A stretch of 11,741 bases of DNA from a virus (lineage: Duplodnaviria; Heunggongvirae; Uroviricota; Caudoviricetes), in IMG/VR virus record IMGVR_UViG_2778261639_000023, positions 1 through 11,741 of that record; one strand, given 5' to 3'. The notes beneath the pieces were generated by a model that had not been told where the DNA came from, made no database searches, and saw only the letters and a list, made by a program, of their open reading frames with translations. How positions within the stretch are numbered: position 1 is the stretch's first letter; every line of letters starts with the position of its first letter. The position numbers and the translations under genes were made by a program. Below, piece by piece: positions 1 through 11,741 of this stretch.

Positions 1-1158
1 ATGCTCACCGTTAAGCAGATTGAAGCAGCAAAGCCGAAAGAAAAACCATACCGCCTTCTCGATGGTAATGGCCTGTACCTTTATGTCCCTGTATCCGGGA
101 AAAAGGTATGGCAGCTTCGCTACAAGATTGACGGTAAGGAGAAAATCCTGACCGTCGGAAAATATCCACTTATGACTTTGCAGGAGGCAAGGGATAAGGC
201 ATGGGCTGCGAGGAAAGACATCTCGGCTGGCATCGATCCGGTAAAGGCGAAAAAGGCTTCGTCTAACAACAATTCCTTTAGTGCGATTTACAAAGAATGG
301 TACGAGCACAAGAAGCAAGTATGGTCAGTAGGGTATGCGACTGAACTTGCCAAAATGTTTGATGACGACATTTTACCCATCATCGGCGGTCTTGAGATTC
401 AGGATATTGAGCCGATGCAACTGCTGGAAGTAATCCGCAGGTTTGAAGATCGCGGTGCAATGGAGCGAGCCAACAAAGCCCGCAGAAGATGCGGCGAAGT
501 TTTCCGTTACGCTATTGTCACCGGAAGGGCTAAATACAACCCGGCACCTGACCTTGCAGACGCCATGAAGGGATACCGCAAGAAGAACTTCCCGTTTCTT
601 CCTGCAGACCAGATCCCGGCATTTAATAAAGCACTGGCAACATTTTCAGGAAGTATCGTATCGCTCATTGCCACCAAGGTTTTACGCTACACAGCCCTAA
701 GAACGAAAGAGCTTCGTTCCATGCAATGGAAGAACGTCGATTTTGAAAACAGGATTATCACCATCGACGCCAGTGTGATGAAAGGACGCAAAATTCATGT
801 GGTTCCTATGTCAGACCAGGTAGTTGAACTTCTCACTACGCTAAGCTCAATCACCAAACCAGTCTCAGAGTTTGTTTTTGCCGGGCGCAACGATAAGAAG
901 AAGCCAATCTGCGAGAACGCGGTATTGCTTGTGATCAAACAAATCGGCTATGAGGGTCTGGAAAGCGGTCACGGATTCAGGCATGAATTCAGCACGATTA
1001 TGAACGAGCACGAATGGCCTGCTGATGCTATTGAAGTGCAACTGGCACATGCCAACGGCGGATCTGTGCGCGGGATTTACAACCATGCTCAGTATCTCGA
1101 TAAGCGCAGAGAAATGATGCAGTGGTGGGCGGATTGGCTTGATGAGAAGGTGGAGTGA
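1..1158 (+). CDS. intS: Phage integrase, tyrosine recombinase (P4/IntS-type with N-terminal arm-binding domain)
   Basis: 385-aa ORF. N-terminus MLTVKQIEAAKP...YRLLDGNGLYLYV is the signature of the DUF4102 arm-binding domain of P4-family integrases. C-terminal catalytic region has HGFRHEF (HxxR) and a late Tyr (RGIYNHAQY). From memory it closely resembles E. coli K-12 CPS-53 IntS, which also sits beside a gtrABC-like operon; not verified by search. Confidence 0.93.
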   Translation: MLTVKQIEAAKPKEKPYRLLDGNGLYLYVPVSGKKVWQLRYKIDGKEKILTVGKYPLMTLQEARDKAWAARKDISAGIDPVKAKKASSNNNSFSAIYKEWYEHKKQVWSVGYATELAKMFDDDILPIIGGLEIQDIEPMQLLEVIRRFEDRGAMERANKARRRCGEVFRYAIVTGRAKYNPAPDLADAMKGYRKKNFPFLPADQIPAFNKALATFSGSIVSLIATKVLRYTALRTKELRSMQWKNVDFENRIITIDASVMKGRKIHVVPMSDQVVELLTTLSSITKPVSEFVFAGRNDKKKPICENAVLLVIKQIGYEGLESGHGFRHEFSTIMNEHEWPADAIEVQLAHANGGSVRGIYNHAQYLDKRREMMQWWADWLDEKVE

Positions 1159-1311
1159 ACCACCTTAATCATTATCGAAGATCGCAAAGCCTTGCAAGCC
1201 AATGCAAATCTTTGTGTGCATCAGTTTTGTCTCATCAACCACAGCAAGTCATCGATCGATTGAGGCTTGGATGATAGACTTCATGCCTTTCTGAACTTAT
1301 TGATTAAATAA
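1159..1311 (+). promoter_or_regulatory. int-gtrA intergenic region; probable promoter/leader of the gtr operon
   Basis: 153-bp non-coding gap directly upstream of gtrA. Contains -35-like TTGCAA (1192-1197) and TTGAGG (1260-1265) and two GATC sites (1180-1183, 1254-1257). No clean sigma70 -35/-10 pair with canonical spacing could be fixed by eye. Confidence 0.35.
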
Positions 1312-1674
1312 ATGTTAAAGCTATTTGCAAAGTACACCTCGATTGGTGTGCTGAACACACTTATACACTGGGTGGTTTTTGGTGTTTGTATCTATGCAGC
1401 GCATACAAACCAGGCTCTTGCAAACTTCGCAGGTTTCGTTGTGGCTGTGAGCTTTAGCTTCTTCGCGAATGCAAAATTCACATTCAAAGCTTCGACTACA
1501 ACGATGCGCTACATGTTATATGTCGGGTTCATGGGAACACTGAGTGCAACTGTTGGATGGGCTGCTGATAGATGTTCACTTCCTCCAATTGTCACTCTCG
1601 TCACCTTCTCCGCCATCAGCCTGGTGTGCGGTTTCGTCTATTCAAAGTTCATTGTCTTTAGGGATGCGAAATGA
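1312..1674 (+). CDS. gtrA: GtrA, bactoprenol-linked glucose translocase (flippase)
   Basis: 120-aa small hydrophobic protein with about four predicted TM segments, the typical GtrA size. Immediately precedes gtrB with a 4-nt ATGA overlap. Confidence 0.9.
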
Positions 1675-2597
1675 AGATATCTCTTGTAGTTCCTGTCTTC
1701 AATGAAGAAGAAGCGATACCAATTTTTTATAAAACGGTACGTGAGTTCGAAGAGTTGAAGCCATATGAAGTGGAAATTGTTTTCATAAATGACGGAAGCA
1801 AAGACGCTACGGAGTCAATTATTAATGCTCTGGCTGTTTCAGACCCGCTGGTTGTTCCGCTGTCATTTACACGAAACTTTGGTAAAGAACCAGCATTGTT
1901 TGCAGGGCTAGACCATGCAACCGGAGATGCTGTAATTCCAATTGATGTTGACCTGCAAGATCCGATTGAGGTTATTCCCCACCTCATCGAAAAGTGGCAG
2001 GCAGGCTCTGATATGGTGCTGGCTAAGCGAACTGATCGCTCAACTGACGGACGACTGAAACGCAAAACGGCAGAGTGGTTTTATAAATTGCACAACAAAA
2101 TAAGCAACCCAAAGATCGAGGAGAATGTCGGCGATTTCCGGTTAATGAGCCGTGAAGTTGTCGAAAACATTAAGCTTATGCCAGAGCGCAACCTTTTTAT
2201 GAAAGGTGTGCTGAGTTGGGTTGGCGGTCGCACAGATGTTGTCGAGTATGCACGCGCAGAACGAGTGGCAGGCAGTACTAAATTTAATGGATGGAAACTG
2301 TGGAACCTGGCACTTGAGGGGATCACAAGCTTCTCTACTTTCCCGTTGCGCATGTGGACTTACATTGGCCTGTTCGTAGCTGGAGTTGCGTTCATGTACG
2401 GAGCGTGGATGATTGTCGATACGCTGGCATTTGGAAACGCAGTGCGTGGTTATCCATCCTTGCTGGTTTCCATCCTTTTCCTGGGTGGCATACAACTGAT
2501 TGGTATTGGCGTCCTAGGTGAATACATTGGAAGGATTTACATTGAAGTTAAAGGCAGACCAAGATATCTAATTAAGGCACGCAAGAATGAAAAATAA
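1671..2597 (+). CDS. gtrB: GtrB, bactoprenol glucosyltransferase (GT2 family)
   Basis: 308 aa. N-terminal GT2 signature ([12 protein letters not shown]...INDGSKD...DVDLQDP) and C-terminal TM helices, typical of GtrB/ArnC-like polyprenyl-phosphate glycosyltransferases. Translationally coupled to both neighbours. Confidence 0.93.
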
Positions 2598-3987
2598 ACT
2601 ACTTCACTGGTCTGTAGAAGGTTTGGCGGCCATTTTTATAGTCATTGCCTTTAGTTATTACTTTGGGTATGCCTTCACCAATCCAGATTCAGTTATTTAC
2701 AAGATAATTGCTGATGGAATAGTCAAGCACGGAGATCTTCCATATACCTTCGCCTTCGATCATAAGCCAGCTTTTATTTTCTATACTTACGCACTATTTT
2801 CACTTATCTATCCATTTAAGGTAGGCTTTTTCGCTGCCTTTTCGCTTCTTTTTTATCTTTTTACGGGATCATTGATATCTAAGCTAGCGACAGGTAGTTT
2901 CAAGCATGCATTGAGCTCTTCTGCTGCGGTGCTGTTTTTCTATTTCCCATTTCTTGATTTTTCTGGCAATACCGAGATTGTGTATAACCTCTACGCAATA
3001 GCATCTCTTTGCCTGCTTTACTGCTATAGCGCAGGATCAATGTTATTGTTTTTTTCTGGGGTGCTGGCAATTTTTGCGGTAAACACTAACTATATGGCAG
3101 GCGTAATGCTTTCACTGCCAACAATATATTTATTAATGCGAGATGGACTGAGTCCAACTGCCAAAAGGGCTGCATGGTATGCATTAGGAGTGATTGCTGG
3201 ACTTGCTATTATCCTTTTACCTATTGCTATGCAGGGATCATTGATTAGTGGTTATTTCGAGCCGCAAATTCATTTCTTAACCTCATATAACGAATCATCG
3301 CCTGGTTTCAAAACAACACTTTATTATTACTTACCTGTTCTACTGAGCATTCTTATCGCTCCGGCTTGTGTATTATTTGGATGGGTAAAGCGGGACGTTC
3401 CTGCAAGAGGGTGGGTTGCATTTGTAATCACCACCATCTCTGCATCAATAACCCTTATCTTAACAGGTAAGGAGGGTATGCATTACGCAGCCATTTACTT
3501 TGCTCCTGTTGCAATGCTAGCCGTGGCTATGGGAAGAAACCCTGTACCCATAGTGCTGGCATGCTCAATACCATTTAACTTTTACTATGCAAAGAACACT
3601 GAATATCTGTTCGAGTTGCATAACCGAGTAGAGCTATCTTATACCAAAGCTAAGGCTGAGGAGTTTGCTGCGATGCATCAGCTTGTCGGTAATGAGAAAG
3701 TGATGTCAATAAGGGCTTCGCATGTCTTATTCTACCTGTCAGACATGATCCCTTTCCATCCTTACATTTGGAACGGCCATTCAAAACTTGTATTTGGTGA
3801 TAAAGAGAATGAGTATTTTATCAAACAGTTGGAATTATCTCCTAAGTTCGTTCTTACTGGCAATGGATACTGTGAGAAGGCTGATCGCATGATTGATGTT
3901 TGCGATATGATAAAACATCATTACACCAAAAAGATGAGCATTAGCTGGGCGTTCGGATACGGTGGTGATTTGTATCAGGCTAAGTAA
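2587..3987 (+). CDS. gtrC: Serotype-specific O-antigen glucosyltransferase (GtrC / Gtr-type, polytopic membrane protein)
   Basis: 466-aa highly hydrophobic multi-TM protein in third position of the gtr operon; start overlaps the gtrB stop by 11 nt. Strongly AT-rich (about 37% GC in hand-sampled lines), as expected for horizontally acquired type-specific gtr genes. Specificity cannot be inferred. Confidence 0.8.
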
Positions 3988-3991
3988 ATAT

Positions 3992-4009
3992 AAGGGGTGC
4001 CCACCCCTT
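3992..4009. terminator. GC-rich hairpin between convergent gtrC and tailspike genes (candidate bidirectional terminator)
   Basis: AAGGGGTG-cc-CACCCCTT inverted repeat lying between the gtrC stop (3985-3987) and the tailspike stop (4015-4017). Flanked by A/T-rich sequence on the gtrC side; no strong U-tract on the + strand. Confidence 0.5.
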
Positions 4010-4014
4010 ACGCT

Positions 4015-6231
4015 CTACACTTCCCACCATCCTTGTGCTCCTGACATCTTGATAAATGTTTTTGACCATCCATTTCCTGTTTTTGTTTCCGTGCCAACAC
4101 TTAGAGGCACTATTCTATTTTCGGATGCTGTACTGCTAAATATAAACGTAACACTAGAGGATAAAGATACTCCGCGTATCACCACTCTGTCTCCGGGCTT
4201 ACCTCCTGTGATTGTGTCAATGCTTTTAGTTGCGGACGATATCCATACATTGCCATGCGAGAATGGAAGTACTGATCCAGTCAATGACTCAAGGGGTTTT
4301 GATGGGCATGGCTCACCATAGATTTGTGGGTCGTTTACACCTGCTGGAATAAGCAGTGTGGAGTTATACTTATTACCTGATCCATAAAGAGTTGGCTCAG
4401 TTGCTCCGCTCCATGTAATAGGGTAATGAGCAACAGATTTCATAGTAAAATCGTTATCACGCAACCTTAAAATGCACGCCTGAGCATTGATATACGTTAA
4501 GGCACCGCTGTTTGCCATCGCGTCAAACCAGTTGCTTCTGAATGTGGCGTCAGCGTTGTTGAAAACAACAACCGGGTCGAGTTGAGATGCTGCTGATGAA
4601 CCCCAGAGATGCGCCTTGAAGGTGCAGTTTTGTACCTTCATTCCTTTGACACTTCCTATGCGCATGAACTGGAAGCAGTTTTTTAGAATAACGCCATCAA
4701 CAATAATTGCCCCATCAGAGAAGAATGAAGGGTTTATTGCTGGTTGGGCATGTAACCCACGAAATGCCGAGTCGATGTTACCGCCTAAAATATGAACCTT
4801 GCCCATATTACCGAAAATTCGGTAAGCAGTACTCAAGTCAACTTTAGTTGACTGCACCTCGCAGTTGATAAACATAAACGTGTGATCGAAGTTTGACCAT
4901 GAAGGTAGCGGGTCGCCAGTGGAGCCGTCTTTGTCGGTGGTAATAATCTGGACGCTGGAGTTAGCGTATACAGTGTCATCGCTGAACTTAATCTTCATGT
5001 TTTCGAAGATAACGTTCTGCGAATAACGCGTAATTCCACGGTCTCCAGAGTAGCAATAACAAGCTGACTTCGTGTTGTAGGCTGTGATGTTGAGAAAATA
5101 CGCGTTGTAGCATGATGCCACTCGCCACCATCCATCACAGGTAGACACGTTTTCTACATTAAACCGCTCGACATGAATATTGTAAGGATGCAAACCATTT
5201 GTCATGGTTGAGTTTGTTGCTGGGTTTTCCGGTGCCAGACCATACTCAAAGTTACATCCAAATTTCCAAGGCCCTCCACTTATCAGGCAGTCATGCAGTC
5301 TAATGCCATCTAATTCCCCCATTCCGCAAACAACAAACCCATTGTTTAAACCTTTCCCTGTAACATTATAAATTCTGTCAATCTCAACGTCACTGGTCAT
5401 TGCACTTCCAAGATATTGACCACCAACCCAAATCATTACAGTTTGAGGCGCTGATGGATTGCTGGCGGTTGCATCTGCCCTTGTTTCTGCAACGTCATAT
5501 ACAAAGTTGGATATGCGGACTTTTTTTGAATTGTAAACGACGAAAGTATGGTTCGCGCGACCACCTGATGTAGGAATAAACCCTTGGACGTTATCCATTA
5601 TCTTCGCGCCATTGAAGTTCAGCGTGATATTACTGACTCCAATGCATTGCACGGTGCCGGTAAGGAGATACGTACTGGATGGATTGCCAATAAACTCCAC
5701 ACCCACGCCGCTGTAGGTGGTGATGGCGGTGTTTAGCGCTGCAGAGCTATCAAGAACACCCGACTTATCTACGCCCGGCAGATCGTCGATAAACATGAAT
5801 ACACGATCAAGGTATTGCGTGAGATTAACGCCGCCCTTGGTACCAATCAGGTTTGTTCCTGGAGGGTCAAATGAAGCTAATTGCTGACTGAACTGATCAG
5901 GATCATACTTCAGCACATTAGGGAAATAGAATTGCCGCGCCCCATACGCATCATAAACAGCCATAGAATGGCCTTGCTCAGTTACGAACTTGGTAATCTG
6001 TCCATTATATACAGGGTAACCAGCAGCGTTAATGATGATTGGTTGCGAAACAGGAACGTGAGAGCCGTCTTCGTTTTCCACATAAACCTGAATCTGGTTT
6101 TCAGGATTTACCGGGTCAGTGTCAATTTTACCGATATAAATTTTGCCATTGGCTACGGCTTTAAAAGAACGAGCCATAGTGAAGAGTTGCGAAGGCATGC
6201 TGACCACAACATTGGCGGTGATATCTGACAT
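4015..6231 (-). CDS. Tailspike protein (P22 gp9-type N-terminal head-binding domain plus divergent beta-helix receptor-binding/enzymatic domain)
   Basis: N-terminus [59 protein letters not shown] closely matches the P22 tailspike N-terminus as recalled ([59 protein letters not shown]). Start moved from the track's 6279 to the ATG at 6229-6231, which has a GGAG Shine-Dalgarno 8 nt upstream and aligns with the P22 start. 738 aa. Confidence 0.9.
5890..6231 (-). other. Tailspike N-terminal capsid/head-binding domain (conserved module, about residues 1-114)
   Basis: Conservation with the P22 head-binding domain continues through ...[10 protein letters not shown]...[10 protein letters not shown], then similarity to P22 is lost. 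Boundary is approximate. Confidence 0.75.
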
Positions 6232-6352
6232 TTCATTGCTCCAGACGAATGATATGATGCAACCATGATGTGATTGCATACCGAAATGGTACTATTGAGT
6301 ATTTATCCAGTAGGTTACGATGCCATTCCACCCAACTGGTGAGGCATCAAGG
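6232..6352. promoter_or_regulatory. Divergent control region between tailspike (-) and mnt (+); candidate promoters and operator-like inverted repeats
   Basis: 121-bp gap. Inverted repeat TGCAA-N11-TTGCA (about 6259-6279) and ATGATG direct repeats one helical turn apart (6254-6259, 6265-6270) on the tailspike side; CACC-N5-GGTG inverted repeat (about 6329-6342) overlapping the mnt RBS (GAGG 6342-6345). -10-like TATCAT on the minus strand about 20 nt upstream of the tailspike ATG; possible TTGAGT/TACGAT pair for mnt. Functional sites are unproven. Confidence 0.45.
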
Positions 6353-6619
6353 ATGTACAGCAAATACGACGAGGCGCAGTTTCACTTGAGACTTCCGCAT
6401 GAACTCCACGCGAAAATTAAACAGCGTGCGAAGATGAATAACAGGTCGCTGAACTCAGAGATAATTGCAGCGATTGAAGAATCGTTGGCTAAACAAAGCT
6501 CTGCATCCGTTTACATTGACGATGCAGAGCGTATGGCAGAACAACAATCTGATATGGTTAAGAAAATGGTTTTTGAAACGCTTAAGACCATGTATAGCAA
6601 TAATAAAAAGGAAACATAG
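6353..6619 (+). CDS. mnt: Mnt-like ribbon-helix-helix repressor (immI region)
   Basis: 88 aa from the ATG at 6353 (GAGG SD 7 nt upstream; the track's extra 11 N-terminal codons are unlikely). Aligns along its length with P22 Mnt as recalled: RHH region ...QFHLRLPHELHAKIKQRAKMNNRSLNSEIIAAIEESL and C-terminal tetramerisation region DAERMAEQQSDMVKKMVFETLK (P22: DAERLADEQSELVKKMVFDTLK). Confidence 0.85.
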   Translation: MYSKYDEAQFHLRLPHELHAKIKQRAKMNNRSLNSEIIAAIEESLAKQSSASVYIDDAERMAEQQSDMVKKMVFETLKTMYSNNKKET

Positions 6620-6689
6620 AAATCTAGTTTCCGGCTAAAATGGCATTGCCTTCATGATATCCTGTGAAAAACTAAGGAGAGTTAACCAT

Positions 6690-7175
6690 ATGAAAAAATC
6701 ACTGTTAATTATCCCGCTTCTGCTGGTTGGATGCGCAAAAGTAAGTGACTATCAAGCAAGTTGCGAACAACGCTATCAAAAGCTTAGCGATATGGCTAAT
6801 TGCCTTGATGCTAGTGTGAAGAACGACTCACGCATGGCATCTGCACCAACACCTAAGCTGTATGTCCTTGCTGCAAAGATGCTCGGGCAAGGTGTTGATG
6901 AAGGTAAAATAAGTGACGCACAGGCAAGACTTGAGCTTCAAAATCTTTATGTTCAATTACAAAGCCAAGAAAAAGCCCAACAAATAGCGCAAAGCCAAGC
7001 ATTCCAGCAGGCTTTATTGAATTATCAGGCTGTAAACACAATGCAAGCGATCGAGCAAAAAGCGAGACAGCCTGTTATAACTCAACCCTATCCAACACGC
7101 GTTGACACTTACACAAACTGCAATTCAGGGTTTGGAAATACAGTCACATGCAACAGTAGCAGTAACATAAGATAA
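6690..7175 (+). CDS. Lipoprotein of unknown function (moron at the sieA-equivalent position); type II signal peptide, Gln-rich coiled-coil-like segment, Cys pairs
   Basis: Start at ATG 6690 with strong SD AAGGAGA (6675-6680); 161 aa. MKKSLLIIPLLLVGC has a lipobox (LVGC; Cys15 at 6732-6734) with Ala at +2, suggesting outer-membrane sorting. Mature part has Cys pairs (SCEQ...NCLD; TNCNSGFGNTVTCN) and a Q/A-rich heptad-like stretch (LQNLYVQLQSQEKAQQIAQSQAFQQALL). No family recognised. Confidence 0.75.
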   Translation: MKKSLLIIPLLLVGCAKVSDYQASCEQRYQKLSDMANCLDASVKNDSRMASAPTPKLYVLAAKMLGQGVDEGKISDAQARLELQNLYVQLQSQEKAQQIAQSQAFQQALLNYQAVNTMQAIEQKARQPVITQPYPTRVDTYTNCNSGFGNTVTCNSSSNIR

Positions 7176-7265
7176 CAATCAGCAAAGGTATCGCCTATGC
7201 AGAGGGGTACGATAAACCTAGCATTCTACATATTTGGTTTTTGCACGTTCCTGGTGTTTGAAAAG

Positions 7266-9263
7266 CTATTCTGACAACGCATCAGACTTAGCCCCCTGAG
7301 TCAGGGCGTTAATGGCCTTTTGTGCCTGCTGCATGGCTTTCTCGAACGCTGTTGATCCGCGTTGGGTGTTTGCCATTCGGAGCATTGCATTTCTGAATGG
7401 CTCGCTCTCATAGGCGCGAGTAAGAAGTCCATAGCTTACCGCTGCGCCAGTTGTCGCAGGGTTCATTGCTGTCCCATATCCGATAATGAACGGGATGGTT
7501 TGCTGCCCTGTTGGTGTTGTTACTGCCGCTTTTGCAGCCTGCTGCGTGGATTGCAGGTAGTTTTTCAATCCTTTCAGATAAGCGGCTTCCTGACCTTTAA
7601 ATGTGATGCCAGTCTGGTTTTGCAGGATGTTAAGCTGCCGAAGGAACTGGTCAGGGGATCCGCCAGATTTCTCCATCGCCTTTCCAATGATGCCATTGCG
7701 CATTTGCGCCCTGCCAACACGACCAACTGAGTTATACAGCGTCTTAATTTCAGATTTGTTCTTGCTGAATAGCATGTTGTTGACAACTTCCGGCGTCAGA
7801 TCGCCTTTCATGAGAACATTCTTCAGCCTGGTATTCTTGAGTTTCGCCGCTTCGTCAGCGTAGACGGCATTGGCCTGCTGATATTTACGGAGAGTATCGT
7901 TGCCAAGATTCTGACCAATGGCACCATTGATATCGTCGGTCATCGCCTTGTAAACGCGCTGAATGGCGGCATCGGAACGGTTTGGTAACACTGGTCGCTC
8001 ACCCTTCACGTCCATTCTGAACTGGCTGCGCAGATCGCTTAATTGCTTCAAGTCCAGATTTACCGGACCATCAGGACCAGCATTGCGAACAAGCTCATCA
8101 CGATATGACTGAAGTTTTGAAATAGTCTCGTTATCAGCGACCTTACCAAGCTTCTGCAGATTAGATATTTCTGTATCAATCTGCTGAATTGCTCGCGCAG
8201 GCTGAATGTTTACTCCAGCCATAGCATTCTGAACCTGCTCCAGTCGATTACCGGCGGCACGACGAATTCCTGATGTTTTCGCTTTAAGGCTGTCAATAAC
8301 AACCGCTGGATCATACTCACCGAATTTATCGGCAAATCTCTGCACCAGCTGGCTTCTCGCTTCCTGTTGCGTTGCTCTCATTCCGCTTGTGCCAGCCAGA
8401 GGGATATTTTCTGCTGTAGTCTGCGCCATTTTTCCGACGCGGGAAGTTGGTTGTAACAGGTCTGTGGTGTGCAGAGGAACTCCTTCACGCTCTGCAAATC
8501 TGATAGCCTGCTGCGCTTCTGGCGCGATAGCACCACGAACGCCACGATAAGCAGCACCTAATCCACGTCCGGCAGCGTTAATAGCACCGCCAGCAAGTAC
8601 ACCAACGCCTAAATCGGTGGCGAGTGCTTCCGCATCATCTTTCGCACTATTTGCAGCAAGTGATCCAACTGCGTTTTCTGCTAGAAGGCGAGTTGCCCCC
8701 TGAGCAATTCGACCAGCAAGTGTTGGTGCCTGTGTTGCCGCTCTCTCAACGCCAGCAGGAGTGAGGTAAGGCAATGCTTCAGCAAACACCCTGCCCTCTG
8801 TAGTTTGTGGAGTCAGCGCGCCTTGCTGAAGGCCAAAGTCCTGCTCTAATCCCTGCGTTGTTACTCGTGGCGATGGTTGATATGTACCATCGCCAATGCC
8901 GAGTTTACCGCCAGCCCAAGCCGCCGCGCTTGTTACAGCATCGGCAACTGATGCAGGTATGTTTGCCACGTTCACGCCAGCCTGCACCAGTCCGCGACCA
9001 GTCTCTTTTACTGCTTCGCCAAGATCAGACATAAATCCACTTTGCTGTGGTTGTTGCTGTGCTACTGGTTGCTGTGTCTCCACTTGCTGCACAGATAGCA
9101 ATGGATAGGCAGCATAGAAAGCTTTCTTAGCCTGCTCTGCATTTTCTCCGGCTTGCGGGGCCACGACTTCATTGAAGTATTGCTCCTGAGCCTGCGCTTT
9201 TTGTTCTGGTGCTAACGCCTGATACTGTGGAGAGGCGATAACATCTTTCCATGCTTTAGCCAT
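7266..9263 (-). CDS. Ejection (DNA-injection, E) protein, P22 gp16-like
   Basis: 665 aa, Ala/Gln/Gly-rich with low-complexity segments. Last gene of the minus-strand cluster, directly before the immI/tailspike region as gene 16 is in P22-like phages. Start ATG (9261-9263) overlaps the upstream gene's stop as TAATG. Assignment rests on size, synteny and composition, not verified alignment. Confidence 0.7.
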   Translation of the reverse strand: MAKAWKDVIASPQYQALAPEQKAQAQEQYFNEVVAPQAGENAEQAKKAFYAAYPLLSVQQVETQQPVAQQQPQQSGFMSDLGEAVKETGRGLVQAGVNVANIPASVADAVTSAAAWAGGKLGIGDGTYQPSPRVTTQGLEQDFGLQQGALTPQTTEGRVFAEALPYLTPAGVERAATQAPTLAGRIAQGATRLLAENAVGSLAANSAKDDAEALATDLGVGVLAGGAINAAGRGLGAAYRGVRGAIAPEAQQAIRFAEREGVPLHTTDLLQPTSRVGKMAQTTAENIPLAGTSGMRATQQEARSQLVQRFADKFGEYDPAVVIDSLKAKTSGIRRAAGNRLEQVQNAMAGVNIQPARAIQQIDTEISNLQKLGKVADNETISKLQSYRDELVRNAGPDGPVNLDLKQLSDLRSQFRMDVKGERPVLPNRSDAAIQRVYKAMTDDINGAIGQNLGNDTLRKYQQANAVYADEAAKLKNTRLKNVLMKGDLTPEVVNNMLFSKNKSEIKTLYNSVGRVGRAQMRNGIIGKAMEKSGGSPDQFLRQLNILQNQTGITFKGQEAAYLKGLKNYLQSTQQAAKAAVTTPTGQQTIPFIIGYGTAMNPATTGAAVSYGLLTRAYESEPFRNAMLRMANTQRGSTAFEKAMQQAQKAINALTQGAKSDALSE

Positions 9264-10696
9264 TAATCACCCCATAGTGAAGAAAAGTTACTGCTGGCTG
9301 CTGGCTGTGATACCTGTGTGGGTTGAGATTGCTGCCGCTGAGATTTACCAACATTAACGTTATATTGTTGGTTGTAATTGTTGGTGTATTCCTGAATCTC
9401 ACGAATCGACTGCTGCATAGCCTCCGGGCTTGAATAGTCAACCTGCGGCATCCCCTGAAAATACATCTTCGCTTCTGCTACGGTGTTAATACCACTGGCA
9501 CCCATGTCCCTTGCTGCCGCCACGCCCTGATTCTGCATTCTTCCCTGAATACGTTGTGCTGAGTTATATAACTGACGCTGATCTTTTCCTGTTAATCGGC
9601 TGCGAACATCAGCACCAATTGCCGGGTTACCTGCACCGCCGGTCATTCCTGTCATGAAATCGAGAGCAGAAGCGTCTGCATTTGCGATCGCGTCGATATC
9701 CTTCTTCATGGCATAGTTTTGTGCTGATGCAGACGATGTTGCAGGCGCTGCGATTGAACTGGCAGGAACGCGAACCATATTCCCCTCGTTGTCGATGCCT
9801 TCGTAGAACGCATTTGCCCCAGCGCCGTGAAGTTTCCCGCCAACCGTTACCGTTCTACCATCTGCCAGTTGCACAACATTCTCCCCGCCAGCATCAGGAC
9901 GGCCTCGAACACGAAGATATGTCTTTTGTTGCTCTGGAGACAGGCTGTTGAAATATTGATATTCTTTAACAGATGCAGGAACAGCACCTCCAGCAGTGCG
10001 CAGGGAGTTTTCACGGCTAACAGCAATGCTTTGCGCCTGTAAACCTTCCCCAGCTTTATTGCTGCGAATCGTCTCTGCCAACTCGCCACGCTCAATATCC
10101 CGACCAGCCATCTTGTCCTGAACATTGAAGTAATCAATCGGACCAAGCGCAGCCATCCCAAGATGATCAACAAATTCTGTGAAACCTTGTGGATTTTGCT
10201 GATACATTTTCGCCACATCCAGAGGGTCTACTCCGGCACGAGTAAGCTCAGATGAGTTGTTCTGCAACCATGACATCATGGCTTCTGGAGATGAAGCTGC
10301 GAGTCTGGCACTTGCTGCCAGTGTACCGACAGTGGAACGCTGGTCTTCATCGACAAATTTCATGCCGTTTCTTACAGCGTCAAACTGCTCAGGATACTGT
10401 GATGCCAGTTTTCGCATTGCATCGCGGTCGCCAGATGTATATGCATCAGCATAAGCCTGCTGAAACTCTTGCTGCCGCTTCTGCTGATCCATCTGCTTAT
10501 ACATATCCATGACAGATGAAATGCCCTGCAAAGCCTGCAAGCCAACGTTATTACGTCCTGAACGCTCCATCTCATTATTCTGTCGAATGTATGCAAGCGT
10601 GGCGTCTGCATCACTTGCTCTTGGAGCGTTGGAGTTCATGCCGCCTAACCCGGCAAGAAGCGCGCCTGAATTACCAGCCTGTTGCCATGTAGCCAA
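9263..10696 (-). CDS. Ejection (E) protein, P22 gp20-like
   Basis: 477 aa (P22 gp20 is of similar size), immediately upstream of and coupled to the gp16-like gene. Apparent TTG start at 10694-10696 with a strong GGAGG SD 6 nt upstream; an in-frame stop precludes a longer N-terminus. Confidence 0.7.
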
Positions 10697-10708
10697 GAGA
10701 CACCTCCA

Positions 10709-11032
10709 TTAAAACAGTGAACCAAGAAGGCCGACGCCAGCACCAATTGCTGTACCCCAACCAGGCATGATTGCAGTACCTGCAGCTGCACCTGCCGCAG
10801 CTCCACCCAAGGCGCTCTGAAATCCTGATGGTTTAACTCCGGATGGTTGGGTTATAGTGCCGAAGAAACTAACCGCTGAGAACGGCGCTAAGGGTGTGCT
10901 ATCCGGTGAATTTTCAGAAACGACGTTTATAAGCTGCCCGGAATGTTTTGGCGATGATGATTGCGATACCTGTGACGGTAGCGGGCGGATTGAAATTAAA
11001 GTACCAGTCACGTGGACGACCATAAAATCCAT
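10709..11032 (-). pseudogene. Possible 3' remnant of an ejection-protein gene (gp7-like) with C-terminal glycine-zipper segment; extent and intactness uncertain
   Basis: Stop TAA (10709-10711) sits 1 nt before the gp20-like SD, so the 3' end is in operon context. C-terminus ...ALGGAAAGAAAGTAIMPGWGTAIGAGVGLLGSLF looks like a membrane glycine zipper. N-terminal two-thirds is Ser/Pro-rich low complexity with no SD before either ATG (11032 or 11021), and 107 aa is far shorter than P22 gp7 (about 229 aa). It overlaps a plausible + strand ORF. Confidence 0.35.
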
Positions 11033-11093
11033 CTGGGATAAAGGTATTGCGTATTTTTCAGCAGAACCGAGGCAGGAGGTTAACCGTGGCTAA
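10857..11093 (+). CDS. Hypothetical small Cys-rich (zinc-finger-like) protein; conflicts with the minus-strand ORF 10709..11032
   Basis: 78-aa ORF containing CPEC-x5-CDTCDGSG (CxxC...CxxCxGxG, reminiscent of DnaJ-type zinc knuckles). Its end overlaps the start of the downstream ASCH-like gene by 8 nt, suggesting coupling. Weaknesses: GTG start and poor SD. Confidence 0.3.
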   Translation: MPKKLTAENGAKGVLSGEFSETTFISCPECFGDDDCDTCDGSGRIEIKVPVTWTTIKSIWDKGIAYFSAEPRQEVNRG

Positions 11094-11370
11094 CCTGCAA
11101 CTTGCAGTCAAAGGCGAATACTTCGATGCCATGATTCGCGGAGAGAAAACAGAAGAATATCGCCTGTGTAATGACTACTGGAATAAGCGCCTCGTTAACC
11201 GCGAGTATGGCAGTCTGATCATCACGAAGGGATATCCGAAGCGCGACGATTCCAGCCGCAGAATTGATGTTCCGTATGACGGATATGAAATCAAGACAAT
11301 CACACATCCGCACTTCGGTGATAAACCGGTAAAGGTGTTCGCGATAAAGGTGAATATCGGCAATGAATAA
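11086..11370 (+). CDS. ASCH/PUA-like domain protein (DUF3850-like)
   Basis: Start chosen at GTG 11086, preceded by a perfect AGGAGG (11074-11079) with 6-nt spacing; the track's TTG at 11047 has no SD. 94 aa. Motif ...KGEYFDAMIRGEKTEEYR...GSLIITKGY... fits the beta-barrel ASCH/DUF3850 pattern common in phage accessory regions. Confidence 0.65.
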   Translation: MANLQLAVKGEYFDAMIRGEKTEEYRLCNDYWNKRLVNREYGSLIITKGYPKRDDSSRRIDVPYDGYEIKTITHPHFGDKPVKVFAIKVNIGNE

Positions 11371-11374
11371 CAAT

Positions 11375-11429
11375 CCTCGCACTCGCGGGGATTTCTTTTA
11401 TCTGAACTCGCTACGGCGAGTTTTGTTTT
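11375..11429 (+). terminator. Two tandem hairpins downstream of the ASCH-like gene; the second is a good intrinsic terminator
   Basis: Hairpin 1: CCTCGC-actc-GCGGGG (11375-11390, one G-U pair) followed by ATTTCTTTT. Hairpin 2: ACTCGC-tacg-GCGAGT (11406-11421, 6-bp stem, 4-nt loop) followed by TTTGTTTT (11422-11429). Confidence 0.55.
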
Positions 11430-11441
11430 ATGGAGATGATT

Positions 11442-11741
11442 ATGGCCTGTTCAACATTCAACCCTCTAACGTTACAGAAATACCAGCCAGACCCTGAAGA
11501 TTTATGCTCACTGTGTGGCGGAAATCATGGTAAAGCCGCCATGATCGAATGTAAGGACAAAATCCACATATGCCTTAATTGCGTTGATGTCCTCGTTGAT
11601 ATCAAAAATGATAGAGAAGATAAAAAGCGTAGCGAGGCTGTTCGCGCCTTAGATTCATGGATGCGAGATGGGTATAGTGCCGCGCAAATTTATGACTTAG
11701 CAATATCAAAAGGCGAAATACCAGGAGTGCGCATCGAATAA
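11442..11741 (+). CDS. Hypothetical zinc-ribbon protein (CxxC-x16-CxxC)
   Basis: Start chosen at ATG 11442 (GGAG 11432-11435, 6-nt spacer); 99 aa. Contains CSLCGG...HICLNC, an N-terminal zinc-ribbon-like motif, followed by a charged helical C-terminal half. Ends exactly at the window edge with TAA. Family not recognised. Confidence 0.55.
   Translation: MACSTFNPLTLQKYQPDPEDLCSLCGGNHGKAAMIECKDKIHICLNCVDVLVDIKNDREDKKRSEAVRALDSWMRDGYSAAQIYDLAISKGEIPGVRIE

Follow-up and report, generated by a model that had tools for sequence, protein, structure and literature searches.

An unnamed family of putative GT-C glycosyltransferases in the third position of a gtr operon, in a deleted P22-like prophage of Escherichia coli

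The described systems closest to the one considered here are the gtr modules of the Shigella phages SfI, SfII, SfIV and SfV, that of phage P22, that of phage HF4s, and yfdG-yfdH-yfdI in the cryptic CPS-53 remnant of E. coli K-12. The GtrC enzymes of such modules set the O-antigen subtype that is displayed, and with it serotyping, recognition by vaccines and antibodies, and phage host range. GtrC proteins already make up many families that are mutually unrecognisable, and the finding of further ones was explicitly predicted by Davies et al. (PMC3688519). For two of the Salmonella families, II and IV, gel assays revealed no visible alteration of the O-antigen (PMC3688519), so that a position in a gtr operon is no guarantee of O-antigen glucosylation. 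In E. coli, about half of the O-units with a Glc side-branch have no transferase gene in their cluster, and these have been attributed to Gtr systems (PMC7685785).

The window -- the whole stretch of DNA analysed here, 11,741 nucleotides of IMGVR_UViG_2778261639_000023 -- makes up the left end of an E. coli prophage that is P22/Sf6/HF4s-like (Lederbergvirus-type) and whose int, gtrA, gtrB and ejection genes are about 90-96% identical to those of HF4s, Sf6 and IME10 (megablast, phage records). The element is a deleted remnant of about 12 kb, with gp7 truncated and fused to an early-left ASCH gene, and it is without any head, lysis or replication genes. Its features are:

1-1158, plus strand: int, IntS-type tyrosine integrase (Pfam Phage_integrase, Arm-DNA-bind_3, Phage_int_M), at the argW/yfdC-proximal end of the element
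1159-1311, plus strand: int-gtrA intergenic region, the presumed gtr promoter/regulatory region, SfV/SfIV-like (aligned with SfV, SfIV and P22)
1312-1674, plus strand: gtrA, putative Und-P-Glc flippase (Pfam PF04138 GtrA_DPMS_TM, E=1.8e-13)
1671-2597, plus strand: gtrB, GT2 bactoprenol glucosyltransferase, i.e. Und-P-Glc synthase (Pfam PF00535 Glycos_transf_2, E=2e-31)
2587-3987, plus strand: third gene (gtrC position), 466-aa membrane glycosyltransferase of predicted GT-C fold, unnamed family
3990-4011, no strand: GC-rich hairpin in the gap between gtrC and the tailspike gene, which are convergent; a terminator-like site with a 9-bp stem
4015-6231, minus strand: P22-type tailspike (Pfam Head_binding, E=1.7e-65, residues 17-129)
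6320-6619, plus strand: mnt/arc-like gene
6654-7175, plus strand: lipoprotein-like ORF
7266-9263, minus strand: gp16
9263-10696, minus strand: gp20
about 2350 to about 6550, no strand: recombination cassette of the gtrB 3' end, gtrC, the tailspike gene and mnt (sliding identity against L001 and L002)

On longer contigs, a yfdC-like Form_Nir_trans gene flanks int in the same element, and the arrangement at this end is that of K-12 argW-intS-yfdGHI. The gtrA and gtrB genes overlap by 4 nt (ATGA), and GtrB shows 90-94% amino acid identity to those of SfIV, SfII, SfI and SfV (94% to SfIV) and 87.5-87.8% to that of P22. The int-gtrA intergenic region carries two GATC sites, at 1180 and 1254; phase variation of the P22-like Dam/OxyR kind was considered and is not claimed, the leader being SfV-like, with only those two sites and not the four-GATC signature. 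The tailspike has 738 aa when counted from Met17 of its 754-aa ORF, as the gene callers also have it.

The third gene, called gtrC below, starts with the ATG at 2587, stops at 3985-3987 and overlaps gtrB by 11 nt, its 466 codons and coordinates being exactly those of the initial annotation. That annotation had also taken gtrA and gtrB for conserved family members, which the Pfam matches and the GtrB identities bear out, and the third protein for a polytopic one, in agreement with the approximately 11 membrane-spanning helices of its AlphaFold2 (AF2) model; the length of about 443 aa given there for YfdI of K-12 is likewise correct (443 aa). Eleven homologues align end to end from a common Met1, and the dN/dS ratio of gtrC is 0.12 (dS = 0.69) in comparison with an 84%-identical homologue and 0.22 in comparison with the 99% alleles; by the full-length alignment and the ratio of 0.12, gtrC is a real gene. 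The identical protein sequence was found on at least 24 contigs, and there are about 12 near-identical variants in total; candidate carriers include the assemblies GCA_020514385.1, GCA_002510355.1, GCA_958333395.1 and GCA_900450375.1, and the cluster counts some 60 contigs; in NCBI the exact protein and its variants are labelled "hypothetical protein [Escherichia coli]".

A marked drop in GC at this gene had been reported from hand counts, about 37% against about 55% in the ejection genes. The direction is right and the size is not: the measured values are 40.3% for gtrC (about 38% in its first 300 nt or so) against 50-51%, with 51.2% in gp16, 49.9% in gp20, 45.2% in gtrA, 45.1% in gtrB and 44.7% in the tailspike gene, and with a local maximum of 56.7%. 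The same offset is seen in four other lineages (gtrC 38-40%, gtrB 45-51%). GC3 is 38.8% for gtrC, 43.7% for gtrB and 48.8% for gtrA; since it drops less than overall GC does, part of the contrast would seem to come from the hydrophobic amino-acid composition of the protein.

In its setting, gtrC corresponds closely to the genes for the characterised Gtr proteins. Like GtrI, GtrII, GtrIV and GtrV of the Shigella phages, it lies third after nearly identical gtrA and gtrB genes (GtrB 90-94%) in a prophage location beside int and a tail gene, and its product resembles theirs in size (417-506 aa), in polytopic build and in a presumed GT-C mechanism with Und-P-Glc. As in P22, the gtrABC operon is convergent with the tailspike gene of a P22-like phage; as in K-12 CPS-53, the order is argW/yfdC-intS-gtrA-gtrB-third gene, kept in a cryptic remnant. 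HF4s has the same backbone, its int, gtrA, gtrB and ejection genes being alike at about 90% of nucleotides, whereas its GtrC and tailspike are different, the third gene and the receptor-binding domain having been swapped as a cassette.

In sequence the likeness ends. The third-gene proteins used for reference, all taken from annotated records, were GtrIV, GtrV, GtrII, GtrI and P22 GtrC, three from Cronobacter, Hafnia and Enterobacter phages and two from E. coli, along with HF4s GtrC and YfdI. Seven of the first ten belong to Pfam Glucos_trans_II (PF14264), against which GtrII and P22 GtrC score 107-117 bits; this is the commonest GtrC type in prophages of Salmonella, E. coli, Cronobacter, Hafnia and Enterobacter, and the third protein, unlike GtrII, does not match it. 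GtrIV has weak matches to DUF2142/GT87 and GtrI one to PMT_2, while GtrV and YfdI have no Pfam match. HF4s GtrC (410 aa, annotated as epsilon34-like) matches DUF6056 (PF19528) at E=2.5e-49, a domain that the third protein does not match; this comparison of the two was made through Pfam only. No significant similarity to ten of the references was detected by BLASTP, phmmer or hmmsearch, either with the third protein or with its family profile, and hhalign of the profile against YfdI and against GtrI gave nothing. Near-identity to a characterised Gtr protein, named at the outset as what would speak against a divergent transferase, was thus not found among GtrI, II, IV, V, P22 GtrC, HF4s GtrC and YfdI, the last two, 410 and 443 aa long, being unrelated to it in sequence; GtrX, GtrIc and the Salmonella GtrC families III-X were covered indirectly, through the database-wide searches. 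So far as one can judge, the acceptor here is not the S. flexneri Y backbone.

Those wider searches gave a similar picture. The third protein has no Pfam match at E<=0.01 and only noise in NCBIfam and PHROGs; neither the 50,697 phage records nor the 72,556 plasmids searched with tblastn gave a match, and neither did the 5,426 complete E. coli genomes searched with blastn of gtrC (word size 11); in 707 of these genomes the match to gtrAB ends near the start of the third gene. Profile searches of the PDB sequences with two family alignments gave only noise, and a second, word-indexed protein search with a 43-sequence profile brought in no further named relatives. The protein searches thus yielded no characterised homologue from which an annotation might be transferred, and a search of the literature by assembly and by protein accession came back empty. 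When 1.84 billion cluster representatives were searched exhaustively with HMMER, 62 relatives passed E<1e-30 and 968 passed E<1e-3, and those further removed carry Pfam PMT_2 with up to 39 bits; GTDB species representatives also include full-length relatives at 24-30% identity, most of them from Acetobacteraceae and a few from Rhizobiaceae.

All of the homologues whose context was examined lie directly 3' of gtrA-gtrB, and most also lie beside a tailspike gene. They include E. coli proteins with 99% (L001-L004, L088-L093) and 84% (L087) identity, a Pantoea/Mixta group with 48% (L005-L008, L013), metagenomic P22-like prophages with 40% (L009-L010), and a 27%-identical homologue, L011, which is 3' of gtrA-gtrB in a non-phage context; Shinella, too, has the order gtrA-gtrB(71%)-gtrC. 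In Acetobacter, many of the loci lack a gtrB in the surrounding 4 kb, and as the distant Acetobacteraceae relatives are often not beside gtrB, the wider family is not exclusively linked to Gtr systems.

How gtrC came to its place can be read from comparison with two of the E. coli elements, L001 at the argW/yfdC site and L002 at the dacD site. The cassette is 99-100% identical to both; upstream of it, gtrA and gtrB are only 70-88% identical to theirs, and the mosaic junction falls within the 3' end of gtrB. A block of 99-100% identity set on divergent gtrAB means that gtrC and the tailspike gene move together as one cassette, and this mosaicism demonstrates directly what had been supposed from general knowledge of such phages, namely that the third gene was acquired separately from gtrAB. 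The order int-gtrABC-tailspike in a P22-like prophage, with a third gene that varies independently of gtrAB, is thus present here in full. The tailspike itself combines a conserved head-binding domain with a rare receptor-binding domain, for which the only phage match is an uncharacterised protein of Lelliottia phage phD2B (46.6% amino acid identity), and which is absent from the 5,426 complete E. coli genomes. Linkage of gtrC to the tailspike gene is as expected of a transferase that acts on the polysaccharide recognised by the tailspike, and the rarity of both fits a matched pair directed at one rare surface polysaccharide. An attempt to deduce the O-type of the host from the tailspike led nowhere, its receptor-binding domain matching only phD2B and no complete E. 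coli genome; one partial copy of gtrC is labelled E. coli O108:H9, a single label that is too thin for inference.

An AF2 model of the third protein, made from an 11-sequence alignment (pLDDT 77.6, pTM 0.77), has the helices followed by a C-terminal alpha/beta domain. Its top Foldseek matches in the PDB are ArnT, DPY19, AftD, PglB and EmbC, at a probability close to 1 and a TM close to 0.5, and the fold is closest to those of ArnT, which modifies lipid A, and the protein O-mannosyltransferase Pmt4; against BFVD there was no convincing match, the only suggestive one being a weak match to a protein of Oenococcus phage phiS13. When the 43-sequence family profile was aligned with E. coli ArnT by hhalign (E=2.5e-4, probability 43%, 271 columns), the invariant D34 fell on the Asp of the ArnT 'PDETRY' motif and FDHKP on ArnT YFEKP; to judge from these alignments, sequence similarity to proven glycosyltransferases is marginal. 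ArnT differs in being 550 aa long, compared with 466 aa here, and in having another C-terminal domain; its partners are ArnC, ArnE and ArnF where GtrA and GtrB are found here, its acceptor is lipid A where O-antigen is presumed here, and the third protein itself has no significant match to PMT_2 (PF13231).

The predicted topology is 11 TM, N-in and C-out, with a K+R density of 25% in the predicted cytoplasmic loops and 6% in the periplasmic ones. All 22 conserved positions except Met1 are placed in predicted periplasmic loops or in the C-terminal domain: D34, F57-D58-H59-K60-P61, S126-G-N-T-E130, N166-T-N-Y169, Y223/Q227/F230/Y234 and H299-Y300 are periplasmic, and in the C-terminal domain C429 and C439 may form a disulfide. 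The fold of the model is thus GT-C(A), its first extracytoplasmic loop carries a conserved acidic residue together with a [DE]-K-P motif, and the model describes a polytopic inner-membrane enzyme with an active site that would face the periplasm; such a predicted anatomy is the one expected when a GT-C transferase draws its sugar from a polyprenyl-phosphate carrier on the periplasmic side.

The reading of the third gene as encoding a type-specific Gtr glycosyltransferase is upheld by its GtrC position in the gtr operon and by this fold; its product is probably the serotype-specific third partner in a GtrABC system, borne by the prophage, for the glycosylation of glycans in the periplasm. The mechanism proposed follows the established Gtr model (PMC7685785, PMC11127046, PMC3688519). 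GtrB would make undecaprenyl-phosphate-beta-glucose on the cytoplasmic face of the inner membrane, GtrA would flip this Und-P-Glc to the periplasmic face, and the 466-aa GT-C enzyme would move the glucose onto a specific sugar of the Und-PP-linked host O-antigen. Glucose is taken to be the sugar, with Und-P-Glc as its donor, because GtrB is 94% identical to a Shigella GtrB. An inverting GT-C enzyme would probably leave an alpha-glucosyl side-branch. The active site would be formed from the periplasmic loops, the first of them contributing D34 and F-D58-H-K60-P in the manner of the D-E...F-E-K-P of ArnT, with further contributions from the SGNTE, NTNY and YxxxQ loops. The modification would change the receptor seen by the linked tailspike, with the exclusion of superinfecting phages of the same type and an alteration of the O-serotype as its consequences. 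What the analysis shows is the operon position, the fold, where the conserved residues are placed, the linkage to the tailspike and the action of purifying selection. The sugar, the acceptor and the anomeric outcome are inferred: in all likelihood the host O-antigen receives a glucose side-branch, presumably in the alpha configuration. The linkage it makes may be a novel one.

The alternative that survives best keeps a GT-C enzyme that uses the Und-P-Glc made by GtrAB and changes the acceptor, which might be ECA, the LPS core or lipid A, a capsule, or a periplasmic or outer-membrane protein. The closeness of the fold to ArnT and Pmt4 would suit it, as would the Salmonella families II and IV with their unchanged gels (PMC3688519) and the distant Acetobacteraceae relatives that often have neither an adjacent gtrB nor a phage context. 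Against this, gtrC has been inherited together with an O-antigen-type P22 tailspike gene in one cassette of 99-100% identity, gtrC and the receptor-binding domain are both missing from the same 5,426 complete genomes, and the characterised phage-borne GT-C GtrC enzymes of enterobacteria modify O-antigen (PMC7685785, PMC11127046); an acceptor other than O-antigen is therefore judged unlikely.

It is less probable still that gtrC decays unexpressed in a defective prophage, a passenger with no present function in the strain. The state of the remnant of about 12 kb, with its fusion of gp7 to the ASCH gene and its lost head, lysis and replication genes, might lead one to think so, and a simple sigma-70 consensus scan of 1100-4200 detected no clear promoter upstream of gtrA. 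The ORF is nevertheless intact, as are gtrA and gtrB, the exact protein recurs on all those contigs amid its near-identical variants, and both dN/dS values, 0.12 for the 84% homologue and 0.22 for the 99% alleles, speak of constraint; K-12 CPS-53 likewise retains int-gtrABC in a remnant. This suggests that the gtr module has been kept while the rest of the phage was lost.

Least credible is a polytopic O-antigen processor that is not a glycosyltransferase -- a Wzy-type polymerase, a WaaL-like ligase, an acyltransferase like the family II protein of BTP1, or an inhibitor of chain length or polymerase -- since, well as this would suit an AT-rich polytopic membrane protein without a Pfam assignment, and though serotype-converting phages are known to carry wzy or oac genes and Sf6, a close relative of this prophage, has an O-acetyltransferase in the third-gene position, the fold and motifs contradict its polymerase, ligase and acyltransferase forms: the fold is GT-C, Pfam gives no match to Acyl_transf_3 (the AT3/Oac/Salmonella GtrC family II type), and neither a Wzy_C/O-antigen ligase domain nor structural likeness to WaaL or Wzy was found.

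With the Gtr glycosyltransferase reading retained, the third protein is, on its sequence relationships, a new family that would fill the known GtrC role. A stronger proposal, made tentatively and with chances put slightly below even, is that the protein and its ten or so enterobacterial relatives constitute a new glycosyltransferase family whose E. coli member makes an O-antigen side-branch to which a gene has never been assigned. Were this so, the family would merit a CAZy or Pfam entry of its own, for which the recently founded GT136 offers a parallel as a new GT-C sequence family (PMC11127046); the side-branch could be one of the approximately ten Glc-branched E. coli O-units without a cluster-encoded transferase, or alternatively the mark of an O-antigen subtype that is not yet in the serotyping scheme, and with the linked tailspike would come a new receptor specificity to match. 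To our knowledge, few of the E. coli O-units in question have had their specific third gene identified. As a candidate gtrC is clean and intact, and the co-inherited tailspike gene would allow enzyme and receptor specificity to be solved together. With many GtrC families known and more predicted, a specialist would not be surprised by another; the understanding of how Gtr systems work is unchanged, and the value is practical, in a candidate for a new GT family and in the assignment of a side-branch.

As to the end of the operon, the hairpin at 3990-4011, lying as it does between the two convergent genes, is by its sequence probably a bidirectional terminator.

The segment of the window from 2350 to 6550, which runs from the 3' part of gtrB through gtrC and the tailspike gene to mnt, is 99-100% identical to the corresponding segments of two other E. 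coli prophages, L001 and L002, while the gtrA and gtrB genes of the prophages sharing this block show just 70-88% identity; gtrC and the tailspike gene thus recombine as one module. The prophages that share it occupy two chromosomal sites, one on the argW/yfdC side, where the prophage has an IntS integrase, and one on the dacD/sbmC side, where an S24-peptidase gene lies upstream of gtrA. The N-terminal head-binding domain of the tailspike is of the standard P22 type. The tailspike's receptor-binding domain (window 4015-5850, minus strand) matches just one phage protein, a Lelliottia phage phD2B product annotated as hypothetical, at 46.6% amino acid identity, and gave no megablast match among 5,426 complete E. 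coli genomes; judged by sequence, it appears to lie essentially outside the known types.

The leader upstream of gtrA (window 1159-1311) is SfV/SfIV-like, with two GATC sites (1180 and 1254), and does not have the four-GATC signature of Dam/OxyR phase variation seen in P22, whereas in L002, the dacD-site prophage with the same gtrC, the leader (8613-8725) is P22-like and its GATC sites are paired. This difference between the leaders suggests that lysogens may differ in whether the same transferase is phase-variable.

Just beyond the shared block lies one further reading frame:

6654-7175, plus strand: lipoprotein-like ORF of 161-173 aa, likely start at 6690, between mnt and gp16

It has a lipoprotein-type signal with an LLVGC lipobox and matches phrog_6067, a group of unknown function (E=6e-110), with no match to a Pfam family. 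Since it is missing from L001 and L002, whose region is otherwise identical, it is an inserted moron. In P22 the corresponding region holds sieA, and by that analogy the ORF may be a candidate for superinfection exclusion.

The prophage itself is a deleted remnant of about 12 kb, with the int-gtrABC-tailspike-gp16-gp20 genes retained. It also contains:

10709-11032: ORF, gp7 remnant, with only the C-terminal ~45 aa of this ejection protein left

Sequence of an ASCH-domain gene follows from 11085 onward; in HF4s, such a gene lies upstream of xis-int. In L088, a longer contig carrying the same element, the element (7415-19700) ends after a xis-sized ORF, adjoined by LacY/PfkB-type sugar genes. 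The remnant lacks every gene for the head, lysis, replication and immunity (window 10700-11741; L088 7415-19700). The retention of int-gtrABC resembles that of intS-yfdGHI in the CPS-53 remnant of K-12.

An isolate with the label E. coli O108:H9 is the source of two partial copies of the gtrC protein (P0162 and P0163). The published O108 repeat unit is not known to contain glucose. The agreement of this label with an O108 entry in the literature is therefore probably a coincidence; that entry places O108 among the serogroups with one glycosyltransferase fewer in the O-antigen cluster than expected (E. coli O-antigen review, PMC7685785).

Among the GTDB species representatives (loci L024-L049, L059 and L063), full-length relatives of the gtrC family, at 24-30% identity, are found mostly in Acetobacteraceae -- Acetobacter, Komagataeibacter and others -- and the family has no carrier among the Enterobacterales representatives. 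For most of these Acetobacteraceae-centred relatives no gtrB was found within 4 kb; in Shinella and a Rhizobiaceae MAG, a GtrB 70-71% identical to that of E. coli directly adjoins the family relative.

What the first reader, a model, noticed from the sequence alone, without database searches (positions are those of the whole stretch)
4015..5889. Mosaic tailspike: P22-type head-binding domain fused to a different receptor-binding body, co-resident with the gtr operon
Seen in sequence: the first ~114 residues track the P22 tailspike N-terminus (recalled), but after ...KYDPDQF the sequence diverges into a long Asn/Gly/Ser/Thr-rich region consistent with a beta-helix (repeats such as [27 protein letters not shown]). 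Established knowledge: P22-like tailspikes exchange receptor-binding modules at this boundary and their bodies are O-antigen-specific hydrolases or deacetylases. Inference: its substrate should be the host O-antigen that the adjacent gtr operon modifies, making this a matched recognition/modification pair whose specificity is not evident from sequence.
Basis: partly seen in the sequence, partly recalled or inferred. Interest (0 to 1): 0.4.

Follow-up and report, generated by a model that had tools for sequence, protein, structure and literature searches.

The report
Mosaic tailspike in a degraded prophage
This is an ordinary P22/Sf6-type phage tailspike gene: a standard virion-attachment domain joined to a rare, uncharacterised sugar-cutting beta-helix body, sitting beside an O-antigen-modifying gtr operon in a prophage that has lost most of its genome.

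Summary
The gene lies on the minus strand (4015-6231, 738 aa). The stated coordinates, 4015-5889, cover only the body.

- **N-terminal domain:** residues 1-113 match Pfam Head_binding (E 1.6e-65). Residues 1-114 are 91% identical to Sf6 and 73% to P22.
- **Break point:** similarity to all P22-like phages stops at KYDPDQF.
- **Relatives:** about 61 unnamed clusters, all in Enterobacterales phages, attached to at least four different N-terminal anchors. The only cultured-phage relative is Lelliottia phage phD2B (46%).
- **gtr link:** this tailspike body and the rare 466-aa GtrC family are linked more often than not: 99%/99% in another prophage, 49%/41% in a metagenomic phage, and gtrC deletion scars beside the 83% and 77% tailspike variants. 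The link is not obligate.
- **Specificity:** the target sugar remains unknown.
- **New point:** the prophage here is a roughly 12-kb remnant. The 3' end of the gene-7 homologue is joined directly to early-left genes, so this copy cannot build virions.

Verdict: a new member of a known kind, of low interest.

The parts
5890..6231 (-). Tailspike residues 1-114: the P22/Sf6-type head-binding (tail-hub docking) domain. The start ATG at 6231 is preceded by GGAG.
   Evidence: Pfam PF09008 covers residues 1-113, E 1.6e-65. 91.2% identity to Sf6 gp14 and 72.8% to P22 gp9. Foldseek hits to 7sg7, 1lkt and 2vky. Start context.
4432..5889 (-). Tailspike residues about 115-600: short helical neck (about 111-144), then a right-handed parallel beta-helix with the conserved motifs [18 protein letters not shown] (325-351), YSGDRG (393-398), KDGSTG.PLPSW (434-445) and NCE (456-458). 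This is the presumed glycan-binding and cleaving part.
4018..4431 (-). Tailspike residues about 601-738: C-terminal all-beta domain. It is part of the more variable C-terminal third (about 480-720). The stop codon is at 4015-4017.
   Evidence: Secondary structure. Block identities to P0002 are 100% over residues 121-400 but 45-58% over about 480-720. A role in trimerisation is inferred from other tailspikes, not shown.
3990..4011 (.). GC-rich hairpin (AAGGGGTG-CC-CACCCCTT) in the 27-bp gap between the convergent gtrC and tailspike stop codons. It is probably a shared terminator.
   Evidence: Sequence. Terminator-like hit on the minus strand at 4011-3990. Sf6 has an annotated terminator at the same position between oac and gene 14.
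2587..3987 (+). 466-aa polytopic membrane protein in the gtrC position, the presumed serotype-specific glycosyltransferase. It belongs to a very rare, unnamed family.
   Evidence: No hit in Pfam, PHROGs, NCBIfam or the phage collection (tblastn). Only 10 relative clusters, all unnamed. About 8 hydrophobic segments, and invariant FDHKP at residues 57-61.
1671..2597 (+). gtrB: bactoprenol glucosyltransferase (GT2).
   Evidence: PF00535, E 2.2e-31. Annotated yfdH in E. coli matches.
1312..1674 (+). gtrA: small membrane flippase-like protein.
   Evidence: PF04138, E 1.8e-13.
1..1158 (+). IntS-type tyrosine integrase at the left end of the prophage.
   Evidence: 96.4% nucleotide identity to the Sf6 integrase gene 16. 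Annotated 'intS' in E. coli matches.
6320..6619 (+). Mnt/Arc-type ribbon-helix-helix repressor, a remnant of the immI region. No arc or ant gene follows it.
   Evidence: PF03869, E 1.1e-14, and PF11423, E 3.9e-12. Compare L001 and L006, where arc and ant are present.
7266..10834 (-). Ejection-protein genes: gp16 homologue at 7266-9263, gp20 homologue at 9263-10696, and only the last 40 or so codons of the gp7 homologue. Homology to structural genes ends at about 10834.
   Evidence: 96.5% identity to Sf6 gene 13. E. coli matches end at 10835. Only the last 41 residues (67-107) of the 107-aa ORF resemble gp7.
10835..11741 (+). Early-left (ea) region genes joined directly to the truncated gene 7: the tail of an ead/Ea22-like gene, an ASCH-domain ORF at 11047-11370, and an Sf6 gene 19 / 933W L0063-like ORF from 11430. 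This join is the deletion junction that makes the prophage a remnant.
   Evidence: Window 10834-11250 matches 'ead/Ea22-like | ASCH domain' loci in E. coli. None of 5,426 complete genomes covers at least 80% of the junction query. 98.4% identity to the Sf6 gene 19 region. 96% identity to 933W L0063-L0065.

Best explanation
The gene encodes a P22/Sf6-type tailspike. Its N-terminal 114 residues are the conserved domain that docks the trimeric spike onto the tail hub of a P22-like virion. From residue 115 onwards a different module has been recombined in. It consists of a short neck, a right-handed parallel beta-helix and a C-terminal beta domain.

By analogy with every studied spike of this architecture, the body binds the host's surface polysaccharide along the helix and cleaves it, using conserved carboxylates. 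The candidates are E329, D397, D435 and E458. The target is most probably a particular E. coli O-antigen. The body belongs to a small, uncharacterised family that has moved between P22-like, siphovirus-type and Autographiviridae phages of Enterobacterales.

The convergent gtrABC operon, with its rare GtrC, most likely glucosylates the same O-antigen. That would make lysogens poorer substrates for spikes of this type. The two modules have been inherited together in several lineages.

In this window the prophage is reduced to int-gtrABC-tailspike-mnt-lipoprotein-gp16-gp20-'gp7 joined to early-left genes. This tailspike copy therefore cannot be assembled by its own prophage and probably lacks late transcription. 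It persists as an intact passenger and as recombination stock next to a conversion operon the host may still use.

Shown: the domain identity, the break point, the predicted fold, the distribution, the linkage pattern and the deletion. Inferred: trimer formation, catalysis, O-antigen as the substrate, blocking by gtr, and transcriptional silence.
For: - **Head-binding domain:** PF09008 covers residues 1-113, E 1.6e-65. 91% identity to Sf6 and 73% to P22.
- **Break point:** 29 phage records match only gene nucleotides 1-355.
- **Conservation:** invariant acidic and basic residues across 47 relatives.
- **Same body on other anchors:** PF18668, PF03906, PF12571 or no recognised anchor. It occurs in a tape-measure-bearing prophage (L010), a 43-kb podovirus-like contig (L011) and the Molineuxvirinae phage phD2B.
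- **Linkage to this GtrC family:** L002-L005 at 99%/99%, L014/L015 at 49%/41%, and gtrC 3' scars in L006 and L007.
- **Gene order:** identical to Sf6 int-oac-gene 14.
- **Published background:** the principles for gtr and tailspike modules are in PMC2629481. gtrABC is listed among P22's prophage-expressed systems that interfere with superinfection (abstract of 10.1101/2023.08.15.553423).
- **Remnant status:**
Against: - No enzymatic or binding data exist for any member of the body family, and every relative is unnamed.
- The fold alone does not separate hydrolase, lyase, epimerase or pure binder.
- The substrate class is not readable from sequence.
- The gtr link is not obligate: L001 and L009 lack gtr, L010 has an unrelated gtr-like operon, and L016 pairs a GtrC relative with an unrelated spike.
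- The model is a monomer, so trimer contacts and any inter-subunit active site were not examined.
- The body was not found in any of 5,426 complete E. coli genomes, even at low stringency. No host serogroup could therefore be assigned.
Confidence: 0.7

Rival explanations
1. The body targets a capsule, colanic acid or another exopolysaccharide rather than O-antigen, as the CUS-3 endosialidase does. On this reading the neighbouring gtr operon is functionally unrelated to it.
For: - CUS-3 shares the same head-binding domain (89.9% nucleotide identity) but carries a K1 endosialidase.
- The best PHROG hit is labelled as colanic-acid-degrading, though the match covers only residues 1-257.
- Three invariant arginines (R370, R402, R471) could bind acidic sugars.
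- Relatives are spread over five genera.
Against: - This body co-occurs repeatedly with O-antigen-modifying gtr operons: this rare GtrC family, and an unrelated gtr-like operon in L010.
- Most characterised P22-like spikes are O-antigen specific (PMC2629481; PMC10408124 abstract).
- The PHROG match beyond the anchor covers only the generic start of the beta-helix.
Confidence: 0.15
2. The adjacency with gtrABC is only inherited gene order. P22-like phages keep conversion genes between int and the tailspike, so GtrC modifies a glycan this spike does not care about, or its modification does not block the spike.
For: - Sf6 has the same layout with an unrelated conversion gene, oac.
- gtr clusters are described as highly mobile (PMC2629481).
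- Many-to-many pairings are seen in L001, L010 and L016.
Against: - The GtrC family is extremely rare, with 10 clusters in 5.8 billion proteins. Yet its relatives or scars lie beside this body in 5 of 7 distinct P22-like loci examined, and the two diverge roughly in parallel.
Confidence: 0.25
3. The body is a non-catalytic adhesin or has another chemistry such as epimerase or deacetylase. It would recognise the glycan without depolymerising it.
For: - No catalytic-family signature was detected.
Against: - Invariant carboxylates and a strictly conserved loop (residues 325-351) in 47 relatives suggest an active site.
- Known deacetylating spikes use SGNH esterase domains, not beta-helices (own knowledge).
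- Studied P22-like beta-helix spikes are glycanases.
Confidence: 0.1

Closest known systems
Shigella phage Sf6 tailspike gp14 (endorhamnosidase) with the oac-int module
   Same: - The N-terminal 114 residues are 91% identical.
- The gene order is identical: int, conversion gene(s), convergent tailspike with a hairpin between them, then ejection genes.
- The integrase is 96% identical and the gp16 homologue 96.5% identical at the nucleotide level.
- The body has the same beta-helix architecture.
   Different: - Body sequence is unrelated. Profile and sequence searches find nothing, and structure-based alignment gives about 12% identity.
- The conversion module is gtrABC rather than the O-acetyltransferase oac.
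- The prophage here is a remnant.
Salmonella phage P22 tailspike gp9 with gtrABC
   Same: - Head-binding domain of the same family, 73% identical.
- gtrABC lies between int and the tailspike.
- Module exchange occurs at about residue 115 (PMC2629481).
   Different: - The body is not homologous at the sequence level.
- GtrC is of an unrelated type.
- The specificity is unknown.
Lelliottia phage phD2B hypothetical protein phD2B_0049 (Autographiviridae, Molineuxvirinae)
   Same: It is the only cultured-phage relative of the body: 46% identity over 98% of the body, with predicted structures at TM 0.92.
   Different: - It has no head-binding domain and almost no N-terminal anchor.
- The phage is lytic and of another family.
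- Its function is also unknown.
E. coli K-12 CPS-53 (KpLE1) cryptic prophage, intS-yfdG-yfdH-yfdI (recalled from own knowledge)
   Same: It is a degraded P22-like prophage that begins with intS followed by a gtrABC-like operon. E. coli matches to the window carry 'intS' and 'yfdH' annotations.
   Different: - The GtrC type differs.
- The window retains an intact tailspike and two ejection genes.
- The attachment site was not seen in the window.
Tailspike receptor-binding-domain exchange across E. coli phage genera (Pas et al. 2023, PMC10408124)
   Same: The principle is the same: one receptor-binding body appears on different anchors in different phage genera, including Lederbergvirus.
   Different: This body type has no relative among cultured E. 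coli phages. No serogroup could be assigned to it here, and I did not check it against the 14 serogroup-linked subtypes named in that paper's abstract.

Membership tests
P22-like (Lederbergvirus-type) tailspike | N-terminal head-binding domain (Pfam PF09008), about 110 residues | tested here: met
   Full-length match covering residues 1-113, E 1.6e-65. 91% identity to Sf6 and 73% to P22.
P22-like (Lederbergvirus-type) tailspike | Gene lies downstream of the ejection-protein genes and immI region, next to the int and conversion genes | tested here: met
   The window order int-gtrABC-tailspike-mnt-gp16-gp20 matches Sf6.
P22-like (Lederbergvirus-type) tailspike | Receptor-binding body built as a right-handed parallel beta-helix followed by a C-terminal beta domain | tested here: met
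P22-like (Lederbergvirus-type) tailspike | Homotrimer with polysaccharide-cleaving activity | not testable with these tools
   Only a monomer model was made, and there is no biochemistry.
Characterised tailspike body families (P22 and Sf6 endorhamnosidases, HK620 endo-N-acetylglucosaminidase, CUS-3 endosialidase, CBA120 TSP1-4) | Detectable sequence homology of the body to one of these | tested here: not met
   phmmer and profile hmmsearch against PDB hit only the head-binding domain. Structure-based identity is 6-16%. tblastn against 50,697 phage records finds only phD2B.
GtrABC serotype-conversion operon | gtrA (GtrA/DPMS TM family) and gtrB (GT2 bactoprenol glucosyltransferase) in tandem with overlapping ends | tested here: met
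   PF04138, E 1.8e-13; PF00535, E 2.2e-31; the gene ends overlap.
GtrABC serotype-conversion operon | Third gene encodes a variable polytopic inner-membrane glycosyltransferase (GtrC) | tested here: inconclusive
   The position, size (466 aa) and about 8 hydrophobic segments fit, and an invariant FDHKP loop motif is present. No homology to any named GtrC or Pfam family was found. The fold was not compared.
GtrABC serotype-conversion operon | Glucosylation of the O-antigen that changes serotype or phage adsorption | not testable with these tools
   This needs LPS chemistry and adsorption assays.
Intact, inducible P22-like prophage | Complete set of head, portal, terminase, tail-hub, lysis, replication and immunity genes between the ejection genes and the early-left genes | tested here: not met
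   The 3' end of the gene-7 homologue abuts ead/Ea22-like and ASCH genes at about 10834/10835. Compare the full structural gene sets in L002.

The most novel reading that the evidence does not exclude
The tailspike body and the very rare 466-aa GtrC family form a co-inherited 'recognise-and-mask' cassette. They are convergent genes sharing one hairpin and have diverged in step: 99%/99%, 77%/79% (scar only) and 49%/41%. On this reading the GtrC modification specifically blocks this glycanase. Together they would define a so far undescribed O-antigen specificity, and the body would found a new glycanase family with its own catalytic loop (residues 325-351).
Probability: 0.3. Interest if true: 0.4.

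Novelty: new member of a known kind. Interest (0 to 1): 0.22.

Why it matters
Tailspike bodies decide which serotypes a phage can infect, and they are raw material for serotyping reagents and depolymerase enzymes. This one adds an uncharacterised, rare body family and an equally rare GtrC partner to the catalogue.

The loci collected here give a small natural experiment on how recognition and masking modules travel together and come apart. They include the intact pair, scars left by gtr deletion, the same body on four anchors, and a variable C-terminal third.

None of this changes current understanding. Module swapping at residue 115 and gtr-tailspike adjacency are textbook features of P22-like phages. 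Near-identical proteins (99.7%, WP_064763323.1) are already in public databases under a generic name.

Tried and rejected
- **Wrong strand first.** I translated the stated coordinates on the + strand, which gave only stop-ridden sequence. The gene is on the minus strand.
- **Nucleotide search in E. coli.** I looked for the body in 5,426 complete E. coli genomes, both near and distant, to assign a host serogroup. There was no match, so no serogroup could be inferred.
- **Solved structures by sequence.** Sequence and profile searches matched only the head-binding domain.
- **GtrC family assignment.** Searches of Pfam, NCBIfam and PHROGs, a tblastn search of phage records, and a permissive per-member Pfam scan gave nothing meaningful.
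- **Shared gtr operon in L010.** I tested whether the gtr-like operon next to the 75% identical body in L010 is the same family. It is not.
- **Dam/OxyR phase variation of gtr.** There are only two GATC sites in the int-gtrA spacer, and GATC is not enriched in the window. I left this inconclusive.
- **Deacetylase idea.** I rejected it for lack of any esterase signature and because the fold is a beta-helix.
- **Unused tools.** I did not use the second structure-prediction job on GtrC, because no fold-search jobs remained to interpret it.
Full report
**1. What is at the coordinates**

The + strand of 4015-5889 has no open frame. The minus strand carries an ORF at 4015-6279. Its real start is the ATG at 6231. 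A GGAG lies 7 nt upstream of it, and the product begins MSDITANVV, aligning with residue 1 of the Sf6 and P22 tailspikes. The protein has 738 residues. The finding's coordinates correspond exactly to residues 115-738 plus the stop codon, which is the body only. The head-binding domain is encoded at 5890-6231.

**2. The N-terminal domain**

Pfam Head_binding (PF09008) matches residues 1-113 over the whole 113-position model, with E 1.6e-65. Over residues 1-114 the protein is 91.2% identical to Sf6 gp14 and 72.8% to P22 gp9.

A megablast of the gene against 50,697 phage records hits 29 records, including IME10, HK620, CUS-3, Sf6, Sf101 and g341c. Every one of them matches only nucleotides 1 to about 340-355 of the gene. 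Similarity therefore ends at KYDPDQF (residues 108-114). This is the boundary described for P22-like tailspikes (PMC2629481).

**3. The body**

No Pfam, NCBIfam or PDB sequence match extends past the anchor. A profile built from 47 relatives also finds nothing in the PDB.

An AlphaFold2 model built on that alignment has mean pLDDT 89.9, with values above 90 over most of residues 150-738. It shows a short helical neck, a long run of short beta strands, and a C-terminal all-beta part.

In BFVD the only close structure is an uncharacterised protein of Lelliottia phage phD2B, at 46% identity and TM 0.92. That protein is also the only tblastn hit among cultured phages. phD2B is a lytic Autographiviridae phage of subfamily Molineuxvirinae.

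The alignment of 47 relatives shows these invariant residues: E329, H348, R370, D397, R402, D435, E458 and R471. It also shows a strictly conserved loop, [18 protein letters not shown], at residues 325-351. This is the pattern expected of an active site, but the chemistry cannot be read from it.

**4. How common it is, and on which phages**

In 5.8 billion clustered proteins, the body has 61 relative clusters at E <= 1e-5. All carry only generic names. The nearest, P0001 (WP_064763323.1, E. coli), is 99.7% identical to the window protein.

The relatives come from E. coli, Enterobacter, Citrobacter, Lelliottia and Providencia. The same body is attached to several different N-terminal anchors:
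- PF09008, the P22-type head-binding domain;
- PF18668, Tail_spike_N;
- PF03906, the T7 tail-fibre N-terminus;
- PF12571;
- no recognised anchor at all.

Genomic contexts confirm that these are different phage types:
- a prophage with a 1,518-aa tape-measure protein (L010);
- a 43-kb contig with terminase, portal and capsid genes (L011);
- phD2B.

The body was absent from 5,426 complete E. coli genomes, even with blastn word size 11. It is therefore rare in E. coli.

There is a second level of mosaicism inside the body. P0002 is 100% identical over residues 121-400, only 45-58% over about 480-720, and 100% again at the extreme C-terminus. L014's spike is about 49% identical overall but nearly identical over residues 117-177.

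**5. The gtr neighbour and the 'matched pair' claim**

The genes at 1312-1674, 1671-2597 and 2587-3987 are gtrA (PF04138), gtrB (GT2) and a 466-aa protein in the gtrC position. The third protein has about eight hydrophobic segments and a C-terminal soluble part of roughly 135 aa. It has no hit in Pfam, PHROGs, NCBIfam or any phage record. It has only 10 relative clusters in the whole protein collection, all unnamed. An invariant FDHKP motif sits early in the protein.

gtrC and the tailspike are convergent and 27 bp apart, with a GC hairpin between them. Sf6 has a terminator at the same place between oac and gene 14.

I tested the linkage by fetching related loci:

| Locus | Tailspike vs window | GtrC vs window | Note |
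|---|---|---|---|
| L002-L005 | 99.3% | 99.4% | Adjacent, in an apparently complete P22-like prophage beside dacD; one copy is in an NCTC genome |
| L014/L015 | 49% | 41% | Adjacent, same convergent layout, metagenomic P22-like phage |
| L007 | 77% | scar only | int is present; only the last 67 bp or so of gtrC remain next to the spike (24 codons at 79% identity) |
| L006 | 83% | scar only | Only the gtrC 3' end and a 64-bp int 3' fragment remain |
| L001 | 99.7% | none | No gtr and no scar |
| L009 (Providencia) | 40% | none | |
| L010 | body 75% | unrelated | Next to a different gtr-like operon: an unrelated 615-aa protein, an EamA-like protein and a distant GT2 |
| L016, L012/L013 | unrelated spike | 48% | GtrC relatives next to an unrelated PF18668 spike |

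The two modules have therefore travelled together for a long time in P22-like phages, and the gtr operon has been lost repeatedly. The pairing is not exclusive, however.

This fits the established picture. Conversion genes sit next to the tailspike, gtr clusters are highly mobile, and they are often found in degraded prophages (PMC2629481). gtrABC is also one of P22's prophage-expressed systems that interfere with superinfection (abstract of 10.1101/2023.08.15.553423). The linkage makes a functional match probable but does not prove it.

**6. The prophage is a remnant**

The window matches Sf6 as follows:
- int, 96.4%;
- the tailspike anchor;
- gene 13 (the gp16 homologue), 96.5%;
- the gp20 homologue region, more weakly;
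- then, from 11364 onwards, Sf6 gene 19 at 98.4%. In the circular phage map this gene lies on the far side of attP.

Window 10834-11250 matches 'ead/Ea22-like | ASCH domain' early-region loci in E. coli. E. coli matches to the structural side stop at 10835. None of the 5,426 genomes covers at least 80% of the junction query. The 107-aa ORF at 10709-11032 resembles gp7 only in its last 41 residues (67-107).

Everything from gene 7 through the head, tail-hub, lysis, replication and immunity genes is therefore missing. What remains, in order, is:
- int, gtrABC and the tailspike;
- mnt (no arc or ant follows it);
- a lipoprotein-like ORF (phrog_6067, function unknown);
- the gp16 and gp20 homologues and the truncated gene-7 homologue;
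- the early-left genes.

Two things follow by inference. This tailspike copy cannot be packaged by its own prophage. It also lacks the late-operon promoter and its activator. The layout resembles the CPS-53/KpLE1 remnant of E. coli K-12, intS-yfdGHI (own knowledge; the annotations show intS and yfdH).

**7. Mechanism, rivals and comparison**

The best reading (confidence 0.7) is a trimeric, polysaccharide-cleaving tailspike with an Sf6-type anchor. Its target is most probably an O-antigen that the adjacent gtr operon modifies. Here it is carried by a dead prophage.

The rivals are:
- a capsule or exopolysaccharide target (0.15);
- adjacency by inherited gene order only (0.25). This rival concerns only the 'matched pair' part;
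- a non-catalytic body or one with other chemistry (0.1).

The protein meets the tests for a P22-like tailspike: anchor, position and predicted fold. It fails the test for any characterised body family. The gtr operon meets the gtrA and gtrB tests, but its GtrC belongs to no named family.

**8. Verdict**

The phenomenon is textbook, and near-identical proteins are already deposited under a generic name. It is a new member of a known kind and scores 0.22 for interest. Modest added value lies in three things: the rare body-GtrC pairing, the internal mosaicism of the body, and the recognition that this copy sits in a remnant.

Noticed in passing
window 10700-11100 (junction at about 10834/10835): The prophage is a deletion remnant. 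The last 40 or so codons of the gene-7 ejection-protein homologue are joined directly to ead/Ea22-like and ASCH early-left genes. No complete E. coli genome covers at least 80% of the junction query.
   Followed up: yes
window 2587-3987 (+): The protein in the gtrC position belongs to a very rare, unnamed family: 10 clusters in 5.8 billion proteins, and no Pfam, NCBIfam or PHROG hit. It has an invariant FDHKP motif at residues 57-61, about 8 hydrophobic segments and a C-terminal soluble part of roughly 135 aa.
   Followed up: partly
window 6654-7175 (+); likely start at the ATG at 6690: A lipoprotein-like ORF (MKKSLLIIPLLLVGC lipobox, Q-rich middle) of PHROG family 6067, function unknown. It sits between mnt and the gp16 homologue, where P22 carries sieA and the 'ant moron'. 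It may be a moron or superinfection-exclusion candidate.
   Followed up: no
window 6320-6619 (+): An Mnt/Arc-type repressor is present, but no arc or ant gene follows it. Related prophages (L001, L006, L009) have arc plus an antirepressor here.
   Followed up: no
window 4018-4790 (tailspike residues about 480-738): There is second-level mosaicism inside the body. Cluster P0002 is 100% identical over residues 121-400, 45-58% over about 480-720, and 100% again at the last 18 residues. This suggests the C-terminal third is exchanged separately.
   Followed up: partly
L014 2747-4948 versus window 5701-5883 (tailspike residues 117-177): A metagenomic P22-like tailspike that is 49% identical overall is nearly identical (about 97%) over residues 117-177 only. 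This looks like a recombination patch at the neck and the start of the helix.
   Followed up: no
L007 10218-10660; L006 10221-10723: These loci show scars of gtrABC loss. L007 keeps int and the last 67 bp or so of gtrC beside the tailspike. L006 keeps only the gtrC 3' end and a 64-bp fragment of the int 3' end.
   Followed up: yes
L010 10287-13426: In a siphovirus-type E. coli prophage, a 75% identical body on a PF18668 anchor lies convergent to an unrelated gtr-like operon: a GT2, an EamA-like small membrane protein and a 615-aa membrane protein.
   Followed up: partly
window 1159-1311: The int-gtrA spacer holds two GATC sites (1180 and 1254). I did not establish whether this supports Dam/OxyR phase variation like the Salmonella gtr operons.
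   Followed up: partly
window 3990-4011: A perfect 8-bp GC-rich hairpin lies between the convergent gtrC and tailspike stop codons. It is probably a shared, bidirectional terminator.
   Followed up: partly

Follow-up and report, generated by a model that had tools for sequence, protein, structure and literature searches.

The segment between positions 6277 and 6619 of the window (the whole 11.7-kb stretch of DNA that was analysed) is probably a self-contained orphan Mnt module that regulates itself and is kept by purifying selection, and the adjacent tailspike gene is most likely served by read-through from the late operon. The module would consist of a 17-bp operator, the adjoining promoter Pmnt and an mnt gene whose recognition strand has changed together with the operator. 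It can be regarded as what remains of (or what preceded) a P22-type immI region, and has the known form of an mnt-only ant moron. The new element is modest: a third natural Mnt specificity class, in which a Q-H-R recognition strand appears to be matched to (A/G)TACC-N5-GGTAC. The general picture of P22-like genomes is unchanged.

Gene order around mnt

In reverse orientation, the window covers the right-hand end of the late region in a P22-like (Lederbergvirus) prophage. The integrase gene (int, 1-1158), assigned from the ORF map and domain matches, is followed by homologues of gtrA and gtrB and an ORF in the gtrC position that has no Pfam match (together 1312-3987). The tailspike gene occupies 4015-6231 on the minus strand. 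Its translation of 738 aa starts MSDITANVV... at 6231 and carries a P22-type head-binding N-terminal domain (residues 1-113, Pfam PF09008 Head_binding, E=1.6e-65). The mnt homologue (6353-6619, plus strand, 88 aa) was recognized by Pfam and PDB matches. Downstream of it is a lipoprotein-like ORF (6690-7175, plus strand, 161 aa) with the lipobox LLVGC, which matches phrog_6067, of unknown function (E=5.7e-110), and has no Pfam match. Homologues of gp16, gp20 and gp7, assigned by domain matches, lie on the minus strand in the P22 order. The order in the window is that annotated for P22 (16, sieA, mnt, arc, ant, 9) minus arc and ant, and mnt, in the moron that separates the homologues of genes 16 and 9, runs counter to the late operon.

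The sequence-only reading had described mnt (plus strand) and the tailspike gene (minus strand) as divergent, separated by 121 bp and lacking arc and ant, and the ORF map confirmed this arrangement. No ORF in the 121-bp gap (6232-6352) could encode either Arc or Ant, and both genes were likewise absent in the relatives checked. The template of the sar antisense RNA, the arc-ant junction, is missing, and an Rfam scan of 5800-7400 returned one sub-threshold, unrelated match. Scanning of the interval between mnt and the lipoprotein-like ORF revealed neither a promoter-like nor a terminator-like site. The lipoprotein-like ORF is probably moron cargo that is co-transcribed with mnt; relatives have other cargo, or none, downstream of mnt.

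The Mnt homologue and its distribution

The mnt product starts MYSKYDEAQFHLRLP... and its recognition strand is QFHLRLP (Q9, H11, R13). This strand had been read correctly from the sequence, and the strands given with it for comparison, HFNFRMP in P22 Mnt and QFNLRWP in Arc, are also right. The N-terminal ribbon-helix-helix domain (residues 7-49) matches Pfam PF03869 Arc (E=8.4e-15), and residues 57-81 match the Mnt-type tetramerisation (coiled-coil) domain, PF11423 Repressor_Mnt (E=4e-12). Searches against the PDB returned 1MNT (E=5.7e-19) and 1QEY (E=1.2e-6). With both domains present, the protein is, by sequence, a member of the P22 Mnt-like family. It would act as a tetrameric ribbon-helix-helix repressor, the tetramer being predicted from the C-terminal domain.

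The gap is 97% identical in phages Sf101 and IME10, and mnt adjoins the tailspike gene without arc or ant also in VSe13, ST160, 720R6, L and the Proteus phage Brookers. A 601-bp probe comprising the tailspike start, the gap and mnt was covered to at least 80% by 236 of 5426 complete E. coli genomes, and at least 247 relatives are present in IMG/VR. Genes encoding Mnt of the QFHLR type were also found in Klebsiella, Rahnella, Buttiauxella and Citrobacter, all with the same layout, and in Serratia, where the check covered mnt and the operator. Wherever it was readable, the upstream neighbour of these genes is the tailspike gene, or an HNH insertion and then the tailspike gene; in the contexts read, none was beside arc or ant. 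The 109 protein clusters of the QFHLR type all measure 41-88 aa, and nearly all have the length of Mnt. In several phage records, mnt is wrongly labelled "partition protein ATPase".

The arc/ant-less layout is common and has already been described, and the idea that Mnt influences tailspike transcription has also been published. Villafane et al. 2008 named the variable region the "ant moron" and noted that in ST64T, ST104 and Para1 it holds only mnt and one ORF (PMC2629481).

Predicted Mnt operator

The regions upstream of mnt from 13 phages were aligned, anchored at the mnt ATG. In P22, the 17-bp O_mnt (AGGTCCACCGTGGACCT) is followed by A and then by the Pmnt -35 element TTGAGA. The window has the same register: CATACCGAAATGGTACT at 6277-6293 (no strand assigned), then A, then TTGAGT. 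The segment 6277-6293 is the positional homologue of O_mnt and the predicted Mnt operator. It directly precedes the homologue of the Pmnt -35 element, its sequence is unlike that of P22 O_mnt, and it contains the dyad TACC (6279-6282)-N5-GGTA (6288-6291), centred at 6285. Alignment against the immI regions of P22-like phages had been proposed by the sequence-only reading, which found no P22-type O_mnt. That observation is correct for the P22 sequence itself; the alignment nevertheless placed a diverged homologue in the O_mnt register, at the homologous position 6277-6293.

The distance from the operator centre to the mnt ATG is 66-71 nt in all Mnt classes (described below). To the tailspike ATG the distance is anywhere between 42 and 76 nt, and it reaches 660 nt in E. 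coli EC1515, where the beginning of the tailspike gene carries an inserted HNH endonuclease gene. As the distance is fixed to mnt but variable to the tailspike gene, the operator belongs to mnt and not to the tailspike gene. The motif occurs once in the window, and a 15-mer without mismatches occurs once in the whole 38.7-kb Sf101 genome; there was no second operator in the window and no convincing one in the Sf101 genome. Mnt made by the prophage would be expected to bind the single predicted operator at 6277-6293.

Three Mnt specificity classes

Comparison of the proteins with their operators shows that the recognition strand and the operator half-sites change together across three natural classes. 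Class A (P22, epsilon34 and UPF_BP1) has the strand HFNFRMP and the operator GGTCCAC-C-GTGGACC (AGGTCCACCGTGGACCT), and arc-ant is present. Class B (ST160, L, 720R6 and Brookers) has QFNLRL(P/T) and AGACCAC-(G/T)-GTGGTCT (AAGACCAC(G/T)GTGGTCTT), with Brookers as an exception in that its left operator arm is ATCAC. Class C, comprising this window and all QFHLR proteins, has QFHLRL(P/T/S) and (A/G)TACC-N5-GGTAC. In classes B and C, arc-ant is absent. The half-site changes are symmetric (positions 2/16 and 4/14 between A and B, 3/15 between B and C), as would be expected of a co-evolving site bound by a dimer of dimers. End to end, the gaps of classes B and C share about 70% identity as well as the arc/ant-less layout, so it was within this layout that the strand and the operator diverged. 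A distinct operator had been anticipated from the sequence, and the pairing of a non-P22 strand with a non-P22 operator agrees with this, but neither of the two dyads put forward is the likely site, which is TACC-N5-GGTA at 6279-6291.

Within class C, the elements TACC, AAA, GTA, ATTG and TTACGATGC are invariant across 12 diverse loci, and the sequences to the left of the operator are unrelated among the same loci. Every examined Mnt of the QFHLR type, from at least six genera, is accompanied by the dyad, which has the form (A/G)TACC-N5-GGTAC in the Klebsiella, Rahnella and metagenome loci. The Rahnella operator is a perfect GTACC-GTTAA-GGTAC, and the perfect arms around GTTAA indicate that the arms matter more than the A-rich centre.

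The possibility was considered that the module is a functionless, decaying immI leftover that is merely carried along with the segment from gene 16 to the tailspike gene. Such a suggestion was made for the mnt-like gene in the phage L genome paper (10.1101/2020.10.05.325894), and one Citrobacter copy is a pseudogene. However, the mnt ORF is intact in nearly all copies, from at least six genera, and dN/dS in the DNA-binding half is 0.01-0.1, with synonymous sites (dS) that are saturated. The operator arms and the Pmnt elements are invariant over the same divergence that saturates the synonymous sites of mnt, and the symmetric operator changes follow those of the recognition strand. This explanation is therefore very improbable. 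In the Citrobacter pseudogene (locus L099), the premature stop coincides with a mutated half-site, a single case.

Arc and Mnt are textbook models of DNA reading by a two-stranded beta-sheet. The natural series H-N-R/GGTCCAC, Q-N-R/AGACCAC and Q-H-R/(A/G)TACC provides material on which specificity rules and orthogonal repressor-operator pairs can be tested.

Inverted repeats as probable RNA hairpins

The two inverted repeats that had been noticed in the gap, TGCAA (6258-6262)-N11-TTGCA (6274-6278) and CACC (6329-6332)-N5-GGTG (6338-6341), are both present, and the first extends to a repeat with 9-nt arms, ATGCAACCA-N5-TGATTGCAT, at 6257-6279. In dinucleotide shuffles of the gap, a repeat with 9-nt arms and one mismatch was found in 19%, and the expected number of 4-nt inverted repeats is about ten. 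The search of the gap for dyad symmetry thus recovered the repeats, but within the window alone they do not exceed chance. Since the repeats are not beyond chance in one sequence, their meaning had to come from relatives.

In the tailspike sense (minus strand), 6257-6279 would form the leader RNA hairpin AUGCAAUCA-CAUCA-UGGUUGCAU, whose end lies 25 nt before the tailspike AUG. The Shine-Dalgarno sequence GGAG, read from the sequence, follows at 6239-6242 (minus strand), 7 nt before the AUG, and CTGGAGC is kept in the tailspike leaders of relatives. Across 16 variants of the hairpin, pairing is kept in 97.2% of cells when read in the tailspike sense and in 87.5% when read in the opposite sense; the excess stems from several positions that read G-U in one of the senses but C-A in the other. 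One compensatory change from G-C to U-A was found, together with several changes from wobble to Watson-Crick pairs. The palindrome is confined to the lineage of the window, Sf101, IME10 and locus L095. Non-homologous hairpins occupy the equivalent place in the leader, about 25 nt before the tailspike AUG, in P22, ST160 and loci L059, L225 and L226. The stem and loop are CCGUAGC-CAU-GCUGCGG in P22 and CCGCAGC-UCU-GCUGUGG in L059 and L223, and L225 and L226 have variants. In a hand alignment of these hairpins from other lineages, 92.9% pair in the tailspike sense versus 77.4% in the opposite sense. As a candidate operator, TGCAA-N11-TTGCA was rejected, because VSe13, JEP4, L059, L096 and others have the same recognition strand and another sequence there. 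The repeat at 6257-6279 is most likely a tailspike-leader RNA hairpin and not a protein-binding site.

The second repeat would form the hairpin CACC-CAACU-GGUG in the leader of the mnt mRNA (6329-6344, plus strand), overlapping the Shine-Dalgarno sequence GAGG at 6341-6344. Its start is about 7-8 nt past the -10 element, near the inferred 5' end of the transcript. Equivalents with other stems are present in P22 (CACU/AGUG), ST160 (CACUU/AAGUG) and L096 (GUCC/GGAC). Equivalents occur in every Mnt class, whatever the recognition strand, and CACC-N5-GGTG was accordingly also rejected as an operator. It most likely represents a 5'-terminal hairpin of the mnt mRNA over the ribosome-binding site. 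The support for both hairpins is comparative, as single-sequence folding gave non-significant z-scores of -1.3 to +0.35.

Promoters and transcription of the tailspike gene

The Pmnt homologue lies on the plus strand at 6295-6321, with the -35 element TTGAGT (6295-6300), a 15-nt spacer and the -10 element TACGAT (6316-6321), and is homologous to P22 Pmnt as annotated (TTGAGA-17-TATCAT). Both strands were scored with a simple sigma-70 PWM derived from consensus frequencies. The annotated P22 promoters, used as controls, scored 16.3 (Pant) and 12.8 (Pmnt). The window Pmnt homologue scored 7.5, and the Pmnt homologues of mnt-only phages scored 7.5-12.0 at a conserved position. Given the 15-nt spacer and the modest score, the assignment of Pmnt here rests on homology. 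Because the operator abuts or overlaps the -35 element, binding of Mnt would set the level of mnt and of the downstream cargo, here the lipoprotein. In P22, Mnt bound at O_mnt reportedly does not repress Pmnt but stimulates it indirectly by silencing Pant, a result attributed to Vershon et al. in 1987, so that simple autorepression is not established even in the model system.

The sequence-only reading had proposed that an ant-equivalent promoter drives the tailspike gene directly under the control of Mnt. The analysis spoke against this proposal. A consensus scan of the gap revealed no promoter-like site on the minus strand. The best tailspike-directed PWM matches scored 4.5-6.0 (6.0 being the best in this gap), and their position relative to the operator differs between window-type and VSe13-type gaps. 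A strong Pant that overlaps the operator and diverges from Pmnt was not found in the gap, where scores of at most 6.0 compare with 16.3 for P22 Pant. At the position of the P22 Pant -35 element TTGACA, classes B and C have GATGCC(A/G)(T/A)TCCAC. The fixed distance of the operator to mnt and its variable distance to the tailspike gene also argue against control of the tailspike gene by Mnt, as does the viability of P22 deleted from mnt through ant (PMC11016777). A tailspike promoter repressed by Mnt is thus not supported, and a weak one is still possible by sequence.

Scanning from gene 16 to the tailspike gene identified no terminator-like site. Considering this result together with the viable P22 deletion, late-operon read-through is the economical source of the tailspike transcript and is most likely how the gene is transcribed, as it is in other P22-like phages. 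The late transcript would run from gene 16 across the moron, antisense to it, into the tailspike gene.

It is unlikely, on balance, that Mnt gates this transcription, either by repressing a weak relic of Pant or by acting as a roadblock to late read-through. In every case the operator is located between mnt and the tailspike gene, in the path of transcripts entering from the moron; the Mnt-operator pair is selected without ant and so needs some target; and a weak match, ATGGCA-17-AATACT, is present near the former Pant position. Against gating stand the low and positionally inconstant tailspike-directed scores, the empty consensus scan, the operator-tailspike distance, which the HNH insertion in EC1515 extends to 660 nt, and the viable P22 deletion. 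Moreover, antiterminated late transcription usually passes bound repressors. An effect of Mnt/Arc on read-through from the late promoter Plate into gene 9 was nevertheless suggested by Villafane et al. 2008 (PMC2629481). A particular form of gating, in which the Mnt-operator pair, retained and re-tuned after the loss of an antirepressor or without ever having had one, has been co-opted as a cis-acting roadblock that sets the read-through to the tailspike gene, possibly with the leader hairpin, is decidedly doubtful. If true, the pair would act as a repressor-controlled valve within the late operon of a phage.

Possible targets of the orphan Mnt

In the autoregulated module that we favour, the Sf101 gene presents a difficulty, as no cargo follows mnt in that phage. 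Such strong purifying selection is not explained by a repressor whose sole target is itself, and the account probably lacks a further target, in cis or in trans. Possible roles are one in cis, on the transcription that enters the tailspike gene, and one in trans, against the promoters of antirepressor genes in other phages.

In the second case, the orphan Mnt would act mainly in trans by silencing those antirepressor promoters of superinfecting or co-resident phages that have an operator of the same type, and the local operator would be autoregulatory only. Such silencing, if true, would protect the lysogen from Ant-triggered induction. It would explain why mnt is kept without ant in hundreds of genomes and why the DNA-binding half is under purifying selection, and antirepressor cross-talk between prophages has been documented (PMC7380047). 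However, neither a QFHLR-type Mnt nor TACC-N5-GGTAC was found beside arc or ant in the contexts examined or in the Sf101 genome. A scan of viral contigs for CATACCNAAAYGGTAC yielded at least 52 class C mnt sites and at least 74 others (at least 120 contigs). Among the other matches listed, locus L163 proved to be a class C mnt gap clipped by the contig end, and the remainder were scattered singles and one unrelated group of high-GC phages in which the motif precedes two small ORFs. No arc, ant or other antirepressor context for the class C motif was found among the viral-contig matches listed, and we judge a mainly trans-acting Mnt to be quite improbable. CUS-3, which has two mnt paralogues and ant without arc, was of no help with the class C operator.

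A selected Mnt-operator pair in phages that lack the antirepressor poses the question of the role of Mnt in very common prophages of E. coli, Shigella, Klebsiella and Salmonella.

Comparison with known systems

One close counterpart is the immI region of P22. The window Mnt is 47% identical to P22 Mnt (tblastn), has both domains and is encoded at the same place between genes 16 and 9, against the late operon; in both, a dyad operator in matching register immediately precedes the Pmnt -35 element. Unlike P22, the window has no Pant, arc, sar or ant, and the strand is Q-H-R rather than H-N-R. The GGTCCAC half-sites of P22 O_mnt contrast with (A/G)TACC around an A-rich, non-symmetric centre, and Pmnt in the window has a 15-nt spacer.

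The mnt-only ant moron of L, ST64T, ST104, ST160 and SE1 has the same layout as the window: a tailspike-leader hairpin, an operator, Pmnt and then mnt, without arc or ant. These phages have QFNLRLP with AAGACCACGGTGGTCTT, whereas the window has QFHLRLP with ATACC-N5-GGTAC. Furthermore, the window lineage has a non-homologous tailspike-leader hairpin in place of the P22-type one.

Arc binds a 21-bp operator inside Pant, unlike the window Mnt. P22 Arc (PDB 1ARQ, 1PAR) belongs to the same ribbon-helix-helix fold family, and the strand numbering coincides (Q9-F10-x11-L12-R13). It differs from the window protein in having N11 in place of H11 and in lacking the C-terminal tetramerisation domain.

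Sf101 (Shigella) and IME10 (E. coli) have the same operator, the same hairpins and the same N-terminal half of Mnt as the window. The C-terminal tail of their Mnt is unlike that of the window protein. Sf101 differs further in having no lipoprotein cargo after mnt, which is annotated there as "partition protein ATPase", and IME10 has no annotated feature at the locus. Both are genomes of isolated phages, so that the module extends beyond prophage remnants.

Promoter and leader elements

The homologue of the mnt promoter, Pmnt, lies at 6295-6321 of the window, with a TTGAGT -35 element followed by a 15-nt spacer. The same combination was found in Sf101 and in the related loci L043, L055 and L095, and other relatives carry a TTGTTG -35 element with a 17-nt spacer. 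The -35 type and the spacer length were invariably linked among the loci seen. Transcripts from Pmnt are predicted to begin at a short putative plus-strand hairpin (6329-6344) that overlaps the mnt ribosome-binding site. Equivalents in P22, ST160 and locus L096 showed that this leader hairpin is kept, with differing stem sequences, across all three classes of Mnt recognition strand.

A second probable RNA element lies in the tailspike leader. In the tailspike-sense RNA, a stem-loop about 25 nt 5' of the tailspike AUG was present in nearly all of the P22-like loci examined, including L059, L223, L225 and L226; it lies at 6257-6279 in the window (minus sense) and at about 1586-1602 in the P22 locus (L005). 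Among the P22-like loci compared, the stems are non-homologous or have compensatory changes, and the pairing differs between the two strands because of G-U pairs. The stem-loop may affect how the late transcript is processed or how stable it is.

Neighboring genes

Directly 3' of mnt, a plus-strand lipoprotein-like ORF (6690-7175; lipobox LLVGC, phrog_6067) was identified, which had no Pfam match, and no promoter-like or terminator-like site was found between it and mnt. The cargo downstream of mnt differs among relatives, being a Rap1a-like protein in locus L226, other small ORFs elsewhere, and nothing in Sf101. The window ORF may have a role in lysogenic conversion or in exclusion.

On the tailspike side, an inserted HNH endonuclease gene separates the tailspike from the mnt gap in E. 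coli EC1515 (L228, 1636-2362), as well as in a Rahnella locus (L224) and phage Kapi1 (L013). In EC1515, the mnt gap is still joined to the first five codons from the old tailspike start, and a new start and a new leader now serve the tailspike.

Pfam matches were found neither for the 466-residue ORF in the gtrC position (2587-3987, plus strand) nor for the receptor-binding part of the tailspike (4015-6231, minus strand) beyond residue 113. Presumably, the two form a serotype-specific pair for O-antigen modification and recognition.

Predicted operator and mnt variants

Among the IMG/VR matches listed, TATATACATACCGAAACGGTACAC occurs twice, 515 bp apart, in unrelated phage contigs of higher GC content (L108, L113, L139, L150, L174, L190 and others). 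Each copy lies about 20 nt 5' of a small ORF just ahead of a terminase-like gene, and the sequence directly beside each site showed no QFHLR-type protein. The paired motif may be an operator that arose by coincidence or by convergence.

The Citrobacter sp. locus L099 (about 2425-2520) has a premature stop after codon 4 of mnt, and the right half-site of its predicted operator reads AGTAC rather than GGTAC. It was the sole class C locus seen in which both mnt and the operator are damaged.

Mnt homologues are labeled "partition protein ATPase" in the RefSeq records of phages Sf101 (gp14; L001/L101), ST160, epsilon34, ST64T and UPF_BP1, and likewise in the PHROG description of phrog_795. This label is wrong, and the annotation error is spreading. 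Phage CUS-3 (L222, 4166-4695) encodes two mnt paralogues in tandem, with the differing recognition strands PQVNLRLP and PHFNFRMP, and has ant but no arc.

What the first reader, a model, noticed from the sequence alone, without database searches (positions are those of the whole stretch)
6690..7175. Unrecognised outer-membrane-type lipoprotein in the position P22 uses for sieA: candidate superinfection-exclusion or surface-modification moron
Seen in sequence: a well-expressed-looking gene (strong AAGGAGA SD) encodes a 161-aa protein with a canonical lipobox (LLVGC, Ala at +2), two Cys pairs and a Q/A-rich heptad-like segment. It lies downstream of mnt on the same strand and convergent with the gp16-like gene. 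Established knowledge: in P22 this slot (between gene 16 and mnt, transcribed against the late operon) holds sieA, which blocks DNA injection by superinfecting phage; outer-membrane lipoproteins such as T5 Llp and phi80/N15 Cor exclude phage by blocking receptors. Inference: this may be a non-homologous functional analogue acting at the cell envelope, complementing gtrABC receptor modification in the same element. I do not recognise its family, so it may be undescribed.
Basis: partly seen in the sequence, partly recalled or inferred. Interest (0 to 1): 0.65.

Follow-up and report, generated by a model that had tools for sequence, protein, structure and literature searches.

The report
Uncharacterised prophage lipoprotein in sieA's slot
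This is a real, conserved gene for a small exported lipoprotein that P22-like prophages carry in place of the exclusion gene sieA, behind the same short expression leader; its function has never been tested, so it is a good candidate for a new envelope-level phage-exclusion factor.

Summary
Window 6690-7175(+) encodes a 161-aa protein with a strong SD, a canonical lipobox (LLVGC15, Ala at +2), two conserved Cys pairs and a Q/A-rich 50-residue helix.

It belongs to PHROG 6067 (unknown function). It has no Pfam, NCBIfam, PADLOC or PDB match and no fold match. dN/dS is 0.08, so it is a functional gene.

In every P22-like prophage examined, including relatives at 24-31% identity, it lies between the gene-16-type ejection-protein gene and the tailspike gene, antisense to the late operon.

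New here: it shares with P22 sieA a ~32-nt leader (tcaTGnTATCCTg…AAAACTAAGGAG) that lies inside the published 85-bp PsieA fragment. At least nine cargo families follow this leader, most with a signal peptide or TM segments. The slot therefore behaves as an exchangeable cassette.

Published RNA-seq for the Gally ortholog shows transcription in the lysogen, 4.5-fold above prophage background while gene 16 is silent, and about 16-fold more inside macrophages.

The gene is in 186 of 5,426 complete E. coli genomes and 25 of 86 surveyed slots.

Superinfection exclusion is the most likely role (about 0.4) but is untested. A host-fitness role is the main rival.

The parts
6690..7175 (+). CDS of the 161-aa prolipoprotein (146-aa mature form), a member of PHROG 6067
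   Evidence: dN/dS 0.077
6690..6734 (+). Signal peptide and lipobox (MKKSLLIIPLLLVG|C15); +2 Ala, +3 Lys
   Evidence: The pattern matches. The +2 residue is never Asp in the 109 lipobox-bearing relatives. OM sorting is inferred from the E. coli Lol-avoidance rule.
6651..6689 (+). Conserved cassette leader shared with P22 sieA: ttcaTGaTATCCTgtgaAAAACTAAGGAGagttaaccat. It holds an extended -10-like element (TG 6655-6656, TATCCT 6658-6663) and the SD AAGGAGA (6674-6680).
   Evidence: The 22-nt core occurs once in the window against 0 in 200 shuffles, and once in each of 33 loci including P22. Homology breaks just 5' of 'tcat' and just 3' of GGAG. Putative PsieA lies within 85 bp upstream of sieA (PMC10883804). 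Promoter activity of this element is inferred.
6735..6989 (+). N-terminal helical domain (aa 16-100) with the invariant C25/C38 pair and the motif YQxxCE…CL…KLYxLxAxxL…DxxARxELQxLY
   Evidence: pLDDT 93-98 in model m9698116c6746; conservation; dN/dS 0.051
6915..7064 (+). Single 50-residue helix (aa 76-125). Its Q/A-rich distal half projects from the domain.
   Evidence: The heptad pattern is weak.
7104..7166 (+). C-terminal beta-hairpin (aa 139-159) carrying the C144/C154 pair (T-x-C-x3-G-x4-C motif). Close relatives have two alternative C-terminal modules.
   Evidence: pLDDT 51-79, lower confidence
6320..6619 (+). mnt-type Arc/Mnt repressor gene directly upstream; probable co-transcription or read-through into the lipoprotein gene
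   Evidence: Pfam Arc 1e-14 and Repressor_Mnt 4e-12. No terminator-like site was found in 6150-7400.
7266..9263 (-). Convergent ejection-protein gene at the gene-16 position (665 aa); end of the late operon
   Evidence: There is no PF26808 hit. Orthologues are annotated as DNA transfer protein.
4015..6231 (-). Tailspike gene (head-binding domain at the N terminus), the other border of the slot
   Evidence: PF09008 1.6e-65; alignment A3
1312..3987 (+). gtrA, gtrB and a gtrC-like gene: the O-antigen modification module of the same element
   Evidence: PF04138 and PF00535 hits. The 466-aa third gene has no Pfam hit.

Best explanation
[quoted passage not shown] The mature protein has a compact disulfide-braced helical domain, a ~75 Å helix and a small disulfide-clamped hairpin.

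It is one of several interchangeable cargo genes in the cassette slot between gene 16 and the tailspike gene of P22-like prophages. These cargoes are driven by the short PsieA-type leader that also drives sieA. The gene is transcribed in the lysogen while the late genes are silent.

Most likely function (inferred): lysogen protection against superinfecting phage at the envelope stage. I propose that the strongly conserved N-domain binds a conserved periplasmic or outer-membrane host component, or the trans-periplasmic conduit built by incoming ejection proteins. DNA delivery would then fail after adsorption. This follows the logic of Llp, Cor or Sim rather than that of SieA, and would complement GtrABC.

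Shown: the gene is real and constrained, the export and lipobox signals are present, the slot and leader are shared with sieA, and the gene is expressed in a lysogen. Inferred: OM localisation, promoter activity of the leader, and the exclusion function and its target.
For: Gene and topology. The ORF, SD, lipobox and conserved Cys pairs are present. dN/dS is 0.077. The model is confident (pLDDT 85.5) with no TM segment beyond the signal peptide.

Fixed position. The gene lies between gene 16 and the tailspike in E. coli, Salmonella, Morganella, Yersinia, Providencia, Atlantibacter, Citrobacter and Serratia prophages, even at 24-31% identity. That is sieA's position in P22.

Shared leader. sieA and at least eight other cargo families carry the same leader, and most of them have a signal peptide or TM segments. 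There is exactly one leader per locus. The published PsieA fragment covers this region and is sufficient for full exclusion (PMC10883804).

No co-occurrence. In the tailspike-anchored survey, 25 of 86 slots hold the lipoprotein, 6 hold SieA and none holds both.

Expression. The Gally ortholog LF82_138 gives 70 normalised counts against a prophage median of 15.6 in LB, while gene 16 gives 13.7. Its log2 value rises to 10.3 inside macrophages (PMC9928086 S1 Table).

Host range. Hosts include plant, insect, fish and gut Enterobacterales, which favours a phage-centred role.

Lambdoid relative. A distant relative sits antisense beside tail gene J in a lambdoid prophage, the classic place for cor- and lom-type morons.
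Against: No member has been tested for any phenotype.

There is no sequence or fold similarity to any known exclusion protein.

Strong purifying selection shows no short-term arms-race signature.

The ~16-fold rise in macrophages, and a smaller rise in the B1/B6 conditions, fits a host-adaptation moron equally well.

The Gally authors did not score the gene as a moron, because 4.5-fold is below their 5-fold cut-off.

One branch of the family lies in chromosomal or non-phage mobile contexts and has no relatives in viral contigs.

The absence of lipoprotein/SieA co-occurrence is not significant on its own (hypergeometric P about 0.12, computed from the counts).

Only SieA among the slot's cargoes has a known function, so sharing a leader shows shared expression, not shared function.
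Confidence: 0.4

Rival explanations
1. Host-fitness or virulence moron. The periplasmic lipoprotein would change envelope properties such as stress, serum, antimicrobial-peptide or intracellular survival to benefit the lysogen, as Bor/Iss or TraT do, with no direct effect on phages.
For: The Gally ortholog rises from log2 ~6.1 in LB to ~10.3 inside macrophages at 1 h and ~8.6 at 6 h. The gene is carried by AIEC LF82, by O104:H4 and by many human isolates. The ORF stays intact in defective prophage remnants, including this window.
Against: The family is equally at home in prophages of plant pathogens, insect symbionts, fish pathogens and environmental Enterobacterales. Its position is tied to the phage DNA-delivery and host-recognition modules and to the sieA leader. 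In the remnants, genes 16 and 20 are intact too, so retention may only reflect a recent deletion.
Confidence: 0.25
2. Periplasmic immunity or inhibitor protein. It would neutralise an envelope-acting enzyme or toxin, for example a muralytic domain of an incoming ejection protein, a bacteriocin or a T6SS amidase, in the way small disulfide-bonded helical immunity proteins do.
For: It is a small, helical, disulfide-braced periplasmic protein. Anchored and soluble periplasmic variants occupy the same slot. The neighbouring gene-16-position protein is annotated as lytic-transglycosylase-domain-containing in phage VSe13.
Against: There is no fold match to known immunity or lysozyme-inhibitor families. 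The gene occurs next to several unrelated gene-16 types, with and without PF26808. No toxin partner gene is adjacent.
Confidence: 0.12
3. Accessory factor for the phage's own lytic cycle. It might, for example, prevent progeny from ejecting DNA into debris or vesicles after lysis (the second role of T5 Llp), or assist ejection-protein or lysis functions.
For: The gene is adjacent to the ejection-protein genes. T5 Llp is a precedent for a lipoprotein with a dual role (established knowledge; bioRxiv 10.64898/2026.03.26.714494 is listed).
Against: The gene is antisense to the late operon and is transcribed in the uninduced lysogen. It is absent from about 70% of surveyed P22-like slots and from all but 5 of 50,697 sequenced phage records, so it is dispensable for the lytic cycle.
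Confidence: 0.08
4. Non-functional hitch-hiking ORF or mis-called gene.
For: There is no annotated function and no Pfam family.
Against: dN/dS is 0.077. There are 94 clusters at 90% identity and about 250 at 50%. The Cys residues and motifs are invariant. The fold prediction is confident. RNA-seq detects expression.
Confidence: 0.02

Closest known systems
P22 SieA (PHROG 7745), inner-membrane superinfection-exclusion protein
   Same: Same slot (between gene 16 and the mnt/tailspike side), same strand logic, same ~32-nt leader with SD, similar size (161 vs 164 aa), prophage-expressed, never found together in one locus.
   Different: There is no sequence similarity (no BLASTP alignment at E<=100). 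SieA is a 3-TM inner-membrane protein with no signal peptide (PMC10883804). This protein has a cleavable lipoprotein signal and a soluble helical body. SieA's function is proven; this one's is not.
T5 Llp and phi80/N15/HK022 Cor: outer-membrane lipoproteins that exclude phage by acting on FhuA
   Same: Small phage-encoded lipoproteins predicted to sit in the inner leaflet of the OM; Cys-containing; carried as accessory genes near host-recognition or DNA-delivery genes. A distant relative of this family sits beside tail gene J in a lambdoid prophage.
   Different: Not homologous. The only PHROG Cor signal is E=0.035 and covers just the signal peptide, residues 1-31. This protein is about twice as large and all-helical. 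The carrier phages use O-antigen, not FhuA. The target is unknown.
P1 Sim: processed periplasmic protein that blocks P1 DNA entry after adsorption (established knowledge, not tested here)
   Same: It is a conceptual precedent for a Sec-exported periplasmic prophage protein that blocks the step between adsorption and cytoplasmic DNA entry. Some relatives of this family are soluble periplasmic proteins.
   Different: No similarity was detected in the PHROG scan. The comparison rests on function only.
Lambda Bor / Iss and F TraT: mobile-element OM lipoproteins that confer serum resistance or surface exclusion
   Same: Prophage- or plasmid-borne lipoprotein morons expressed in the carrier cell. 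The macrophage-induced expression of the Gally ortholog fits this kind of role.
   Different: There is no Pfam hit to Lambda_Bor or TraT. The genomic position and fold differ.
PHROG 6067 / NCBI WP_000749291.1 'hypothetical protein'
   Same: Full-length match, E=5.7e-110, residues 1-161 to profile positions 1-161 of 161. The same protein is annotated in E. coli genomes.
   Different: These are catalogue entries only, with no function, structure or publication attached.

Membership tests
PHROG 6067 (uncharacterised phage protein family) | Full-length profile match | tested here: met
   E=5.7e-110, residues 1-161 to profile positions 1-161 of 161
Bacterial lipoproteins (SPase II substrates) | Positively charged n-region, hydrophobic h-region and a lipobox [LVI][ASTVI][GAS]C within the first ~35 residues | tested here: met
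   MKK-SLLIIPLL-LVGC15 matches a PS51257-type pattern. C15 is conserved in at least 90% of 130 relatives.
Bacterial lipoproteins (SPase II substrates) | Actual lipid modification, globomycin-sensitive processing and Lol-dependent OM sorting | not testable with these tools
   Only the sorting rule could be applied. The +2 residue is Ala here and never Asp in 109 relatives.
SieA superinfection-exclusion family | Sequence homology to SieA types A, B or C, including the motif FxRYPxEAxxFNK | tested here: not met
   No BLASTP alignment at E<=100. The PHROG scan gave no hit to PHROG 7745, and no slot ORF other than the phmmer-identified SieA proteins carries the motif.
SieA superinfection-exclusion family | Integral inner-membrane protein with 3-4 TM helices and no signal peptide | tested here: not met
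   The only hydrophobic segment is the signal peptide. The model is a soluble helical domain.
SieA superinfection-exclusion family | Located between gene 16 and gene 9 of a P22-like prophage, antisense to the late genes, behind the PsieA leader | tested here: met
SieA superinfection-exclusion family | Blocks DNA injection by P22-like phages | not testable with these tools
   Needs plating, K+ efflux and DNA-entry assays.
Cor / Llp receptor-blocking lipoproteins | Homology to the Cor (PHROG 1119) or Llp families | tested here: not met
   The Cor hit is E=0.035 and limited to residues 1-31, the signal peptide. There is no Llp family among the hits.
Cor / Llp receptor-blocking lipoproteins | Binds and inactivates an OM receptor (FhuA) | not testable with these tools
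   No binding data. The carrier phages are O-antigen-specific tailspike phages.
Rz1-type o-spanin | Short Pro-rich OM lipoprotein encoded in the lysis cassette, embedded in or next to Rz | tested here: not met
   There is no spanin PHROG or Pfam hit. The gene lies in the immI/sieA slot, not the lysis cassette. The mature protein is 146 aa, helical and Q/A-rich.
Lambda Bor / Iss | Pfam Lambda_Bor domain | tested here: not met
   No Pfam hit other than DUF2802 at E=0.43
Known anti-phage defence systems (PADLOC-DB 2.0) | Match to any defence-protein model | tested here: not met
   0 families at E<=1

The most novel reading that the evidence does not exclude
The protein would be the founding, testable member of a large unrecognised superfamily (about 250 clusters at 50% identity) of Cys-clamped helical periplasmic proteins carried by temperate phages. 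It would act as a periplasm-side block to phage genome delivery, the first known inhibitor acting between the outer membrane and SieA's inner-membrane step. The PsieA-leader slot of P22-like prophages would then be a cassette-exchange hotspot holding about ten unexplored envelope-acting exclusion factors.
Probability: 0.3. Interest if true: 0.75.

Novelty: new variant of a known kind. Interest (0 to 1): 0.55.

Why it matters
Only 22 of 66 sequenced P22-like phages carry sieA (PMC10883804), and what the others hold at that locus has not been described.

This work shows that the commonest identifiable occupant in E. coli-type prophages is this lipoprotein. It was found in 25 of 86 surveyed slots and in 3.4% of complete E. 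coli genomes. It shares sieA's leader with at least eight other small protein families, mostly envelope proteins, of which only SieA has a known function.

That turns a 'hypothetical protein' into a specific hypothesis that is cheap to test, using the same galK single-copy assay already established for sieA. It also defines a sequence tag, TATCCTGNNNAAAACTAAGGAG, for mining further cargoes.

If the protein excludes phage from the periplasm, it would fill the gap between receptor modification (GtrABC) and the inner-membrane block (SieA). That bears on phage-therapy host range in E. coli, Salmonella, Serratia and Proteeae.

If instead it aids intracellular survival, it would be a moron that the LF82 study missed only because it fell just under the 5-fold threshold.

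Tried and rejected
Family and structure searches
- Pfam, NCBIfam, PADLOC and PDB sequence searches gave nothing meaningful. The weak GspK (E=9e-4, 18.8 bits against a cut-off of 130) and DUF2802 hits were rejected as low-complexity Q/A-helix matches. One Cronobacter record's 'GspK' name is probably the same artefact.
- The afdb50 library was not available.

Searches for the wider family
- The profile search of viral contigs with the whole distant-family alignment failed because no conserved block was found. A narrower alignment found no viral relatives of the P0100-like branch.
- The metagenome scan returned 11 loci, mostly short. Their contexts are variable and look like mobile elements, so they gave no functional hint.

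Regulatory signals
- The generic sigma-70 scan found no more sites than the shuffles did, and no intrinsic terminator in 6150-7400. The extended -10-like element was recognised only by comparing loci.

Other
- The SieA motif search did not identify the divergent SieA types B and C among the 'other' slot occupants, so SieA may be undercounted.
- Literature searches on accessions, locus tags and keywords found no paper on this protein.
- A coiled-coil (heptad) reading of the long helix was considered but is only weakly supported.

Full report
1. THE OBSERVATION

Window 6690-7175(+) is an intact ORF. The ORF listing extends it to an ATG at 6654 (173 aa). All aligned homologues begin at the MKK encoded from 6690, which is preceded by AAGGAGA at 6674-6680.

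The N terminus MKKSLLIIPLLLVG|C15-A-K matches the lipoprotein signal pattern. Cys residues are at 15, 25, 38, 144 and 154. C25 and C38 are invariant across 130 family sequences, and C15, C144 and C154 are conserved in at least 90%.

Residues 88-125 hold 12 Q and 7 A of 38 and lie inside one predicted helix, 76-125. The heptad pattern is weak.

Pairwise dN/dS over 27 unique orthologous CDSs is 0.077 and no more than 0.13 in any region, so this is a constrained protein-coding gene.

2. SURROUNDINGS

The window reads:
- int (1-1158)
- gtrA, gtrB and a gtrC-like gene (1312-3987)
- tailspike with a head-binding domain (4015-6231, minus strand)
- an Arc/Mnt repressor gene (6320-6619)
- the lipoprotein gene
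- a 665-aa protein at the gene-16 position (7266-9263, minus strand)
- gp20 (Inj_translocase, 9263-10696, minus strand)
- a truncated gene 7

In P22 the order is 9(-), ant(-), arc(-), mnt(+), orf59(+), sieA(+), 16(-). The gene therefore occupies exactly sieA's relative position and orientation.

3. WHO ELSE HAS IT

- It matches PHROG 6067 (unknown function) end to end, E=6e-110.
- It has no Pfam, NCBIfam, PADLOC or PDB-sequence match.
- The 5.8-billion-protein search finds 94 clusters. Every source name that gives an organism is an Enterobacterales genus (Escherichia, Citrobacter, Serratia, Cronobacter, Klebsiella aerogenes, Pectobacterium, Yersinia, Morganella, Providencia, Tatumella, Symbiopectobacterium). 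Almost all are named hypothetical or lipoprotein.
- 186 of 5,426 complete E. coli genomes carry it, always on the chromosome.
- Only 5 of 50,697 phage records carry it: Gally, vB_EcoP-720R6, VSe13, MS2 LVA and Proteus Brookers.
- An exhaustive profile search finds 251 representatives at 50% clustering with E<=1e-3. Most are 125-140 aa and share the architecture: signal and lipobox, YQxxCE…CL, KLYxLxAxxL…DARxELQxLY, then T-x-C…G…C.

4. POSITION IS CONSERVED FAR BEYOND SEQUENCE

It also holds for members only 24-31% identical to the P0100-like reference: Atlantibacter (128 aa), Citrobacter (137 aa) and Serratia plymuthica (156 aa).

Other members lie elsewhere:
- One is antisense beside tail gene J in a lambdoid siphophage prophage.
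- One is in a small integrase plus AAA_25 element.
- One is in an apparently ordinary chromosomal neighbourhood.
- That last branch has no relatives in viral contigs, and its metagenomic contexts are variable and look like mobile elements.

5. THE SLOT IS A CASSETTE WITH A COMMON LEADER (NEW)

I anchored a survey on the conserved tailspike head-binding domain rather than on the lipoprotein. This fetched 100 P22-like loci. Of 86 slots that could be delimited, 25 hold the lipoprotein, 6 hold SieA type A, none holds both, and 55 hold neither. Of those 55, 23 hold mnt as the only recognised gene.

The cargo genes share a ~32-nt sequence immediately 5' of the start codon:
- P22 sieA: ttcaTGgTATCCTgcacAAAACTAAGGAGgttggtGTG
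- this window: ttcaTGaTATCCTgtgaAAAACTAAGGAGagttaaccatATG (6651-6692)

Similarity between loci stops just upstream of 'tcat' and just after GGAG.

The 22-nt core TATCCTGNNNAAAACTAAGGAG occurs once in the window, against none in 200 shuffles. It occurs exactly once in each of 33 loci, P22 included.

The leader is followed by the lipoprotein in 19 loci and by SieA in 8. In the remaining loci it is followed by one of at least seven further unrelated families:
- a 106-aa protein with one TM
- a 75-aa protein with two TM
- a 129-aa secreted protein with Cys at both ends
- 109-aa coiled-coil proteins with one TM
- a 99-aa secreted protein
- a 62-aa membrane protein
- a 140-aa cytoplasmic protein

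Of the five of these scanned against PHROGs, four fall in unknown-function families (10450, 7294, 2651, 8100) and the 140-aa protein has no hit. Only SieA (PHROG 7745) is characterised.

The SieA paper places the putative PsieA promoter within 85 bp upstream of sieA. That fragment plus sieA gave full exclusion from a single chromosomal copy (PMC10883804). The conserved element contains TGnTATCCT. I read this as an extended -10, which fits the lack of any conserved -35; this is inference.

More distant lipoprotein genes that stand alone next to the tailspike have their own sigma-70-like promoters instead.

6. EXPRESSION

The Gally prophage of E. coli LF82 carries an ortholog (LF82_138/GALLYPH_13) that is 96.9% identical in protein. 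Values below are from S1 Table of PMC9928086.
- In LB the gene gives 78 and 62 normalised counts, mean 70.
- The prophage median is 15.6 and the convergent gene 16 gives 13.7.
- That is 4.5-fold above background, just under the authors' 5-fold moron cut-off of 78.1. This is why they reported Gally as having no morons.
- log2(fpkm+5) values are 6.3/6.0 (BLB, the LB culture), 7.9/8.2 (B1), 8.0/8.2 (B6), 10.3/10.3 (MB1) and 8.7/8.5 (MB6).
- I read B1/B6 as bacteria without macrophages and MB1/MB6 as bacteria inside macrophages at 1 h and 6 h.
- The text states that the five rightmost prophage genes were induced 6-40-fold in macrophages.

The gene is therefore transcribed in the lysogen independently of the late operon, and its level responds to conditions.

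7. STRUCTURE

With a 130-sequence alignment, AlphaFold2 gives mean pLDDT 85.5 and pTM 0.59. The elements are:
- helices 18-28, 32-45, 47-51 and 53-70
- a continuous helix 76-125, whose first half packs on the domain (pLDDT 93-98)
- a less confident hairpin, 139-146 and 152-159

C25 and C38 lie on neighbouring helices, and C144 and C154 on the two hairpin strands, so two disulfides are plausible (inference).

The +2 residue is never Asp in the 109 relatives with a strict lipobox, so OM sorting is predicted. At least 9 relatives have a signal-peptidase-I signal and no anchor Cys, including those in the same slot in Atlantibacter, Citrobacter and S. plymuthica. The constant feature is therefore the periplasm, not the anchor.

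8. WHAT IT MOST LIKELY DOES

Shown:
- a constrained, exported, probably OM-anchored periplasmic protein
- an alternative cargo of the sieA cassette
- transcribed in the lysogen

Inferred: lysogen protection at the envelope stage of infection. Four points favour this.
- The only characterised cargo of the slot is an exclusion protein.
- Most cargoes are envelope proteins.
- The family tracks the DNA-delivery and host-recognition modules in both podovirus-type and siphovirus-type prophages.
- Its hosts span very different ecologies.

The N-domain is highly conserved (dN/dS 0.05), whereas genes 16 and 20 are among the most variable virion genes (PMC10883804). Relatives also occur in a lambdoid phage. 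I therefore lean towards a conserved host envelope target, as for Llp and Cor, rather than direct recognition of P22-type ejection proteins. Both remain open.

I put exclusion at about 0.4. The rivals are a host-fitness or virulence moron at 0.25, favoured by the macrophage induction; a periplasmic immunity or inhibitor protein at about 0.12; a lytic-cycle accessory at about 0.08; and a non-functional ORF at about 0.02.

9. COMPARISON AND NOVELTY

The gene works like, and sits like, a sieA alternative, but it fails every homology and topology test for SieA. It is not a member of the Cor, Llp, Rz1 or Bor families. It is a member of PHROG 6067, which is a catalogue entry only.

No paper on it was found. 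I file it as a new variant of a known kind, namely prophage-encoded envelope morons.

The cassette leader and the list of co-cargoes appear to be new observations, as far as the searchable literature shows.

10. LIMITS

- Nothing here tests function.
- The viral-contig half of the survey is biased towards E. coli-type prophages whose head-binding domains are at least 94% identical to the window's.
- Divergent SieA types B and C could not be recognised and may hide in the 'other' class.
- The lack of lipoprotein/SieA co-occurrence is not statistically significant on its own (P about 0.12 from the counts).
- The promoter assignment is inferred.

Noticed in passing
[not shown]
   Followed up: partly
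window 1-1311: int is adjacent to gtrA, only ~150 bp apart. This fits the KplE1/CPS-53, Sf6 and HK620 type of recombination module, where attP lies between int and xis, so that int and xis (torI) end up at opposite prophage ends. This reading rests on the intS…torI layout and on prior knowledge.
   Followed up: partly
window 2587-3987: The third gtr gene (466 aa, multi-pass membrane protein) has no Pfam match at E<=0.001. It may be a serotype-specific glucosyltransferase of an undescribed type.
   Followed up: no
window 7266-9263: The protein at the gene-16 position (665 aa) does not match PF26808 (Phage_P22_gp16), although several other lipoprotein-carrying prophages have a PF26808-type gp16. 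Its VSe13 orthologue is annotated 'lytic transglycosylase domain-containing protein'.
   Followed up: no
loci L038, L039, L054, L071, L074, L083, L093, L110 (slot between gene 16 and the tailspike): At least seven other small ORF families follow the same sieA-type leader. Most have a signal peptide or TM segments. Four belong to unknown-function PHROGs (10450, 7294, 2651, 8100). They are untested candidates for envelope-acting morons.
   Followed up: partly
L118 2964-3383 (Gally GALLYPH_14; also in vB_EcoP-720R6): A 139-aa hypothetical protein (PHROG 6823) is divergently transcribed from the lipoprotein gene. It is expressed even more strongly than the lipoprotein in the B1/B6 samples and in macrophages, with log2 values of about 9.4-11 (PMC9928086 S1 Table).
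   Followed up: no
L119 5389-5808: A 139-aa distant family member with a signal-peptidase-I type signal and no lipobox lies antisense between the tail-tip gene J region and a 717-aa protein in a lambda-like prophage. This is the neighbourhood where lom and cor morons occur.
   Followed up: partly
window 6320-6619: The mnt ORF is 99 aa against 83 aa in P22. The Arc domain starts at residue 18, so the true start may be the internal Met at residue 12 (MYSKYDEAQF…).
   Followed up: no
L016 747-4163: A CBASS-type operon (SMODS/DncV-like, E2-CBASS, Saf_2TM-SAVED) lies just outside the integrase end of the Serratia plymuthica P22-like prophage that carries a distant family member.
   Followed up: no
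[not shown]
   Followed up: no

Follow-up and report, generated by a model that had tools for sequence, protein, structure and literature searches.

The segment lying between the gp20-type gene and the ASCH-domain gene of the window (the whole 11,741-nucleotide stretch analyzed herein) is very probably a deletion junction, arising from one internal event or from the sum of a few, in a P22-like prophage residing at tRNA-argW of E. coli. In the mechanism that we propose, recombination at a 2-nt TA microhomology would have fused gene 7 at codon 179 with an Ea22-like gene at codon 160/161, removing approximately 29 kb with the immunity, replication, lysis, packaging, head, and tail-hub genes as well as PL, the late promoter, and the Q antiterminator of the latter, so that two genes, each lacking its 5' part, now face each other head to head. 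A microhomology of this kind suggests illegitimate recombination, and we infer that the loss took place in a single deletion step; since both flanks keep their native orientations after a simple deletion, no inversion needs to be invoked. A preliminary description of this DNA had proposed that a rearrangement replaced the 5' part of gene 7 and the head and tail genes upstream of it with a plus-strand module. The loss was borne out by the analyses below and the replacement by an incoming module was not, as the plus-strand genes are the prophage's own early-left arm, now placed beside gene 7.

Junction mapping and the two truncated genes

When positions 9200–11741 of the window were searched by megablast against complete E. 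coli genomes and phages, the query split in two: the left part, up to position 10835, matched P22-like late operons, and the right part matched lambdoid prophages and 933W-type Stx phages in their early-left regions. A sensitive search with positions 10690–11110 as query revealed 10834–11110 to be 96–99% identical to the 3' end of genes annotated as 'ead/Ea22-like family protein' and then to the ASCH gene. In direct BLAST comparisons, window 10600–10835 was 99.6% identical to positions 7362–7597 of L002 (E. coli HCP5S3_I4), the late operon of which runs gp16-gp20-gp7-gp14-gp26-gp10, and window 10834–11189 was 96–99% identical to both L003 and L004. As seen in a three-way alignment of the window with L002 as the gp7 parent type and with L003 and L004 as the Ea22-like parent type, the two parental homologies overlapped only in the dinucleotide TA (T10834/A10835, a junction assigned to no strand), and a single breakpoint was visible between gp20 and ASCH. 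Of the deletion or insertion scar considered in the preliminary description, it was thus the deletion that was supported, with the gp7 homology ending at 10835 and the Ea22-like homology starting at 10834.

Two other ways of placing the junction were tried and rejected. The near-repeat CC(T/G)GATGGTT (10824–10833 and 10839–10848) was dismissed as the crossover site because both copies survive, each from one parent, and the right-hand limit could not be taken as a mere boundary of an Ea22 mosaic module because the gp7 homology fixes the junction at 10834/10835.

Among 5,426 complete E. coli genomes, none covered at least 80% of positions 10690–11110, and exact searches for the junction returned nothing from the GTDB species-representative genomes (48-mer and 25-mer) or from the JGI metagenome contigs (25-mer). 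While the absence of the junction from all three collections would suit a chimera of assembly, the identical junction was present in all 10 contigs examined, which derive from six NCBI assemblies and four Logan read sets; its occurrence in 10 separate assemblies or sequencing runs thus leaves an assembly artefact with practically no probability.

On the minus strand, the 107-codon ORF (10709–11032) ends with TAA at 10711–10709, followed by GGAGG (10707–10703) and the TTG start codon of gp20 (10696–10694), and the same arrangement of gp7 stop, gp20 Shine-Dalgarno (SD) sequence, and gp20 start was found in the intact relatives. This coupling had been noticed in the preliminary description, as had the lack of an SD sequence for the ORF itself, and both observations held: the minus-strand sequence upstream of its start codon, TTTATCCCAG-ATG, contains no purine-rich SD. 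The suspected short gp7-like 3' remnant before gp20 was likewise substantiated. Residues 67–107 were identical at 41 of 41 positions to residues 179–219 of a 219-aa gp7 (BLASTP), and the Pfam match to P22_gp7 (PF25688) was confined to residues 64–107, corresponding to profile positions 181–230 of 230; neither the profile of about 230 positions nor a homologue of 219–230 aa was matched over its full length. The remnant of gene 7 proper, consisting of the last 41 codons and the stop, occupies 10709–10835 on the minus strand. The ORF as a whole had no PHROG match, its residues 1–66 matched nothing in Pfam, in PHROG, or in BLASTP against gp7, and an NCBIfam search gave no match for the scar ORFs, the ASCH protein, the full-length Ea22-like protein, or gp7. 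Judged from the gp7 and Ea22-like breakpoints together with the reading frames, the 107-codon ORF is an accidental chimera of 66 antisense Ea22-like codons followed by 41 gp7 codons, and no intact gene.

The extreme C-terminus of P22 gp7 is a V-shaped two-helix hairpin belonging to an outer-membrane pore with gp20 (bioRxiv 10.64898/2026.09.03.749273). The 41 residues of the stub align to this pore hairpin region, but the N-terminal 178 residues of gp7 are gone, and therefore the stub is not a functional gp7.

The preliminary description had also considered the converse, namely that the minus strand encodes a complete small protein here, for instance one of ejection or the tail, and that the Cys-rich plus-strand ORF is spurious. 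The 107 open codons of the minus-strand ORF, its hydrophobic glycine-rich tail, its coupling to gp20, and its prediction as a gene by one caller on two Logan contigs are all in keeping with such a protein. On the other hand, the gene calls of the NCBI assemblies leave the scar interval empty, the SD is missing, the protein aligned with gp7 over its C-terminal residues only rather than end to end with a known protein, and residues 1–66 lie antisense to a coding sequence showing 98% protein identity to a conserved phage gene. Being refuted by the breakpoint mapping, this alternative was rejected as scarcely credible. Being a chimera, the ORF should not be labelled as a gene or as 'gp7' in annotation, despite the precomputed Pfam P22_gp7 match.

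The opposite strand carries the Cys-rich ORF (10857–11093, plus strand), in which the zinc-knuckle-like motif reported previously was found again as CPECFGDDDCDTCDGSG. The plus-strand frame spanning 10836–11093, that is, 85 codons and the stop, was identical at 83 of 85 residues (98%) to residues 161–245 of a 245-aa Ea22-like protein (L004:4523–5260) in BLASTP. With respect to phrog_60, the remnant covered only positions 268–324, and the full-length relative covered 1–324; a full-length ead/Ea22-like match including the N-terminal region was thus not obtained for the remnant. The native start codon has been deleted, the first possible in-frame start is GTG at 10857, which has no upstream SD and so provides no start with a ribosome-binding site of its own, and an in-frame TGA stands upstream at 10818, inside the gp7 antisense sequence. 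The stop codon of the Ea22-like gene is overlapped by the ASCH gene in intact phages. From these alignments, the Cys-rich ORF is a real coding sequence, but as a 5'-truncated remnant of an Ea22-like gene and not as an intact gene, and annotation should mark these 78 aa as a pseudogene fragment.

The full-length Ea22-like genes of L003 and L004 diverge about 12 nt upstream of the deletion endpoint (window 10822–10836), and on this comparison the Cys-rich C-terminal part acts as a mosaic module that is exchanged on its own. Searches of Pfam, NCBIfam, and PDB sequences gave no match for this part; a phmmer search of PDB sequences with the 245-aa full-length relative likewise gave no match at E ≤ 1, so that no similarity to the solved C-terminal domain of lambda Ea22 was found.

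No promoter-like (sigma-70-like) site was detected on either strand within 10400–11741. With PL and the late promoter deleted as well, neither the scar ORFs nor gp20 and gp16 are likely to be expressed, as judged solely from the absence of consensus signals. It appears very improbable that the chimera is expressed as a new small membrane protein, composed of a 66-residue antisense N-terminus and the glycine-rich, outer-membrane-inserting hairpin of gp7, or that gp20, gp16, and the gp7 stub are kept under selection, for example to disturb the injection channels that incoming P22-like phages form; the clonality of the carriers is too high for testing selection on these three.

Lost interval, element boundaries, and carriers

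In intact argW prophages, gp20 is followed by full-length gp7, gp14 (DUF2824), the tail needle, gp10, gp4, and coat. The prophage of EC6622 (L005) has a length of approximately 40 kb with repressor, replication, lysis, packaging, and head genes, and its order is torI, Ea22-like, PL, cI/cro, replication, nin, Q, lysis, terminase, portal, scaffold, coat, gp4, gp10, needle, gp14, gp7, gp20, gp16, mnt/arc/ant, tailspike, intS, and argW. In the orientation of the window, the order in intact relatives reads argW-intS-gtrABC-tailspike-mnt-gp16-gp20-gp7-gp14-gp26-gp10-gp4-coat...terminase-lysis on the left and Q-nin-replication-cro/cI-PL-early-left genes-Ea22-like-ASCH-...-torI-attR on the right. The junction-equivalent points in the Ea22-like gene and gp7 of EC6622 are about 29 kb apart, a value that stands as an estimate of the deletion size from a mosaic relative, as no direct ancestor with the same allele combination and an intact centre was found.

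The lineage carrying the remnant was recovered by looking for proteins identical to the chimeric ORF product and to gp16, the latter being present in identical form on at least 20 contigs. The window was 100% identical to L016 (GCA_002510355.1), and the other overlapping contigs were at least 99.97% identical to it over the part covered; L011–L013 span all 11,741 bases, and L014, L015, L017, and L018 span a part. In L011, the order from the argW side is mlaA, yfdC, tRNA-Arg(CCT), intS, gtrABC, tailspike, mnt-like gene, lipoprotein gene, gp16, gp20, and the scar, and past the scar it continues with ASCH, the 99-aa ORF, torI, a DUF4942 fragment, the csc sucrose genes, and dsdA.

The attachment sites, located outside the window, were identified in the same contig. 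The tRNA-Arg(CCT) gene lies at 19425–19499, and intS (18106–19263, equal to window 1–1158) adjoins argW/attL and is transcribed away from argW. At the opposite end, beside attR, stands the RDF gene torI (7214–7414), the 66-aa product of which is identical to RefSeq TorI WP_001163428.1 of L001. A 15-bp core, TGGTGTCCCCTGCAG, is present twice, once at the argW 3' end and once downstream of torI; both copies (7126 and 19425) are exact over the 15 bp, and the sixteenth base matches only at attL. The element between the att cores accordingly measures 12,314 bp (12.3 kb). Such an opposite placement of both genes is that of prophages in which attP lies between int and xis (PMC8787464).

The complete gene list of L011 contains no repressor, replication, lysis, packaging, or head genes between the att cores. 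Only plus-strand genes follow the scar, as had been described, and this change of strand, which is all that the window itself offers in its favour, might be read as a plus-strand moron module inserted in an intact late operon, with the rest of gene 7, gp14, gp26, and gp10 further on. In L011–L015, however, the plus-strand genes run straight into torI, the att core, and host csc/dsdA DNA, with no gp14, gp26, gp10, or remaining gp7 past them; refuted by these flanks, an insertion of this kind merits almost no credence. Under the deletion favoured here, with the immunity, replication, lysis, packaging, head, and tail-hub genes gone, no phage would be made, and we take the element to be a defective (cryptic) prophage that cannot replicate, lyse the cell, or build particles. 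By means of its predicted IntS and TorI, it may still excise as KplE1 does. The torI gene is intact (66 aa) in L011–L015; in L016 (positions 1–109), it is broken about 30 nt into the gene by the terminus of an IS481-family element, at which the contig stops, so that the excisionase, too, has been lost in at least one strain of the lineage.

The host flanks of the carriers were as near-identical (at least 99.9%) as the remnant itself. Horizontal spread of the remnant between lineages was rejected on this ground, and the flanks point to one event in one clonal lineage followed by vertical inheritance. The argW-dsdCXA island is highly variable. In the carrier lineage, the csc genes stand in place of dsdC and dsdX, and the DUF4942 fragment (L011 6764–6946) lies between attR and these sucrose-utilisation genes.

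Remaining genes of the window and mosaicism of the right arm

The attL end of the window is occupied by intS (1–1158, plus strand), for which Pfam integrase domains are recorded on the identical protein and RefSeq gives 'prophage integrase IntS' in relatives. It is followed on the same strand by the retained lysogenic-conversion genes: gtrA (1312–1674; Pfam GtrA_DPMS_TM on the identical protein), gtrB (1671–2597; Pfam Glycos_transf_2 on the identical protein), and a gene of 466 aa in the serotype-specific gtrC position (2587–3987), taken from the ORF listing. This last protein is a multi-pass membrane protein with no recorded Pfam match, and the position is variable among relatives, where it holds glucosyltransferase-domain proteins, DUF6056, an acyltransferase, or an O-antigen polymerase. 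The P22-type tailspike (738 aa, minus strand, 4015–6231) bears the Pfam Head_binding domain on the identical protein; the start of its ORF as listed (4015–6279) is over-extended, the likeliest start being ATG at 6231 (MSDITANVV...).

An Arc/Mnt-like repressor gene (6320–6619, plus strand) and a lipoprotein-like ORF (6654–7175, plus strand) were recognized from the ORF listing and family searches. The latter, placed between the Mnt-like gene and gp16, encodes a signal peptide and an LLVGC lipobox (161 aa from an inner ATG) and matches phrog_6067 end to end, with no Pfam match. P22 carries sieA at the corresponding site, and the ORF may be a prophage-expressed moron or exclusion gene. The two ejection protein genes on the minus strand are intact and in the same order as in the intact relatives: gp16 (7266–9263, 665 aa), for which a match to PF26808 Phage_P22_gp16 is precomputed on the identical protein and relatives of which are annotated as lytic transglycosylase domain or DNA transfer protein, and gp20 (9263–10696, 477 aa), which matches PF16928 Inj_translocase with E = 1.5e-68.

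Beyond the scar, the ASCH-domain early-left gene is intact (11086–11370, plus strand, 94 aa; phrog_625 positions 1–93 of 98). Its likeliest start is GTG at 11086 behind AGGAGG, as opposed to TTG at 11047 of the mechanical ORF (11047–11370), because relatives are so annotated in RefSeq and the 94-aa product matches phrog_625 end to end. The last ORF, intact and Cys-rich with two CxxC pairs (11442–11741, plus strand, 99 aa; phrog_3680 positions 1–99 of 99), is an early-left ORF common to 933W-type Stx phages, for which NCBIfam gave only a sub-threshold match to the ClpX N-terminal zinc ribbon (E = 0.003). An exact look-up of its 103-aa reading found no entry, since the product called is the 99-aa version. 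Two terminator-like hairpins lie between ASCH and this ORF (11372–11423, plus strand), and a GC-rich hairpin with a T run was seen by eye just upstream of torI (L011 about 7460–7490, outside the window); these hairpins may keep transcripts from running on into the excisionase gene to some extent.

The right arm is mosaic, with the Ea22-like C-terminal module (10834–11110, 96–99% identical) resembling argW P22-like prophages and 11062–11741 being 96.3% identical to 933W-type Stx phages (933W L0063–L0065 region). This composition, and the observation that even the 906-bp right arm was not found in one piece in any complete E. coli genome, would fit a history of several events in place of one deletion, such as successive deletions, or recombination of two lambdoid prophages (tandem argW lysogens, or exchange with an Stx-type phage) followed by deletion. 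We regard such a history as unlikely, though deserving of some weight: mosaicism of this type is usual among intact lambdoid phages and needs no extra events, only the one breakpoint is visible, and the remaining genes of the remnant are all intact.

Comparison with known argW prophages

KplE1/CPS-53 of E. coli K-12 is a 10.2-kb defective prophage at argW, in which intS lies at one end and torI at the other and the core, CTGCAGGGGACACCAT, has 16 nt (PMC2951348). The element analyzed herein shares with it the argW site, intS by attL and torI by attR, the duplicated att core (15 of the 16 nt exact at both ends here), gtrA/gtrB (yfdG/yfdH)-type genes after intS, a size of about 10–12 kb, and the lack of repressor, replication, lysis, and head genes, so that the likeness to CPS-53 proposed in the preliminary description is sustained by the site, the intS-torI module, and the att cores, as well as by the missing packaging and head genes in L011. 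They differ in that the window remnant retains the P22-type tailspike, the Mnt-like repressor, gp16, gp20, and the gp7 stub and has a single clean junction, the deletion endpoints of the two being independent; K-12 KplE1/CPS-53 presumably keeps tfaS and yfdK–yfdT. The scar is a product of ordinary prophage decay of the K-12 CPS-53/KplE1 kind and raises no new biological question. Its value is that of a cleanly mapped case in which a P22-like prophage at argW decays into a KplE1-like remnant, a type that retains the integrase/RDF module and the O-antigen-modifying gtr genes and loses the genes for lytic growth.

Compared with the intact Lederbergvirus-type argW prophages of E. coli (such as those of EC6622, B7A, BUCT2930, and VTB97584v) and the phages HK620, Sf6, and Kapi1, the element was in good agreement in order and high identity over intS, gtr, tailspike, mnt, gp16, gp20, and the 3' end of gp7, and again over the Ea22-like 3' end, ASCH, and torI. 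In contrast, the intact prophages possess a centre of about 29 kb that is missing here, comprising the 5' end of gp7, gp14, gp26, gp10, gp4, coat, scaffold, and portal, together with terminase, lysis, Q, nin, replication, cro/cI, and PL genes.

A further counterpart is the argW remnant of E. coli FDAARGOS_1248 (L001), which is also a gutted P22-like prophage with intS, tailspike, gp16, gp20, ASCH, and torI and measures 10.8 kb between the att cores. Its junction (L001 11196–11305) is nevertheless independent: gp7 is intact, a 3' fragment of gp14 (DUF2824) abuts the ASCH start, and homology to the window begins at window position 11080, downstream of the ASCH AGGAGG. Furthermore, it has no Ea22-like remnant, and an O-antigen polymerase gene stands beside intS instead of gtrABC. 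Taken together, the scar in the window and the independent junction of FDAARGOS_1248 suggest that the gutting of P22-like prophages recurs at argW.

Follow-up and report, generated by a model that had tools for sequence, protein, structure and literature searches.

A defective P22-like prophage at argW of Escherichia coli with a probable PL-operon tail beside a large internal deletion

The window analysed here, i.e., the whole stretch of 11,741 nt, is part of a defective P22-like E. coli prophage that is located at argW, measures 12.3 kb, and has suffered an internal loss of ~28 kb. As described in the original prediction, three small open reading frames (ORFs) follow one another on the plus strand at its end (10857-11093, 11086-11370, and 11430/11442-11741). 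In our reading, an internally deleted P22-like prophage has kept here the PL-distal tail of its early-left operon ('ea' or exo-xis), and the intact parent of the remnant was a Lederbergvirus of the Sf6/HK620/HF4s type. For this explanation as a whole, including the type of the parent, we estimate a probability of about 0.88.

Prophage remnant and chromosomal site

On the chromosome, yfdC and tRNA-Arg(CCT) border the remnant at one end and xis and the csc genes at the other, and annotations at the remnant loci include yfdC, tRNA-Arg, and intS. A direct repeat of 15 nt, TGGTGTCCCCTGCAG, is present in two copies that lie 12.3 kb apart. Compared with locus L007, the window shows one mismatch in 11,741 bases. 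The window begins at the ATG of int and ends at the stop codon of ORF3; a circular mini-element with these ends was ruled out by the chromosomal flanks (yfdC/argW and xis/csc) with their att repeats.

Within the window, the genes run from int to a truncated gp7, which is joined straight to the truncated ea22, the ASCH gene (ORF2), and ORF3. The order in intact relatives (HF4s, Sf6, 933W, and L006) is EaA/Ea22, ASCH, a small gene, xis, attP, int, and gtrABC, followed in opposite orientation by the tailspike gene, gp16, gp20, gp7, and gp14. An early-region origin of the ORFs had been suggested, and it is borne out by these relatives, which place the genes at the promoter-distal PL (ea / exo-xis) end, just upstream of xis. 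The ~28 kb that were lost contained the head, tail, lysis, replication, immunity, and recombination genes, PL, and the antiterminator.

In E. coli K-12, argW is also occupied by a decayed P22-like element, a defective prophage of the CPS-53 (KpLE1) type, with an IntS-type integrase beside yfdC and argW and with gtrA/gtrB/gtrC-like genes thereafter. The present remnant retains the tailspike gene, mnt, gp16, gp20, and the ea-xis end, in which it may differ from CPS-53.

Deletion junction and ORF1

The features of the region are compiled in Table 1. The deletion junction lies within a minus-strand ORF of 107 aa (10709-11032), in which the gp7 remnant continues into antisense ea22 sequence. Pfam P22_gp7 (PF25688) matched only residues 64-107 of this ORF, corresponding to profile positions 181-230 of 230 (E-value 9.5e-8; 32.6 bits vs. 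a cut-off of 28); the match does not extend over the ~230 profile positions of a full-length gp7, and the sequence is a remnant. Alignment with gp7 of HF4s and Sf6 confined the homology to the C-terminal glycine-zipper tail, i.e., to the last ~44 residues. The match to Ea22 begins at position 10834 in every reference. On the gp7 side, the breakpoint is fixed to a few bases only, and a close intact progenitor of the same gp7/gp20 type was not found.

A 45-mer spanning the junction was present as an exact copy in 10 fetched E. coli loci; an exact-match scan detected it in none of 5,426 complete E. coli genomes and in none of the species-representative genomes. The deletion is probably recent.

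Two copies of the heptamer GATGGTT, 11 nt apart, flank the junction, and a microhomology-mediated deletion was considered for this reason; both copies have been kept.

Table 1. Features at the junction and in the adjacent plus-strand region (positions refer to the window).
Feature	Position	Strand	Description
gp7' remnant	10709..10833	-	~last 42 codons and stop of a P22 gp7-type DNA-ejection gene
Deletion junction gp7'/'ea22	10833..10834		placed within ~3 nt; stands for ~28 kb of lost prophage
3' fragment of ead/Ea22-like gene	10834..11093	+	C-terminal domain, DnaJ/anti-TRAP-like CxxCxG-x3-CxxCxGxG zinc motif
ORF1	10857..11093	+	GTG, 78 aa; within the ead/Ea22-like fragment
AGGAGG Shine-Dalgarno (SD) of the ASCH gene	11074..11079	+	6 nt before GTG 11086; inside the last codons of the upstream gene
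ORF2, intact ASCH-domain protein	11086..11370	+	GTG, 94 aa; GKER octapeptide subgroup; homologue of 933W L0064 and HF4s_0022
Hairpin 1 with T-rich tail	11372..11403	+	stem-loop 11372-11393, 9 bp with 5 GC; tail TCTTTTATCT; terminator scan, RNA fold
Hairpin 2 with tail	11404..11433	+	stem-loop 11404-11423, 8 bp with 4 GC; tail TGTTTTATGG running into the SD of ORF3
ORF3, intact 99-aa protein	11442..11741	+	homologue of 933W L0063 and Sf6 gp19; putative N-terminal ClpX-type C4 zinc finger

The juxtaposition of the region to a truncated late operon had already been pointed out. The late operon is indeed truncated and adjacent, but it was a ~28-kb deletion, and not a designed arrangement, that brought the two together in this defective prophage. 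ORF1, which had been taken for a zinc-knuckle gene, is a dead gene fragment because the deletion has spared only about 86 codons at the end of an ead/Ea22-like gene, which it fuses to the 3' end of gp7. Homology to Ea22 starts abruptly at the junction, an in-frame TGA (10818-10820) is located upstream of this point, and the GTG at 10857 is an internal valine codon of the ead/Ea22-like gene, the 5' two thirds of which are deleted. The 78 residues of ORF1 represent the C-terminus of an Ea22-like protein of 245-263 aa, and the DNA of the fragment is 94.6-99.0% identical to the 3' ends of intact genes for such proteins of 245 aa (L006, 3523-4260) and 263 aa (L005, 5469-6260). In the full-length relative from L006, Pfam Ead_Ea22 (PF13935) covers residues 2-113 (E-value 3.8e-28), a part that is absent from the window. 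The window product, of which only the last ~86 residues are left, did not match PF13935 and is a fragment of a member rather than a member; it matched PHROG 60 (4.3e-19). Searches against NCBIfam returned no match for ORF1 or ORF2.

As an alternative, the deletion might have given rise to a new mini-protein with a function of its own, in which the DnaJ-like zinc-finger domain stands alone and starts at GTG 10857. The retained stretch does coincide with one separate domain, the C-terminal one, of the modular Ea22-like protein, and the frame of 78 codons is kept open in all remnant copies; these copies are near-identical, however, so that the kept frame is uninformative on selection. Furthermore, no SD precedes GTG 10857 (the upstream sequence being GGTTGGGTTATA), no promoter was found, and gene callers reported no gene at the fragment in the 10 fetched remnant loci. 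A new mini-protein is therefore extremely improbable, and ORF1 is a pseudogene fragment that has neither its native start nor a promoter.

Gene assortment in related phages

The region closely resembles its counterpart in lambdoid and P22-like phages, the exo-xis or 'ea' region (933W L0063-L0065, Sf6 genes 19-20, and HF4s_0021-0023), with DNA identities of 93-98% that apply to window positions 11062-11741 for 933W, 11364-11741 for Sf6, and 11085-11440 for HF4s. The order just upstream of xis, the junction with SD and overlap, and the hairpins between genes are all the same. Unlike in these phages, the operon of the remnant has lost its promoter-proximal part together with PL; it begins with the last 260 nt of the Ea22-like gene, and the gp7 remnant, in opposite orientation, takes the place of what lay upstream. 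The exo-xis region is known to be early-expressed, dispensable, and mosaic (PMC8614690).

The original prediction viewed the ORFs as a distinct accessory cassette, possibly a moron. In its strongest form, this reading takes the three small genes for a self-contained unit that has expression signals of its own, ends in terminators, and is selected as a whole for host takeover or counter-defence. The genes are small and tightly packed and have terminator-like hairpins after them, and the exo-xis region carries dispensable accessory genes (PMC8614690). In addition, several prophages (L015, L018, L021, and L022) have the ASCH gene next to ORF3. Each of the two genes also occurs alone, though, i.e., the ASCH gene without ORF3 in HF4s and L006, and ORF3 without the ASCH gene in Sf6, L017, and L020, which shows that the genes recombine independently among relatives. 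Moreover, ORF1 is truncated, and a search for sigma-70-like promoters between 10400 and 11741 found none. The combination of an own promoter upstream and a terminator downstream, by which a moron is recognized, is lacking, and in intact relatives the genes are arranged serially within the PL operon. PADLOC defence models gave no meaningful hits. Finally, the hairpins are situated between ORF2 and ORF3, and not at the end of the set. A self-contained cassette is thus very unlikely, and we retain the reading of the region as an operon tail.

Hairpins and expression signals

Two terminator-like hairpins on the 3' side of ORF2 had been predicted, and both passed an intrinsic-terminator consensus scan, having a GC-rich stem-loop directly followed by a T-rich tail. 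The RNA fold of the segment with both hairpins reached -27.3 kcal/mol (z = -4.25), and none of 200 shuffled sequences was as stable. Irrespective of the flanking genes, both hairpins have been conserved across 20 related loci, and in L005 a gene of 801 nt sits between the two. A search of Rfam at a permissive threshold yielded only chance matches over the hairpins (Leu_leader, 20.8 bits vs. 50; rsmX, 20.7 bits vs. 56). Judged by their sequence, the hairpins appear to be boundary sequences that resemble intrinsic terminators and serve as linkers between interchangeable genes. They seem comparable to the terminators of the lambda PL operon (tL series, N-antiterminated), which likewise combine GC-rich stems and U-tracts within an antiterminated early operon. 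They also resemble the mosaic 'boundary sequences' of HK620 and Sf6 in being kept between otherwise unrelated genes; the Sf6 record marks 'bsq' nearby, whereas the hairpins themselves are not among its annotated features.

In principle, the ORFs could be chance frames and the hairpins chance palindromes. Small size is all that speaks for this. ORF2 has hundreds of homologous clusters and strong family matches, ORF3 belongs to a small, well-conserved family, both contain conserved motifs, and the hairpins show the conservation and stability described above. The chance reading has next to no probability and is already refuted by conservation.

In an intact phage, PL would transcribe these genes, and an antiterminator of the N/gp24 type would allow the polymerase to pass the hairpins toward xis; without antitermination, the hairpins would insulate xis. 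Together with the shared SD and the stop/start overlap, they could also act as patches of homology for gene exchange among mosaic relatives. Having lost PL and the antiterminator gene and having no recognisable promoter, the remnant probably carries ORF2 and ORF3 as silent passengers. Expression may still occur from a weak or unconventional promoter, or by read-through from Pmnt over 3.5 kb of antisense gp16/gp20.

ORF2 encodes a phage ASCH protein

For ORF2, GTG 11086 was taken as the start, while the ORF listing extends the frame to TTG 11047. The perfect AGGAGG and the overlap of 8 nt with ORF1 (11086-11093; GTGGCTAA) were confirmed as predicted. The same SD and the same GTGGCTAA overlap recur in relatives after unrelated upstream genes (Ea22, DUF551, DUF4752, and Sf6 g20), all of which end in QEVNRG, QEVNHG, or KEEGRG followed by the stop codon.

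The protein had been called ASCH/DUF3850-like, of which the ASCH part stands. The ASCH signature, an octapeptide near the N-terminus that reads GxKxxExR or GxKxxTxR, is represented by G19-E-K21-T-E-E24-Y-R26, i.e., by the GxKxxExR form, and G19, K21, E24, and R26 are invariant in an alignment of 29 homologous sequences. ORF2 matched PHROG 625 (1.1e-49), and its homologues, for which NCBI uses the name 'ASCH domain-containing protein', fall into 654 clusters from Enterobacterales. Pfam ASCH (PF04266) stayed below threshold (14.2 bits vs. 21.2; E-value 0.072), with only residues 6-28 aligned. DUF3850 (PF12961) was not among the Pfam matches at E ≤ 0.1, and one metagenomic homologue (P0110) bears the DUF3850 name from its source. 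PDB searches with the single sequences of ORF2 and ORF3 gave weak matches only. The AlphaFold2 model of ORF2 had a pLDDT of 82.5. In a Foldseek search of the PDB with this model, the first 13 matches were all ASCH proteins (probability 0.69-0.99, TM ~0.5, E-value 0.01-0.3), and the best folds were all ASCH/PUA-like, i.e., 2z0t, 3iuw, 1xne, 5gus (ZmASCH), and 9kyh (YqfB), with probabilities of 0.87-0.99 and E-values of 0.01-0.12. With moderate confidence, the model suggests that ORF2 adopts the small PUA-like beta-barrel fold of solved ASCH structures.

ORF2 thus shares with E. coli YqfB, T. thermophilus TthASCH, Z. mobilis ZmASCH, and the ASCH domains of human EOLA1/TRIP4 the GKER-type GxKxxExR signature, a predicted PUA-like beta-barrel of ~95-110 residues, and the best fold matches. 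It differs from these proteins in that identity amounts to only 12-20%, the Pfam match is below threshold, and the gene is phage-borne. ASCH proteins of both the GKER and the GKTR group deacetylate N4-acetylcytidine (ac4C), and the Lys and the Glu/Thr are essential (bioRxiv 10.64898/2026.02.27.708502). Because ORF2 has kept the Lys and the Glu of the GKER octapeptide, its most likely role would be that of an ASCH hydrolase or binder directed at ac4C or RNA. A literature search for an anti-defence role of phage ASCH proteins returned nothing relevant.

[quoted passage not shown]

The last ORF had been described as a zinc-ribbon protein that ends at the window edge, and both statements hold, the TAA being the last codon of the window and closing on its last base. 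The best start is ATG 11442 and not 11430, as GGAG (11432-11435) is placed 6 nt upstream and the PHROG profile and the homologues begin there. In the protein, a zinc finger (Cys 22, 25, 44, and 47) is followed by a long helix and then by a hypervariable segment, and the tail at the C-terminus is conserved. The spacing in the 99-aa form is CxxC-x18-CxxC, rather than the CxxC-x16-CxxC given previously, and is identical to that of C14, C17, C36, and C39 in the aligned sequence of E. coli ClpX. [quoted passage not shown] ORF3 matched PHROG 3680 (6.6e-69), and its DNA is 96-98% identical to 933W and Sf6.

A profile of the close family (A2) produced no match in the PDB, and a more diverse profile (A4) gave significant matches. 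With A4, the top seven were ClpX ZBDs, and nothing but ClpX ZBDs was matched (E-values 1.6e-7 to 9e-3). hhalign of the family against ClpX residues 1-60 resulted in a probability of 96.9%, and 10 of 15 family members matched Pfam zf-C4_ClpX (PF06689) at E ≤ 0.01 (best 3.3e-11); ORF3 of the window alone remained below threshold (15.7 bits vs. 27). Foldseek with the AlphaFold2 model of ORF3 (pLDDT 76.9) revealed no significant match to PDB or viral structures; the solved ZBD 2ds5_A appeared at rank 11 (TM for the target 0.68, 32% identity, E-value 3.0). A library-wide profile search recovered 20 representative clusters among 1.84 billion proteins, i.e., a tiny family, and ClpX was not among these matches.

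ORF3 resembles the N-terminal ZBD of ClpX (PDB 1ovx and 2ds5-2ds8; PF06689) in the four cysteines with the same spacing, in a similar following helix, and at the profile level. Unlike ClpX, it is a stand-alone protein of 99 aa with its own helical tail and hypervariable segment; an AAA+ ATPase module is absent, and the NCBIfam ClpX equivalogs align at their positions 5-56 only. On sequence grounds, ORF3 can be classified as a stand-alone ClpX-type C4 zinc finger followed by helices, the similarity being significant at the family level. This link appears to have gone unannotated so far. The most likely role would be that of a zinc-dependent dimer that mediates protein interactions and is related to the ClpX domain at which adaptors dock.

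A more specific idea is that the L0063/Sf6 gp19 family, to which ORF3 belongs, acts as a decoy of the ClpX ZBD that reprograms ClpXP proteolysis early in infection. Its targets could be adaptors that dock to the ZBD (SspB and RssB) or N-domain-dependent substrates such as a phage replication protein, or it could form heterodimers with ClpX. The ClpX ZBD is a docking platform for SspB and RssB (PMC7226468), which favours this idea, as do the exclusive profile matches, the identical cysteine spacing, the helix of distant members, and the early expression that is suggested by gene position. On the other hand, the similarity is restricted to ~40 residues of a common treble-clef zinc finger, and ClpX has nothing that corresponds to the variable middle or to the conserved tail at the C-terminus, so the finger may serve dimerisation alone. 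A literature search for a phage ClpX-ZBD mimic or zf-C4_ClpX protein found no relevant precedent. Taken together, a decoy function is rather unlikely. We know of no phage protein that acts on ClpX as a ZBD mimic. In the version we formulated, the family would be an early, PL-made mimic that titrates SspB, RssB/sigma-S, or O-type replication proteins, or that caps the ClpX ZBD, and its hypervariable middle would reflect adaptation to different targets; as a joint proposal, this is distinctly unlikely.

Implications

ORF2 and ORF3 are well-known conserved phage genes with putative roles, and both have near-identical counterparts in 933W, Sf6, and many prophages. As a cautionary case, the remnant illustrates that a tidy 'cassette' beside a truncated operon can be what a large deletion has left behind in a prophage that is decaying, with one of three 'genes' being a fragment. 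Assignment of ORF2 to the GKER subgroup, which deacetylates ac4C in tRNA, would suggest a specific assay. 933W L0063 and Sf6 gp19, listed as 'unknown function' in PHROG 3680 and as 'hypothetical protein' in RefSeq, could be annotated as a stand-alone ClpX-type zinc finger. Such an annotation would provide one concrete and testable ClpXP hypothesis for the exo-xis region, which is poorly understood in Stx and P22-like phages.

Operon end of a decayed P22-like prophage

The whole window is a segment of a P22-like (Lederbergvirus) prophage, and 10857–11741 corresponds to the distal end of the ea/exo–xis operon, which has been beheaded in this deletion-decayed argW prophage. In HF4s, Sf6, 933W/EDL933, and the strain ws5-3 prophage, the intact gene order reads, in window orientation, EaA/Ea22 → ASCH → small gene → xis → attP → int → gtrABC ← tailspike ← gp16 ← gp20 ← gp7 ← gp14. 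In a prophage linearized at attP, this order places int at one terminus and the ea genes with xis at the opposite terminus, ~40 kb away. The int-to-ea distance in the window is 10 kb, compared to ~40 kb in intact relatives. Downstream of gp20, just the last ~42 codons of gp7 are followed directly by ea-region DNA on the opposite strand, which bears out a truncated late operon alongside the small genes.

Features of the window and their coordinates
Feature	Position	Strand	Remarks
int	1–1158		
gtrA/gtrB/gtrC-like genes	1312–3987		
gtrC-position gene	2587–3987	+	466 aa, after gtrA and gtrB; no domain in precomputed Pfam
Tailspike	4015–6279	−	
Mnt-like repressor and PHROG 6067 ORF	6320–7175		
PHROG 6067 ORF	6654–7175	+	173 aa (called as 161 aa); 7.4e-110
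gp16	7266–9263	−	
gp20	9263–10696	−	
gp7-tail ORF	10709–11032	−	107 aa
In-frame TGA	10818–10820		
ORF1	10857–11093	+	GTG start, 78 aa
AGGAGG	11074–11079		6 nt upstream of GTG 11086
ORF2	11086–11370	+	94 aa from GTG; ORF prediction extends to TTG 11047
Hairpin 1	11372–11393		terminator-like, T-rich tail (terminator scan)
Hairpin 2	11404–11423		terminator-like, T-rich tail (terminator scan)
ORF3	11430/11442–11741	+	103 or 99 aa; TAA on last base

The original prediction had described three small plus-strand ORFs, ending at the window edge, as a possible early-region or moron cassette; the observation was largely confirmed and the interpretation partly supported. The genes do belong to the early region. 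They do not form a self-contained module, because ASCH (ORF2) and ORF3 assort separately (ASCH without ORF3 in HF4s and locus L006; ORF3 without ASCH in Sf6 and loci L017 and L020), the gene upstream of ASCH varies among relatives, no sigma-70-like promoter was found in 10400–11741, PADLOC returned no match, and Rfam returned no family. Weak plus-strand promoter-like matches further upstream (6225, 6438, and 9338) were below chance expectation in number.

Regarding other genes, the gtrC-position product is presumably a serotype-specific O-antigen glucosyltransferase; both its gene and the tailspike are kept in the remnant. The PHROG 6067 ORF, which matched nothing in Pfam or PADLOC, lies downstream of the Mnt-like repressor, in an immI/sieA-like position between mnt and gp16.

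Deletion junction and ORF1

All ea-side alignments begin at window position 10834 (SKA5 and PhiR phages; 760 E. coli genomes; loci L005 and L006, which hold intact Ea22-like genes and whose ea-side DNA is 94.6–99.0% identical to the window). In the gp7-tail ORF, residues 64–107 alone match Pfam P22_gp7 (profile positions 181–230 of 230; E 9.5e-8, above threshold), alignment to HF4s and Sf6 gp7 is confined to the glycine-zipper tail, and the remainder is antisense ea22. Since ea homology starts at 10834 and the gp7 match is limited to the C-terminal part, the breakpoint lies at 10833/10834 (± ~3 nt). Measured against HF4s (39.4 kb), the prophage has lost about 28 kb, comprising the genes for head, tail, lysis, late regulator, replication, immunity, and recombination, as well as the early-left promoter PL and the antiterminator. 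Two copies of GATGGTT, 11 nt apart, flank the junction at 10825–10851 (CCTGATGGTTT / AACTCCGGATGGTTGG); a simple microhomology deletion is unlikely, as both copies are retained.

The main correction concerns ORF1, which, judged by its sequence, is a pseudogene fragment rather than a gene. Its frame corresponds to the last ~86 residues of complete ead/Ea22-like proteins of 245 aa and 263 aa (...TPDGWVIVPKKLTAENG...QEVNRG*), its GTG encodes an internal valine of the Ea22-like protein, within 'GWVIVPKK', and the in-frame TGA stands five codons ahead of the start of Ea22 homology. Between ASCH and gp20, gene callers placed no gene in 10 fetched remnant loci.

Distribution and chromosomal site

By exact-protein look-ups, several draft assemblies of E. 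coli were found to share this arrangement. Locus L007 (GCA_020514385.1) differs from the window by 1 mismatch in 11,741 bases, and the junction 45-mer is matched exactly in 10 fetched loci; among 5,426 complete E. coli genomes, not one covered the junction, and it was absent from the species-representative genomes searched. The remnant is probably a recent, lineage-restricted deletion derivative. It is flanked on one side by yfdC/tRNA-Arg(CCT), i.e., argW, with an IntS-type integrase, and on the other by xis, a DUF4942 fragment, and csc sucrose genes. Copies of a 15-nt direct repeat (TGGTGTCCCCTGCAG, the tRNA-Arg CCT 3' end) lie at the two edges of the remnant, 12.3 kb apart (L007 8559–8573 and 20858–20872). 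Both int and xis are intact, and the remnant might still be excisable.

Hairpins and mosaic joints

The two hairpin terminators predicted after ORF2 were recovered as terminator-like hairpins. As RNA, the 80-nt hairpin segment folds with −27.3 kcal/mol (z = −4.25), which none of 200 shuffles equaled, and the pair is nearly unchanged in 20 related loci regardless of the flanking genes. In the E. coli EC6622 prophage (L005 6290–7169), an 801-nt gene of unknown function lies between the hairpins, each of which is followed by a T-tract and ATGG; the inter-hairpin space thus behaves as a gene-insertion slot.

A similar picture emerged at the ASCH joint (window 11062–11093, compared to L002, L003, L004, L015, and L018). 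The genes preceding ASCH are mutually unrelated (Ea22-like, DUF551, DUF4752, and Sf6 gene 20), and they have common ends (..QEVNRG*, ..QEVNHG*, or ..KEEGRG*), a common embedded SD, and a stop/start overlap (GTGGCTAA, or ATGGCTAA in Sf6); therefore, the 3' end of the upstream gene contains the mosaic joint. Sf6 has this joint together with the opening ~35 nt of ASCH, and the gene body is missing. Like the annotated boundary sequences of Sf6, these short conserved segments resemble joints at which interchangeable genes recombine, and they would also carry signals for translation and termination. Going by what is established for lambda and P22, PL-operon terminators of this kind would be read through by N/gp24-modified polymerase and would otherwise insulate xis and int.

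ORF2 and ORF3

ORF2 and ORF3 are already known, conserved phage genes. ORF2 (PHROG 625, 1.1e-49) is the homolog of 933W L0064 and HF4s_0022, and it has homologs in 654 clusters across Enterobacterales, under the NCBI name 'ASCH domain-containing protein'. Its predicted 8-nt overlap with ORF1 (GTGGCTAA) and perfect AGGAGG were both found. The Pfam ASCH score is sub-threshold (14.2 bits; cut-off 21.2), and the predicted ASCH-like character is supported by the octapeptide GxKxxExR (G19, K21, E24, and R26 invariant in the family alignment) and by the AF2 model (pLDDT 82.5), whose 13 best PDB matches are all solved ASCH proteins (among them PH0355, 3iuw, PF0470, ZmASCH, and YqfB; prob 0.69–0.99, TM ~0.5). 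Removal of N4-acetylcytidine (ac4C) from nucleosides and tRNA has been shown for ASCH proteins of both the GKTR (YqfB) and GKER subgroups, with Lys and Glu/Thr being essential (2026 preprint, 10.64898/2026.02.27.708502). As the ORF2 octapeptide is of the GKER type, the protein would most likely be an ac4C-directed or RNA-directed hydrolase or binder. In one remnant copy (L013; ENA ERZ16268202 scaffold_32), a 42-bp in-frame tandem duplication within ASCH at the equivalent of window 11333 (TCAAGACAATCACACATCCGCACTTCGGTGATAAACCGGTGA) results in a 108-aa product.

For ORF3 (PHROG 3680, 6.6e-69), the PHROG profile, homologs, and GGAG at 11432–11435 favor ATG 11442 as the probable start. Its homologs 933W L0063 and Sf6 gp19 are 96–98% identical at the DNA level. 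This is a very small family, with 36 clusters when grouped at 90% identity and 20 representatives in a set of 1.84 billion proteins; every member with a name comes from Enterobacteriaceae. A strongly conserved N-terminal zinc-finger region (YQPDPEDLCSLCGGNxGKAAMIExKDKIHICxxCVDLL) is followed by a basic helix, a hypervariable middle (~residues 62–88 in the close-family alignment), and a conserved tail (IYDAIxxGKIPxIRID). Chimeric relatives occur: in P0006 the C-terminus differs, and in P0035 and P0157 the ORF3 C-terminal part is joined to other N-termini.

Instead of the predicted CxxC-x16-CxxC, cysteines 22, 25, 44, and 47 (99-aa form) form CxxC-x18-CxxC, the spacing of ClpX. On its own, ORF3 resembled ClpX weakly (Pfam zf-C4_ClpX, E 0.014; NCBIfam ClpX, E 0.003; PDB 2ds7, E 0.08), and the close-family profile had no PDB match; the link became significant only after distant members from the search of 1.84 billion proteins were added. 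The best seven PDB matches of this broader profile were exclusively ClpX N-terminal zinc-binding domains (ZBDs; top E 1.6e-7), hhalign gave 96.9% probability against ClpX residues 1–60, and 10 of 15 family members individually matched PF06689 (best 3.3e-11). Foldseek on the ORF3 model (pLDDT 76.9) yielded no significant match, with the ClpX ZBD at rank 11 (TM 0.68 on target). From these profile comparisons, we conclude that ORF3 encodes a C4 zinc finger of the ClpX type that stands alone and is extended by a helical part; ClpX itself was rejected, as the AAA+ module is missing.

In ClpX, the ZBD forms dimers and is the docking site for the adaptors SspB and RssB (PMC7226468), and therefore it is a reasonable hypothesis that ORF3 might act as a decoy or competitor; no precedent for this was found in the literature searched. 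The one modestly new point is that the L0063/gp19 family can be assigned a ClpX-type zinc finger.
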